Positions 1-64,000 of a stretch of 64,000 nucleotides of DNA are shown here, piece by piece. This stretch comes from Alphaproteobacteria bacterium. Lineage in GTDB: Bacteria; Pseudomonadota; Alphaproteobacteria; Bin95. The position numbers were made by a program, and so were the translations under genes. The stretch spans positions 4,096,001 through 4,160,000 of the forward strand of contig CBDBGH010000003.1 in assembly GCA_965205265.1 (NCBI GenBank), written 5' to 3'. Within the stretch, counting starts at the first letter, position 1. The number at the start of each line of letters is the position of its first letter. Below the pieces are notes generated by a model, which saw nothing but the letters and a program-made list of their open reading frames with translations, was not told where the DNA came from and did no database searches.

Positions 1-260
1 CGGCGCGCGCAGGGGCGCCCGCGCAGGATACGCGCGGAAAAGGGACCCGCTCCCGGTCCGCGAAGGAGGAAGGATGGCTGCAATCGACCCTCGCCCCGCA
101 CTGGCGGCGATGCCGGCCGCAAGGCTCGCTCCGGCCGAAGGCGCTCTCCTGCCAGGCCGCTCGGTCCTTCCTCCCCTCCCACCGGGCGCTGCTGCATGCA
201 TACATCTCGCGCCGGCTTGTGGAACCCCGGACCCGGATCGACGCCCGGCGGCCCGGCCCT

Positions 261-599
261 CACATCGTCATACCCGCCCCATATCGTCATACCCGGACTT
301 GTTCCGGGTATCTCTCTCAAGCGGCTCAGCCGGGCGGCCGTATGGATACCCGGAACAAGTCCGGGCATGACGAAAGAGCCTGCCCTGATCCTGCCGAAGA
401 GGGGCGTTCGAGCCTCACGGGCAAGAGGCGGATCGCAGACGCGGTGCGCTCCCGACACCCCGTTCGGCTCCCCCCGGTGGCTGAACCGGACAGCCGTGGA
501 CTTGTTCCGGGCATCTCTCTCAACCGTCTCCACCGGGCGGCCGTGTGGATACCCGGAACAAGTCCGGGCATGACGATATGGGGCGGGCATGACAATATG
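261..599. repeat. REP-like palindromic cluster (GTCA-CCCGG...CCGGG class), two nested units
   Basis: TCGTCATACCCGGACTTGTTCCGGGTATC (284-312) is inverted at 345-373 (28/29). A second unit lies at ~498-576, and 261-290 is inverted at ~570-599. Confidence 0.85.
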
Positions 600-849
600 G
601 GCGCATGATGGAGGGGGCTGTGCAATGCTCAGCCAACGCCGGCGGATGGGTGAATCCGGTAGCGCCGGGCGGGCCGGGAAGCCGGTGGCCGGAACGATAT
701 GCCCGGATGGATCATGGAACATGCATCATACACATGCAGAACATGACACATGGCGGGGCAGACCATGACGAAACATGACATATCATGACGCGCCCGCCGG
801 TCCTTCCGTCGGGCCCCGCTCGCCCGGCCGTGCCAGCGAAGGAGCGCGC

Positions 850-1731
850 ATGACCCCGCCCACGGAATTCGCCCATGCCTTCGCCGAGCTCGGCGCGGTG
901 ACGATCCACTACGTCTCGGCGGGCGCGGACCCCGGGAGCGCGCCGCCCGTGGTGCTGCTGCACGGCTGGCCGGAGACCTGGTTCGAGTGGCGCCATGTCA
1001 TCCCCCCCATCGCCGCGCGCCATCCGGTGATCGCGCCGGACCTGCGGGGCCTCGGCGACTCCTCGCGGCCCGCGGACGGCTATGACAAGCGGAGCGTCGC
1101 GGAGGACATATACCGGCTGCTCTCCGAGCGGCTCGGCCTCGAACGCTGGCACATTGTCGGCCATGACTGGGGCGGGCCGACCGCGTTTGCGCTCGCCGCA
1201 AGGCAGCCGGAGGCCGCGGCGAGCCTGACGGTGATCGACGTGGTGATCCCCGGCGACGGCGAGGACTTCTCGCAGGCCGGGCGGCGCTGGCACCATGCCT
1301 TCCACCGCACGGCCGACCTGCCGGAGGCGCTGGTGGGCGGGCGCGAGGACATCTATCTCGGCTGGTTCTACCGGGCCTATTCGGCGCGGCCGGACGCCAT
1401 CGACGGGGAGGCGCGGGCGGAGTATCTGCGCACCTACAGCGACCCCGAGGCGCTCCGCGCGGGCTTCGCTTATTACCGCAACCTGCCGCAGGACGCGGCC
1501 GACAACGCCGCGCTGCTGGCGACCGGTTTCCGCCTGCCCATGCCCGTGCTCGCCATCGGCGGCGGCAGGACGGACGCCTTCGGGCGCGCCGGCGAGGTCG
1601 AGGCGTCGATGCGCCGGGTCGCGCGCGACGTGCGGGGCCTGGTCGCGGAGGAATGCGGGCATTTCGTGCCGGAGGAGGACCCGGAGTTCACCGCCCGCGC
1701 CATCCTCGACCACATCGCGCGGTCGCCATGA
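850..1731 (+). CDS. Alpha/beta hydrolase, epoxide hydrolase-like
   Basis: LLHGWP, PDLRGLG, GHDWGG nucleophile elbow, GHFVPEE; ATG at 850 after GAAGGAG. Confidence 0.9.
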   Translation: MTPPTEFAHAFAELGAVTIHYVSAGADPGSAPPVVLLHGWPETWFEWRHVIPPIAARHPVIAPDLRGLGDSSRPADGYDKRSVAEDIYRLLSERLGLERWHIVGHDWGGPTAFALAARQPEAAASLTVIDVVIPGDGEDFSQAGRRWHHAFHRTADLPEALVGGREDIYLGWFYRAYSARPDAIDGEARAEYLRTYSDPEALRAGFAYYRNLPQDAADNAALLATGFRLPMPVLAIGGGRTDAFGRAGEVEASMRRVARDVRGLVAEECGHFVPEEDPEFTARAILDHIARSP

Positions 1732-1784
1732 CCGGGCAGCGTTCAATGCGGGGGTCGTGCTCCCCCTCCGCTTCGGGAAGCGGC

Positions 1785-1972
1785 CTCTTTTCTCCCCTCC
1801 CGCTGGGCGGGAGGGGTTGGGGGAGGGCCTCTCCGCGCGACGGGCCGCTGCCGGGCGTTGCCCGCCGTCGCGCTGGACGCGGCGAACGTTACGAATGGCG
1901 GCGCCCGCGCCGCCGCTTCCGCTGGCGCGCAAGCGGCCCCCCACCCGGCTCCCCCGCAAGCGGGGGAGGAGT
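1785..1972. repeat. REP doublet (CCCCTCCC-GC...GCGGG-GAGGGG class)
   Basis: Palindromic arms; about 44 bp are identical, in inverted orientation, to the copy at ~61481-61524. Confidence 0.85.
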
Positions 1973-2004
1973 TATCCGGCAGCAGTCGGGCGAGGTCCGA
2001 GGCA

Positions 2005-2619
2005 ATGACTGTTGACACGAGCGGGCGGGCAGAGGGCGCCTGGATATTCGGCTACGGCTCGCTCATCTGGCGGCCGGACATTCCGTTCCGCGAGAAGCGG
2101 GTCGCGCATGTGCGGGGCTGGACGCGCCGCTTCTGGCAGGGCTCGCACGACCATCGCGGGCTGCCGCATGCGCCCGGCCGGGTGGTGACCTTGGTGCCCG
2201 AGGCGGGCGCGCGCTGCGGGGGCATGGCCTATTTCGTCGAGGCGGCGGCGATGGGCGAGACCTGGGACGAGCTCGACTACCGGGAGAAGAACGGCTACCG
2301 GCGCGAGACCGTGCGCCTCGAGTTCCGCGAGGGCGCGGCCGAAGGCGCCGTCTATGTGGCGCCGGTCGGCAACCATGCCTTTCTGGGCCCGGCGCCCTTT
2401 CCGGAGATGGCGGCGCAGATCCTGCGCTCGGCCGGCCCGAGCGGCGCCAATATCGACTATCTTCGCCGGCTCGCGGGCGCATTGCGGCGGCTCGAAATCG
2501 ACGACCCGCATGTCTTCGAGGTGGAGCGCCATGTCGAGGACCTCGCCCGGCAGGACGGGCCCGGCTGCGGGGCGGACCGGGGAAACAGGGGAGAAACGGG
2601 AGGCGACCATGTGCAATGA
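2005..2619 (+). CDS. chaC: ChaC-like gamma-glutamylcyclotransferase
   Basis: WIFGYGSLIW, RRFWQGSHDHRG..PGRVVTL, LDYREKNGY, GPSGANIDY. Confidence 0.9.
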   Translation: MTVDTSGRAEGAWIFGYGSLIWRPDIPFREKRVAHVRGWTRRFWQGSHDHRGLPHAPGRVVTLVPEAGARCGGMAYFVEAAAMGETWDELDYREKNGYRRETVRLEFREGAAEGAVYVAPVGNHAFLGPAPFPEMAAQILRSAGPSGANIDYLRRLAGALRRLEIDDPHVFEVERHVEDLARQDGPGCGADRGNRGETGGDHVQ

Positions 2620-3484
2620 AAGAACGATCCGCGAGGCGGAGGAGCATCTGCGCCGGTCCGGGCGGCTCACCCGGCGCGCCTTCGGGGCGCTGTCGGTCGG
2701 GGCCGGCATGGCGATGCTGCTGCCCCGGGCCGCAGACGCGCGGGAGGTGGCGGCGGCGGATGTCGAGGTGCCGACGCCCGACGGCGTGGCCGACTGCCAT
2801 TTCGTGCATCCCGCAAGCGGCGCCCATCCGGGCGTGCTGATCTGGCCGGATGCGCTCGGCCTCAGGCCCGCCTTCCGGCAGATGGCGCGGCGGCTCGCCG
2901 AATCGGGCTATGCGGTGCTGGCCGTCAATCCCTATTACCGGACCGAGCGGGCGCCGGTCTTTCCGGAGGGCGCCTCTTTCCGGGACGAGGCGGTGCGCAG
3001 CAAGGTCTTTCCCCTGATGCGCTCGCTGACGCCCGAGAGGACGGTGGCGGACGCCGGGGCCTTTGTCGGCTTCCTCGACGGCCGCGAGGCCGTGGCGAAA
3101 GACCGCAAAATGGGCACGACGGGCTACTGCATGGGCGGCTCCATGACCATGCGCACCGCGGCCGCCTTCCCGGACCGGATCGGCGCGGGCGCCTCCTTCC
3201 ACGGCGGCAGGCTCGTGACCGACAGGCCGGACAGCCCGCACCTGCTCGTCCCCGGCATGCGCGCGCACTACCTGTTCGCGATCGCCGAGAACGACGACGC
3301 GAAGCAGCCGGAAGCGAAGACCGCGCTCCGCCGGGCCTTCGATGCGGCGGGGCTGCCGGCGGAGATCGAGGTCTATGCGGGCGCCCTGCACGGCTGGTGC
3401 CCGCCGGATTCCGCCGTCTATAACGAAGCGCAGGCGGAGCGGGCCTGGAGCCGGATGCTGGCGCTGTTCGAGGCCGCGCTATAG
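2609..3484 (+). CDS. Dienelactone hydrolase family protein with Tat-like signal
   Basis: LTRRAFG twin-arginine motif; GYCMGG, ASFHGG, HGW. Confidence 0.9.
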   Translation: MCNERTIREAEEHLRRSGRLTRRAFGALSVGAGMAMLLPRAADAREVAAADVEVPTPDGVADCHFVHPASGAHPGVLIWPDALGLRPAFRQMARRLAESGYAVLAVNPYYRTERAPVFPEGASFRDEAVRSKVFPLMRSLTPERTVADAGAFVGFLDGREAVAKDRKMGTTGYCMGGSMTMRTAAAFPDRIGAGASFHGGRLVTDRPDSPHLLVPGMRAHYLFAIAENDDAKQPEAKTALRRAFDAAGLPAEIEVYAGALHGWCPPDSAVYNEAQAERAWSRMLALFEAAL

Positions 3485-4984
3485 GGCGGCGCCGGCGTCC
3501 TCCGCCTCCGCCGATTGCGCCCTTCGGGCGAGGAGGGCGCGGTCCACCTTGTTGGTGCTGGCGAGCGGCAGTTCGGCAAGGAAATGCACCCGGCGGGGGT
3601 GCATGTAGGCGGGCGCCTCGGCCAGCGCATGGGCCTTGACCGCGTCCGCGTCGAGCCGCGCGCCCGGGCGGGCCGCCACGAAGGCGACCGGCATGTTGCC
3701 GCGCACCGGGTCCGGCACCGGCACGAGGCAGGCCTGGGCGATGTCGGGATGGCCCTCCAGCACCTTCTCGACTTCGCCCGGCCAGACATTCTCGCCATTG
3801 ACGGTGAACATGTCGTCCACGCGGCCGACGAAATAGTAGAAGCCGTCCCCGTCGCGGCGCATGACGTCGCCGGTGCGGTAGAAGCCGTCCGCGGTCACGG
3901 CCTCGGCGGTCTTCGCCGGCAGGTTGAGATAGCCCGGCATGTTGGCCGGGCAGCGCATCTGGAGCTCGCCCTCCTCGGCGCCGGGACCGCCGTCCAGGCG
4001 GATATCCACCCCGTCGAGGCGTGCGCCGAGCGCCAGGTCGGGCGTCGGCAGGCCGTCCGGATGCGCGCCGAACACGACCGGCCCTGCCTCCGTGGTGCCG
4101 TAGGAATAGGCGATGCGGGCATTGGGGAAGGCGCGGCGGGTCTCGGCGAACAGCGCAGCCGTGGCGGGCGCCGAGCCCATCGTCACCACCTCGACGGAGG
4201 ACAGGTCGAGCCGCGCGATCGTCTCCCGCTCCTGCATCGCGAGCGCGATCATGGTCGGCACGGAGGTGAGCCAGGTGCAGCCGAAGCGCGGCACCGCCTC
4301 CAGGTAGCGCCGGGCGGTGAACTGCCCGAGCAGCGCCATGCCCGCATGGCCGGCGACAACGAATTTGGAGCTGGCGAGCGCGTTCATGTGGTAGAGCGGC
4401 GCGGCGACTAGATAGCGGTGGCGGCCGATCTCCGGGTTCGCGCGGAAGCGCATGTCGAGCACCCAGAGATGGCCCGCATGGGTGAGCGGCACGCCCTTCG
4501 GCATGCCCGTCGAGCCCGAGGTGTAGAGGATCTGCGCGACCTCGCCCGCTTCCGGGACGACGGTCTCGAACGCGCCCGGATCGAGGAAGGCCTCGAAGTC
4601 CGGGCCGAATTCGACCGCGGGCAGGCCGTCCGGGACGCGGTCCCGGCAGGCCCCGTCCGCGAACACCAGCCGGGAGCCGCTGTCGCGCAGCACATGGGCC
4701 ACGGTTTCGTCCGGGAAGCGCCAGTTGACCGGCACGGCGACCAGGCCCGCGCGCATGGCGCCGAAATAGACGGCCAGCCAGTCGGCGCTGTTGGCGGCGA
4801 AGACGGCGATGCGCTCGCCGCGCTCGAGCCCCCGGGCGAGCATCGCGCGGGCGGCGGCGCGGGCGCGCTCGTCCAGCCAGCGGTGCGAGCGCACGGGTGC
4901 GGCCTCCCAATCCGCCGCGTCGATGATCGCGGGCCGGTCCGGGTCCTTGCTCCGGTCCGCCAGGTCGCCGAGATTTGTGCGCAT
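3479..4984 (-). CDS. AMP-dependent acyl-CoA synthetase
   Basis: YTSGSTGMPKGV, YGTTE, YRTGD, C-terminal NKVDR; start MRTNLG. Confidence 0.9.
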   Translation of the reverse strand: MRTNLGDLADRSKDPDRPAIIDAADWEAAPVRSHRWLDERARAAARAMLARGLERGERIAVFAANSADWLAVYFGAMRAGLVAVPVNWRFPDETVAHVLRDSGSRLVFADGACRDRVPDGLPAVEFGPDFEAFLDPGAFETVVPEAGEVAQILYTSGSTGMPKGVPLTHAGHLWVLDMRFRANPEIGRHRYLVAAPLYHMNALASSKFVVAGHAGMALLGQFTARRYLEAVPRFGCTWLTSVPTMIALAMQERETIARLDLSSVEVVTMGSAPATAALFAETRRAFPNARIAYSYGTTEAGPVVFGAHPDGLPTPDLALGARLDGVDIRLDGGPGAEEGELQMRCPANMPGYLNLPAKTAEAVTADGFYRTGDVMRRDGDGFYYFVGRVDDMFTVNGENVWPGEVEKVLEGHPDIAQACLVPVPDPVRGNMPVAFVAARPGARLDADAVKAHALAEAPAYMHPRRVHFLAELPLASTNKVDRALLARRAQSAEAEDAGAAL

Positions 4985-5107
4985 CGAGGCGGGTCCCCCT
5001 GTTGCGGGCGCTGCGAGAATAGCCGCTGGCGGCAGGCCTGTCCCCGCCTGCGCAGGACTGCCGCACCCGCTGGCGCGCGCCCGGCCGCCTGTGCTATTCG
5101 CGGCCCC

Positions 5108-5533
5108 ATGACCGATGCGCTTCCGCTCACCGTCGCCGCCCTGCAGGCGAAGATCGACGCCTCGCCCTTCAATGCCGGCATGGGGATTACCGTCACCCAC
5201 GCCGACGCGGAGGCCGAGGAGGTCACCATGCGCCTGGAGATGCGCCCGGAATTCGAGCGCGCCCGCGGCACGGGCCAGTATCACGGCGGCGTCATCTCCG
5301 CCTTCATCGACACGGTCGGCGACTATGCGCTGGTAATCAACCGGGGCGGCGGCGTGCCGACCATCAACTACCGCACGGACTTCCTGCGTCCCGCCTCGAA
5401 CACCGCGCTGACCGGCAAGGCGAAGGTGCGCCGGGCGGGGCGGACGGTCGCGGTCGTGGATATCGACGTTTACGACGACCGGGGCCAGCTGGTCGCGGTC
5501 GGACGCGGCACTTACGGCACCCAGGTCGGATGA
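5108..5533 (+). CDS. PaaI family thioesterase
   Basis: [23 protein letters not shown]; divergent from the CoA ligase. Confidence 0.88.
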
Positions 5534-6087
5534 GGACGCCTTCGATGCTGAGACGCCTCCTTTCCCTTTTCGCTTTCCTCGGAGCACTCATCGCGATGGA
5601 CGCCCAGGCCCAGAACCCGAAGGTCTTTTTCGATATCGAGCTCGACGGCCGGCCGGCGGGCCGCATCGTGCTGGAACTGCGCAGGGACGTGGCGCCGAAA
5701 ACGGCGGAGAACTTCCGCCAGCTCGCGACCGGCGAGCCCGGCTTCGGCTATGCCGGCTCGCGTTTCCACCGCGTCATCCCCGACTTCATGATCCAGGGCG
5801 GGGATTTCACCCGCGGCGACGGGCGCGGCGGCAAGTCGATCTACGGCGACCGCTTCGAGGACGAGAACTTCACCCTCGTCCACGACCGGCCGGGCCTGCT
5901 CTCCATGGCCAATGCCGGGCCGGACACCAACGGCTCGCAATTCTTCATCACCACCGTGCCGACGCCCTGGCTCGACGGCAAGCATGTCGTCTTCGGCCAT
6001 GTGGCGGACGGCATGGACGTGGTCCGGAAGATCGAGCAGGCGCCCAACAACGCCGCCCGGATCGCGGCCTCGGGCGAGGTGGAGTAG
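5530..6087 (+). CDS. Cyclophilin-type peptidyl-prolyl isomerase with signal peptide
   Basis: [55 protein letters not shown]; hydrophobic leader ending AQA. Confidence 0.93.
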
Positions 6088-6101
6088 GGGGCGGCGCGGC
6101 T

Positions 6102-7688
6102 TCAGGAGCCGAACACGACTTTCGGCAGCCAGGTGGTGAGCTCCGGGACGGCCGCCACCACGCCGAGCGCCAGCACCTGGATTGCGACGAAGGGTGCCAC
6201 GCCCCTGTAGATCTGGACCGTCGTCACCTCGGGCGGCGCCACGCCGCGCAGGTAGAACAGCGCGAAGCCGAAGGGCGGCGTCAGGAACGAGGTCTGCAGG
6301 TTGAGCGCGATCATGATCCCGAGCCAGACCGGGTTCAGGTCCATCAGCAGCAGGATCGGCGCCACGATGGGCACGACGACGAAGGTGATCTCGATGAAGT
6401 CGAGCACGAAGCCCAGCAGGAACATAAGCGCCATGACGAAGAACATCGCGCCCACCACGCCGCCGGGCAGCGAGGTCAGGAACCCGTGCACGAGGTCGTC
6501 GCCGCCGAGCCCCCGGAAGACGGAGGAGAACAGCTGCGCGCCGATGACGATGCCGAACACCATGGCGCTGACCCGGGTCGTGCTGCGCATGACCTCGTGC
6601 AGGCCGCCGCTGCCGTAAACGCGCGCGAGAGAGACCCAGATGCCCCACGCCAGCGCGATGCAGCAGACGATGGCGACGAGGATGCCGGCCCCGTCCATCG
6701 CGGGAATGTCGTCCCGCGAGACCCGCAGATCCATCATGCCGGTCAGGAACAGCACGACCACCAGACCGATGGCGGCGGCATAGATCGGCCGGCCCTTGTC
6801 GGGGTCCAGCCTGAGTCCTCCCAGCAGCGTCGCGCCGATGGCGCCGACCGCGGCTGCTTCCGTCGGCGTCGCGATGCCGGCGAGGATGGAGCCCAGCACC
6901 GCGACGATCAGCACCACGGGCGCGACCAGCGCGCGGGCGACCTGCATGGCGATCTCGCGGTTCGTCCGGCCCTCGACCAGTTCGTCGCGCGGGATCGGCG
7001 GCGAGGATTCGGGCCGGAGCCACGCGATGAACATCTGGTAGAGGATATACATGCCGACCAGGGCGAGGCCGGGGAGCAGCGCGCCTGCGAACAGGTCGCC
7101 GACCGACACCGGGTCCGGGGCGAAATTGCCGAGCTTGCGCTGCGCCTCCTGGTAGGCGTCGGAGATCTGGTCGCCCAGCACGACGAGGACGAGCGAGGGC
7201 GGGATGATCTGGCCGAGCGTGCCGGAGGCGCAGATCGACCCGCAGGCGAGCGAGGCGCTGTAGCCGCGCCGGAGCATGGTCGGCAGCGAGAGCAGCCCCA
7301 TGGTCACGACGGTCGCGCCGACGATGCCGGTCGAGGCGGCGAGCAGCGCGCCGACCACGCAGACGGAAATGCCGAGGCCGCCGCGCATTGCGCCGAACAG
7401 CATGCCCATCGTGTCGAGCAGCTCCTCGGCGACCTTGGACCGCTCCAGCATGACGCCCATGAACACGAACAGCGGCACCGCGACCAGGATCTCGCTGATC
7501 ATGGCGTTGCCGTACACGCGGTTCGGGAAGATGCCGAGGAAGGCGAAATCGAACACGCCCAGCAGCGCGCTGATACCGGCGAAAAGCAGCGCGACGCCCG
7601 CGAGCGTGAAGGCGACGGGGAAGCCCGCCATCAGGAAGCCGCACACGCTGACAAACATGAAGCAGACGAGATATTCGTTGATCGTCAT
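6102..7688 (-). CDS. dctM: TRAP transporter large permease
   Basis: Many TM segments; LVAVPLFVFMG, GTLGQIIPPS, TPTEAA, SFLTPPFG. Confidence 0.93.
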   Translation of the reverse strand: MTINEYLVCFMFVSVCGFLMAGFPVAFTLAGVALLFAGISALLGVFDFAFLGIFPNRVYGNAMISEILVAVPLFVFMGVMLERSKVAEELLDTMGMLFGAMRGGLGISVCVVGALLAASTGIVGATVVTMGLLSLPTMLRRGYSASLACGSICASGTLGQIIPPSLVLVVLGDQISDAYQEAQRKLGNFAPDPVSVGDLFAGALLPGLALVGMYILYQMFIAWLRPESSPPIPRDELVEGRTNREIAMQVARALVAPVVLIVAVLGSILAGIATPTEAAAVGAIGATLLGGLRLDPDKGRPIYAAAIGLVVVLFLTGMMDLRVSRDDIPAMDGAGILVAIVCCIALAWGIWVSLARVYGSGGLHEVMRSTTRVSAMVFGIVIGAQLFSSVFRGLGGDDLVHGFLTSLPGGVVGAMFFVMALMFLLGFVLDFIEITFVVVPIVAPILLLMDLNPVWLGIMIALNLQTSFLTPPFGFALFYLRGVAPPEVTTVQIYRGVAPFVAIQVLALGVVAAVPELTTWLPKVVFGS

Positions 7689-8239
7689 ACGCCGGGCCCC
7701 CGGTCTTCGGCGGCCGCACCGGCCGGGCGTTCGAGGCCGCGCATGACGAACAGCGCATGCACGAGCATGGAAAACCCCTGCAGCGACAGCACGAACGGAA
7801 AGACGAGAAGCAGCGATTTCAGCAGCCAGAACGGCATGAAGGTGCCTTCGGGCGAGCCTTCCAGCACGCGCACGGAGGCGCCGACATAGGTGAGGCCCTT
7901 CCAGGTCATCACGGCGCAGAGCGGCCACAGGAAGACGAGCACGCCGATGAAGTCGATCAGCGCCTTGCGCTCCGGCGTGGCCGCTCCGTAGAAGATGTCC
8001 ACCCGGACATGGCCGTCATGCAGCAGCGTGTAGCCGGCGCCGACCAGGAACAGGATGGAGTGCATGAACAGCACGGATTCCTGCATCGGGATGAAACCGA
8101 GCCCGAACACATAGCGCAGCAGGACGACGGCGAATTGCATCAGCACCATGAAGAGGGCGAACCAGGACACGGCCCGGCCCAGATGCTCGTTCGCGGTATC
8201 GATCGCCCGGACGAATTGCTTCAATGCGCTCACCGGCAT
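7685..8239 (-). CDS. dctQ: TRAP transporter small permease
   Basis: Four TM segments, GHVRVDIFY; overlaps the dctM start. Confidence 0.92.
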   Translation of the reverse strand: MPVSALKQFVRAIDTANEHLGRAVSWFALFMVLMQFAVVLLRYVFGLGFIPMQESVLFMHSILFLVGAGYTLLHDGHVRVDIFYGAATPERKALIDFIGVLVFLWPLCAVMTWKGLTYVGASVRVLEGSPEGTFMPFWLLKSLLLVFPFVLSLQGFSMLVHALFVMRGLERPAGAAAEDRGPGV

Positions 8240-8334
8240 TCCCCGCTGGCTTCAGGGCAGGGGCAGACAGCCCGCGCCGGGGTGGCGCGGGCGTCTCGCC
8301 CGGCGCATGACGGCCTTGTCGGCCGCCCGGCGCC

Positions 8335-9429
8335 TTAACCGTAGTTGAACGGCAGGACCCGCGCGTTCATGTAGCCCTGCTCGCCGATCTTGGCCCAGTC
8401 TATGGCCTGTTTGCGATAGGCGATGAAGCTGTCATAGATGCGCTTGGTCATGTCGTCGGTGTTGCCGATGTCGCGCACGACTTCGCCGGCGACATTGCCG
8501 ATGGCGATCAGCATGTCCTCCGGATACTGGTGCAGTTGCACGCCGTGCTCGTTGAGAAGCTTGTTCAGCGACCCCAGGTTGCGGGCGTTGAACTCGGCGA
8601 ACTGGATGTAGGACTCCGCCTCGACCACCGTCGTCACCAGGGCCTGTTCCTCGGCGGTCAGGCTGTCCCACAGCGTCTTGTTCATCACGACGCTGGCGGA
8701 GGTGCCCGGCTCGTGGAAGCCCGGATAGAAGTAATGCTTGGTGATCTTGTGGAAGCCGAAGGCGAGGTCGTGCCAGGGGCCGACCCATTCGGCGGCGTCG
8801 ATGGCGCCCGATGCGAGCGACGGGTAGATCTCCGCCACCGGCAGGTTGACGACCGTGACGCCGAGCGCCCGCAGCACCTCGCCGCCGATGCCCGGCATGC
8901 GGAATTTCAGGCCCTTGAAGTCGTCGAGCTTCTGGATCGGCTCGCGGTACCAGCCGCCCATCTGCGTGCCGGTGCTGGAGCCCTGGAAGCCCTTGAGGTT
9001 GAAGCCGGCCGCGAGCTCGTCCCACAACTTCTGCCCGCCGCCGTATTTCATCCAGGCGGCGTGCTCGATGCCGGTCAGCCCGTAGGGCACGGCGGTGAAG
9101 AAGTTGAAGCCCTTGTGCTTGCCCTGCCAGTAGTATTCCGCCGAGTGATACATGTCGGCGTCGCCGGCGCTGACGGCGTCGAAGACGCCGAAGGCCGGCA
9201 CCAGCTCGCCGCCGCCATAGACCTTGACGGAGATCTTGCCGCCGGACAGCTGCGTGATACGCTGGGCGACCCGTTGCCCGGACGTGCCCAGGCCCGGCGA
9301 GTTGAGCGGCCAGGACATGGCCAGCTTCCATTCCTTGAGGCCCTGCGAGATGGCGGGGGCCGCCAGCGTCGATGCGGCGGCGGCGACACCGGCGGTCGCG
9401 GCACCCTGAACGAATTTACGGCGTTTCAT
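8335..9429 (-). CDS. dctP: TRAP substrate-binding protein (TakP/keto-acid type), Tat signal
   Basis: MKRRKF leader, YYWQGK, QMGGW, KFRMPG, AEWVGP. Confidence 0.92.
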   Translation of the reverse strand: MKRRKFVQGAATAGVAAAASTLAAPAISQGLKEWKLAMSWPLNSPGLGTSGQRVAQRITQLSGGKISVKVYGGGELVPAFGVFDAVSAGDADMYHSAEYYWQGKHKGFNFFTAVPYGLTGIEHAAWMKYGGGQKLWDELAAGFNLKGFQGSSTGTQMGGWYREPIQKLDDFKGLKFRMPGIGGEVLRALGVTVVNLPVAEIYPSLASGAIDAAEWVGPWHDLAFGFHKITKHYFYPGFHEPGTSASVVMNKTLWDSLTAEEQALVTTVVEAESYIQFAEFNARNLGSLNKLLNEHGVQLHQYPEDMLIAIGNVAGEVVRDIGNTDDMTKRIYDSFIAYRKQAIDWAKIGEQGYMNARVLPFNYG

Positions 9430-9660
9430 GGAGTGTCCTCGCTGTTGCGCCGCGAGCCTACCCCGGCCGAGCCGCCTGCCTCCGCTGCCGGAGCGCTGGC
9501 GGACCCGCACGGCTCGCAGCGTTCGGTCGCAAGAGCGTAAAACACCGTCCGGGGGGAATCAATTGCCATGGTCGCGCGCGGCCGCCCCGGAGGAGCCGCG
9601 CCGCGCAGGCCATGACACCGGCGGGACATGCGGGCTAATCTGGCGGAGCGCGAAGGAGCC

Positions 9661-10761
9661 ATGCCGCCCATGTCCGCCCAAGCATCCGCCGAGACGGCCG
9701 CCGAGCCTGCGGTCACGACAACCGCCCGGGCCGCGCCCGTGCTGGACCAGCACCGCTTTCCCGAAGACCGGCTCGCCGGCTTCATGGCGCGGGAGGTCGA
9801 GGGCTTCCGGCCGCCGCTCCGGGTCTCGCAGTTCCGGGGCGGCATGTCGAACCCGACCTTCCTCTTGGAGGACGGCGGCGGGCGGCGCTACGTCATGCGC
9901 AAGAAGCCGCCGGGCCTGCTGCTGCCGTCGGCCCATGCGGTGGACCGCGAATACCGGGTGATCTCGGCGCTCGCGGAGACAGAGGTGCCGGTGGCGCGCG
10001 CTCTCGCGCTCTGCGAGGACGAGGCGGTGATCGGCCGCGCCTTCTACATCATGGAGCATGTCGAGGGGCGGGTGGCGCGCAACCTCATGCTGCCGGACAT
10101 GGCGCCGCCCGAGCGCGCCGCCATCTACGACGCCATGAATGCGGCGCTGGCGGCGCTCCACAATGTCGATTTCCGTGTCGTCGGGCTGGAGGGCTACGGG
10201 CGCGAGGGCGGCTACATGGCCCGGCAGGTGCGCCGCTGGTCCGGCCAGTACGAGATGAGCAAGACCGACGAGATCCCGGAGATGGACAATCTCGCCGCCT
10301 GGCTCGGCGCGAACATGCCGGCGGACGACGAGACCACGGTGGTGCATGGCGACTACCGGCTGGAGAACACGATCCTCCACCCGACCGAGCCGCGCGTGCT
10401 GGCCGTGGTGGACTGGGAGCTCGGCACGCTCGGCAACCCGCTCTCGGACCTCGCCTACAACTGCCTGCCTTACCATTCGGGCGACGATCTGCGCGGTTTC
10501 CTCGGCGCCATGGACCATGCGGAGACCGGCATCCCCTCCGAGGAGGACTATGTCGCCGCCTATTGCGCGCGCACCGGGCGCGGCGGCATCCCCGACTGGC
10601 CCTTCTACCTCGCCTTCTCCCTCTTCCGCCTCGCCGCCATCAGCCAGGGGGTCTACAAGCGCGGCCTCGACGGCAACGCCAGCTCCCCCGACGCCGTCCA
10701 GCGCGGCGCCAAGGCCCGGCAGCTGGCGGAGACGGGCTGGGCGATCGCGCAGCGGGGGTGA
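9661..10761 (+). CDS. Phosphotransferase (APH/ACAD10-like kinase fold)
   Basis: GGMSNPT, RKKPPG..LPSAHAVDRE, HGDYRLEN, DWELGTLG; exact start uncertain. Confidence 0.88.
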   Translation: MPPMSAQASAETAAEPAVTTTARAAPVLDQHRFPEDRLAGFMAREVEGFRPPLRVSQFRGGMSNPTFLLEDGGGRRYVMRKKPPGLLLPSAHAVDREYRVISALAETEVPVARALALCEDEAVIGRAFYIMEHVEGRVARNLMLPDMAPPERAAIYDAMNAALAALHNVDFRVVGLEGYGREGGYMARQVRRWSGQYEMSKTDEIPEMDNLAAWLGANMPADDETTVVHGDYRLENTILHPTEPRVLAVVDWELGTLGNPLSDLAYNCLPYHSGDDLRGFLGAMDHAETGIPSEEDYVAAYCARTGRGGIPDWPFYLAFSLFRLAAISQGVYKRGLDGNASSPDAVQRGAKARQLAETGWAIAQRG

Positions 10762-10970
10762 GGGGCGGCCTTGCCGGAGACGGCAGGCGAAGCCCGGCGG
10801 AGCCCCGGTGTTCCGCCCCAGATCGTTATGCTCCGACTTGTTCCATTGCTATCCGGCTGACGCCTTTTCTCGTCGCCCCGGCCGAAGAGGGCGTGACGAG
10901 CAGGGAGTGTCCGGGTATGACGGAAGGGGCCGGGGCGGCGATTGCAGGAACGAATGAGGCAGGCAAGGCG

Positions 10971-11129
10971 ATGACGAAGCTTGAGGACCTGAAGGCCCGT
11001 TTCATGGAGGACCCGGAGTTCCGCAGGGAATATGCGCAGGCCGACGAGGAATATACGCTGGTCGAGACCAAGTGCGACCAGCCTTCGCCACGCTGCGCCG
11101 CTACGCCGAAGCGGCTGGCACGAGGCTGA
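10971..11129 (+). pseudogene. Truncated XRE/HigA-like antitoxin N-terminus
   Basis: MTKLEDLKARFMEDPEFRREYAQADEEY resembles the leader of HTH antitoxins, but no HTH follows. Confidence 0.5.
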
Positions 11130-11180
11130 TGGCGAGTCTTGAGAGGGTCGCCGGCTGAGGCGCCGGAGCGGCATCCGCCT

Positions 11181-13280
11181 TCAATTGTCTCTCGCCTCTC
11201 CTTTCCGCACATAAAGCGTGCGTGTATCGGGGCGCCTGAATGTGTGCCAGCCCTTGTCCCTCTCCCCGAAAAGTTCCGTCATCGTGCCTTGGACAAGCCA
11301 GTAGGCCTTGTCTTTCCGGTCATCGAGCGTCTCCGGGAGCGCTTCTGCTATCGCCCCGACCAGATAACCCCATGCAACGCCGTCGCCCTCCAGCCGTTTC
11401 ATGATGCTTCGGTGTTCCCTCACGGCCTCCACGGCACGCTGCCGATAGTGAACTTCAAGATCCGGGCGATCCCCGTTACCGCTATCGTCGCCGGCGTCCG
11501 GTGCATTACCGGGCTGTGGTTCGCCGTCTTCTCCTCCGCCTATCCTCGTAGCCTTCCGCAGCGTTCCGGCGAATGTCGGCACCGGGCCCCGGGAGTGGTC
11601 GGGATCGGCCGGGCTGTAGCGCTCCTCGAATGACAGGGCGCGCATGGGCACCGGATAGGGCCTGCCGCCGACCGAGCTCCAGAACACGCCCTGGCCCACT
11701 ATCGGCTCGTTCAGCAGGGAGCTGAGAAGGTCGTCGCTGAAATGCGCGTTCGCCCGTTTCGCGCTTGCAAGGTCGCCGGCGGAAAGCAGGTGGAAAAGGA
11801 ACCAGTTGTCGCCCTGGCTCAATATCTCGTTCGGGATCGAGCCGGGCTGCTGGGTTATCAATAGCGCCCCAAGGTCGTATTTGCGCCCCTCCTTGACCCA
11901 CGCGATATAGGGCTCGGCCGCGGTCGAGCGGTTATTGAGAACCGATTGCGCCTCCTCGATCACCGCAATTGTGGGGATGGTGCGCGGCTCGGCCTTTGTG
12001 AACTCTTCCTGGTTGCGGTCGAATATCCGCCTGAGGACGATGCCCGCCAGGATGAAGGACTGCTCGCCGCGCATCTGCGAGACATCGACGACGCAGATTT
12101 TCCCCGCCTTGAGCGCCTTCATCAGGAGCCCCATGAATTGGCTGCTCCTGTCATGCAGCATGCCCACCACCCTCGCCATGTTGGACCGGGCCGCGATGGC
12201 TTCGACCTCCTGATTGGGCATGGTCAGGTTCAGGATTTCGCCGATCTCGTTCGGGTCGGCCCCGCCCTTGTCGCGGTCGATGAGATCGACCAGGCGCGTC
12301 CACCTTTCCCCGGACAGCGCCCGCAGCTTGGCGACGTTCTGCTGGTCCTGCCGTTCGGGCGGCAGGGCAATGGAAATGACGTCGGCCGGGCGCAATTGCC
12401 GGATATCGAGCTTGATGCCGCCGGCGACAAACGACCCATAATAGCCGCTCTCGGTCGAGCGCTCGGTGAAGACGACGAGCCTGTCCTGGAGGTGTGGCAC
12501 ATCGCAGAGGCCGGGCCTGCCCTTGTCGTCCGGCCAGAAATACTCGCCGTCGGGGTCGAAGATCACCGTGCCTACGGGGACCCGGCGCCCGCCGCGCTTC
12601 TCGACCGTGGGCGTTTCCTCGTAGAGCATGCTGAAAAGCAGCTTGTTCAGGTTCGACTTGCCGAAGCCTGCGCGGGCGAAAATGAAGCTGCGCCGGGACA
12701 CCAGGCTCGATATGGGGAAGCGGACCTCGATTTCCGGCGATTCGACGCGCATCCAGTCGTCCGCCGGCCTGTCCGGCGCATCGCCCGTATAGATATACTC
12801 GCCGAGCGCGAAATGGCCAATCGCCGCGCCGTCGTCATGATGCCCGCACACTTCCCGCAGCACCTCGCCGGAAGGGAACGCCACGGGGCTGCCGACATGC
12901 GGAAGGCGCCGGTGCGACGGCACGAAGACCGGGCGGCCGCCGCCGCTGTTCCGCAACACGCCGAGCACGCGGATATGCAGCCGGTACCTCAGATATTGCT
13001 CCCTGATATCCTCCGGAACCGGGCGCGCTTCCTGGACCGCGCGTATGTTGTATTCCTCGCCCGTGCCGAAGGACAGCTTGCCCTCCGAAGAGAAGGACGC
13101 GATGCGGCCCAATACCGCCTCGTCCGGCGTTTCGAGCTGGACAAGCACGAACTGGCCGTGCATCGGGCCGCGCTGAAGGTCGTTGCGGTAAGGCACCACC
13201 AGGTCGGCCTGAAACTCCAGCCCGCCCTCTCGGAAGCCGCGAAAGACCCCGGCGACCTGCTGCTCCGGAAACAACTCCAT
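11181..13280 (-). CDS. herA: HerA/FtsK-superfamily ATPase with N-terminal HAS-barrel-like region
   Basis: Walker A ARAGFGKS, IFDPDGEY, Walker B AVIEEAQ, KEGRKY arginine finger, ITQQP. Confidence 0.85.
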   Translation of the reverse strand: MELFPEQQVAGVFRGFREGGLEFQADLVVPYRNDLQRGPMHGQFVLVQLETPDEAVLGRIASFSSEGKLSFGTGEEYNIRAVQEARPVPEDIREQYLRYRLHIRVLGVLRNSGGGRPVFVPSHRRLPHVGSPVAFPSGEVLREVCGHHDDGAAIGHFALGEYIYTGDAPDRPADDWMRVESPEIEVRFPISSLVSRRSFIFARAGFGKSNLNKLLFSMLYEETPTVEKRGGRRVPVGTVIFDPDGEYFWPDDKGRPGLCDVPHLQDRLVVFTERSTESGYYGSFVAGGIKLDIRQLRPADVISIALPPERQDQQNVAKLRALSGERWTRLVDLIDRDKGGADPNEIGEILNLTMPNQEVEAIAARSNMARVVGMLHDRSSQFMGLLMKALKAGKICVVDVSQMRGEQSFILAGIVLRRIFDRNQEEFTKAEPRTIPTIAVIEEAQSVLNNRSTAAEPYIAWVKEGRKYDLGALLITQQPGSIPNEILSQGDNWFLFHLLSAGDLASAKRANAHFSDDLLSSLLNEPIVGQGVFWSSVGGRPYPVPMRALSFEERYSPADPDHSRGPVPTFAGTLRKATRIGGGEDGEPQPGNAPDAGDDSGNGDRPDLEVHYRQRAVEAVREHRSIMKRLEGDGVAWGYLVGAIAEALPETLDDRKDKAYWLVQGTMTELFGERDKGWHTFRRPDTRTLYVRKGEARDN

Positions 13281-13297
13281 GATTATCCTTCCGGCTG

Positions 13298-14434
13298 TTA
13301 CCGGCGCGACACCGGGTCGGCGTCCTGCAATTGAATCACATCGAGTGCCGGCGCCTCGGCTCCCAGCGCCTGGCGCAGGCCGGCGAAAACCATGTCTTGC
13401 AGAATGTCCATGTCGAAACCCGCGAGCGCCGCATTTTCATGCGCCTTTTGCAGCGACCGGGGATAGAACGGCACCGGGAAGCCGTCCATCGCGTCGTCCA
13501 GCAGGGTGCCGAAAACCCTCGAATGGTCGGAGGATTGCGGCAGGAATATATCGACCGGCCATATCGGATCGTGCGGGCTGTTGCCGAATTTGACGAAAAA
13601 CATCTTCCCGGCAACGAACCTGTTGATCTCGCCGCCAGCGCCCAGATTGTCGTCTCCCCTGGCATAGTCGGTCCAGATATATGCCTGCTCCTCCAGCGCC
13701 CGCGGGATTTCCAGGTAACAGGGAAAGGACGACTGCATCACCTTTTCCAGCGCCATGGCGAGGCGGTACCGGTCGAGGACCTTGCTGCGCTTGGCGACGC
13801 CGACGAGATAGATGCGGCGCCTGTAGGCCTCGAATTGGCGCTCGATGCCTTCCTGGAGTCCTTCGCGGTATTTCCGGAACAGGTCCCCCGCGAAGGCATA
13901 GCTGCGCAGGAACCCGTCGAACACGATCAGCGTGTCGGTGGCGAAGTCCTTTTCCCGGACGATGGCGAAGAGCGTCGCCCATTCGACCAATTCGCGATAG
14001 ACCTCAACCCAGCGCGGCGAATTCGGCCTGCCGGAGCCGACCGGGCGAATCATGTGGCTGAGTTCGGACAGGTTCCCGACGCCGAGATATTGCATCATCC
14101 GCCCGAGCGCCGTCGGTCCTTCCGGGCCGGAAAACTGGCCGGCGGACAGGCCGGCGACGCTCATGGTCGGCGAAACCGCCTCCAAGCAATGCTCATTGTT
14201 GGCGCTATCGACGACGCGGACGAGTTGAACGAGAAAGGGATCGAAACGGAGCTGGTTGTTGCCGCCGTCCGCTGCGACGATCGAGACCGATGCCGCGGTT
14301 CGCGGGAAAATCCGCACTATCCGGGAAGCCAGCGGCCGCACATCGGCACGCAGCCGGTCGAGAACCGCGCAGTCTTCACCGATCTGGCGGGCGATCCCGT
14401 CCCGCAAGGCGCTTTGGCTGGCAGGCTCCAGCAT
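13298..14434 (-). CDS. NurA-like nuclease (RNase H fold)
   Basis: VAADGG, IVFDG, VGVAKRS, YPRSLQKAHENA; directly upstream of herA. Confidence 0.72.
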   Translation of the reverse strand: MLEPASQSALRDGIARQIGEDCAVLDRLRADVRPLASRIVRIFPRTAASVSIVAADGGNNQLRFDPFLVQLVRVVDSANNEHCLEAVSPTMSVAGLSAGQFSGPEGPTALGRMMQYLGVGNLSELSHMIRPVGSGRPNSPRWVEVYRELVEWATLFAIVREKDFATDTLIVFDGFLRSYAFAGDLFRKYREGLQEGIERQFEAYRRRIYLVGVAKRSKVLDRYRLAMALEKVMQSSFPCYLEIPRALEEQAYIWTDYARGDDNLGAGGEINRFVAGKMFFVKFGNSPHDPIWPVDIFLPQSSDHSRVFGTLLDDAMDGFPVPFYPRSLQKAHENAALAGFDMDILQDMVFAGLRQALGAEAPALDVIQLQDADPVSRR

Positions 14435-14629
14435 TTCCCCGATATGCCGCTTTGTTTCTTCCCCCTAGAGTTCGCAGCATACCAAGGAAAGGCGCGGGAT
14501 CAAAAACGCGGCTCCGGTCTTCGGTCCTGCCGCTGATTGGGGAACGGGGGCGGCCGCTACCGTCGGGCGGCCTTGCGCCTGCGGTAGAGGCGGGCGAAGC
14601 GGCGGCCGCGCTCCAGGCCGCTCTTCCGT

Positions 14630-15829
14630 TCAGATCACCCCTTCTTCCCTGAGCCGCGCGGCGGTATTGCTATCGATGCCGCAATGCTCCGCCAGCACCT
14701 CTTCGGAATGCTCGCCCAGCGTCGGCGGGCGGCGGATGTCGGCGGGGGAGGCGGAGAGCTTGATCGGGCAGCCGACCGTCTTGTAGGCCCCGCGGCCGGG
14801 GTAATCGACTTCCACGATCATCTCCCGCTCGCGCAGATGCGGGTCGGCCAGCACCTCGCCCGTGTCCTGGCAGGCCCCGCAGGGCACCCCGGCGGCGCCG
14901 AGCAGCTTCATCACCTCGAACTTGGTCCGCTGGCGAGTCCAGCTTTCCACCAGCGCATTGTATTCCTCGCGGTGCTCCCAGCGGCCCTGGGGCGTCTCGA
15001 AGCGCGGGTCGTCGAGCTCCGGTATGTCCACGACGCGCCGGAAGCCCTCATACATCTGCGGCTGGCAGAAGATATAGACATAGTCGTTCGGGCCGCCCGG
15101 CGCGCAGGGATAGGTGGTGCCGGGCACGGTCTGGCCGAGCTGGTTGCCGCGCCGGGGCTGCACCATGCCCTGGCGCTGGTGGTCGCGCAGGCTGACGCGC
15201 AATATGTTGACCACCGCCTCCTGCATCGCGACCTCGACCTTCTGGCCCCGGCCCGTGGCGTGGCGCTGCTGGAGCGCGGCGAGCAGGCCGATGGCGAGAT
15301 GCATGCCGGTGCCCGAATCGCCGATGGCGGGCCAGGTGTAGGTCGGCGGGTTCTCCGGGAAGCCGGTGACGCTCATCGCCCCGCCCATGGCCTGGGCGAT
15401 GGGCTCGAACGCCTTGTAGCCGGAATTGGGCCCGTAGCTGCCGAAGCCCTTGATGGTGCCGTAGATGAGGCGGGGATTGATCTCCGAGAGCACGTCGTAG
15501 CCGAGGCCGAGCCGGTCGAGCGCGCCCGGCGAGAAGTTCTCGACCAGCATGTCCACCTCGGCGATCAGCTTTTTGAACAGCGCCTTGCCGTCCTCCGTCT
15601 TGAGGTTCAGCGTCAGGCTCTTCTTGTTGGCGTTCAGCACCAGGAAGAACAGCCCGTCCTGGCCCGGAATGTCCGGCATCGCCCGGCGGGCGGCCTCGCC
15701 CCGTCCCGGCTCCTCCAGCTTGATGACCTCGGCGCCGAGCCACGCCAGCACCTGCGTGCAGGCGGGGCCCGCCTGGTTGTGGGTCATGTCGATGATTCTG
15801 ACGCCGTTCAGGGCCGCGCTCATGGGCAC
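14630..15829 (-). CDS. Family III CoA transferase (CaiB/BaiF, formyl-CoA transferase-like)
   Basis: DMTHNQAGP, NANKKSLTLNLK, VENF, IGDSGTG. Confidence 0.9.
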   Translation of the reverse strand: MPMSAALNGVRIIDMTHNQAGPACTQVLAWLGAEVIKLEEPGRGEAARRAMPDIPGQDGLFFLVLNANKKSLTLNLKTEDGKALFKKLIAEVDMLVENFSPGALDRLGLGYDVLSEINPRLIYGTIKGFGSYGPNSGYKAFEPIAQAMGGAMSVTGFPENPPTYTWPAIGDSGTGMHLAIGLLAALQQRHATGRGQKVEVAMQEAVVNILRVSLRDHQRQGMVQPRRGNQLGQTVPGTTYPCAPGGPNDYVYIFCQPQMYEGFRRVVDIPELDDPRFETPQGRWEHREEYNALVESWTRQRTKFEVMKLLGAAGVPCGACQDTGEVLADPHLREREMIVEVDYPGRGAYKTVGCPIKLSASPADIRRPPTLGEHSEEVLAEHCGIDSNTAARLREEGVI

Positions 15830-15873
15830 CGCTCCTCCTTGTCCTTGCCGCCGGGCCGGCTATGCTCGCCGCC

Positions 15874-16683
15874 ATGACGCAGCAAATTCCGGGGGCGGTC
15901 AACGGGTCGGCGTTCGGCGCCGGCGGCTGGGAGATCGACATCCTCGTCACCGGCTTCCCCGGCAAATCGGTCCGTCACGGCTCGCTCGGCTGGAGCACCG
16001 TCGCGCTGATCCGGCGCGGAGAGCGGCTGGCGCTGGTGGATTGCGGCGCCTTTGGCCACCGCAAGCTGCTCATGGCGGAGCTTGCCGCGCGCGGCCTCGG
16101 GCCGTCGGACATCACCGACCTGCTGCTGACCCACACGCACTACGACCATGCGGTCAACTGGGTGCTGTTCCCGAAGGCGCGGGTGGCGGTGGGCGCGGTC
16201 GAGCTCGACTGGGCGCTCGGAGAGCCCTGGGGCGAAACGGTGGTGCCGGAGCTCTATGTGCGCGAGCTCGGCCTCTTCCCGAAGACGGAGCGGGTTGCCG
16301 ACGGCGGCGAGGTGTTCCCCGGCATCGCGGCGCATCTGGCGCCGGGGCACACGCCGGGCTGCCTGGTGTTCCGCCTCGCCGGGGCGGAGCGCGACGTCGT
16401 GTTCACGGGCGACGCCGCCAAGAACCGCGCCGAGCTCGTCTCCGGCGATGTGGACATGACCTACGACGCCGCCGTCTCGCGCGCCTCCATCGAGATGATC
16501 CACGGGCTCTGGCGCGCCAGGCCGGGCACGGTGCTGATTCCGGGCCACGACCTGCCGATGGTGCTGGGCGCGGACGGCAGGCCCGCCTATCTCGGCCGGC
16601 GCGAGGCGGCCATCGACGCCTGGTTCGGCGACGGCATGGGCGAGGTGACCCGTTTCCAACTGACCCTGGAGGGGCGCGCATGA
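15874..16683 (+). CDS. Metallo-beta-lactamase fold hydrolase
   Basis: THTHYDH, PGHTPG, FTGD, PGHD. Confidence 0.88.
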   Translation: MTQQIPGAVNGSAFGAGGWEIDILVTGFPGKSVRHGSLGWSTVALIRRGERLALVDCGAFGHRKLLMAELAARGLGPSDITDLLLTHTHYDHAVNWVLFPKARVAVGAVELDWALGEPWGETVVPELYVRELGLFPKTERVADGGEVFPGIAAHLAPGHTPGCLVFRLAGAERDVVFTGDAAKNRAELVSGDVDMTYDAAVSRASIEMIHGLWRARPGTVLIPGHDLPMVLGADGRPAYLGRREAAIDAWFGDGMGEVTRFQLTLEGRA

Positions 16684-17522
16684 CCCCGCTTCACCCCGAA
16701 TTCGGCGTGCGGCTCGAAAGCCGGCCTATCTCCGGCCTCGACATGGAGGCGGTGCGGGCCGCCATCGACCGCTATTCCTTCGTGCATGTGCCGGGCGCGG
16801 CGGAAGGGGACGAGGCGCATCTCGCCTTCACCCGCAAGCTGGGCGAGCCCGAGGCGAACCACGTCGCGCTCGGTCGCGAAGGGCGGATCGAGTATTTCGG
16901 CACCATCGGCAATGTGCTCGACGACGGCACGGTGGCGGGCAACGCCCACAAGCGCACGATCTTCCAGACCGGCAACAATATGTGGCACTCGGATTCCTCC
17001 TTCCGCGCCGTGCCGTCCTTCGTGTCGATCATGTGCGCCTACGAGACGCCGGAGGAGGGCGGGGAGACGCTGTTCGTCAGCCAGCGCGCGGCCTGGGACC
17101 GGCTGGAGGAGGACGAGCAGGAGCGGCTCCGCCCGCTGGTCTGCATCCACGACTATGTGTTCTCGCGCTCCAAGGTGGCGCCCGACGCGGTGACGCCCTC
17201 GCATGCCGCCTCGCTGCCGCCGGTGCGCCAGCGGCTGGTGCGCCGCAATCCGGGGACCGGGGCGGAAAACCTCTATGTCGGCTCGCATGCCCGCGAGATC
17301 GAGGGCTGGGCGTTCGAGGACAGCCGCGCGCTGCTGGACGGGCTGGTGGAGGAGATGACGGCGGAAGACCATGTGCTGAGCCACCGCTGGCAGCCGGGCG
17401 ACCTCGTCATCTGGGACAATCGCTGCCTGCTGCACCGGGGCGCGGGCTACGACGCCGACCGCTTCCGCCGCCGCATGCGCCAGACCCGCGTCACCGGCGC
17501 CGGCCCGACGCTGGAGGAATAG
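16680..17522 (+). CDS. TauD/TfdA family 2-oxoglutarate/Fe(II) dioxygenase
   Basis: WHSDSSF, GGETLF, WDNRCLLHR; ATG overlaps the upstream stop. Confidence 0.9.
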   Translation: MTPLHPEFGVRLESRPISGLDMEAVRAAIDRYSFVHVPGAAEGDEAHLAFTRKLGEPEANHVALGREGRIEYFGTIGNVLDDGTVAGNAHKRTIFQTGNNMWHSDSSFRAVPSFVSIMCAYETPEEGGETLFVSQRAAWDRLEEDEQERLRPLVCIHDYVFSRSKVAPDAVTPSHAASLPPVRQRLVRRNPGTGAENLYVGSHAREIEGWAFEDSRALLDGLVEEMTAEDHVLSHRWQPGDLVIWDNRCLLHRGAGYDADRFRRRMRQTRVTGAGPTLEE

Positions 17523-17603
17523 CGCCGGGCCGAATCAGCGACCGCCCGAATTCTATTCGGTTGACGCCTGTGGTAGTGTAACTACATATTTGTTGTTATG
17601 ATT
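17522..17603 (+). repeat. 82-bp target-site duplication, left copy
   Basis: Identical to 19520-19601; abuts the left terminal inverted repeat. Confidence 0.95.
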
Positions 17604-19519
17604 CCTGACTTCGACGGTTGGGCTGACTTCTGACCGATCTCGCGTCTGGAGTTTTCAGTAAAGCCAATGAGTTGGCAGTTGCGGTGCGGTCAAGCTGCGT
17701 TGTAGTGCCTAGTAAATCTTTGAGACTGTCAATGCCTCCGCCACGCGCTACACTCCCCCCATGTTCGTGCGCATCAAGACCTCCCCCAACAGCCCGCGAC
17801 GCTCGGTCCAGATCGTCGAGGCCGTGCGCGACGGCGGCAAGGTCCGACAGCGCATCGTCCGCCATGTCGGCGTGGCCATGGACGAGGACGAGCTCGAGCG
17901 CCTGAGGCAGCTCGGCGAGTACGTCAAGGCGAAGCTGGAGGACGAGCGTCAGCCGGCATTGTTTGCGCCCGAGAAGATCGCTGAGCAGGCGATCCGTGTC
18001 GGCCGCCGGGGGGACGGCAAGGAGGAACTCCCGGTCGACCTCAAGCAGCTTGAAGAGGAGCAGCGCCTGATCACAGGCATCCACGAGGTCTATGGCGAGA
18101 TCTACCGGCTGCTGGGCCTCGACGCGCTGCTGCCGCGCTCGCGCTACCGGGCCTCCCATGACGCGCTGTTCCATGTGGTGATGGCGCGGGTAGCCAACCC
18201 CGACAGCAAGCGGGGCAGCGTGCGCCGGCTCGAGGAGGACTTCGGCGTGAGTCTTCCGCTCGAGAAGGTCTACCGGATGATGGATCAGCTCGACGCGACG
18301 GTGATCGAGCGACTGCGCACGCGCGTCGGCGAGGCGAGCCGGTCGCTGCTGCCGGAGCCGGTCGCGATCCTCTTCTTCGATTGCACCACGCTCTACTTCG
18401 AGACGGCCGCCGAGGACGAGCTTCGCCAGCACGGCTTCAGCAAGGACGGCAAACACAAGGACTCGCAGGTTCTGCTGGCGCTGATGGTGACGCGCGAAGG
18501 GCTGCCGATCAGCTACGAGGTCTTCCCCGGCGCCACCTACGAGGGACACAGCATGGTCCCGGTCCTGCAGGACATGCAGCGCCGCCACCAGGTGGAGCGC
18601 ACGGTATGCGTGGCCGACCGGGGCATGCTGAGCGCCGACAACCTCGACGCCATGGACGCCATCGGCGGCGAGTATGTCGTCGGCGCGCGGCTGCGCAAGC
18701 TGCCGCTCGCGCTGCTGGGGCAGGTTCTCGACCCCGGGACCTATGCCCCGCTGGAGGGCTCACAGGACCGCCGGGTCGGCGAGTGGGAGTACAAGGGCCG
18801 TCGCCTGATCGTCGTCTTCTGCCCCCAGCGCGCACGCAAGGACGCGCACGAGCGCCGCCATCAGGTGGAACGCCTGCTCGACAGGCTGGCCCGCAGCGAC
18901 AATCCCAGGGAACTGCTCTCCAATCACGGGGCGAAGCGCTTCATCGCCGTCGAGGGCGACGCACGGCTCACGGTGAACCCGGAGAAGATCGCCGAGGCCG
19001 CACGATGGGACGGGCTCACCGGCGTCATCACCAATCTGCGCGACGCGCGCGTCACCGAAGTGATGGCTCACTACCAGGGGCTCTGGCAGGTCGAGGAGAG
19101 CTTCCGGATCACCAAACACGACCTGAAGATACGTCCCATCTGGCACTGGAACCCGGACCGGATCCGCGCTCACATCGCCATCGCCTTCCTGGCCTTCGCC
19201 TGCGTTCGACACCTTGCGTACCGCGTCGCCATCCAGAAGCGGCGGATGTCCCCGGAGGTCATCCGCTCCGCCCTCGTCCACCGCCAGTGCTCCCTGCTGC
19301 GCTGTCGGCAATCGGGCAACCGCTACGTCATCCCCTCGAAGCCGACACCGGCGGCGGAGCAGATTTACGCAACCATGGGGCTGCCCCTGACGATCACCCC
19401 GTATCAACTCGCCTGACCGTCGACGAAGCACGGCTCGAAGAAATGCCGGATGTAGTGCCTAGCCGAAATGAGAACCAGGCAATATCAACTACTTATGCGA
19501 ATCAACCGTCGAAGTCAGG
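17604..19519 (+). mobile_element. IS1634-family insertion sequence (1916 bp)
   Basis: Perfect 17-bp inverted repeats CCTGACTTCGACGGTTG (17604-17620) and CAACCGTCGAAGTCAGG (19503-19519), one DDE transposase, long flanking direct repeats. Confidence 0.92.
17761..19416 (+). CDS. IS1634-family DDE transposase
   Basis: MFVRIK..IVEAVRDGGKVRQR N-terminus, FFDCTTLYFE, GFSKDGK, VADRG, WQVEESFRITK. Confidence 0.92.
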   Translation: MFVRIKTSPNSPRRSVQIVEAVRDGGKVRQRIVRHVGVAMDEDELERLRQLGEYVKAKLEDERQPALFAPEKIAEQAIRVGRRGDGKEELPVDLKQLEEEQRLITGIHEVYGEIYRLLGLDALLPRSRYRASHDALFHVVMARVANPDSKRGSVRRLEEDFGVSLPLEKVYRMMDQLDATVIERLRTRVGEASRSLLPEPVAILFFDCTTLYFETAAEDELRQHGFSKDGKHKDSQVLLALMVTREGLPISYEVFPGATYEGHSMVPVLQDMQRRHQVERTVCVADRGMLSADNLDAMDAIGGEYVVGARLRKLPLALLGQVLDPGTYAPLEGSQDRRVGEWEYKGRRLIVVFCPQRARKDAHERRHQVERLLDRLARSDNPRELLSNHGAKRFIAVEGDARLTVNPEKIAEAARWDGLTGVITNLRDARVTEVMAHYQGLWQVEESFRITKHDLKIRPIWHWNPDRIRAHIAIAFLAFACVRHLAYRVAIQKRRMSPEVIRSALVHRQCSLLRCRQSGNRYVIPSKPTPAAEQIYATMGLPLTITPYQLA

Positions 19520-19601
19520 GCGCCGGGCCGAATCAGCGACCGCCCGAATTCTATTCGGTTGACGCCTGTGGTAGTGTAACTACATATTTGTTGTTATGAT
19601 T
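19520..19601 (+). promoter_or_regulatory. Putative brnTA promoter/operator (right copy of the 82-bp duplication)
   Basis: TTGACG (19559-19564), then the inverted repeat GTAGT-GTA-ACTAC overlapping TACATA, in an AT-rich stretch directly upstream of brnT. Confidence 0.6.
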
Positions 19602-19896
19602 GGTTCGATTTGTGTATTGGGAGTGGGACGAAAACAAGGATCGCGCCAACAGGCGCAAGCATGGCCTCAGCTTTGAGACGGCAAGCCTGGTGTTCCGTGA
19701 CCCGGCGGCAGTTTCATTTCCCGATCCGAATGCGGAGGAGGAGAGATGGCGTACCGTCGGCATGGTGGGAAGTGTGGTGGTGATGATCGTCCATACTGAG
19801 CCCGAATTGAAGGATGGAGTCGAAGCAGGACGAATTATCAGTGCCCGAAAGGCAACCCGGCGTGAGAGAAAAAACTATGAGGAAGAGGGTTTCTGA
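19600..19896 (+). CDS. brnT: BrnT family toxin
   Basis: WEWDENKDRANRRKHGLSFE...RIISARKATRRE; start is TTG 19600 or GTG 19612. Confidence 0.9.
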   Translation: MVRFVYWEWDENKDRANRRKHGLSFETASLVFRDPAAVSFPDPNAEEERWRTVGMVGSVVVMIVHTEPELKDGVEAGRIISARKATRRERKNYEEEGF

Positions 19897-20164
19897 GAGG
19901 CTAACCGATAAGCAACAGGCTGAGATAGAAGCGCTGGCCGCTCTCTCCGACGAGGAGATCGACACGAGCGATGCGCCCGAGGCACTTGATTGGCCGGACG
20001 CCCGACGCGGGCGCTTCTACAGGCCCGTCAAGCAGCAGATTACACTGCGGCTCGACGCCGATGTCGTGGCCTGGTTCAAGGCAGCCGCTCCCGGCGGCCG
20101 GGGCTATCAGACCGAAATCAACCGTGTGCTGCGGGACCACGCCCGCAAGGCCGCGAACGGGTAA
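19877..20164 (+). CDS. brnA: BrnA family antitoxin
   Basis: RPVKQQITLRLDADVVAWFK...GYQTEINRVLR; overlaps brnT. Confidence 0.9.
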   Translation: MRKRVSERLTDKQQAEIEALAALSDEEIDTSDAPEALDWPDARRGRFYRPVKQQITLRLDADVVAWFKAAAPGGRGYQTEINRVLRDHARKAANG

Positions 20165-20197
20165 CGGCCGCTTCGCCCGGTTCCGGTACCGGCTGGC

Positions 20198-20701
20198 TCA
20201 GGACGTTCCGTTCCCGTCCCGCCGGGCTCTCGCGAGCCGCTTGGCGACCTGCCGTTTCTCCCAGCGGTCGCCGAACAGGTTGACGATTTCGAACACGCCG
20301 AGGCCGTGGACGGCGAGCCCGACGCCCCAGCCGAACGCGGCCCAGAGGAACCAGAGATAGTCCGGGCCGGTGAAGAGGTTGACGACGGCCAGGCCCGTTA
20401 TGACGACGGCATACTGGATGGCGTGGATGTAGAAGGACCGGATGTCGCGGACATATTCCATGGCCTTCTGCTCGTTTTCGGAGAGGTCCGGGAGGGGGGT
20501 GTCGGTCGCGCTTGTCATGTCTTGCCCGTTCCTGAGTGCGGAGAAGTCGGTTTCCAGAACGGCGGCAAGGCATTTGAGCGTCTCGGCGCTCGCATTCGCG
20601 CCGCGCTCGATGCGCTGCAGGGTGCGCACGCTGACGCCCGCCATGGACGCCAGCTGCTCCTGGGAGAGTCCCCGTTCGATGCGCAGCTTCCGGACGATCA
20701 T
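20198..20701 (-). CDS. XRE-family HTH regulator fused to a 2TM domain
   Basis: LRIERGLSQEQLA..VSVRTLQRIERG; C-terminal FYIH...WFLWAAFGWGVGLAVH...WE. Confidence 0.85.
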   Translation of the reverse strand: MIVRKLRIERGLSQEQLASMAGVSVRTLQRIERGANASAETLKCLAAVLETDFSALRNGQDMTSATDTPLPDLSENEQKAMEYVRDIRSFYIHAIQYAVVITGLAVVNLFTGPDYLWFLWAAFGWGVGLAVHGLGVFEIVNLFGDRWEKRQVAKRLARARRDGNGTS

Positions 20702-20818
20702 GGCGGCCCCTCCTGCCGTTCGTGCCAACGGCTATGGCCTGTCTGCGCGCCGATTGCCACGACAGGAACCCGACATTTCCGCGACAGGCAGGCCCGCGCG
20801 CTCGAAACCTGGAGTGGG

Positions 20819-21652
20819 CTATGCCGGCGCGGCAGCCCAGGCGACGGCTTCGTGGCCCGGCACGAAGGCGTTGTTGGTGACCGCCGGATTGCGGTTGACC
20901 AGCGGGCGCCCGTAGATCGGGTGGGTCATCGAGCGCACCTCGTGCTCGATGCGGAACACCGGCTCGGCCGTGCCGGGATCGACGATGTCGAGGAAGCGGT
21001 ATTGCCACCGGTTGCTTTCCTCCGAGACGAGACCGCGTTCGTCGAGCCAGCGGTGCGGGCCGGAAAAGTCCGCGACATAGATCGCGATATGGTGGCCGTC
21101 ATAGTCGGGCTGCGCCTCGGAGGTCTCCACGAAGCGCAGCTCCTGTCCGCGCCCGACCGAGGCATGGGCCACGCCGTCCCCGTCCACCCAGGCTGGCGTT
21201 CTCCAGACCTCGCGGTAGAAGGCAGCTGCCGCCTCGGCCGCACCCTCGGGCACGTCGAAGGCGACATAGTCCATGGCGAGCGTGCGCCCGCCGCTCGGCC
21301 CGTGCGCGCGGATGCGGTTGCCCCAGGGGCAGGCCGTGTCGATATGGTCGCCGCCGCGCTCCGAGGGCACCCCGGCGGCGTCGAGACGGGCCTCCAGCGC
21401 GTCCAGATCGGGCATGACGAGGCCGGTCCGGCCCCGAAGGCATTGCGGCTCGCCGACCGGCAGGTGGAACTGGCTCTGGCCGACATTGATCCACATATTG
21501 TTCGTGCCGGTCACCAGATAGGGGTCGCGCGTCAGCCCGAGCGCGGTGACGTAGAAGTCCGTCGCGCGCACCTGGTCCGGCACCCGGACATTGACATGCT
21601 CCAGCGCGACGATATTGCCGACATCCTCGCCGGCGCGGTCGAATTGCCCCAT
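20819..21652 (-). CDS. Two-domain VOC/glyoxalase-like protein
   Basis: LEHVNVRVPD..ATDFY, QFHLP, CPWGN, GHHIAIY. Confidence 0.7.
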   Translation of the reverse strand: MGQFDRAGEDVGNIVALEHVNVRVPDQVRATDFYVTALGLTRDPYLVTGTNNMWINVGQSQFHLPVGEPQCLRGRTGLVMPDLDALEARLDAAGVPSERGGDHIDTACPWGNRIRAHGPSGGRTLAMDYVAFDVPEGAAEAAAAFYREVWRTPAWVDGDGVAHASVGRGQELRFVETSEAQPDYDGHHIAIYVADFSGPHRWLDERGLVSEESNRWQYRFLDIVDPGTAEPVFRIEHEVRSMTHPIYGRPLVNRNPAVTNNAFVPGHEAVAWAAAPA

Positions 21653-21749
21653 GGCGCGGCCTCCCTTCCCGCAGGCTGCTACAGGGCCGCCAGCCTACAC
21701 CGGCGGGACGGCCTTAGCGAGGCGCAAGGGCTGCCGTCCGCCGCTGCGC

Positions 21750-23309
21750 TCAGGCCCTTGCTGTCGGCAGGGGCGAGCGGTCCACGGCGGCGATCTCCTC
21801 CCTGAGGAGGCGTTCCATCAGCCGGGCCTTTTCCGCGGCGGCGCCCGGATCGTCCCAGAGGTTGCGGAACTCGCCGGGGTCGGCTTCGAGGTCGTAGAGT
21901 TCGCCCTGGTCCTGTCCGTCGAAGACGCTGAGGCGCCAGCGTCGGTCCACCAGCGAGTGCACCCTTGGCGGACCGCCGAGGCCGGGATGGGGCCGCTGGT
22001 GGTCGTACTGGATGAAGGCGGCGTCGCGAACGGGGCCGCCGAGCAGGCTCAGGCCCTGCATGCCGTGGAACGGCTCGACCCGCGCCCGTTCGAGGATGGT
22101 GGCCGGAATGTCGATGGTCTGCGCCATGTCTTCCCGGCGCACGCCCGAGGGGCCGTCGGGGTCCGCCCAGATCAGGGGCACGCGGGTGATCTCCCGGTAG
22201 GGCTCGGCGCCCTTGAGCAGGAGGCCGTGGTCGCCCAGATGGTCGCCATGGTCGCTGGTGAAGGCGAGCACCGTGCGCCCGGCCGCGCCGCCCCGCTCCA
22301 GCGCGGCCAGCACGCGTGCTATCGCGTCGTCGATCATTTCGATCATGCCGCAGGTAAGCGCCCTCGCCTCCAGCGCTTCGCGGAGCGTGCAGCCGATGCT
22401 GTTCATGCCCTGGAGTGCGGCCTTGCCCTGCTGCCGTTCCCGATGGAGGGCCGCAACATGCGGCGGCGGCGTCCAGTCGTTCGGCTCGAAGGCGGCGGGC
22501 ACCGGCATGTCCTCGGGGCGGTAGGCGCTCCAATAGCGTCCCGGCGGGTTGAACGGATGGTGCGGGTCGGGGAAGGAGACCATGAGGAAGAACGGCTCGC
22601 TGTCCGCCGCATCGAGCCAGGACACCGCCTGCCCGGCAATGTAGTTCGTCGAATAGAGCGCCTCCGGCAGCGCCGTGCGCACGGCCTGCGGGCAGACATA
22701 GTCATGGGCAAGCTGGTTCTCCGGACCCAGCATCCTCTCCGCAGCCGGCTCCCGCTCGGCGAGCCACCGCGCATAGTCGCCGCCGCAGGCGTCCCCGTGC
22801 CCGGTGACGAGGTCCACATGGTCGAAGCCGTAGAAGGGCAGCGCCACGCCGGATCCGGAGGACGGGGCTTCCTGCCCGTAGGCTGGCGCGCGGTAGTCGT
22901 GCCGGCTGGCCTCGGCCAGAGCGCCGCCCGCGCGGTGGAAGCCGCTCCGGTCGGGGCGCGGCCCGCCATAGGCCGGCTGCCCGGTGAAGTTCTGCAGGTG
23001 GCTCTTGCCGATGAGCGCCGTCAGATAGCCGGCATCGCGCAGGAGATCCGTGAAGGTCACCGCCTCGGTCGATAGCGGGATGCCGTTCATGCGCACGCCG
23101 TGCAGCGAAGGCATGCGCCCGGTCATCAGGCTCGCCCGGTTGGGCATGCAGACAGGGCTCGCCACATGGCAGTTGTCGAACGCGACGCCCCGGCGCGCAA
23201 GACCGTCGATCGCCGGTGTCCTCAGCACGGGATGGCCGTAGCAGCCAAGATGGTCAGCGCGCTGCTGGTCGGTCACGAACAGGATGAAATTCGGGCGTCG
23301 TCCGTTCAT
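21750..23309 (-). CDS. Sulfatase (formylglycine-dependent)
   Basis: RPNFILFVTDQQR, CMPNRASLMTG (CxPxR), GKSH, SDHG. Confidence 0.92.
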   Translation of the reverse strand: MNGRRPNFILFVTDQQRADHLGCYGHPVLRTPAIDGLARRGVAFDNCHVASPVCMPNRASLMTGRMPSLHGVRMNGIPLSTEAVTFTDLLRDAGYLTALIGKSHLQNFTGQPAYGGPRPDRSGFHRAGGALAEASRHDYRAPAYGQEAPSSGSGVALPFYGFDHVDLVTGHGDACGGDYARWLAEREPAAERMLGPENQLAHDYVCPQAVRTALPEALYSTNYIAGQAVSWLDAADSEPFFLMVSFPDPHHPFNPPGRYWSAYRPEDMPVPAAFEPNDWTPPPHVAALHRERQQGKAALQGMNSIGCTLREALEARALTCGMIEMIDDAIARVLAALERGGAAGRTVLAFTSDHGDHLGDHGLLLKGAEPYREITRVPLIWADPDGPSGVRREDMAQTIDIPATILERARVEPFHGMQGLSLLGGPVRDAAFIQYDHQRPHPGLGGPPRVHSLVDRRWRLSVFDGQDQGELYDLEADPGEFRNLWDDPGAAAEKARLMERLLREEIAAVDRSPLPTARA

Positions 23310-23352
23310 GGCTGCGCCCGTCGCGCCTTCATGGCCGGCGCCGCCCGGAGCC

Positions 23353-25053
23353 TTACCCGGATGCCGTTTGCGCCGCTTCGCGCTTCGCCGCTTCTTCGGC
23401 GACCAGCTCCTTCTTGGAGAGCTTGCCGATCATGGTCTTGGGCAGCTCGTCGCGGAACTCGATATGCTTGGGCTGCTCATGGCGGCCTAGCTTGTCGGCG
23501 AGGAATGCGCGCAGCCCGTCCGCGTCCAGCGCCTGGCCCTCGCCGAGCTTGACGAAGGCCTTGACCGCCTCGCCGGTATAATCGTCCGGCACGCCGATGA
23601 CGGTGACCTCCTCGACCGCGGGATGGCGGTAGATCGCCTCCTCGACATTGCGCGGGAAGACGTTGTAGCCGCTCACCAGAACGAGGTCTTTCTTGCGGTC
23701 GATGATGAACAGGTAGCCGTCCTCGTCGAGATGCCCGACATCGCCCGTGCGCAGCCGGCCCTCGACGATGGTCTCGGCGGTTGCGTCTTCGCGGCGCCAG
23801 TAGCCCTTCATCACCTGCGGGCCGGAGATGCAGATTTCCCCGTCCTCGCCCTGCGGCAGGACCTTGCGGGGGTCCTCCTTGTCCACGATGGTGATCGTGG
23901 TGCCGGGGACGGGCAGGCCGACCGAGCTTTCCTTGTTGACGCCCTCGAAGGGGTTGGAGGCGGCGATGGGCGCGGATTCGGTGAGCCCGTAGCCCTCGAC
24001 CAGCTTGCAGCCGGAAAGCTCCTCGAAGCGCCGCTTGATCTCGACCGGCAGCGGCGCGCCGCCCGACATGCAGGTCTTGATGGAGGTGAGGTCGAAACTC
24101 GCGAGCTTCGGGTGGTTGACGATGGCCGTGTACATCGTCGGCACGCCGGGGAAGAGCGTGGGCTTCTTCTTCGTGATGTCCTGCAGCACCGGGTCGAGCT
24201 CGAAGCGCGGCCGCATGACGATGGACCCGCCGATGGCGATGGTGAAGTTCATCACCACAGACATCGCGAACACATGGAAGAAGGGCAGCACGCCCATCAT
24301 CCGCTCCCGGCCCGGCTCCAGCGAGGGATTCCAGAGCAGCGCCTGGTGGATATTCGCGTGGAGGTTCGCATGGGTCAGCATCGCGCCCTTCGGCACGCCG
24401 GTCGTGCCGCCGGTATATTGGAATACGGCGACATCCTCGCGCGGGTCGATTGCCGCCGGCTCATATCCGCCGTCATTGTCGATGAGGCGGCTGAAGGGCA
24501 CATGGCTCCCGTCGTCCGGCGCCTTCGCGATCTCGCTGCGCTTCAGGAGCCCGAAGAGCAGGTTCTTCGGGAAGGGCAGCACCTCCTGGAGAGTGCCCAC
24601 CACCAGCTTGCGGATGCGCGTCTTCTTCAGCAGCGCCGCCATCTTGGGATAGAGCGCGGCCAGGCCGAGCGTCACCATGATGTCGGTCTCGGAATCCTCG
24701 ATCTGGTAGGCGAGTTCCTCCTCCGAATAAAGCGGGCTGTAGTTCACCACCGTGCCGCCGGCCTTGAGGACGCCGAAGAAGGAGACGACGAATTGCGGGC
24801 AGTTGGGCAGGAAGAGCCCGACCTTGACGCCCTTGTCCACGCCGAGGGCGCGGAAGCCGGCGGCGGCGCGGTCCACCATCGCCCCGAGTTCGCCGTAGCT
24901 GTATGTCCTGCCGAGGAAGTCCATCGCCTCATTGTCGGGGAAGCGGCGGAGGGACTCGTCCAGGATGGCGAAGAGCGGGCCCTCGGGAATCTCCGCGTCC
25001 CAGTTGACATGGCCGGGGTAGCCCGCGAGCCAAGGATGCCGGTCATCTGCCAT
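23353..25053 (-). CDS. fadD: Long-chain fatty acid--CoA ligase
   Basis: QYTGGTTGVPKG, EGYGLTE, LRTGD, PKTMIGK. Confidence 0.92.
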   Translation of the reverse strand: MADDRHPWLAGYPGHVNWDAEIPEGPLFAILDESLRRFPDNEAMDFLGRTYSYGELGAMVDRAAAGFRALGVDKGVKVGLFLPNCPQFVVSFFGVLKAGGTVVNYSPLYSEEELAYQIEDSETDIMVTLGLAALYPKMAALLKKTRIRKLVVGTLQEVLPFPKNLLFGLLKRSEIAKAPDDGSHVPFSRLIDNDGGYEPAAIDPREDVAVFQYTGGTTGVPKGAMLTHANLHANIHQALLWNPSLEPGRERMMGVLPFFHVFAMSVVMNFTIAIGGSIVMRPRFELDPVLQDITKKKPTLFPGVPTMYTAIVNHPKLASFDLTSIKTCMSGGAPLPVEIKRRFEELSGCKLVEGYGLTESAPIAASNPFEGVNKESSVGLPVPGTTITIVDKEDPRKVLPQGEDGEICISGPQVMKGYWRREDATAETIVEGRLRTGDVGHLDEDGYLFIIDRKKDLVLVSGYNVFPRNVEEAIYRHPAVEEVTVIGVPDDYTGEAVKAFVKLGEGQALDADGLRAFLADKLGRHEQPKHIEFRDELPKTMIGKLSKKELVAEEAAKREAAQTASG

Positions 25054-25135
25054 TTTTCTCTCCCCGGCGGCTCATGGAAAACACGGGCGCGATGTTAGCC
25101 CGGATGCCGTCCGCTTGTCATGCCGGGGGCCGCGA

Positions 25136-25969
25136 TCACCGCCGCATGTAGCCGGCGATCTCCGGGGAAGACATCACGCTGTCGACATAGGAGAAGGTGC
25201 CCTTCTCCGTCACCTCGGCAACCGCCGCGGCGACGCCGCTCATCGCCGCCCGGTACAAGGATGTCGCGAGGCTGATGCGCCTGACGCCCGCCGCTGCGAG
25301 ATCGGCTGCGGGGAAGGACCGGCCCGCCACGCCCACCATGAAATTGACCGGCTTCGACACGGCGCGGCACACCGCCTCGACCGCCGCGATGTCCGGCAGC
25401 GCCGGCGCCATCAGCACATCGGCCCCGGCGGCCTCATAGGCCTGCAGTCGGGCTATGACCTCGTCGAGGTCGGGAAGGCCGCGGATGAAGCATTCGCTCC
25501 GCGCCGTCAGCGTGAAGCGAAAGCCGGCCGACCGGGCGGCCCCGGCCGCCGCAGCGATGCGTTCCGCGGCCAGATCGCGGTCATAGAAGGGGTTGTCCAT
25601 GTCGCCGGTGAAGTCCTCGATCGTGCAGCCGACCAGCCCGGCTTCGGCCGCCAGCGCCACGGTCTTCGCCGCCTTCTCCGGTTCGTGGCCGAACCCGTTC
25701 TCCAGATCGGCCGAAACCGGCAGGTCCACCGCGTCCACGACGGCGCGCGCATGGTCCAGCGCCTCCTCGCGCGTCACCTCGCCGTCGCACCGGCCGAGCG
25801 TGCCGGCAAAGCCGCCGCTCGTCGTTCCCAGCGCCTCGAATCCCAGGCCGGCCAGAATGCGGGCGGAGCCGGCATCGAACGCGTTTGCAAGGATGAAGGG
25901 CGCCGCGCCCCGATGCAGGGCGTGGAAGCGCTCGGCCTTTTCGGCCTGGGTGGGCGGGGCGTCGGGCAT
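25136..25969 (-). CDS. Isocitrate lyase/PEP mutase family protein
   Basis: NAFDAGSA, TTSGG, SADLENGFG, TIED, AYEAAGAD. Confidence 0.85.
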   Translation of the reverse strand: MPDAPPTQAEKAERFHALHRGAAPFILANAFDAGSARILAGLGFEALGTTSGGFAGTLGRCDGEVTREEALDHARAVVDAVDLPVSADLENGFGHEPEKAAKTVALAAEAGLVGCTIEDFTGDMDNPFYDRDLAAERIAAAAGAARSAGFRFTLTARSECFIRGLPDLDEVIARLQAYEAAGADVLMAPALPDIAAVEAVCRAVSKPVNFMVGVAGRSFPAADLAAAGVRRISLATSLYRAAMSGVAAAVAEVTEKGTFSYVDSVMSSPEIAGYMRR

Positions 25970-26058
25970 GGATGCGGCACTCCCGGCAGAAAACCAGCCC
26001 GGGCGATGCTGAGGGCACGCTACCCCGCTGTCAACGGACCGCGCGCCGGGGCGCCGCT

Positions 26059-27744
26059 TCAGCCCAGGAAGGGAAGATCGAGGCCGTGCCGGCGCGCGCA
26101 GGCGACGGCGTCGTCATAGCCGGCATCGGCATGGCGCATGACGCCGCTTGCCGGATCGTTCCAGAGCACCCGCGCGATCCGCGCGGCCGCCTCGTCCGTG
26201 CCGTCGCACACGACCACCATGCCGGCATGCTGCGAGAAGCCGATGCCGACGCCGCCGCCGTGATGGAGGCTGACCCAGGTGGCTCCCGACGCCGTGTTGA
26301 GCAGTGCATTGAGCATCGGCCAGTCGGAAACCGCATCCGAACCGTCGATCATGCCTTCGGTCTCGCGGTTCGGGCTCGCTACGGAGCCGCTGTCCAGATG
26401 GTCCCGGCCGATTACCACCGGCGCCTTCAACTCGCCCCTGGCCACCATCCCGTTGAAGGCGAGGCCGAGCCGGTGCCGGTCGCCGAGACCGACCCAGCAG
26501 ATGCGCGAGGGCAGGCCCTGGAAGCGGATGCGCCGGCGGGCCATGTCGAGCCAGTTGTGAAGAGGCGCGTCGTCGGGCATCAGCTCCTTCACTTTTTCGT
26601 CGGTGCGGTAGATGTCCTCCGGGTCGCCCGACAGCGCCGCCCAGCGGAACGGCCCGACGCCGCGGCAGAACAGCGGCCGGATATAGGCCGGCACGAAACC
26701 CGGAAAGTCGAAGGCGTTGTCCACGCCCGTCTCCCGGGCCATCTGGCGGATATTGTTGCCGTAGTCGAGGGTCGGCACGCCCCGGGCCCAGAAGTCCAGC
26801 ATGGCGCGGACCTGGACCGCCATCGACTCCTTCGCCGCCTTTACGGTGCCCGCCGGGTCGCGCTCGCGCCGCTCGTCCCACTCGGCAAGCGACCAGCCGG
26901 CCGGCAGATAGCCGTTCAGCGGATCGTGGGCGCTTGTCTGGTCGGTCACGGCGTCCGGGCGCACGCCGCGCGCCACCAGTTCCGGATAGATTTCGGCTGC
27001 GTTGCCGAGCAGGCCGACCGAGACAGGCGTCCGGTTCGCACAAGCCTCGTCGATCATCGCCAGCGCTTCGTCCAGATCGCTCGACCGGCGATCCAGATAG
27101 CCGGACCTGAGCCGCATCTCTATCCGGCTCGGCCGGCACTCGACCGCGAGCAGGGAGGCGCCTGCCATGGTCGCCGCCAGCGGCTGGGCGCCGCCCATGC
27201 CGCCGAGCCCGCCGGTCAGGATCCAGCGCCCCGCGAGGTCGCCGCCATAGTGCTGCCGGCCCATCTCGACGAAGGTTTCGTAGGTGCCCTGGACGATGCC
27301 CTGGCTGCCGATATAGATCCACGAACCGGCCGTCATCTGGCCGAACATCGTCAGCCCCTGCCGGTCGAGTTCGTTGAATGTCTCGAGCGTGGCCCAGTGC
27401 GGCACGATGTTGGAATTCGCGATCAGCACGCGGGGCGCGTCGGCATGAGTGCGAAAGACGCCGACCGGCTTGCCCGACTGGACCAGCAGGGTCTCGTCCG
27501 CCTCCAACGCCTGCAGGGCCGCCACGATCCGGTCGTAGCTTTCCCAGTTGCGCGCCGCTCGGCCGATACCGCCATAGACCACCAGCTCCTGCGGCCTTTC
27601 CGCGACCTCGGGGTCCAGATTGTTCATCAGCATGCGCAGCGGCGCTTCGGTCAGCCAGCTCTTGCAGCTGAGTTCGCCGCCCTGCGGCGCGCGGATATCG
27701 CGCGTGTTGTCGAGGCGGCTCAGGTCGGTCGGGCGTCGGCTCAC
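26059..27744 (-). CDS. hutU: Urocanate hydratase
   Basis: [41 protein letters not shown]. Confidence 0.97.
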
Positions 27745-27800
27745 GTCATGCGCTCCGGTCCAGGGGCCGAATGCCCGGCGAGGAGGGCCGCCGCCGGCCG

Positions 27801-28796
27801 TCAGAAGCGGTAGAAGAGGGCCTGCAGCTCTTCGGGGTCCTTCGTGCGGGCGAGGCCGAGCATGAGGAGGACGCGAGCCTTCTGGACGGTGAGGTTGTCG
27901 GCCAGCACCGTGCCCTTCGGCCGGCGGCGCTCCAGCGGCACCAGGCGCCCGGCGCCGGCGCGCGTGCCCATGACGAAGACCACGCCGCGCGCCATCACCT
28001 CTTCCATCACCTCGTGCTCCTCCGGCGTCGGGTTGCCGGGGGCGAGCGCCGCCATGACGATGCCCTCCGCGCCGAGATCGGCCATGGCGCGCAGCACCGC
28101 GCCGTCCGAGCCGCCGTAGGAATAGGCGATCTCGACGCGCGGGAAGCGCGCCGGCAGGCCGAGCTCGCGCGCGGCCGCCGGCGCATGGACGCGCACCGGC
28201 CGGCGGTAGATCGCGACCCAGTCCTCGTCCGCATGGCCGAGCACGCCGAAATCGGGCGCCCTGAAGGTCTGTGCGCGGGCGCTGTGCGTCTTGGTGACCT
28301 CGCGCGCGGCGTGGATCTCGTCGTTCAGCAGCGTCAGCACGCCCATGCCGCGCGCTTCCCGCGCGCCGGCGACGCGCACCGCGTTGAGGAGGTTGAGGAA
28401 GGCGTCGGTGGAGAGCCCCGACGCCGGGCGCTGGGCGCCCACCAGCACGACCGTCTTGTCCGTCTCGACCGTGAGGTTGAGGAAATAGGCGGTCTCCTCC
28501 AAGGTCGCCGTGCCGTGCGTGATGGCGATGCCGTCGATCTCGGGGCGGGCGGCGGTCTCATGGACGCGGGCGAGCAGTTCCGGCCAGACGGCCGGGCCCA
28601 TCGCGGTCGAGGGAATGGCGCGGAACGGCACCGGCACGACGTCCGCCACCCGGTCGAGCTCCGGCACTTTCGCGATCAGATCGCCGACCTCCATCACCGT
28701 GGCATGGTCCACATAGGTGGCGAGCTCGAGGCTGTGGTGCCCCAGCGAGGAAATCGTGCCGCCGGTGCCGATCACCGCGACGGTCGGGCGCGCCAT
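27801..28796 (-). CDS. Asparaginase/glutaminase family protein
   Basis: [29 protein letters not shown]. Confidence 0.88.
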
Positions 28797-28817
28797 GTGC
28801 TTGTCTCCCCTGTCAGG

Positions 28818-31487
28818 TCAGGCCGCTTCGGCCAGCATGTTGCGCAGGACGTAGGGCAGGATGCCGCCGTGGCGGAAATAGTCGAGCTCGTTCTCGGTGT
28901 CGATGCGGCAGCGGACCTCGAATTCCTGCATCGTCCCGTCCGTCCGGCGCACCCGGCAGGTGAGCGTCGAGCGCGGCTCGAGGCCGTCGGCCACGCCCAG
29001 CACATCGACCGTCTCGCTGCCGTCCAGCGCGAGCGCCTTGCGCGTCATGCCGCCGGTGAACTCCAGCGGCAGCACGCCCATGCCGATCAGGTTGGAGCGG
29101 TGGATGCGCTCGAAGCTCTCCACGATCACCGCCCGGATGCCGAGCAGGGCCGAACCCTTGGCCGCCCAGTCGCGCGAGGAGCCGGTGCCGTATTCCTTGC
29201 CGCCGAACACCACCAGCGGCACGCCTTCCTCGCGGTAGCGCATGGCGGCGTCATAGACGGACATGACCTCGCCGGAGGGCCGGTGCGTGGTAAAGCCGCC
29301 CTCGGTGCCGGGGGCGAGCTCGTTGCGGATGCGGATATTGGCGAAGGTGCCGCGCATCATCACTTCATGGTTGCCGCGCCGGGCGCCGTAGGAGTTGAAC
29401 TCCACCGGCCGCACCTGGTGGCCGATCAGGTAGTCCCCCGCCGGCCCGTCGCGCTTGATCGCGCCCGCCGGCGAGATGTGGTCGGTGGTGATGCTGTCCG
29501 CGAGCGAGAGCAGCACCTTCGCCCCTGAGATGTCCGAGACCGGCGCCGGCTCGCGCTCCATGTCCTGGAAATAGGGCGCATGGCGGACATAGGTGGAGCC
29601 GTCGTTCCAGCGGTAGGTCTCGTCCGCCGGCACGCGGATCTCGCGCCATTCCGCCGGCCCCTCGGAAACATTGCCGTAGCGCGCCCGGAACATGTCCGGC
29701 GAGAGCGCGCTCGCAAGCGTCTCGCGAATCTGTTCGTCGCCCGGCCAGATGTCGCTGAGATAGACGGGATTGCCCTCGCCGTCCTCTCCCAGCGGGTCGC
29801 GGGCGAGATCGACGGTGAGCGAGCCCGCCAGCGCATAGGCGACCACGAGCGGCGGCGAAGCGAGGTAGTTCGCCTTCACCTGGGCGTGGACGCGGCCCTC
29901 GAAATTGCGGTTGCCGGAGAGCACCGCGCCGACGGTGATGTCGCCCGTCTCGACCGCCTCGGCGATCGGCTCCGCCAGCGGGCCGGAATTGCCGATGCAG
30001 GTGGTGCATCCGTAGCCGACGAGGTTGAAGCCGAGCGCGTCCAGCGAGTCCTGCAGGCCGGCGGCCTCAAGATAGTCGGTCACCACCTGGCTGCCCGGCG
30101 CGAGCGAGGTCTTGACCCAGGGCTTGACCCTGAGGCCGCGCTCCAGCGCGTTGCGGGCCAGCAGCCCGGCGGCGACCAGCACGCTCGGGTTGGAGGTATT
30201 GGTGCAGCTCGTGATGGCGGCGATCACCACATGGCCGGGCTCGATGGAATAGTCCGCGCCCTCGACCGTCTGTGCAGCGCCGCCGCCGATCTCGGCCACG
30301 GCCCGCTCGAAGCTCGCCGGCACGCCCGACAGCGCGACCCGGTCCTGCGGGCGTTTCGGCCCGGCAAGCGCCGGCTCGACCGAGGAGAGGTCGAGCGAGA
30401 GCGTGTCGGAGAAGACGGGCGCAGCCATGCCGGCCTCGCGCCAGAGGCCCTGCGCCTTCGCATAGGCCTCGACCAGCGCCACCTGCTCCTCCTCGCGGCC
30501 GGTAAAGCGCAGATAGTTGAGCGTCTCGCCGTCCACGGGGAAGAAGCCGCAGGTGGCGCCGTATTCGGGCGCCATATTGGCGATGGTGGCCCGGTCCGCG
30601 AGCGCGAGCGCATCGAGGCCGGCCCCGTGGAACTCCACGAACTTGCCGACTACGCCCTTGGCCCTCAGCATCTCGACCACGCGCAGCACGAGGTCTGTGG
30701 CGGTCGCGCCTTCGGGCATGCGGCCGGTGAGCTCGAAGCCCACCACTTCGGGGATCAGCATGGAAATCGGCTGGCCCAGCATCGCAGCCTCCGCCTCGAT
30801 GCCGCCCACACCCCAGCCGAGCACGCCGAGCCCGTTCACCATCGTCGTGTGGCTGTCGGTGCCGACGACCGTGTCGGGCATGGCGACCGTGCGGCCTTCC
30901 TGCTCCTCGGTCCAGACCGTGCGGGCCAGATATTCCAGATTGACCTGGTGGCAGATGCCGGTGCCGGGCGGCACGACGCGGAAATTGCGGAAGGCCGACT
31001 GGCCCCAGCGCAGGAACTCGTAGCGCTCGCGGTTGCGCTCGAACTCGCGCCCGACATTGGCGTGGAAGGCGTCCGCGCTGCCGTAGGAATCCACCATGAC
31101 GGAGTGGTCGATGACGAGGTCCACGGCATTGAGCGGGTTGATCTTCTGCGGGTCGCCGCCGAGCTCGGCCATGGCGTGGCGCATGGCGGCCAGATCGACC
31201 ACGGCCGGCACGCCGGTGAAGTCCTGCATCAGCACGCGCGCCGGGCGAAACGCGATCTCGGCCCCTGCCTTGCGGTCCTTCAGCCAGGCGCCGAAGCTCG
31301 CGATGTCCTCGACGGTGACGGTGCGCCCGTCCTCGTGCCTCAGCAGGTTCTCCGCCAGAATGCGCAGCGAAACCGGCAGGCGCGAGAGGTCGCCCGCGGC
31401 CGCCTCCGCCGCTTCCAGCGCAAAGTAGTCGTATTCCCTGCCGCCGACCCGAAGGGTCCGGCGCGCGCCCAGGGTGTCGCGTCCCAT
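28818..31487 (-). CDS. acnA: Aconitate hydratase A
   Basis: QDFTGVP, DHSV, AITSCTNTSN, GYGCTTCIGNSG, GSSRDWAAKG. Confidence 0.97.
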   Translation of the reverse strand: MGRDTLGARRTLRVGGREYDYFALEAAEAAAGDLSRLPVSLRILAENLLRHEDGRTVTVEDIASFGAWLKDRKAGAEIAFRPARVLMQDFTGVPAVVDLAAMRHAMAELGGDPQKINPLNAVDLVIDHSVMVDSYGSADAFHANVGREFERNRERYEFLRWGQSAFRNFRVVPPGTGICHQVNLEYLARTVWTEEQEGRTVAMPDTVVGTDSHTTMVNGLGVLGWGVGGIEAEAAMLGQPISMLIPEVVGFELTGRMPEGATATDLVLRVVEMLRAKGVVGKFVEFHGAGLDALALADRATIANMAPEYGATCGFFPVDGETLNYLRFTGREEEQVALVEAYAKAQGLWREAGMAAPVFSDTLSLDLSSVEPALAGPKRPQDRVALSGVPASFERAVAEIGGGAAQTVEGADYSIEPGHVVIAAITSCTNTSNPSVLVAAGLLARNALERGLRVKPWVKTSLAPGSQVVTDYLEAAGLQDSLDALGFNLVGYGCTTCIGNSGPLAEPIAEAVETGDITVGAVLSGNRNFEGRVHAQVKANYLASPPLVVAYALAGSLTVDLARDPLGEDGEGNPVYLSDIWPGDEQIRETLASALSPDMFRARYGNVSEGPAEWREIRVPADETYRWNDGSTYVRHAPYFQDMEREPAPVSDISGAKVLLSLADSITTDHISPAGAIKRDGPAGDYLIGHQVRPVEFNSYGARRGNHEVMMRGTFANIRIRNELAPGTEGGFTTHRPSGEVMSVYDAAMRYREEGVPLVVFGGKEYGTGSSRDWAAKGSALLGIRAVIVESFERIHRSNLIGMGVLPLEFTGGMTRKALALDGSETVDVLGVADGLEPRSTLTCRVRRTDGTMQEFEVRCRIDTENELDYFRHGGILPYVLRNMLAEAA

Positions 31488-31735
31488 GATGCGAAAGCCT
31501 CCAGAGTCCCGAATTCCACGCAGGCCGGGGTTTACACCCGAACGGGGCGGAGGCAAAGGGTTGGGGGCAGTTCGGACGGTCTGTCGTTTCGATGATGGAC
31601 GGTCGCCGCAACAATTGCGGTCGACACGTCCGGAACCACAACCTCCGGGCGCGGCCATCCTCTCTCCGCCAGGCCCGCATTTGCGGCGAAGGCGCCGCCT
31701 TGCTATCTCCGAGGCGCATCCGGGGGAGCGAATTC

Positions 31736-32959
31736 TTGCGCATTGAAGTCATCTGCACCGGCGACGAGGTGCTGACCGGCAAGACCGTCAACACCAATTT
31801 CAGCCGCTTGAGCCGGCGCCTGACCGAACTCGGCCTGCCGGTGGTGCGCGAGACCACGGTGGGCGACGACCGGGCGGAGTTGCGCGCCGCCTTCGACGCC
31901 GCCGCCGAACGCGCGGACGCGGTGATCGTGAACGGCGGGCTCGGGCCGACGGTGGACGATCTCAGCCAGGAGGTGGCGGCGGAGGCGGCGGGCGTGGCGC
32001 TCGGACTCCGGCCCGAATGGCTCGAAAACATCCAGGACTTCTACCGCCGGCGCAACCGCGAGATGCCGCCCAACAACCGCAAGCAGGCCATGCTGCCCGA
32101 AGGCGCGGAGCTGATCGACAACCCGGTCGGCACGGCCTGCGGCTTCGCAATGGACATCGGCGGGGCACGCTTCTTCTTCACGCCGGGGGTGCCGTCCGAA
32201 CTCGACGTGATGACGGAGAACCAGTTGATCCCCCGCCTGCGCGCGATGAGCGGCATCGAGGCGGTGATGCACCTCAAGCGCTTCCATTCCTTCGGCATCG
32301 GCGAGTCCCGCGCGGACCACCTGCTGGACGGCATCGAGGCGATGGACGGCGAGGGCCGGGTCAAGCTCGGCTTCCAGTCGCACTACCCGCAATTGGAAAC
32401 GAAGCTCGCCGTCGCCGCGCCGACGACCGAGGCGGCGGCGGCGCTGCTGGAGCCCATCGTGGCGGAGGTCCGCGCGCGGCTCGGCAATTTCATTGTCGCG
32501 GAGGACGACGGCACGCTGGAAGGCGCGGTGCTGGAACGCCTGCGGGCGCTCGGCGGCACGCTGAGCACGGTCGAAACCGGCTCCCGGGGCGGCCTCGGCG
32601 CGCGACTTGGGGCGGCTGGTGAAGAGAGCGGCGTTTTCCTGCGCGCGTCCTCCGGCAACGGCATAGCGGCCGTCGCGCGGCCGCTGGGCCTGCCGGACGA
32701 CGCCTCGCCGATGGAGCTCGCCGAGGGCGTGCGCCGGGCCGACGGGGCGACGCACGGCCTTGCCGCAGCGGTCGATCCGGCGACCGGCAGGGTGCATGTT
32801 GCGCTCGCCGGGCCGGAGGGCGGCCTGGAGCGCCGCGCGCTGCTGATCGGCGGTGCGCGGCGGGCGCGTGAGGGCGGGGTGGAACTCGCGCTCGACTGCC
32901 TCAGGCGAAGCCTTGCCGGCGCGCCGGTGGACCAGAAGATCGATTTCGAGAAGGCGTGA
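31736..32959 (+). CDS. cinA: CinA-like protein (MoCF-like N-domain, degenerate C-terminal domain)
   Basis: GDEVLTG, VGDD, GGLGPTVDDLS, NPVGTACG, PGVPSE; TTG start inferred. Confidence 0.82.
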   Translation: MRIEVICTGDEVLTGKTVNTNFSRLSRRLTELGLPVVRETTVGDDRAELRAAFDAAAERADAVIVNGGLGPTVDDLSQEVAAEAAGVALGLRPEWLENIQDFYRRRNREMPPNNRKQAMLPEGAELIDNPVGTACGFAMDIGGARFFFTPGVPSELDVMTENQLIPRLRAMSGIEAVMHLKRFHSFGIGESRADHLLDGIEAMDGEGRVKLGFQSHYPQLETKLAVAAPTTEAAAALLEPIVAEVRARLGNFIVAEDDGTLEGAVLERLRALGGTLSTVETGSRGGLGARLGAAGEESGVFLRASSGNGIAAVARPLGLPDDASPMELAEGVRRADGATHGLAAAVDPATGRVHVALAGPEGGLERRALLIGGARRAREGGVELALDCLRRSLAGAPVDQKIDFEKA

Positions 32960-32992
32960 AGGCCGGCGCCGGACCCTGAGGGAGCGAAAGCC

Positions 32993-33709
32993 ATGAGCCC
33001 GGTGCTGTTTCTTCACGGCGAGCATTTCACCGCCATGGGCGGGCCGTTCCTCGAACGGCTGGGCGCGGGCCGGGACCTGCATGCACCGCTCTATCCGGGC
33101 TATGACGGGACGCCGCCGGATCCGGACTTCCGCAGCGTGGACGACCTCGCCTACCGCTATCTGGACCTGCTGGAAGAGGTGGACGCGCGCGATGCGACCG
33201 TCGTCGGCGCCTCGCTCGGCGGGTGGGTCGCGCTGGAAATGGCGGTGCGCGACCGCTCCCGCATTGCACGCATGGCGCTGCTGGCCCCGGTCGGGGTCAA
33301 GCTTTCGGGGCGCGAGGAGCGGGACTTCGCCGACCTCGTCTTCATGCCGGAGGCCGAGGCGGCGCGCGCGCTCTTCCACGACCCCGCCCGCTGGGCGCCA
33401 GACCATGCCGCGCTCGACGAGGCGGCGGTCGAAACCATCGCGCTCGAGCGCCAGTGGGCTGCCTGGTACGGCTGGAAGCCCTATATGCACAACCCCCTGC
33501 TGGCGAAATGGCTGCACCGGGCCGCCGTCCCGACGCTCCTGCTCTGGGGCGAGAGCGACGGTTTCGCCAGGCCCGAATACGGCCGCAAGCTGGCGGAACG
33601 CCTGCCCGATGCGCGCTTCGAGACCGTCGCCGCCGCCGGCCACTATCCCCATATCGAACGGGCCGATGCGACCGCCGATGCAGTCCTGGCCTTTGTGGAG
33701 AGCAAGTGA
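32993..33709 (+). CDS. Alpha/beta hydrolase
   Basis: FLHG, GASLGG, WGESD, GHYPHIE. Confidence 0.85.
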   Translation: MSPVLFLHGEHFTAMGGPFLERLGAGRDLHAPLYPGYDGTPPDPDFRSVDDLAYRYLDLLEEVDARDATVVGASLGGWVALEMAVRDRSRIARMALLAPVGVKLSGREERDFADLVFMPEAEAARALFHDPARWAPDHAALDEAAVETIALERQWAAWYGWKPYMHNPLLAKWLHRAAVPTLLLWGESDGFARPEYGRKLAERLPDARFETVAAAGHYPHIERADATADAVLAFVESK

Positions 33710-34863
33710 TGCAGGTCTGGCATTTCAGCGAGATGGCTTACCACCCGGGCTGGGAGTTCCTGAACGAAGGCCTGCGCAACGTGATCCCGAGCCGGGTCTA
33801 TGACCCGGAGATCGGCGCCGACCTCTACCACCGCTATCTCGACGAATGGGCGCTCTGCGACCGGCTCGGCCTCAACATCATGGTCAACGAGCACCATGCC
33901 ACGGCGACCTGCACCACCTCGGTCTGCACCATCCCGATGGCGATCCTGGCGCGCGAGACCGAGAAGGCCCGCCTGCTCTGCCTCGGCATGCCGATCGGCA
34001 ACCGCATGGACGCAGTACGCGTCGCCGAGGAATACGCCATGCTCGACGTCATCAGCCGCGGCCGGGTGGAGATGGGCTTCGTCAAGGGCGCGCCTTTCGA
34101 GATCAACCCCGCCAACTCCAATCCGGCTGAACTCGAGGAGCGCTTCTGGGAGGCGCATGACCTCATCGTCAAGGCGATGACGACCCATGACGGACCGTTC
34201 AACTGGGAGGGCCGGCATTACCACTACCGCGAGGTGAATGTCTGGCCGCGCCCCTGGCAGCAGCCGCATCCGCCGGTCTGGATGACGGTGGCGAGCCCCG
34301 GCTCCGCCCGGCGCGTCGCCCGCAAGGGCTATGTCATCGCGGCGCTGAACACGGGCTACATGCACACACCCGTGGTCTATGGCGCCTACCGGGAAAGCGC
34401 GGCGGAGGCGGGCTTCGAGGCCGGGCCCGACCGCTTCGCCTATCTCTGCATCGTCGGCGTCGGCGAAACCGAGGCCGAGGGCAAGCGCCGCGCCCACCAG
34501 ATCCTCGACTACAGCCGGACCACGCCGCGCGTGCAGCCCCAGTTCTTCTATCCGCCGGGCTATTCGCCGGCGGCGCGGATGGCGGGCCTGATCCGCAGCG
34601 GGTCCGAGCTTCGCATCCAGCGCCGCGACGGCTCCGACTTCCCGATGCAGGACGGCACGGTGGAGGACTTCATGGCCGCCGGCATCGCCTTCGCCGGCAC
34701 GCCGGCGCAGGTGGTGGAGCAGGTGGAGGAATTCGCCGCGGCCGTCGGCGGCTTCGAGCACCTGCTGATGATGGGGCAGGGCGGCTTCCTCGGCCACGAG
34801 GACACGGTCGCCAACCTCACGCTCTTCTCCGAGGAGGCGCTCCCGGCGATCGCCCGGCTCTGA
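33709..34863 (+). CDS. Luciferase-like (LLM) flavin-dependent monooxygenase
   Basis: NEHH, AEEYAMLDVISRGR, WPRPWQQPHPPVW; TGATG coupling to the hydrolase. Confidence 0.9.
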   Translation: MQVWHFSEMAYHPGWEFLNEGLRNVIPSRVYDPEIGADLYHRYLDEWALCDRLGLNIMVNEHHATATCTTSVCTIPMAILARETEKARLLCLGMPIGNRMDAVRVAEEYAMLDVISRGRVEMGFVKGAPFEINPANSNPAELEERFWEAHDLIVKAMTTHDGPFNWEGRHYHYREVNVWPRPWQQPHPPVWMTVASPGSARRVARKGYVIAALNTGYMHTPVVYGAYRESAAEAGFEAGPDRFAYLCIVGVGETEAEGKRRAHQILDYSRTTPRVQPQFFYPPGYSPAARMAGLIRSGSELRIQRRDGSDFPMQDGTVEDFMAAGIAFAGTPAQVVEQVEEFAAAVGGFEHLLMMGQGGFLGHEDTVANLTLFSEEALPAIARL

Positions 34864-34937
34864 TCCGCCTTGCCGCTTGCCGCACGGGGGCTGGCGGAGG
34901 ACAATCCCGGCTGCCGGGAGAGGGAGGAGACGAGGCC

Positions 34938-35897
34938 ATGTCGGTCATTCTGGGCAGCGGAGAGCACCGCTACCGGGTCGTGGAGGACTGGGCGAAGCTG
35001 CCCGACGGCTGGGAGTTCCGCGATGTCGCCGCGGTCGCGGTGGACGGCAATGACCGGGTCTATGTCTTCAATCGGGGCGAGCACCCGATGGTCGTCTTCG
35101 ACCGGGACGGCAATTTCCTGCGCTCCTGGGGCGAGGGGGAGTATCCGCGCGCCCATGGCATCCATATCGGCCCCGACGAGACGCTCTACCTCACCGATGA
35201 CGGCAGCAACACCGTCCGGCGCTGCACGCCGGAGGGCAAGGTGCTGATGGAGCTCGGCGTGCCCGGAACGCCCGCGCCCTTCATGAGCAACGAGCCCTTC
35301 CACCGCTGCACCCACACCGCGATCTCGCCGGACGGGCACCTGTTCGTTTCCGACGGCTACGGCAATGCCTGCGTCCACAAATACACGCCTGACGGCAGGC
35401 TGGTGAAAAGCTGGGGCGAGAGCGGCACCGATCCCGGGCAGTTCAATATCGTCCACAACATCACCGCCGACGATGACGGCTGGATCTATGTCGCGGACCG
35501 CGAGAACCACCGTGTCCAGGTCTTCGACACGGAGGGGCGCTACGAGGCGCAGTGGAACAATCTCCACCGGCCCTGCGGCCTCTACATGCCGCGCGGCTCC
35601 TGCCCGCACTGCTTCATCGGCGAGCTCGGGCCGGGCATGGCCGTCAACCGCCACCACCCCAATCTTGGCCCCCGGCTTTCCATCGTCACGAACGAGGGCG
35701 AGCTGGTCGCGCGGCTCGGCGGCGAGGACGGGCCGGGGCAGGAGCCCGGCAGGTTCCTGGCCCCGCACGGCCTCGCCGTGGACAGCCGGGGCGACATCTA
35801 TGTGGGCGAGGTCGCCTACACCAACTGGCCGGCCAGCTTCGGCGACGAGCCCCGGCCCCGCTGGCTGCGCACGCTGCAGAAGCTCGAAAAGCTGTGA
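34938..35897 (+). CDS. NHL-repeat beta-propeller (peptidyl-alpha-hydroxyglycine lyase-like)
   Basis: Repeated VAVD..DRVYV, FVSDGYGN, YVADRENHRVQVFD, PHGLAVDSRGDIYV. Confidence 0.85.
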   Translation: MSVILGSGEHRYRVVEDWAKLPDGWEFRDVAAVAVDGNDRVYVFNRGEHPMVVFDRDGNFLRSWGEGEYPRAHGIHIGPDETLYLTDDGSNTVRRCTPEGKVLMELGVPGTPAPFMSNEPFHRCTHTAISPDGHLFVSDGYGNACVHKYTPDGRLVKSWGESGTDPGQFNIVHNITADDDGWIYVADRENHRVQVFDTEGRYEAQWNNLHRPCGLYMPRGSCPHCFIGELGPGMAVNRHHPNLGPRLSIVTNEGELVARLGGEDGPGQEPGRFLAPHGLAVDSRGDIYVGEVAYTNWPASFGDEPRPRWLRTLQKLEKL

Positions 35898-35967
35898 GAG
35901 ACCGTTTGAGAATGGGCTATTCGCGGCCTCCGGGCGAGTTGAGCAGGGACGACAGGCGCACAAAGAT

Positions 35968-36098
35968 CGTCACCCCGGCCCCCGAGCCGGGGTCCATCCA
36001 TGGCTCTCGATGCCGCCGCGGCCGGTGGAGAGCAGGCGGGACCGCCGAGGCTGCCGGGAGGCCCGAGGCTGGACCCCGGCTCGGGGGCCGGGGTGACG
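35968..36098. repeat. REP doublet with perfect 29-bp inverted arms
   Basis: CGTCACCCCGGCCCCCGAGCCGGGGTCCA (35968-35996) and its exact reverse complement (36070-36098); same architecture as the 284-373 unit. Confidence 0.9.
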
Positions 36099-36199
36099 CA
36101 TTGGGGGGCGGACCGGGGTTTGTCCCATACATGGAAGTCGACACCGCCGGACCGAACCCTGCTCCGACGCAATTCTCAAACGAACATTGAGGCGCGTGC

Positions 36200-37117
36200 A
36201 TGGTCCCCGAACCGAAGGTCATCGAGACCCGCATCCACGCCGTCCTGCCGGACGAGCTGCGGATTACGGACCGCGAGAGCGATTTCGCCCGCGAGATCTT
36301 CCGCGGCCATGCGGTCGGCTCCTTCCTGGAGGGCCCGGCCTTCGACGGCGCCGGCAACCTCTACATGGTGGATATCGCCTTCGGGCGCATTTTCAGGCTG
36401 GCGCCGGACGGCGAGTGGTCGGTAACGGCCGAGTATGACGGCCATCCCAACGGCATGAAGCTCCACCGGGACGGGCGGCTGTTCGTCGCCGACCGGCAGA
36501 ACGGCGTGATGGTGGTCGATCCGGTAAGCGGCAAGGTCGAGACCTTTCTCGGGCCGGACCGGCTGCCCGGCTACAAGGGGCTGAACGACCTGTTCTTCGC
36601 CTCGAACGGCGACCTCTACTTCACCGACCAGGGCCGCACCGGCCTCCATGACCCGACGGGCCGCGTGTTCCGGCTTTCCGCGTCCGGCAAGCTCGACTGC
36701 CTGGTTTCCAATGCGCCGAGCCCGAACGGCCTCGTCATGAATCCGGCCGAGACGGAGCTCTATGTGGCCGTGACCCGCGACAACGCCGTCTGGCGCGTGC
36801 CCTTCCGCGAGGACGGCTCCGTGCATCGCGTGGGGCTCTTCTGCCGGCTCGTCGGCGGCATGGGGCCGGACGGCATGGCCGTGGACCGGGCCGGCAATCT
36901 CGCCGTCGCCCATGCCGGCGGCGGGCAGGTCTGGCTCTGGTCGGCGAACGGCCTGCCGACCCACCGGGCGGTCGCCTGCGACGGCGGCCTGCTCACCACC
37001 AATGTCGCCTATGGCGGCCCGGACGGGCGCACGCTGTTCATCACCAACTCGCTCAGCGAGAATGTGCTGACGGCCGAAATGCCGGAGCCGGGCGAGCCGA
37101 TGTTCGGCCTTGCCTGA
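36200..37117 (+). CDS. SMP-30/gluconolactonase family protein
   Basis: LEGPAFD, PNG, LNDL, GPDGMAVD, TTNVAYGG. Confidence 0.9.
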   Translation: MVPEPKVIETRIHAVLPDELRITDRESDFAREIFRGHAVGSFLEGPAFDGAGNLYMVDIAFGRIFRLAPDGEWSVTAEYDGHPNGMKLHRDGRLFVADRQNGVMVVDPVSGKVETFLGPDRLPGYKGLNDLFFASNGDLYFTDQGRTGLHDPTGRVFRLSASGKLDCLVSNAPSPNGLVMNPAETELYVAVTRDNAVWRVPFREDGSVHRVGLFCRLVGGMGPDGMAVDRAGNLAVAHAGGGQVWLWSANGLPTHRAVACDGGLLTTNVAYGGPDGRTLFITNSLSENVLTAEMPEPGEPMFGLA

Positions 37118-37145
37118 GCCGCCGGCGCAACGGGGAGACGGAATC

Positions 37146-37595
37146 ATGGCGGAAAAGGCGGTGCCGGTCGGCATCAACCATGTCGCGCTGGAAGTGGGCG
37201 ACATCCAGGAGGCGCTGGCGTTTTACGGCGGCTTCCTCGAGCTCGAAATCGCGCGGCAGAGCGACAAGGCCGCCTTCGTCTATTTCGGCGACCAGTTCAT
37301 CAATTTCTCGCTGGGACGCCGGCAGGGGCCGGACGACAGCCGCCATTTCGGCATCGCCGTGGACGACAAGGAGCTCGCCATCCGCCGGCTGGAGGAGATG
37401 GGCGTGGCGTTCCTCGAAGGGCCGTTCACCGACTTCCTCGACCCCTGGGGCAACCGGGTGGAGCTCACCACCTACACGAAAATCCAGTTCACCAAGGCCG
37501 GCCACGTGCTGCGCGGCATGGGCCTCGGCCATCTCGAAAAGGCGCCGGAGGCGCTGGAGGAGCTTGCCGCCAAGGGCATGGCCCCCGGCGAATGA
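37146..37595 (+). CDS. VOC/glyoxalase family protein
   Basis: GINHVALEV, HFGIAV, DPWGNRVE. Confidence 0.85.
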   Translation: MAEKAVPVGINHVALEVGDIQEALAFYGGFLELEIARQSDKAAFVYFGDQFINFSLGRRQGPDDSRHFGIAVDDKELAIRRLEEMGVAFLEGPFTDFLDPWGNRVELTTYTKIQFTKAGHVLRGMGLGHLEKAPEALEELAAKGMAPGE

Positions 37596-37623
37596 CCGCC
37601 ACCCGGCGACAGGGAGGACAGCA

Positions 37624-38556
37624 ATGAGCGGGCGCTTCGGCTTCGCGCCGGCGGAGGACCGGCCGATCCCCTATCTGGACCGTATCCGCCGCTATTACGA
37701 GACGCTGGGCTACGGCAAGCCCTATGAATGGGCGCATTATGTCGAGACGCCCTTCGTTCCGCTGGAGAAGCCGCTGGCCGAGGCGCGCATCGGGCTGATT
37801 ACGACCGCCGCGCCCTACCGGCCGGACAAGGGCGACCAGGGACCGGGCGCGCCCTACAATGCGGCGGCCAAGTTCTACAGCGTCTATTCGGGCGACAGCG
37901 CGACGGACCCGGACCTTCGCATCTCGCATATCGCCATCGACCGCGACCACACCACGGCCGAGGATATCGGGACCTGGTTCCCGCTCCGGCAACTCCGGGC
38001 GGCGGCGAAAGAGGGCCGGATCGGGGAGGTGGCGCCGCGCTTCCACGGCGCGCCCACGAACCGCAGCCACGCCGCGACCATCGAGGTGGATGCGCCGGAG
38101 CTGCTGGCGCGCTGCCGGGAGGACGGGGCGGATGCGGTCCTTCTCGCCGCCAATTGACCGGTGTGCCACCAGACCGTGAGTCTGGTCGCCCGCACACTGG
38201 AGGCCGCCGGCATCCCGACTGTCGCGATGGGCTGCGCCAAGGACATCGTGGAGCATGCGGGCGCGCCGCGTTTCCTGTTCAGCGATTTCCCGCTCGGCAA
38301 TCCGGCCGGGCGTCCGCACGACCCGGACTCGCAGCGCGAGACGCTGGCGCTGGCGCTCCGCCTGCTGGAAGGCGCGCCGGGCCCGAACACGACCCTGCAG
38401 AGCCCGCTGCGCTGGTCCGCCGATCCGTCCTGGAAGCGCGACTACTCCAATATCGACCTGGTGCCGCCGGAGGAGATCGCGCGCCGCCGCGCGGAGTTCG
38501 ACCGCATCAAGGACGTGGCGAAGTCCCGGCGCGAAGAGGATGCGGCCGCCGGCTGA
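37624..38556 (+). CDS. Putative selenoprotein, GrdB/PrdB (reductase selenoprotein B)-like, 310 aa with Sec178
   Basis: One continuous frame from ATG 37624 (RBS AGGGAGG) with a single in-frame TGA at 38155-38157 in DAVLLAAN-U-PVCHQTVSLVARTLEAAGIPTV; also PLAEARIGLITTA and FPLGNPAG; SECIS-like hairpin follows. Confidence 0.85.
38161..38197 (+). promoter_or_regulatory. Putative bacterial SECIS element
   Basis: Inner stem ACCAGAC/GTCTGGT (38168-74/38180-86), loop CGTGA starting 17 nt after the UGA, outer stem GTGTGC/GCACAC. Confidence 0.75.
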
Positions 38557-38576
38557 CCGGGCTATACCCACGAGCA

Positions 38577-39401
38577 ATGAACGGTCCGCAGGCGAGGAGC
38601 GCCCGAATGGAACATGCCGACGGCAGGATGCTGGCCGGGAAGGAAGCCGGGATCGGCTGGATGACCTTCAACAATCCGGCCCGGCGCAACGCCATGACGA
38701 TGGAGATGTGGCAGGGCGCCGACGCCATCCTCGCGGATTTCGAGGCCGACCCGGAGGTGCGGGTCATCGTGCTGAAGGGCGCGGGCGACAAGGCCTTCGT
38801 TTCCGGAGCGGACATCTCGCAATTCGAGAAGAACCGCGCCGACGCCGCGGCCGCGGCGCGCTACGCGGAAGCGACCGATGCCGGCCGCCGGCGGCTCGCG
38901 GGCGCGGAAAAGCCCGTCATCGCCATGATCCGCGGCTTCTGCATGGGCGGCGGCCTCGGCATCGCCATGACCTGCGACCTGCGCTTCGCCGCCGAGGGCT
39001 CCGAGTTCGGCATTCCCGCCGCCCGGCTCGGCATCGCCTATAATTTCGAGAATGTGCAGAGCCTCGTCGGGCTGGTGGGGCCGGCGCGGGCCAAAGACAT
39101 CCTGTTCTCCGGCCGGAGGCTGCCGGCGGAGGAGGCCTATGCGATCGGCCTGATCGACCGTGTGCTGCCGGCAGCGGAACTGGAAGGCCATGTGCGCGAC
39201 TACGCGGCCCGGCTCGCGGTCAATGCGCCGCTCTCGATCCGCGCTTCCAAGCTTACCGTCCGTGAGGTGATGGCCGACCGGCAGGAGCGCGAGGCCGGAC
39301 TCATCGAGGCGCTGGCGAAAGCCTGCTTCGACAGCGCCGACTACCGCGAGGGCCGCACCGCCTTCATGGAAAAGCGCCGCCCGGTCTTCACCGGCAGTTG
39401 A
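38577..39401 (+). CDS. Enoyl-CoA hydratase/crotonase family
   Basis: AFVSGADI, GFCMGGG, FGIPAARLG, DYREGRTAFMEKRRP; start 38577 or 38607. Confidence 0.9.
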   Translation: MNGPQARSARMEHADGRMLAGKEAGIGWMTFNNPARRNAMTMEMWQGADAILADFEADPEVRVIVLKGAGDKAFVSGADISQFEKNRADAAAAARYAEATDAGRRRLAGAEKPVIAMIRGFCMGGGLGIAMTCDLRFAAEGSEFGIPAARLGIAYNFENVQSLVGLVGPARAKDILFSGRRLPAEEAYAIGLIDRVLPAAELEGHVRDYAARLAVNAPLSIRASKLTVREVMADRQEREAGLIEALAKACFDSADYREGRTAFMEKRRPVFTGS

Positions 39402-39476
39402 GCCGCGCGAGCCTGCTTCCGTCCGGCCGCCGATACGGCCGACGGCCTGGATACCCGCCTGGGAAGGACAGAACCG

Positions 39477-41405
39477 ATGGCGAATACCAGCAACAACACC
39501 CCGGCGACCGAGCGCGGCGCCCACCCGCTGAACGCGCTGACACCGGCCGAGATCGAGGCGGCGGGCGGAATCGTCCGGGCCTGGGAGGGGTGGACCGAAA
39601 CGACGAAATTCGAGGCGATCCGCCTGCATTACCCGGACAAGGCCGCATGCCGGGCCGAAATCGCGGCCGGCAGGGCCGGGGCCGGCCGCAGGGCCTATGT
39701 CAGCATTTACGACACGGCCGCGGTCAGCGTGAGCGAGCTCATCGTCGATCTCGCGGGCGGCAGGGTGGAATCGGCGACGGAGGTGCCGGGCGCCCGCCCG
39801 GCGATCAATGTCGATGAGTTCCTGGTCTGCGCCGAGACGGTGCCGCAGCATCCCGATTTCATCGCGGCGATGGAACGGCGCGGCGTGACCGATCTTTCCA
39901 ATATCCAGGTCGATCCCTTCTCGGCCGGCAATTTCGGCTTCGAGGACGAAAAAGACCGGCGGCTGGTGCACTGCCTGGTCTATCTGCGCTCCGACCCCTC
40001 GGACAACGGTTACGCCCACCCGGTCGAAGGCCTGAACGTGCTGTTCGACCTGAACCGCGTCGAGGTCGTGCGGGTCATCGACCAGAAGGTCCACAAGGTC
40101 CCGGCGGCCTCCTCGAACTACCAGGCCGCGCGGCCCGAGATCGCCGGAATCCTGCGCAGCGACCTCAGGCCCATCGACATTTCCCAGCCCGACGGGCCCA
40201 GTTTCACCGTGGAGGACCGGGTCGTCACCTGGGCCAATTGGCGCTTCCATGTCGAGTTCCACCCGCGCGAGGGGCTTGTGCTCAACGACATCCAGGTGCG
40301 CGGCGGCGAGAAGGCGCCCTGGCGGCCGCTCATCTGGCGCGCCTCGATTGCGGAAATGGTCGTGCCCTATGGCGACCCCTCCTTCAACAACTACCGCAAG
40401 AACGCGTTCGATGTGGGCGAATACGGCCTCGGCCAGGTCGCCAACCCGCTGAAGCTCGGCTGCGACTGCCGCGGCCATATCCACTATTTCGACGGTGTGT
40501 ACACGGTGACCTCGGGCGAGCCGGTAGTGGTCGAGAACGCCATCTGCCTCCATGAGGAAGATGACGGGATGCTCTGGAAGCATACCGACTACATGACCGA
40601 AGAGATGGAGCACCGCCGGGCGCGCCGGCTGCTGGTCTCCATGATCGCGACCGTGGGCAATTACGAATACGGTTTCTACTGGGTCTTCCACATGGACGGG
40701 ACGCTGGAGCTGGACGTGAAGGCGACCGGCATCATGAACACGCAGGGCCTGAATGCGGTTTCGGGAACGGACTACGGCACCGAGGTCATGCCCGGCGTCA
40801 CCGCGCCCAACCACCAGCACCTGTTCTGCGCCCGCCTCGACATGGCGGTGGACGGCGACGCCAACCGGCTGGTCGAGATGAATGTGGTGCAGCCGCCGAT
40901 GGGCGAGGAGAACCCGAACGGCAATGCCTTCCGGGCGGAGCGAACGGTGCTGAAGACGGAAACCGGCCGGACGCGCAATGCCGACACCGAACGGTTCTGG
41001 AAGGTGGAGAGCGCAAGAGCGGCCAACGCGCTCGGCCGGCCGACGGCCTACCGCCTGCATTCCAGCGGCATGCTCCGGCCCTGGTTCCATGCCAGGACGA
41101 TGATGTCGAAGCGCGCGGCCTTCATCTTCAACCATATGTGGTGCACGCCCTACGACGCAGGCGAGCGTTTCCCGGCCGGGCGGTTCGTCAACCAGAGCGA
41201 CGGCTCGGAGACCATCGCCGCCTGGGTCGAGCAGGGCCGGTCCATCGAGGATACGGATATCGTGCTGTGGCACACCTTCGGCCTGCTGCACCTGCCGCGC
41301 CTCGAGGACTGGCCGGTGCAGCCGGTCGCCCGCACCGGCTTCCGGCTCGAGGCCGACGGCTTCTTCGACCGCAATCCGACGCTCGACGTGCCGCCGGGAG
41401 CGTGA
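39477..41405 (+). CDS. Copper/topaquinone primary amine oxidase
   Basis: HPL, FDVGEYG, LGCDC, TVGNYEY (TPQ site), HQHLF and HLPRLEDWP copper ligands. Confidence 0.93.
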   Translation: MANTSNNTPATERGAHPLNALTPAEIEAAGGIVRAWEGWTETTKFEAIRLHYPDKAACRAEIAAGRAGAGRRAYVSIYDTAAVSVSELIVDLAGGRVESATEVPGARPAINVDEFLVCAETVPQHPDFIAAMERRGVTDLSNIQVDPFSAGNFGFEDEKDRRLVHCLVYLRSDPSDNGYAHPVEGLNVLFDLNRVEVVRVIDQKVHKVPAASSNYQAARPEIAGILRSDLRPIDISQPDGPSFTVEDRVVTWANWRFHVEFHPREGLVLNDIQVRGGEKAPWRPLIWRASIAEMVVPYGDPSFNNYRKNAFDVGEYGLGQVANPLKLGCDCRGHIHYFDGVYTVTSGEPVVVENAICLHEEDDGMLWKHTDYMTEEMEHRRARRLLVSMIATVGNYEYGFYWVFHMDGTLELDVKATGIMNTQGLNAVSGTDYGTEVMPGVTAPNHQHLFCARLDMAVDGDANRLVEMNVVQPPMGEENPNGNAFRAERTVLKTETGRTRNADTERFWKVESARAANALGRPTAYRLHSSGMLRPWFHARTMMSKRAAFIFNHMWCTPYDAGERFPAGRFVNQSDGSETIAAWVEQGRSIEDTDIVLWHTFGLLHLPRLEDWPVQPVARTGFRLEADGFFDRNPTLDVPPGA

Positions 41406-41475
41406 CGCGGCGGGCGCCGGCCCCTATCCTGCCTGCCCGCGCCCGGACGGCCGGAAAGGACGGGATATCGCCGCT

Positions 41476-42285
41476 TTGTTCGCCGCCTTGCGCATCGCCA
41501 GCCGCCTGCCGCTCGCCTGCCTCTACCCGGTCGGGCGGCTGCTGGTCCCGCTTGCCCGCGCGTTCGTGCCGAGTCGGCGCCGCGTGGCGGCGCGCAATCT
41601 CGCCTCCGCCTTCCCCGATGCCGGACTCCGGGCGCTGATGCGCCGCTTCTACGCCGCCAGCGCCGATCTCGCGATGGAGTCGATCCGGCTCATGGCCATT
41701 CCGAAGGCGGAACTGGGCGCCCGCGTCCGGCTGGAGGGCGCGGAAGCGCTGGAGGAGGGCGGCGCCCTGGTGCTGGCGGCCCATCACGGCAATATGCTCT
41801 GGGCCGTCGGCGCGCTGGCGGACGCCGTGCCTGCGCCGGTCTTCGTGATCTACAAGCCGCCGCACGGAGACGTGCTGCACCGCATGCTGGAGGCCATCGC
41901 GGCGCGCTTCGACGGCACGCTGGTGCCGCTCAGGAAAGTGCGCCGGACCGTGCTTCGCTGCCGGCAGGAAAGCGGCGTGCTCGTTCTGGTCGCCGACCAG
42001 CAGCCGGGCGCCGCCGAGCGCCGCGAGGTGGAGTTCTGCGGCCGGCACACGGCCTTCTTCGCCGGGCCGGACCGCATCGGCCGCGCGCTCGATTGGCCGG
42101 TCTATTACCTGTCCTGCCGGCGGACGGGGCGAGGGCGTTATCTCTGCCGGGTCGAGAAACTCTGCGAACCGCCTTATGAGGAAGGCGACGCCGGCATCGT
42201 CCGGCGCTACGCAGCGCGGCTGGAGGCCGACATCCGGAGCGCGCCGGAGGACTGGCTCTGGTTCCACAAGCGCTGGAAGGATTGA
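41476..42285 (+). CDS. Lipid A acyltransferase (LpxL/HtrB)-like
   Basis: AARNLASAFP, YKP, LVADQ, EADIRSAPEDWLWFHKRWK; catalytic motif atypical (HHGNML). Confidence 0.75.
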   Translation: MFAALRIASRLPLACLYPVGRLLVPLARAFVPSRRRVAARNLASAFPDAGLRALMRRFYAASADLAMESIRLMAIPKAELGARVRLEGAEALEEGGALVLAAHHGNMLWAVGALADAVPAPVFVIYKPPHGDVLHRMLEAIAARFDGTLVPLRKVRRTVLRCRQESGVLVLVADQQPGAAERREVEFCGRHTAFFAGPDRIGRALDWPVYYLSCRRTGRGRYLCRVEKLCEPPYEEGDAGIVRRYAARLEADIRSAPEDWLWFHKRWKD

Positions 42286-42303
42286 AGAGGGGGAGCGGGG
42301 AAC

Positions 42304-43759
42304 GATGACAGACGGCTGGGTGAGGCTGGACGACAGCGTTATCGACGGCGCGGACATGGGCGAACGGGCGGCGCGCGCGGCGACCGGTTTCGCGGGGCTC
42401 GGCGTCGGCCCCGGCGATGCGGTCGCCTGGCTGCTCCACAACGACGCCGCGGTGTTCACCGTCACCGATGCGGCCGGCATGCTCGGGGCCTATGCCGTGC
42501 CGGTCAACTGGCACCTCGCGCCCGACGAGGTGCGCTACATCCTCGCCGACAGCGGCGCGAAGGCGCTGGTCGGGCATCCGCATCTGCTGGCCCCTCTGGG
42601 CGATCTGGAGGTCCCGGCAATCCCGCTCTCGGACTGGCCGGACTGGCTCGCCGCCCATGAGCCTCATGCGGGGCCGCCGCTCGATCCGCCGGGTTCGATG
42701 ATGTACACCTCCGGCACGACGGGCCGGCCCAAGGGGGTGCGCCGCCAGCCGGCCACGCAGGCGCAGCGCGACACGATCGCGGCCTTCCTTGCCGAGATCT
42801 ACGGCCTGCATCCGGGCATGGTCTCGGCCGTGACGGCGCCGCTCTACCACGCCGCGCCCAACAACCACGCCATGATGACCCGGCTCGCCGGCGGCCATCT
42901 GGTGCTGATGGGGCGCTTCGACGCCGAGCGGTTCCTGGCGCTGGTCGAGGAGCATCGGATCGGCCATGCCTTCATGGCGCCGATCATGTTCGTGCGCCTG
43001 CTCAAGCTGCCGGAAGCGGTGCGGGCGCGCTACGACCTCTCCTCGCTCCGCCGCGTCATCCATGCGGGCGCGCCCTGCGCCCCCGATGTCAAGCGGGCGA
43101 TGATCGAGTGGTGGGGGCCGGTGCTGGTCGAATATTACGGCTCGACCGAGACCGGCATGGTGACATGGTGCGATTCCGAAGAGTGGCTCCGGCGGCCGGG
43201 CACGGTCGGCCCGGTGATGCCGAACGCCGAGATCGTCATCTTCGACGAGGACAAGCGCCGCCTCGGCCCCGGCGAGACCGGCGAGATCTACTGCCTGCAC
43301 CGGGACCTCATGCCCTTCACCTACCACAACGACCCGGAGAAGCGGGCCGGGGTGGAACATGCGGGCCTCGTGACCAATGGCGACATGGGCTATCTGGACG
43401 AGGCGGGCTACCTGTTCCTGAACGACCGCCGGCGCGACATGATTATCTCCGGCGGTGTGAACATCTACCCGGCCGAGATCGAGGCGGCGCTGATCGAGTG
43501 CCCCGGTGTGCGCGACTGCGCGGTGTTCGGCGTGCCGGACGAGGAATACGGAGAGCGGGTCGCGGCCGCCATCGAGCGCGAGCCCGGCAGCGATTGCGAC
43601 GAGACGGCGGTCGGCGCCTTCCTCACCGGGCGCATCGCGGGCTATAAGCACCCCCGCTTGGTCGTCTTCCACGACTCCCTGCCGCGCGAGGACACCGGCA
43701 AGATCTTCAAGCGCAAGCTCCGCGAGCCCTATTGGGAAGCGGCCGGCCGGCGCATCTGA
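42304..43759 (+). CDS. Acyl-CoA synthetase (AMP-binding)
   Basis: YTSGTTGRPKG, YYGSTE, NGDMG, PREDTGK. Confidence 0.9.
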
Positions 43760-43777
43760 GAAAAGGACGCGAACCCC

Positions 43778-44437
43778 ATGTTCTATGCCGACCACCGCGA
43801 ACACGGCCTCCGCCACAGCCCCTTCAAGGCGCTGGTCGCGCCGCGCCCCATCGCCTGGGTCTCGTCGCTCAGCACCGAGGGCGTGGTGAACCTCGCGCCC
43901 TACAGCTTCTTCAACGCCATGGCGGATTCGCCGCCGATCATCGTCTTCGCGCCCAACAATCCGCGCCTCGGCGGCGGGCGCAAGGACACGCTGGAGAATA
44001 TCGAGCAGACGGGCGAGTTCGTGGTCAATCTCTGCAATTGGGACCTGCGGGTGGCGATGAACGAAAGCTCCGCCCATGTGCCGCCGGATGTGGACGAGAT
44101 CGAGCTGGCTGGCCTGACGGCGGTTCCCTCGGAGGTCGTGAACGCGCCCCGCGTCGCCGAAGCCCCGGCCGCGCTCGAATGCGAGTTCCTGTTCCGCGTG
44201 CGCCTGCCGGGGTCGAGCCCGAAGATCGAGAACAATGCCTGCTTCGGCAGGGTGGTCGGCGTCCACATCGCGGACGACATCATCGTGGACGGCATGGTGG
44301 ACATGACCCGCTACCGGCCCATCGCGCGCTGCGGCTACATGGACTATGCGCTGGTCGAAAGCGTCTTCTCCATGGACCGCCCCGACGACAATCTCGAAGC
44401 CTACGAAGCCCGCAGACGCCAGGAAGCGGCGGAGTAG
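43778..44437 (+). CDS. Flavin reductase-like FMN-binding protein
   Basis: PRPIAWVSS, NLAPYSFFN, KDTLENI..TGEF. Confidence 0.88.
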   Translation: MFYADHREHGLRHSPFKALVAPRPIAWVSSLSTEGVVNLAPYSFFNAMADSPPIIVFAPNNPRLGGGRKDTLENIEQTGEFVVNLCNWDLRVAMNESSAHVPPDVDEIELAGLTAVPSEVVNAPRVAEAPAALECEFLFRVRLPGSSPKIENNACFGRVVGVHIADDIIVDGMVDMTRYRPIARCGYMDYALVESVFSMDRPDDNLEAYEARRRQEAAE

Positions 44438-44447
44438 CCGGGAACCT

Positions 44448-47090
<2,643 letters not shown>

Positions 47091-47192
47091 GCGTCGCAAT
47101 CCTCCGGGGCGGATGCGGGAAAGACGGGTTTGTATCGGCAGGGCCGGCGGCTGTCCACAGGCGGTGGGCCGTCCGGGGCGGGCGCCCCTCCG

Positions 47193-47459
47193 TCAGCGGG
47201 AACGGAGCAATTGCAGGATTTGCTGCTGGGTTGCGATGACCTGCTTCTGGGTCTCGATGATCTGCTTCTGGTTGGCCATGAGCTGCTTCTGGTTCGTCTC
47301 GAGCACCGCCAGCCGCTCCCGGTTCTGCTGCGCCGCCTCGCGGAGGTCGCGGAGCTCGACCGTCTGCCAGGCGAGAATGGCGCTCACGATTGCGAAGAGC
47401 AACAGCGCCACCCAGCGCGGCGTTCCCTCTTTCGCGGCAGCTGACCGCGCAGTAGCCAT
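47193..47459 (-). CDS. Small orphan protein: one TM helix plus heptad-repeat coiled coil
   Basis: WVALLLFAIVSAILAW, then LETNQKQ-LMANQKQ-IIETQKQ-VIATQQQ encoded by a 21-bp periodic repeat. Confidence 0.65.
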   Translation of the reverse strand: MATARSAAAKEGTPRWVALLLFAIVSAILAWQTVELRDLREAAQQNRERLAVLETNQKQLMANQKQIIETQKQVIATQQQILQLLRSR

Positions 47460-47555
47460 GGCGAAAACATATTGCGGCCCGTCCTGCGCGGCAATGCCCG
47501 TATCCTTCAGGCCTGGCGGCTGTCCACAGGCGGCGGCGCTGCGGGGCGGGCCTCG

Positions 47556-48782
47556 TCACGAGAGCCTCTGCAGCTCCCGGTGGACGCAGAACGGCAGGGC
47601 AAGCGAGAGGCCGAGGGCGATGAGGGACAGGACCAGCAGGAGGACGAAGGCCGCGTCGTAGGAGCCGTAGGCATCGTAGATCTCGCCGCCCACAAGCGCG
47701 CCGAAGCCGCCGGCGGAGTGGTGGACCATGGTGATGAAGCCCGTCACCGCGCCGAGCCGCGACCATGCGGCGATCTCGCGGCCGAAGACCACGGTGAGCG
47801 GTGCGGTGACCCAGAAGGTGACGCCGAACAGCAGCGCCGCGCCGGCGATGACGACAGGCTCCCGGCTGACCAGCAGGGCGGCGCACAGCAAGGTCCTCAG
47901 CAGGAAGCAGACCGCGGTCGGCAGCACCGGGCCCCGGCGGTCGTTCAGCACGCCGGTCAGCAGCACGCCGGCGACGCCGGCCAGCCCCATGAAGGCCAGG
48001 ATGTTGCCGGCGAGCAGGCGATCGACGCCCTCATCGACCGCAAAGGCGACCACATGGACGGCGATCAGGAAGTCCTGGAAGCCGCAGATCGCATAGATGA
48101 CGAGAAGCAGCTGGAGCCGGCGTGAGGCCAGTGCCTCGCGGAGGGTTGCCGCCCCCCTTTCCGGCGATGCGGCGGTCCGGGACGCATCGGCCGGCGGCGG
48201 AGCCGGCGCGGGACCGGGGGTGCTGCGCGCGAAGAGCAGCAGCGGCAGCACGCATATCAGCATCGCAATGCCGAGCGCGAGGAAGGACCCGCGCCAGCCC
48301 AGCACGGCGAGCTGCGCGGCGAGCAGCGAGATGACCAGCAGCTGGCCGAGGCCCATGCCGGAGATCGCGATGCTGTTGGCCATGCCCATGCGCTGCGGAT
48401 ACCAGCGGCTGAGCAGCACGCCGATGGGCGTGATCGAGGTGCCGGCGCTGCCCAGCGCGAACACGACGCCGTAAAGGAAAAGCACCTCCCACTGGCTCCC
48501 GGCGAAGCTCATACAGACGAGCGCGAGCGCCGAGACCAGCACCGCCGAGACCAGCACTTTCGCGCCGCCCGCGCGGTCCACAAGGCGGCCGACCAGGAAC
48601 ATGGCGCCGGCGGACAGCACCATGAACAGGGTGACATTGAGCGAGACGGCGCTGCGGCTCCACCCCAGGTCTTCGGTCATCGGCTGGAGCAGCAGGCCGA
48701 TGGCGAAGCGCGCGCCGCCGTTGAACAGCAGCACCAGGAAGCATGTCGCCAGCAGGAAGCGCGCAGCGGCGGCGGGGGTCAC
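47556..48782 (-). CDS. MFS transporter
   Basis: About 12 TM segments, GRLVDRAG motif A, second GVLNDRRG. Confidence 0.88.
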   Translation of the reverse strand: MTPAAAARFLLATCFLVLLFNGGARFAIGLLLQPMTEDLGWSRSAVSLNVTLFMVLSAGAMFLVGRLVDRAGGAKVLVSAVLVSALALVCMSFAGSQWEVLFLYGVVFALGSAGTSITPIGVLLSRWYPQRMGMANSIAISGMGLGQLLVISLLAAQLAVLGWRGSFLALGIAMLICVLPLLLFARSTPGPAPAPPPADASRTAASPERGAATLREALASRRLQLLLVIYAICGFQDFLIAVHVVAFAVDEGVDRLLAGNILAFMGLAGVAGVLLTGVLNDRRGPVLPTAVCFLLRTLLCAALLVSREPVVIAGAALLFGVTFWVTAPLTVVFGREIAAWSRLGAVTGFITMVHHSAGGFGALVGGEIYDAYGSYDAAFVLLLVLSLIALGLSLALPFCVHRELQRLS

Positions 48783-48813
48783 GGGCCGGGGCTCGCTTCC
48801 GGCTTTCCCGCCG

Positions 48814-50115
48814 TCACGGCCGCGCGAAGCGGTCGGGCGCGAACGGGGCCGGGTCGGCGGCCGGCTCCCGGCCGGTGGCGAGCTGGGCCGCCAGAAGGCC
48901 GAGTCCCGGACCCAGGCCGAAGCCGTGGCCGGAGAGCCCGGCGGCGAGCGTCAGCCCTTCCAGCCCGGCGACCGGCCCGACCAGCGGCGCCTCGTCGGGC
49001 GTGACGTCGATCATGCCGCCCCAGCTCTCGACCGCCTGCACGCCCTGCAACTGCGGATAGACGCGCCGCGCGCCGCGCAGAATGGCGTCGAGCAGGCGCC
49101 GGTCGGGCGGGGGATCGAGCGCCCGGGCCTGTTCCATCGGGCTGAACTGGTCCGCCCGCCAGCGGTTCCGGCCGAGCGCGCCGAAGAATTCCGGCCCGAA
49201 ACGGAGCTTCAGGAACCGCCAGCGGTCGCGGTAGAGCGGCAGGAACGTCCGGAAATGGGAAAACGCCGCCGGGATGAGGTCGAAGCGCGCCGCATGCACC
49301 CGCCCGACCGTGTAGCCGCCGTCCAGGCGCGGGCGTACCGAGGCAGTCCGCATGCCGACGGGGCCGTGCGCGATCGGCGGCGCGGGGGCCGTGCGCAATG
49401 CCTGTGAGCGCACGGCAAGCTGCGGAAGCGGGCGGCCCATGTTCTCCAGGAATGGCCGGCACCAGGCGCCGCCCGCCAGAATGACGGCCCGGCAGGCGAC
49501 GGTCCCGTGCTCGGTGACGACGCCGGCGATCCGTCCGCCCGCCGCTTCCAGGGTCCGCACGGCCGTGTGCTCGAAAACGGCCGCGCCCGCGTCCGAGGCC
49601 AGGCGCGCCAGCGCCGGGACCGCGAGCGCCGGTTCGGCATGCATGTCGCTGTCCGTGACCAGGGCGCCCGCGAACCGCCGCCCGTCCTGGCCGATCAGCT
49701 CGTCGGTCTCGGCCGGGGAGAGCATCCGCGACCCCAGCTGGAACGGCCGCGCCGAGGCAAGCCACGCTTCGCGCTCGGCAAGCTCCGCCCCGTCCTCGGC
49801 CACATAGGCGATGCCCTGCTGGCGAAGGCCGAAATCGACCGGGCTCTGCGCCCCGAACCGCCGCCAGAGCGCCTGCGCTTCCAGCATCAGCGGAATCTCG
49901 CGCAGGTCGCGCCCCTGGATGCGGATCCAGCCCCAATTGCGGGAGGACTGCTCGCCCGCGATCCGGCCCTTCTCGCAGAGCAGCACCGGCACGCCCCATT
50001 CCGCCAGGATGAGCGCGGCCGTCACGCCCACCACGCCGCCGCCGATGACGACGACCTCGACGGACCCGGGCAGCGGCCGGTCCGGGCCGGGCAGGAATTC
50101 CTGTGTCTCGTTCAT
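48814..50115 (-). CDS. FAD-dependent oxidoreductase (D-amino acid oxidase family)
   Basis: VIGGGVVG, EQSSRNWGW, SGHGFGLGPG. Confidence 0.9.
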   Translation of the reverse strand: MNETQEFLPGPDRPLPGSVEVVVIGGGVVGVTAALILAEWGVPVLLCEKGRIAGEQSSRNWGWIRIQGRDLREIPLMLEAQALWRRFGAQSPVDFGLRQQGIAYVAEDGAELAEREAWLASARPFQLGSRMLSPAETDELIGQDGRRFAGALVTDSDMHAEPALAVPALARLASDAGAAVFEHTAVRTLEAAGGRIAGVVTEHGTVACRAVILAGGAWCRPFLENMGRPLPQLAVRSQALRTAPAPPIAHGPVGMRTASVRPRLDGGYTVGRVHAARFDLIPAAFSHFRTFLPLYRDRWRFLKLRFGPEFFGALGRNRWRADQFSPMEQARALDPPPDRRLLDAILRGARRVYPQLQGVQAVESWGGMIDVTPDEAPLVGPVAGLEGLTLAAGLSGHGFGLGPGLGLLAAQLATGREPAADPAPFAPDRFARP

Positions 50116-50320
50116 GGCCGCGCAGCATGCGCCCGCCCCGCCCCGCCGCGCAACCGGAGGCAGGCGCGCGAGTCCGGCAGCCATCAACGGACGGGCAGCG
50201 CGGCGGAAGGGTGTTGTCTTCCGTCAAGCGAATCTTCCCGATATAGCCCGGCCGCAGTTGCGTGCCCTGTGAGAAAGAAGCATTTGACACAGGACTCTCT
50301 TCAAGGTGAATGTGGGACGC

Positions 50321-50587
50321 ATGAGAACGACGGTTGACCTCCCCGATGCGGTGCTGGACAAGGCTAGAGCCCTTGCCGCCAGCCGCAGTATGAGTCTGAA
50401 GCGCTTCATGGCGGAGGCACTGGAGGAGCATCTTCGCCGGTGCGGGGATACGCCTGCCATGCGGGGGCAGGAGCCGCCCTGGATGGCGGGCTTCGGGGAG
50501 CTTGCCGACCTCGCCGACGAGAACCGGCGCATTCTTGCCTTGATCGAGGAGGAATTCGAGTCTGTCGATCCCGACGACTCCGAATGA
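50321..50587 (+). CDS. VapB-like antitoxin (RHH type)
   Basis: MRTTVDLPDAVL..ARALAA...SLKRF; ATGA overlap with the PIN toxin. Confidence 0.8.
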   Translation: MRTTVDLPDAVLDKARALAASRSMSLKRFMAEALEEHLRRCGDTPAMRGQEPPWMAGFGELADLADENRRILALIEEEFESVDPDDSE

Positions 50588-50973
50588 TTCTCGATACCAA
50601 TGCCTTGTCCGCATGGGCGGAAGGACTGCCTGCGGTCGAGGCCCCGATGCAAGCGGCGCGCCGCTTGGTGGTGCCGAGCATCGTTCTGGGAGAGTATCTC
50701 TTCGGCATCCGCCAATCCCGTTACCTGAGCCGTTACGAGAGTTGGCTTCGTCATAACCTGCCGCTGGTCGAGATCGCCGGGGTCACCGAAGAAACGGCGG
50801 CCATCTACGCAGATATTCGCCTGGAACTGAAACGGGCCGGAAATCCTATACCATCCAACGACGTCTGGATCGCCGCCGTCGCCCGGCAACATTCCCTGCC
50901 GGTGTTGAGCAACGACGTACATTTCGATGCTGTGACCGGCCTCGGGCGCATCGACTTCCGCATCGGAGCGTGA
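50584..50973 (+). CDS. vapC: VapC PIN-domain toxin
   Basis: ILDTNAL, VLGE, PIPSNDVWIAA, SNDVHF. Confidence 0.9.
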   Translation: MILDTNALSAWAEGLPAVEAPMQAARRLVVPSIVLGEYLFGIRQSRYLSRYESWLRHNLPLVEIAGVTEETAAIYADIRLELKRAGNPIPSNDVWIAAVARQHSLPVLSNDVHFDAVTGLGRIDFRIGA

Positions 50974-51010
50974 CCCGGCTAACGGAACGGCCGGTCGTCG
51001 GGGCGGCCGG

Positions 51011-51265
51011 TCACCGGAGCGCCAAGAGGGCGGCGGCCTCCTTGTCCGGCATGCGCGCGATACGCCGCAGCGAGACGCACCGCGACGCGAACTCGCCGGC
51101 GATGGAGAGCGCATAGATCGCCTTGGGCCGCGAGAGTCCGGCGACGCGAAGCCCCTCCGGCCCGAGCGCCGGCTCCGCCCCGGGCGTGACGCTGCCGCCG
51201 GTAGCCTCCTCCAGCCGCGCCCGGATCGCCTGCCTCCTGAGCGCCATAGGCGGCGAAGCGTTCAT
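51011..51265 (-). pseudogene. Fragment of an AlkA/HhH-GPD DNA glycosylase
   Basis: AIRARL...LRVAGLSRPKAIYALSIA...MPDKEAAALLALR* stops just before the expected GIG.W HhH motif; no N-terminus. Confidence 0.5.
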
Positions 51266-52083
51266 ATGTCCTTCTCTCCCTTCCAGGGAGCGCCTGGAAG
51301 AAGTGAGATCAGCTTTTCCAAAACCGTCCGGGCCGCTTCGGCCGGCTGCCACTCGAAGCCCGGCCGAAGCAACGCGCTCATGTCTGCATTGAACTGCCCG
51401 TCGCCAATCTTGCCCGCGAGATTCCGCTCGAACATCGCGCGACTCACCGCACCTCCCTCCTGCGCCATATACTGCCGGAACACCGACGCGATCCGCCCGG
51501 CATTGCTCCGGCTGTCTCCGAGCCCCGTGGCGAGGTCGAACAAATCCCGGCCCTTGCGGCGCTGATAGAGCGCCCGCAGCTTCGTCGCCAGGAGTTCGTC
51601 GAGCGGGAAAGTCGTGATTTCGGCCGCTCCCGAGTACCACCGCGAGTCGACTGAGAAAAGTCGTCTCTCGAAGCCCAGCGCCGCAAAGTGCTCACGGGTG
51701 TTGATCTCGACCTTGAGACGCAGACGCATCGCGGGAGCGTCCTCGGAAAGAAACCGGTAGCCGAACGTCACCCGTCCTTGAGACTGCTTCCAATGCGCGT
51801 CGCCAAGCCAGGGATCGAGCGCATTTCGCAATCCGTCCATTAACGGACCTCCCGGGCCGGGCTCGGTCTGTACCAGATCGATATCCTCGGAATAGCGCGC
51901 CGGCGGCGTCAGGTAGAGTTTGTAGAGCGCCGTGCCTCCCCGGAACGCGAGCCCCTTGGCGAGAACCGGATCGGAGAAAATTGCGACCAGGGCGCGGCTG
52001 ATGACCAGATCCTGCTCGACCTGGAAATCCTCGCTCCACGGCGCCCGCTCCCGCCACCGGGTGATGTAGTCGCGCGGGATCAT
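51262..52083 (-). CDS. abiEii: AbiEii nucleotidyltransferase toxin (type IV TA)
   Basis: QVEQDL, FRGGTAL, RYSEDID, KVEIN, KLRAL..R.KGRDLFD. Confidence 0.9.
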   Translation of the reverse strand: MIPRDYITRWRERAPWSEDFQVEQDLVISRALVAIFSDPVLAKGLAFRGGTALYKLYLTPPARYSEDIDLVQTEPGPGGPLMDGLRNALDPWLGDAHWKQSQGRVTFGYRFLSEDAPAMRLRLKVEINTREHFAALGFERRLFSVDSRWYSGAAEITTFPLDELLATKLRALYQRRKGRDLFDLATGLGDSRSNAGRIASVFRQYMAQEGGAVSRAMFERNLAGKIGDGQFNADMSALLRPGFEWQPAEAARTVLEKLISLLPGAPWKGEKDI

Positions 52084-52883
52084 GCATCCGTCTCGACGTT
52101 TGCGTTCACGAACAGCCGCCAGTCTCCCGACCGCCGCGTACAGTCGGCGCTCGCGCCGGGAAGAAGCTTCGTGAAGTTTCGCGCATGCTGTCGCACATGC
52201 GCTTTGAGCGGCACGGCCTTGTCCCCGGCCCCGACATGTTCGAGGAGATAACCCAGACGCTGCGCCCAGAGAATCGACGCGGACTTCGAAGCCTCGACAA
52301 GACGCTCCGGGTCCATGTCCCCGCCGAGTTCGGAAAGCACGCCCGCCACGCGGTCCAGTCCGCCGGCGCGGTGCATGTATCCGACGAGATCGACCGCCGT
52401 TGCTTCCACGGTCGAGACCACGACTGTGCCGCGTGGATTGTTGAAACTCTCGACCGGCACGGCAGCGAGGTTGCGGCGCGCAGTGAAGGCGACCCTGACA
52501 GTGCCGCACAGGATTGCCGGCCGGCTCTTCTCAATGACGACCTGGAACTCTTGCGGACGATGATGGGCCGCGCCGTGATACTGCGCGGCCGAGAGGAGAC
52601 CGGCATAGTAGCGGATATTCCGGTGCTCCATCAGCGCCGGAACGAACTGGTCCGCCGGCAGGCAGCCGAGCCGCCTGTATTCAGGCGGCACGATTACGTA
52701 GAAGCCGCGCGCAGGACTTGCGATCTCTCCCCTCGCCGCGAGGCGGCTCAGCGCCTGGCGAGCCGCCGCCTCCGAGACCCCGAGGGCCGAGCGAAGCTCG
52801 GACGAGGTAAAGTGGTGGCGGCCGCCGGCGGCCAGATTGGCGACGACATTGCGAGCGCGCGGTCGGGCGGATACATACATCAC
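52080..52883 (-). CDS. abiEi: AbiEi antitoxin / transcriptional regulator
   Basis: N-terminal wHTH, RGFYVIVPPEY, YYAGLLSAA..HGA, QRLGYLLE; overlaps the abiEii start. Confidence 0.88.
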   Translation of the reverse strand: MMYVSARPRARNVVANLAAGGRHHFTSSELRSALGVSEAAARQALSRLAARGEIASPARGFYVIVPPEYRRLGCLPADQFVPALMEHRNIRYYAGLLSAAQYHGAAHHRPQEFQVVIEKSRPAILCGTVRVAFTARRNLAAVPVESFNNPRGTVVVSTVEATAVDLVGYMHRAGGLDRVAGVLSELGGDMDPERLVEASKSASILWAQRLGYLLEHVGAGDKAVPLKAHVRQHARNFTKLLPGASADCTRRSGDWRLFVNANVETDA

Positions 52884-53087
52884 GCCGATAAAGTAGCATT
52901 ATTTGTCACAATATGAAAGTGTAATCGTAGTCCATGCGACCGGCGTCCTGGTCGATGCCCTTGCTGTGCCACCTGAGGCCGCGCCAACGACCGTCGCTTC
53001 CGGCGCGTTCTCCGTGGGCGGGAACCGGCGTATCCTTGCCTTGATCGAGGAAGAGTTCGGGCCGCGCGCCGGATCGGAGGATTGCAG

Positions 53088-53930
53088 ATGAGCGGGGAGC
53101 TTAAGGGCAGGGTTGCCGTCGTTACGGGAGCGGCCGGGGGGATCGGGCGGGAATTCGTGTCCGGCCTGCTGGGGGCGGGGGCGAAGGTGGCCGCGCTCGA
53201 TATCGACGGGGAACGGCTCGGCGCGCTTGAGGCGGACGCCTCCGGCGGCCGGCTGATGACCGCGCGCGTGGACATATCGAGCTACGCCGAATGCGAGGCG
53301 GCGGTCGGGCAGGTGCGGGAGCGGCTCGGCCCGCCGGACATCCTCGTGAACAACGGCGCGGTCGGCATGGGCGTCATCCGGGCGGACCACATGACGAACC
53401 TGGTCGAAATCCACGAAATAGACCCGGAGGTCTGGGACCGGTTCGTCGCGGTCAACCTCTCCGGGGCGTGGTACATGACGCGCGCTTCGGTCGGGGGCAT
53501 GCTCGACCGGGGCTGGGGCCGCATCGTCAATGTCACCACCAGTTTCTTCACCATGCTGCGCGGGCGATTCCACCCCTACGGCCCCGTCAAGTCCGGGCTG
53601 GAAGCCATGTCCGCCGGCCATGCCGCGGAATTCGCGGACCGGGGCGTGACGGTGAATGTCGTCGTGCCGGGCGGCCCGACGGACACGCCGATGGTGCCAG
53701 AGGAATCCGGCCTCGACCGCGCGGCGCTGATCCCGCCCCGGGCGATGGTCCCGCCGGTGCTGTGGCTCTGCTCGCGCGAGGGCGGCGCCTGGACCGGGCA
53801 CCGCTATGTCGCGGGCGAGTGGGACGCCGTGCTCGATCCGGCCGCCGCGGCGGCAGGCTGCCGCGCGCCCATCGCCTGGCCGGACCTCGCGCAGAGCCCG
53901 GTATGGCCCGGAGGCAGGCCGCCGGTTTGA
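53088..53930 (+). CDS. Short-chain dehydrogenase/reductase
   Basis: VTGAAGGIG, LVNNG, YGPVK (YxxxK), PGGPTDT. Confidence 0.9.
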   Translation: MSGELKGRVAVVTGAAGGIGREFVSGLLGAGAKVAALDIDGERLGALEADASGGRLMTARVDISSYAECEAAVGQVRERLGPPDILVNNGAVGMGVIRADHMTNLVEIHEIDPEVWDRFVAVNLSGAWYMTRASVGGMLDRGWGRIVNVTTSFFTMLRGRFHPYGPVKSGLEAMSAGHAAEFADRGVTVNVVVPGGPTDTPMVPEESGLDRAALIPPRAMVPPVLWLCSREGGAWTGHRYVAGEWDAVLDPAAAAAGCRAPIAWPDLAQSPVWPGGRPPV

Positions 53931-53954
53931 CAACGGCCCCGGCGGCGCTATAAC
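53927..53954 (+). promoter_or_regulatory. Sigma70-type promoter of rpsD
   Basis: TTGACA (53927-32), 16-nt spacer, TATAAC (53949-54), about 100 bp upstream of rpsD. Confidence 0.65.
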
Positions 53955-54055
53955 CCGGCCATTCCCGAGAACGCGGGCGGCTCCGCCCCGTCCCGGCGCT
54001 TGCGCCCGGACCTATCGGGACAACAACAAACGCGCAAAGCGGACAACGAGAGACC

Positions 54056-54670
54056 ATGGCGAAACGCGAAAACGCGAAACACAAGATCGACCGGCGCCTC
54101 GGCGTCAATCTCTGGGGACGGCCCAAGAGTCCCTACAACCGCCGGGAATACGGGCCGGGCCAGCACGGCCAGCGCCGGCGCAAGCCCACCGATTTCGGCC
54201 TCCAGCTGCGCGCCAAGCAGCAGCTCAAGGGGCATTACGGCGACATTTCCGAAAAGCAGTTCCGCCGCCTCTACCACGAGGCCGTGCGCCGGCGGGGCGA
54301 CACGGGCGAAAACCTGATCGAGCTGCTGGAGCGCCGGCTGGACGCCGTGGTCTATCGCATGAAGTTCGTGCCGACGATCTTCGCCGCGCGCCAGTTCGTG
54401 AACCACGGCCATGTCCGGGTGAACGGGCGGCGGGTCAACATCCCCTCCTACCGGGTGCGCGACGGCGACACGATCGAGGTGAAGCAGAAGTCCCGCACCA
54501 TGGCGCTGGTGCTGGAGGCCATCGAGTCGCCGGAACGCGACGTGCCGGACTATCTCTCCGTCGATTTCAACGAGCTGAAGGGCTCCTTCCAGCGCGGCCC
54601 CGGCCTGGCCGATGTGCCCTTTGCGGTGCAGATGGAGCCGCATCTGGTCGTGGAGTTCTACTCCCGCTAG
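54056..54670 (+). CDS. rpsD: 30S ribosomal protein S4
   Basis: [44 protein letters not shown]. Confidence 0.97.
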
Positions 54671-54672
54671 CG

Positions 54673-55614
54673 ATGCAACCCCGGGAGCCTTCGCGGCCGC
54701 CGGGCCGGCTCCCGGATCGACGCACGATTCTCGCCCGCATGGACGGCGGCGAACGGCTGGGGCTCCTGCAACGGTCCGACCGCAAGGGACTCGCCCGTCT
54801 GGCGGGCCATCTGGCGGCTCTCGGGCTCACCGGAGCGCCGATTGCGCTGGAAGCGCCCGGCTGGCCGGTCCTGCTGCTGCCGCACGGCATCCTGCTGGCC
54901 TTCCTGTTCTGCCTGCTGCACGAGGCCGTGCACAGGACGCCGTTCCACAGCGGCTGGCTCAACACCGCCGCCGCCTGCGGAGTCGGGTTCGTCCTGTTCC
55001 TGCCGCCGGCCTGGTTCCGCCATTTCCACCTGGCGCATCACCGCCACACCCACGACCCGGAGCGCGACCCGGAACTGGCGCGGCCCCTGTCCCGGTCGAA
55101 GCGGGGCCTCGCCTGGCATGTCGCGGGCGGCGCTTACTGGACCCGGCAGGCGCGGATGCTGCTCGTCAATGCGGCGGGCCGGAACCGCGACGCTTTCGTG
55201 CCGGCTTCGGCGCGCAGTGCGGTGGCGCGCGAAGCCCGGTGGTTCCTCCTCCTCTATGCGGGCGCAGCGGCGGCCTCCGTCTATTTCGGCGCGACGGCCC
55301 TGCTGTGGCTATGGCTGCTGCCCGTCATGCTGGGACAGCCCTTCCTGCGCCTCTACCTGCTCGCCGAGCATACCGGCTGCCCGCATGTGCCCGACATGCT
55401 GCGCAACACGCGCACGACCTTCACCAATCCGCTGGTGCGCTTCTTCGCGTGGAACATGCCCTACCATGTGGAGCACCATGTCCTGCCCACGGTGCCGTTC
55501 CACAAGCTGCCGGCGTTCCACAGGATCCTGCGCGGCGACCTGACGGTCACCGCGAACGGCTACCCGGCCGCGGCGCGCGCCGCGGTCTCCGCCGTTCTGG
55601 AGGGGAGGGCTTAG
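54673..55614 (+). CDS. Fatty acid desaturase-like membrane di-iron enzyme (MocD-like)
   Basis: His boxes HEAVH, HLAHH, EH, HVEHH; start 54673 or 54739. Confidence 0.85.
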   Translation: MQPREPSRPPGRLPDRRTILARMDGGERLGLLQRSDRKGLARLAGHLAALGLTGAPIALEAPGWPVLLLPHGILLAFLFCLLHEAVHRTPFHSGWLNTAAACGVGFVLFLPPAWFRHFHLAHHRHTHDPERDPELARPLSRSKRGLAWHVAGGAYWTRQARMLLVNAAGRNRDAFVPASARSAVAREARWFLLLYAGAAAASVYFGATALLWLWLLPVMLGQPFLRLYLLAEHTGCPHVPDMLRNTRTTFTNPLVRFFAWNMPYHVEHHVLPTVPFHKLPAFHRILRGDLTVTANGYPAAARAAVSAVLEGRA

Positions 55615-55622
55615 CCCCGGCG

Positions 55623-55961
55623 TCAGGCCGTCATGCCGGGCGTTTCGACGCCGTGTTCGTTCAGGAACCCCTGCAGTTCGCCCGCATCCCACATTTCGCG
55701 CACGATATCGCAGCCGCCGACGAACTCGCCCTTCACATAGAGCTGCGGGATGGTCGGCCAGCCGGTGAACTCCTTGATGCCCTGGCGGACTTCCATGTCC
55801 TCCAGCACGTTCACCGAATGGTATTTCACGCCCATATGGTTCAGCACGCCGGCCACCGCCGAGGAGAAGCCGCATTGCGGGAAGACGGGCGTGCCCTTCA
55901 TGAACAGCACGACATCGTTCCCGCTCACGGTTTCCTGGATGCTGGTCATCGCGTCGCTCAT
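55623..55961 (-). CDS. grxD: Monothiol glutaredoxin Grx4
   Basis: [24 protein letters not shown]. Confidence 0.95.
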
Positions 55962-55978
55962 GCGCCTTCTCCCGGTTT

Positions 55979-56218
55979 TCAAGCGGTTTCGGGGGCGGCG
56001 GTGCGCAGCGCGAGCGCGTGAAGTTCGCCCCCCATACGGCCCTGCAGGGCCCTGTAAACGATCTGGTGCTGCTGCACGCGCGACTTGCCGCGGAAGGCCT
56101 CCGAGACGACGCGGGCGGCATAGTGGTCGCCGTCGCCAGCGAGGTCCTCGATCGCGACCTCCGCATCGGGCAGCGCCTCGCGGATCAGGCGCTCGATTTC
56201 TTCCGCCTGCATGGGCAT
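55979..56218 (-). CDS. bolA: BolA family protein
   Basis: [24 protein letters not shown]; adjacent to grxD. Confidence 0.92.
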
Positions 56219-56231
56219 TCGTCGCGTTCCC

Positions 56232-58400
56232 TCAGCCGCCGGCGATCCAGCCGGGCATCCACCCTTCATGCAGATCGCGCAGTTCGTCGAGCGATATGGA
56301 GGAGTGCCCCTCGACTGTCAATGCGCTGCCCCCCGTCCCGCCGATCGCGAGCGCCGGAACGCCCGCTGCGGCCGCGCGTTCCAGCACCTCTTCCGGGTCC
56401 CGGACGGCCAGCAGGTAGCGCGCCTGGTCCTCCCCGAACAGGCCTGCAAGCGCGTCGTCGAGCGGCGGGCGCAGCGCGGCCCCGACGCCGCCGGCCAGCG
56501 CCATTTCGGCCGCGGCGACCAGCAGCCCGCCGTCGGAGAGGTCGTGGCAGGCGGCGACCCGTCTGGCGCGGATTTCAGCGCGCACGAAGTCCCCGTTGCG
56601 CCGCTCGGCGGCGAGATCGACCGGCGGCGGCGGGCCCTCCTCGCGCCCCTCGACCGCCTCCAGCCAGAGCGAGCGGCCGAGATGGCCCTTCGTCTCGCCG
56701 ACCAGCACAAGCGCGAGGCCCGGCCCCGGCAGCGCCATGCCGGTCCGGCGGGAGAGGTCTTCCAGCAGCCCGACGGCGCCCACCACCGGCGTCGGCAGCA
56801 CGGCGCGGCCGTTGGTCTCGTTGTAGAGCGAGACATTGCCGGAGACGACCGGGATACCGAGCGCGCGGCAGGCCTCGCCCATGCCCTGCACGCAGCCCAC
56901 GAACTGCCCCATGACATCGGCGCGCTCCGGGTCCCCGAAATTCAGGTTGTCGGTAATCGCGAGCGGTTCGGCGCCGACCGCGGTCAGGTTGCGCCACGCC
57001 TCGGCGACCGCCTGCCGCCCGCCTTCCACCGGGTCGGCCAGGCAATAGCGCGGCGTGCAGTCGCTGGTGAGCGCGAGTCCGCGCCCCGTGCCGTGGATGC
57101 GGACCACCGCCGCATCGCCGCCGGGTCCGCCGACCGTGTCGGCCATCACCGTGTGGTCGTACTGCTCCCAGATCCAGCGCCGGGAGGCGCCCGCCGGACC
57201 GCCGAGGACGGTCCTGAGCGCCGCCATCGGATCGGCATTGCGGTGGGGCACCGGAACCGCCGGCGCGGGCGGCGTCGGCGTCCACGGCCGGTCGTATTCC
57301 GGCGCGCCGTCCGCCAGCGGCCGGATCGGCAGGTCGGCGGCGGGCCGCCCGTGCTGCGAGAGCACCATGCGGCCCGTGCCGGTCAGCCGGCCGATGACGG
57401 CGAATTCCAGCCCCCATTTCCGGAACACCGCTTCCGCCGTCTCCTCGCCGCCCGGACGGAGCACCATCAGCATCCGCTCCTGGCTCTCCGAGAGCATGAT
57501 CTCATAGGCCGACATGCCCTCCTCGCGCTGCGGCACCCGGTCGAGGTCGAGCGCCACCCCGAGGCCGCCCTTGGACGCCATCTCGAAGGCCGAGGAGGTG
57601 AGCCCGGCCGCGCCCATGTCCTGGATCGCGACAATGGCGTCCGTCGCCATGAGCTCGAGGCAGGCCTCGATCAGCAGCTTGCCGGTGAACGGGTCGCCCA
57701 CCTGCACGGTCGGGCGCTGCTGCTCGGCCTCGTCGTCGAAGGCGGCCGACGCCATGGTGGCCCCGTGGATGCCGTCGCGCCCGGTCCGCGAGCCGACATA
57801 GACGACGGCATTGCCGACGCCCGCGGCCGCCGAGCGGAACAGCCGGTCCGCAGGCGCAATGCCGACCGCCATGGCGTTGACCAGGATGTTGCCGTTATAG
57901 GCGGGGTGGAACGAGCATTCGCCGCCGACGGTCGGCACGCCGACGCAGTTGCCGTAGCCGCCGATCCCCGCGACCACCCCGGCCGCGAGCCGCCGCGTGG
58001 CCTCGTGGTCCGCCGCGCCGAAGCGCAGCGCATTCAGGATCGCGACCGGCCGCGCGCCCATGGTGAACACGTCGCGCAATATGCCGCCGACGCCCGTCGC
58101 CGCGCCCTGGTAGGGCTCGATGAAGGAGGGGTGGTTGTGGCTCTCCATCTTGAACACCGCTGCCAGCCCGCCGCCGATATCGACGGCGCCGGCGTTTTCC
58201 CCCGGTCCCTGGAGCACAAGAGGCCCTTCGGTCGGCAGCGTCCTCAGCCACTTCTTCGAGGACTTGTAGGAGCAGTGCTCGCTCCACATCGCGGCGAAAA
58301 TGCCAAGCTCCACCTCGTTGGGCCGGCGGCCGAGAATTTCCAGCACGCGCGCATATTCGTCCGGCGCGAGGCCGCCGTAATCTTCCCCGGGCGCGCTCAT
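56232..58400 (-). CDS. purL: Phosphoribosylformylglycinamidine synthase subunit PurL
   Basis: [34 protein letters not shown]. Confidence 0.97.
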
Positions 58401-59050
58401 GCGGCGAGCGATTCGAACAGGACGCGGCCGTCCGCGCCGCCGAGCAGCGCCTCGGCGGCACGCTCCGGATGCGGCATTATGCCGAGCACATTGCGGTCTT
58501 CGTTCAGGATGCCGGCAATGTCCCGGGCGGAGCCGTTGGGGTTGTCGAGATAGCGGAAGGCGATGCGGTCCTCGCCGGCGAGGCGCTCCAGCGTCCCGGC
58601 GTCGGCGAAATAATTGCCGTCATGATGCGCGACCGGCATTCTGAGCGCGTCGCCCGGCCTGTAGCCGCGGGTGAACGCGCTGTCCGCTGTCTCCACCCGG
58701 AGCCTCACGGGCCGGCAGACGAAGCGGAGCCCCGCATTGCGCAGGAGCGCACCCGGCAAGAGGCCGCATTCGGTCAGCACCTGGAAGCCGTTGCAGATGC
58801 CGAGCACCCGCACCCCCCGTTTCGCGGCCCGGATGACGGCCTGCAGGACGGGCGCGCGCGCGGCCATGGCGCCCGGCCGAAGGTAGTCGCCGTAGGAAAA
58901 GCCCCCCGGCAGCACCACGAGGTCCGCCGGCGGCAGTTCCGGGTCGCCGTGCCAGACCATGGCGACCGGGCGGCCGGTCGCCGCCTCGAGCGCCACCTTC
59001 GCGTCGCGGTCGCAGTTCGACCCCGGAAAGACGACGACAACCGCCTTCAT
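58397..59050 (-). CDS. purQ: FGAM synthase glutaminase subunit PurQ
   Basis: [30 protein letters not shown]. Confidence 0.97.
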
Positions 59051-59286
59051 GCGATCTCGATCGTGTAGTCCTCGATGACCGGGTTGGCGAGCAGGCGCTC
59101 GCACATGGCCGCAAGCGCGGCCTCCGCGGCGGCCGGGTCGGATTCCGCGAGCTCCAGCTCGATCACCTTGCCCTGGCGGGCCGCCGCCACGCCCTCGAAG
59201 CCGAGCCCCGCCAGCGCCTGCGCGACCGCCTTGCCCTGCGGGTCGAGCACGCCGGCGCGGGGCACGACCAGCACCCGCGCCTTCAT
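59047..59286 (-). CDS. purS: FGAM synthase subunit PurS
   Basis: [27 protein letters not shown]. Confidence 0.95.
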
Positions 59287-60041
59287 GCGCTCGCCTTCGG
59301 CAGGGGCTCGACGTTGCTTTCCTGGAGGATGCCGAGACGCCGGGCCACCTCCCGGTAGGCCTCCGCGACATCGCCCATGTCGCGCCGGAACCGGTCCTTG
59401 TCCAGCACCTCGTTGGTCTGCAGGTCCCAGAGGCGGCAGCTGTCGGGGCTGATTTCGTCGGCCAGCACGATCCGCACGTCCTCATGGGTGTAGAGGCGCC
59501 CGAATTCCACCTTGAAGTCGATCAGGCGAAGGCCCGCGCCGAGGAACAGCCCGCTCAGATAGTCGTTCACCCTGAGCGCCAGGTTGAAGATGTCGTCGAG
59601 GTCCTGCGGCGAGGCCCAGCCGAAGGCGGTGATGTGCTCTTCGGTCACCATCGGGTCGTCGAGCTCGTCGTTCTTGTAATAGTACTCGACGATGGACCGG
59701 GGCAGCGGCGTGCCTTCCTCGATCTTGAAGCGCGACGCCAGCGACCCGGCGGCGATGTTCCGCACCACCACCTCGACCGGAATGATCTCGACCTCGCGGA
59801 TCAGCTGCTCGCGCATGTTCAGCCGGCGCACGAAATGGGTCGGAATGCCCATCTCCTGCAGCCGGACCATCAGATATTCGGAAATCCGGTTGTTCAGCAC
59901 CCCCTTGCCGGAGATCGTGGCTTTCTTGCGGTTGTTGAAGGCGGTTGCGTCGTCCTTGAAATACTGGACGAGCGTTCCGGGCTCGGGGCCTTCGTAGAGA
60001 ACCTTGGCCTTGCCCTCGTAGATGCGTTTGCGTCTTGCCAT
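59283..60041 (-). CDS. purC: SAICAR synthetase
   Basis: [34 protein letters not shown]. Confidence 0.97.
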
Positions 60042-60132
60042 GGGTGTCCACCGAATGCCGCCCGACGGAGGACCGGCAAAGCGCCGGACCCGCGGGCCGC
60101 CGAATCCGATATAGCAATCCCGGCGCTTCTTC

Positions 60133-60882
60133 TCAATGAAGCTCTGTGTAACCGCCGGTTTCGGGCCATGAGCGGGCGAAACGCCAGACGGGCCGGGCGC
60201 CGGCGCCGGCCGGCAGGGCGAGCAGGGCGCGCGACACGGTGGCGAAGCCCCAGCCGGTGCGCACATGCATGGCGCCGTTGGGGTCGGACACGCCGGGGGC
60301 GGTCTCCTCCGACAGGAGCAGGCGTTCCCACTCGGCCCAGCCGTCCGGCGCATCCGGGTCCGGAGGCCGGGCGGCCTCGAACCGGGGCAGGTAACGGTCG
60401 ATGCGCTCCGACGCCGCGCGGTCGTTCAGGTCCGAGGCGGTCAGCATGGAAAGGCCGGGCGCAAGCGCATGCGCCGATACGCCGCGCCCGCCCGCATGGC
60501 GGATCCAGAAAGCGTCCTCGCGGTCCGCCACCAGCATGTTGAAGCTGCGATAGGCGCGCCCGTCCACCTCCGTCATGGCGGCCGCTGCGTCTTCCGCCGT
60601 GTCGCGGTCGAGCGCCTCCAGCACCAGCGCGCCGCGCGTGCGCTTGCCTGCTTCGGGCCCGAGCGAGCCGCGCCGGTTGAGGATGGCCGCCGCGACGCCC
60701 GCTTCGTTCAGCCCCATCCAGCTTCCGCCCGCCTCCTCGTCGAGGCCGGCGAGCACGCCCGGCCGGTCCGGCCAGTGGCGGGCCGGCGGCCGCCAGGGGC
60801 GGTCCACGGCTTCGTCGCGATTGGCGGCGATGATCGCGGGCCAGGCATGGCCGGGCCTGCGGAGCAGGACGACAGTGCACAT
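60133..60882 (-). CDS. NRDE/TANGO2 family protein
   Basis: MCT start, AANRDE, GGSWMG, TRGALV, FNM. Confidence 0.88.
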
Positions 60883-60956
60883 GGAGGCTATGCAAATCCG
60901 GAGCGGGACCGGATATATATCGCCCGCAACCCGCCCGACCAAGCTAGCTCAAGGGG

Positions 60957-61286
60957 ATGACCCGCATGGCGACCTTCGCAGACCGCGAAAAGCAGTTCGA
61001 GACCAAATACAGCCACGACGAGGAGCTGCGCTTCAAGGTGCAGGCGCGGCGCAACCGGCTGTTCGGCGAGTGGGCGGGCGCGCAATGGGGGCTCGACGGC
61101 GAGGACCTGCAGGCCTACGCCCGCAGTGTGGTCCAGTCGGATTTCGACCGTCCGGGCGACGAGGATGTGCTGGACAAGGTGCTGGCCGACCTCAAGGCCC
61201 AGGGCATAGAGACCGACGCCCGCCGGCTGCGCAACCGCATGGAGGAGCTGCTCCAGGAGGCCAAGACGCAGATCATGGCGGAGTAG
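60957..61286 (+). CDS. DUF1476 / F1Fo ATPase inhibitor zeta subunit
   Basis: TFADREKQFETKYSHDEELRFK..ARRN, PGDEDV. Confidence 0.88.
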   Translation: MTRMATFADREKQFETKYSHDEELRFKVQARRNRLFGEWAGAQWGLDGEDLQAYARSVVQSDFDRPGDEDVLDKVLADLKAQGIETDARRLRNRMEELLQEAKTQIMAE

Positions 61287-61321
61287 CGCCGCCGGCTCCT
61301 TCCTCTTCTCCCTCGCCTGCT

Positions 61322-62754
<1,433 letters not shown>

Positions 62755-62972
62755 CCGACAACACAGTCGCTCCCCCGCAAGCGGGAGAGGGGAAGAAAGG
62801 AGCAGGGCAGACACGATCCTATGCCCGAAACAGCCACAGCATATGCGCCCACGACATGCAGAACATGACATCCCATGACACATCGCACGGGGGTCCCGCC
62901 GGCCCGCATGACGAAACATGACATCCCATGACATGCCGCGCCCGTCCCCCGCCGCCGCATGCCGGGCGGGCG

Positions 62973-64000
62973 TCACTTGCGGGTGGCGCGGGCCAGCGCC
63001 CAGGCGGGCAGCAGGGCGAGCACGAACAGGAGCGCCATCGCCAGGAAGCCGTCCTGGAAGGAGAAGGCGGTGGCCTGCGCGAACACGGCCTGGCCCAGCC
63101 AGTCGAGCGCCGCCTGCCGGGTCTCCGCTTCCGGCAGGCCGGCGGGGCCGAGCAGCCTGCCGAGCGCCGCCAGCAGGTCGCGCGAGGCGGCGTTGTCGGG
63201 GGTCTGCGTCGCGGCCAGGGCTTGCGCATGGACCAGCATGCGCGATTCCAGCACCAGCACGATCACCCCGGTGCCGGTGCCGCCGCCGAGCTGGCGGAAG
63301 AAGTTGATCGCGTCGCCCGCCTGGTTGAGCCGGTCCTGCGGGAGCGCCGAGAGCGCCGCCGTCATCAGCGCCGGATTGATCCAGGCCATGCCGAAGCGGC
63401 TGATGCCGGCGAAGAAGACGAGCGACCAGTAAGGCGTGTTCGCGTCCGCGACCGAGAGCAGCGCCGTGCCGGCGGCGAAGAGGAGCAGCCCGCCCATGAC
63501 CGGGATCCAGACCGGCATAACGTCCGAGGCGCGGCCCGTCAGCGGCAGCATCGCCATGACCAGCAGGCTCGCCGGCAGCAGCAGCAGGCCCGCCTCGGTC
63601 GCGGACTGGTTCTGCACGAGCTGGCCGAACACGGGGATGGCGTAGCTGGTGGCGAAATTGCCGGCGCCGAACACCACCGCGATGGCGACCGCCGAGGCGA
63701 ACGCCCGGTTGCGGAGCAGCGAGAGGTCCAGCAGCGAGGCGCCCGGGCGCATCTGCGAGGCGAGGAAGAGCGCGCCGGCGGCGAGGCCGAGCGCCGACTG
63801 GAACAGGATCGCATCCGAGGTCCACCCGAGGCGCAGCCCGGTCGAGAGCACGGACATGAGGCAGAAGAGGGCCGTGCAGAGCAGCGCATAGCCCCACCAG
63901 TCGAAGCGCGGGAACGGCGGGCGCGGCCGGGCCTGCGGCATGAACACCAGGCCGAGGAAGAAGGAGAGGGCCACGAAGGGCAGCGTCACGATGAAGATAT
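62973..64000 (-). CDS. DHA2/EmrB-type MFS efflux permease (5' end beyond window)
   Basis: FDWWG, LLDLSLLRN, GRASD, NFFRQLGG, SFQDGF; frame open to the window edge. Confidence 0.85.
   Translation of the reverse strand, partial: IFIVTLPFVALSFFLGLVFMPQARPRPPFPRFDWWGYALLCTALFCLMSVLSTGLRLGWTSDAILFQSALGLAAGALFLASQMRPGASLLDLSLLRNRAFASAVAIAVVFGAGNFATSYAIPVFGQLVQNQSATEAGLLLLPASLLVMAMLPLTGRASDVMPVWIPVMGGLLLFAAGTALLSVADANTPYWSLVFFAGISRFGMAWINPALMTAALSALPQDRLNQAGDAINFFRQLGGGTGTGVIVLVLESRMLVHAQALAATQTPDNAASRDLLAALGRLLGPAGLPEAETRQAALDWLGQAVFAQATAFSFQDGFLAMALLFVLALLPAWALARATRK

Follow-up and report, generated by a model that had tools for sequence, protein, structure and literature searches.

The gene located at positions 37624 to 38556 of the window (the whole stretch of 64,000 nucleotides that was analysed) is a new member of a catalogued, functionally unexplained family of marine selenoproteins; that it is a selenoprotein is no novelty. 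Its in-frame UGA codon is almost certainly recoded, SelB binding the hairpin that follows and inserting selenocysteine at residue 178, to give a homologue of PrdB with a U-x-x-C centre. What is new here are the clues to function provided by operon, co-occurrence and fusion evidence.

The features of the gene were the following:

37624..38556, forward strand: coding sequence of the PrdB-like selenoprotein, 310 aa, with U178-P-V-C181-H-Q (TIGR04483 match, E 3e-25; alignment of homologues)
37613..37617, forward strand: Shine-Dalgarno-like GGAGG, 6 nt upstream of the ATG (sequence)
38155..38157, forward strand: in-frame UGA assigned to selenocysteine, residue 178 (Cys in homologues)
38164..38166, forward strand: Cys181, putative resolving cysteine of the UxxC motif (kept in 120 of 120 homologues)
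38158..38200, forward strand: bacterial SECIS hairpin with the loop CGUGA at 38175-38179 (fold, and conservation in TGA rows)

The start ATG lies at 37624, the codons AAT-TGA-CCG-GTG-TGC (N-U-P-V-C) occupy 38152-38166 and the stop TGA is at 38554-38556. The earlier note had stated that the ORF track splits the gene at the TGA of 38155-38157 and that the frame stays open beyond it, and this is the case: translation table 11 gives ORFs at 37180/37624-38157 and 38161-38556, and reading the TGA as U yields a single product of 310 aa, ending at 38556, with N-U-P-V-C-H-Q around U178. The role of Cys181 as resolving cysteine is putative and is taken over from PrdB and GrdB. No sigma-70 promoter was found for the gene and terminator matches were at chance level. 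RNA-library contigs of relatives span the UGA (X15, 37324-38193; X16, 38001-38285); these contigs may be DNA and were not counted as proof of expression. A public contig across the stretch showed 0 substitutions and may itself be the source of the DNA.

The UGA was assigned to selenocysteine because the genome carries the Sec genes, the position pairs with cysteine in homologues, the TGA is found family-wide, the apical stem of the hairpin is kept in nearly all TGA copies and in very few Cys copies, and selA co-occurs with the TGA. The search for selA, selB, selC and selD found all of them: selA next to selB, selD as part of a fusion and a tRNA-Sec whose anticodon is UCA, all located on the same contig as the window in a genome that is 99% complete, with 7% contamination, in 3 contigs. 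Both Cys at position 178 and Cys181 were invariant in the 120 best homologous proteins among the matches listed. Because Cys forms are over-represented among full-length predicted proteins, DNA loci were read as well: at the Sec site of 80 genome loci (a count that excludes 5 spurious motif matches elsewhere in the loci) TGA was found in 13, TGC or TGT in 67 and TGG in none. The pairing of TGA with Cys at residue 178, proposed as a check in the earlier note, was observed. Among genomes sampled evenly from the class, selA was found in 19 of the 20 with a TGA copy and in 0 of the 10 with Cys copies only. The exceptions to the selA/TGA rule were G114 and G035 (77% complete), with TGA and no selA found, G283, with a selA fragment only, and G285, with selA and a Cys copy.

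An intact full-length orthologue with TGA was present in 22 of 24 genomes of the same taxonomic family, one of the other two having an orthologue split by an insertion and one being a fragmented genome without orthologue; the suspicion that the TGA is a sequencing error does not survive this result. The split orthologue, in a congener (L159, G008:C1:794000-806000), is interrupted exactly at the UGA by an element of approximately 7.1 kb, and a 14-bp stretch comprising the Sec codon and the first part of the SECIS is duplicated; the UGA that closes the 5' half has no SECIS after it, and precise excision would restore the gene. The element carries what we take to be two integrase-like ORFs and an ssb-like gene. 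In another genome (G004, contigs C298 and C85) two near-identical copies, 90-91% identical to the query, were found; the bin has 9% contamination and the double copy is probably due to strain mixing.

The two paralogues present in this genome also carry TGA within U-x-x-C. The second paralogue (L011, G000:C3:4420630-4421768; G000 is the genome of the window) codes for 294 aa with UPVCHQ and has the same SECIS core; downstream of it lie a glutaredoxin gene and an enoyl-CoA hydratase gene, the link with glutaredoxin being seen in 5 rows from four families. A longer type of approximately 400 aa, with U-P-N-C and a helical C-terminal extension (L012, G000:C3:1193225-1194436; L143-L150), lies within approximately 1-9 kb of selA in G247, G193, G052, G146, G185 and G027, and several copies have GST-like genes upstream.

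The earlier note had described the hairpin as having a 7-bp inner stem, a CGUGA loop with G at its second position 17 nt after the UGA, and a 6-bp outer stem. The inner stem (38168-38174 paired with 38180-38186), the loop, its G and the spacing 3' of the UGA were all recovered; the outer stem was undercounted, since the minimum free energy fold gives 9 bp (38158-38166 paired with 38192-38200). The 43-nt fold had an energy of -23.5 kcal/mol and a z-score of -3.0, none of 200 shuffled sequences being equally stable; longer fold windows were weaker (z -1.5 and -1.4). The accessible part of the source for the bSECIS model gives a loop of 3-9 nt, an upper stem of 4-16 bp, a G in loop positions 1-2, a spacing of 16-37 nt and an MFE of -7.5 or lower (PMC13188914). 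The hairpin falls within these published constraints, as the earlier note had proposed; only the optional N1-N2 pattern of the same text is not followed, C and A at the two ends of the loop being unpaired.

The 5-bp apical stem was intact in 39 of 40 TGA rows versus 2 of 68 Cys rows (29 of 30 versus 2 of 65 when distinct 48-mers were counted), and the rows encoding the peptide TVSL used one codon string in 39 of 40 Sec rows and in 0 of 27 Cys rows, both counts being inflated by kinship among the rows. On the family tree, built with FastTree, the Sec/Cys codon switches state 8 times. The bSECIS element directly 3' of the UGA is under selection in the UGA copies only. That the gene is instead a pseudogene, two genes, a sequencing error or a case of TGA read as Trp has a negligible probability: a GTG at 38161 could restart translation, but the TGA is fixed across the family, pairs with Cys only, and co-varies with both selA and the hairpin.

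The protein matched the PrdB model TIGR04483 with 89.1 bits, against a cut-off of 300, and the GrdB/F/H models (TIGR01917, TIGR01918) with 41-48 bits (E 1e-11 to 1e-12). Alignment with clostridial PrdB gave 32% identity over 224 aa with the Sec residues in register, confirming the earlier description of a GrdB/PrdB-like UxxC protein. The two differ in the motif (UPVC here, UGTC in PrdB; both share the U-x-x-C-H register), in the conserved N-terminal (approximately 1-45) and C-terminal (approximately 255-305) segments, which are not found in clostridial PrdB, in the lack of PrdA and in the aerobic host; moreover, the orphan family consists mostly of Cys forms outside the Sec-using lineages. With GrdB, GrdF, GrdH and FarB (fluoroacetate reduction) the protein shares a homologous catalytic domain, but it matches only the C-terminal half of the 430-aa GrdB/F/H models and its genome has neither GrdA nor GrdE/G/I. 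The PrdB-like gene occurred in 31 of the 251 Alphaproteobacteria sampled.

No Pfam family was matched at E 0.001 and no PDB sequence at E 1. The AlphaFold model built from 138 sequences had a pLDDT of 92.6, versus 38 for the single-sequence fold. A Foldseek search with this model gave no match at E<=0.001, which is not evidence of a new fold; VIA-align indicated a generic Rossmann-like alpha/beta fold, the top 50 rows being of LacI/SDR type (best Z 9.4, rmsd 4.7, 143 residues aligned). Many charged residues distant from the UxxC motif were invariant (R20, R22, K83, H102, D106, H109, N146 and R147).

The family has been seen in environmental DNA. The accessible text of the Sargasso Sea survey lists 42 'Proline reductase PrdB' UxxC genes (2005, PMC1088965), that of the GOS survey 235 Sec and 110 Cys 'Proline reductase' sequences (2008, PMC2398784; pfam07355), and a further paper, in the part available, reports 'proline reductase' in non-clostridial genomes (PMC1794560). 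The 'Proline reductase' reads of GOS supplement 3 contain the motifs APYNAAAKFY, PTNRS and NUPVCHQTVSL of the present protein, with UPVCHQ 86 times and NUPVCH 14 times, and the Sargasso supplement has 14 occurrences of PVCHQ. Matching of these motifs by eye places the environmental family in the same subfamily, with the same Sec site. The gene was hidden, as the earlier note put it, in the sense that ORF calls split it, but the surveys of 2005 and 2008 already contain its subfamily, with Sec at this site, as one of the most abundant among marine selenoproteins. In their accessible parts both papers take proline reduction for granted and are silent on the missing PrdA and on CoA partners. A literature search covering few subscription journals returned nothing on a CoA link or on PrdB without PrdA.

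The partners of PrdB and GrdB were searched for in the whole genome. The family PF09338, comprising the pyruvoyl proproteins PrdA and GrdE/GrdG/GrdI, gave no match in this genome or in the 251 genomes of the class sample, and the search was positive for 2 of 2 clostridial control records. A tblastn search with PrdA found nothing in the genome at E<1. GrdA was not found in the genome, its positive control being matched; the GrdC model NF040746 also gave no match in the genome, though no true positive control was matched either. In a Peptoclostridium megaplasmid (L151:5663-6703) a PF09338 match was observed just upstream of prdB, at a place where the PLSDB table shows no gene.

These results extend to the whole genome the earlier statement that no Grd/Prd partners are nearby, and they indicate that the PrdB-like protein very probably works without a pyruvoyl subunit (PrdA/GrdE) and without GrdA. 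They bear on the reading, found in database labels, that the protein is a true subunit of D-proline or of glycine/sarcosine/betaine reductase, which is very improbable and largely refuted: PrdB is matched along its entire length, the Sec residues being aligned, and the RefSeq and JGI names agree with this reading, but the score is 89 bits against 300, neither PrdA, GrdE nor GrdA is present here and PF09338 is missing from the class sample. Furthermore, PrdA is required for activity of the clostridial enzyme, according to the accessible text of PMC11229817.

Two genes for haem-copper oxidase subunit I are encoded in the genome, whose host is aerobic, and the O2-dependent neighbours named in the earlier note were recovered as a copper amine oxidase gene (39477-41405) and an LLM monooxygenase gene (33712-34863). 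The neighbours were taken from a codon-score gene caller that is poor on low-GC loci, where names are incomplete (5 loci without anchor). Next to the gene the following were found:

34938..35897, forward strand: NHL propeller (PF01436)
36200..37117, forward strand: SMP-30/gluconolactonase-like propeller, genus-level neighbour (PF08450)
37146..37595, forward strand: VOC/glyoxalase-family gene directly upstream, genus-level neighbour (PF00903; cluster c12)
38607..39401, forward strand: enoyl-CoA hydratase PRK06127 directly downstream, CoA-related neighbour in the genus (next gene in 14 rows of the genus clade)
39477..41405, forward strand: copper amine oxidase, neighbour in part of the genus (PF01179; cluster c16)

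All five are conserved as neighbours within the genus only, the 11 loci of cluster c16 belonging to the clade of this genus. The copper amine oxidase and the LLM monooxygenase were rejected as partners, not being neighbours outside the genus. An NHL gene 65% identical to the present one also abuts a homologue in another lineage (the frameshift chimera P0277).

By analogy with PrdB, the protein may be a selenol/thiol-dependent reductase acting on a CoA-activated carboxylic acid, the CoA thioester taking the place of the pyruvoyl group; we favour this reading, while holding it with less than even confidence. The CoA association of the family was shown as a genomic pattern. Across 116 locus rows, the slot directly after the homologue was taken by a class III CoA-transferase in 33, an enoyl-CoA hydratase in 14, a glutaredoxin in 5, a PilZ gene in 20 and another gene in 42, with 2 rows too short. 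The transferase of the 33 rows (one of which, L139, is a distant family member) starts within approximately 450 bp downstream; the background in this genome is 42 transferases among 5052 genes. Against the CoA model, in 64 of the 116 rows the homologue is followed by neither a CoA-related nor a glutaredoxin gene (PilZ in 20, another gene in 42, row too short in 2), and CoA enzymes are plentiful in the genome, with 42 transferases, 34 hydratases and at least 27 ligases.

Two transferase subfamilies, approximately 30% alike, occupy the downstream slot, often in overlapping or nearly abutting frames, and both retain Asp at the catalytic position, which we take to be the catalytic residue of class III CoA-transferases. 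In the class sample a transferase was the next gene in 6 of 7 close Sec-form orthologues, the seventh being the present gene with its enoyl-CoA hydratase, and in 0 of 5 close Cys-form orthologues, which speaks against the CoA model; one of these five had a ligase-like gene on the opposite strand. Cys forms beside a transferase are common in Nitrobacteraceae and Acetobacteraceae, including culturable Bradyrhizobium.

Subfamily A transferases occurred in 6 of 11 genomes with a close orthologue versus 0 of 240 without in the class sample, and in 9 of 14 versus 0 of 387 in the phylum sample; this co-occurrence overlaps synteny, the two genes lying side by side in 4 of the 6 positives of the class sample and in 8 of the 9 of the phylum sample. 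A single genus accounts for 7 of those 9, the two samples share G000 and G091, and scoring was limited to 7 or 4 candidates per genome. In G000 the subfamily A orthologue (68%) is unlinked and lies near selD (C3:4506813-4508027). The subfamily is retained in 14 of 16 genomes of the same genus, unlinked in the 11 loci inspected. At this place (L179, G000:C3:4505701-4512077) the subfamily A gene overlaps another gene, presumably MetE-like, and is divergent from a second transferase located 5' of the fused selD; the gene order recurs in congeners.

A conserved Cys lies beside the catalytic Asp in subfamily A transferases. It was rejected as a distinctive mark, the pair being present also in 3 of the 42 transferases of this genome and absent from subfamily B. 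The conserved Cys is one ground for another explanation, that the protein maintains CoA sulfur by reducing CoA disulfides, mixed disulfides or persulfides, or repairs oxidised thiols of the partner CoA enzymes, with no attack on carbon. This would account equally for the coupling to several unrelated CoA enzymes, and Cys forms would suffice for it. We consider it improbable, given the distribution of the Cys-Asp pair just described and the fact that PrdB/GrdB chemistry is an attack on carbon, as stated in the accessible parts of PMC11229817 and PMC10298544.

Fusions were searched among 34 homologues of 546-2000 aa, which were sorted into 22 clean acyl-CoA ligase fusions, 4 kinase-like fusions, 4 frameshift chimeras and 4 without assignment. 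The ligase fusions form two clades of 11, less than 45% alike and all Cys forms, which were separate on the tree (3 rows of each included). In G359 the clade-1 ligase is unfused and located just upstream of the homologue. Three apparent transferase fusions and one NHL fusion (P0294, P0301, P0302 and P0277) were rejected, being read as frameshift chimeras; the three with transferase show adjacency only. The term stand-alone, used for the enzyme in the earlier note, is accurate as regards Grd/Prd subunits and inaccurate for the family, where genomes show links to class III CoA-transferases and fusions with acyl-CoA ligases.

The four kinase-like fusions (P0272-P0275), in which a Cys form is joined to an APH/methylthioribose-kinase-like domain, are against the CoA model. 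They favour instead cleavage of a carbon-heteroatom bond in a substrate activated in another way (either inherently, betaine and haloacids being examples, or through phosphorylation) or with an unrecognised, non-homologous partner subunit, as do the many loci without CoA genes. GrdI/FarE offer a precedent: in the accessible text of PMC10838667 pyruvoyl-free homologues of GrdB are proposed for betaine and fluoroacetate. In the neighbour surveys no non-CoA partner recurred across distant lineages, and activation of this kind seems unlikely. In the present genome a homologue (46%) of the kinase-like domain was observed at C3:2010029-2010973.

Reduction of a CoA-activated acid, the reading that we favour, would proceed as follows. 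A class III CoA-transferase, or an acyl-CoA ligase in other lineages, would make the acyl-CoA thioester, which would stand in for the pyruvoyl group of PrdA by activating C-alpha and stabilising a carbanion. The selenolate of Sec178 would attack C-alpha and expel a leaving group (an amine or ammonium, sulfonium, thiolate or halide) or, in a variant, would add to an enoyl-CoA. Cys181 would then attack the selenium, and the reduced acyl-CoA would leave as a carbanion stabilised by the thioester; reduction of the Se-S bond would fall to a glutaredoxin or thioredoxin. The N-terminal and C-terminal extensions probably build the substrate pocket in the stead of PrdA. In this genome the partner transferase would act in trans, the proposed coupling being one of pathway steps rather than of bound proteins, and the Cys versions would serve this function where a genome lacks the Sec machinery.

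In the Prd system, as far as the accessible text of PMC11229817 describes it, D-proline is bound to the pyruvoyl group of PrdA and its C-alpha is attacked by the Sec of PrdB; the U151C variant of clostridial PrdB is inactive. Most members of the present family being Cys forms, this counts against the CoA reading: their chemistry may be easier than that of PrdB, or different. According to a review (PMC10298544, part available), the reaction leaves a selenenylsulfide at its end, and a carbon that is not activated is a chemically difficult target for such an attack. The pyruvoyl-free GrdB homologues proposed in PMC10838667 are a precedent for the CoA reading as well, and the glutaredoxin gene after the second paralogue also counts in its favour.

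The CoA neighbours could also reflect genome content, the protein being a general thiol/selenol oxidoreductase (for disulfide, peroxide or sulfoxide), like the Trx/Prx-like selenoproteins that make up most of marine selenoproteomes. The invariant UxxC/CxxC, the aerobic host and the variety of neighbours, glutaredoxin included, are in agreement with this; the other varied neighbours are presumably rhodanese-like, GST-like and TauD-like genes. Zhang and Gladyshev place the family among redox motifs (PMC1088965, accessible part). On the other side, the fold of the model appears Rossmann-like, with no Trx-fold match among the top 50 rows (best Z 9.4, generic), the many invariant charged residues far from UxxC suggest a specific pocket, and two independent ligase fusions are left unexplained. 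We regard a general oxidoreductase as rather unlikely.

Taken further, and only tentatively, the CoA reading would make the family a new class of enzyme, in which one chain carrying Sec or Cys and no pyruvoyl group performs the reduction, a CoA thioester serving as electron sink. Such an enzyme would cleave a C-N, C-S or C-halogen bond as part of an aerobic catabolic route not yet recognised, to which a class III CoA-transferase or acyl-CoA ligase would be dedicated. The label 'proline reductase', in use since 2005, would then be wrong for a selenoprotein family that ranks among the most abundant in oxygenated seawater.

The analysis corrects the split annotation of a catalogued selenoprotein family and indicates that in genomes without PrdA its members cannot be proline reductases. 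Fusions, operons and co-occurrence together point to candidate partners, and the question is testable without selenium, because Cys versions lie beside the transferase in culturable Bradyrhizobium. If the proposed function is true, it would represent a new use of PrdB chemistry in air, and a common misannotation that implies Stickland fermentation in aerobes would be corrected.
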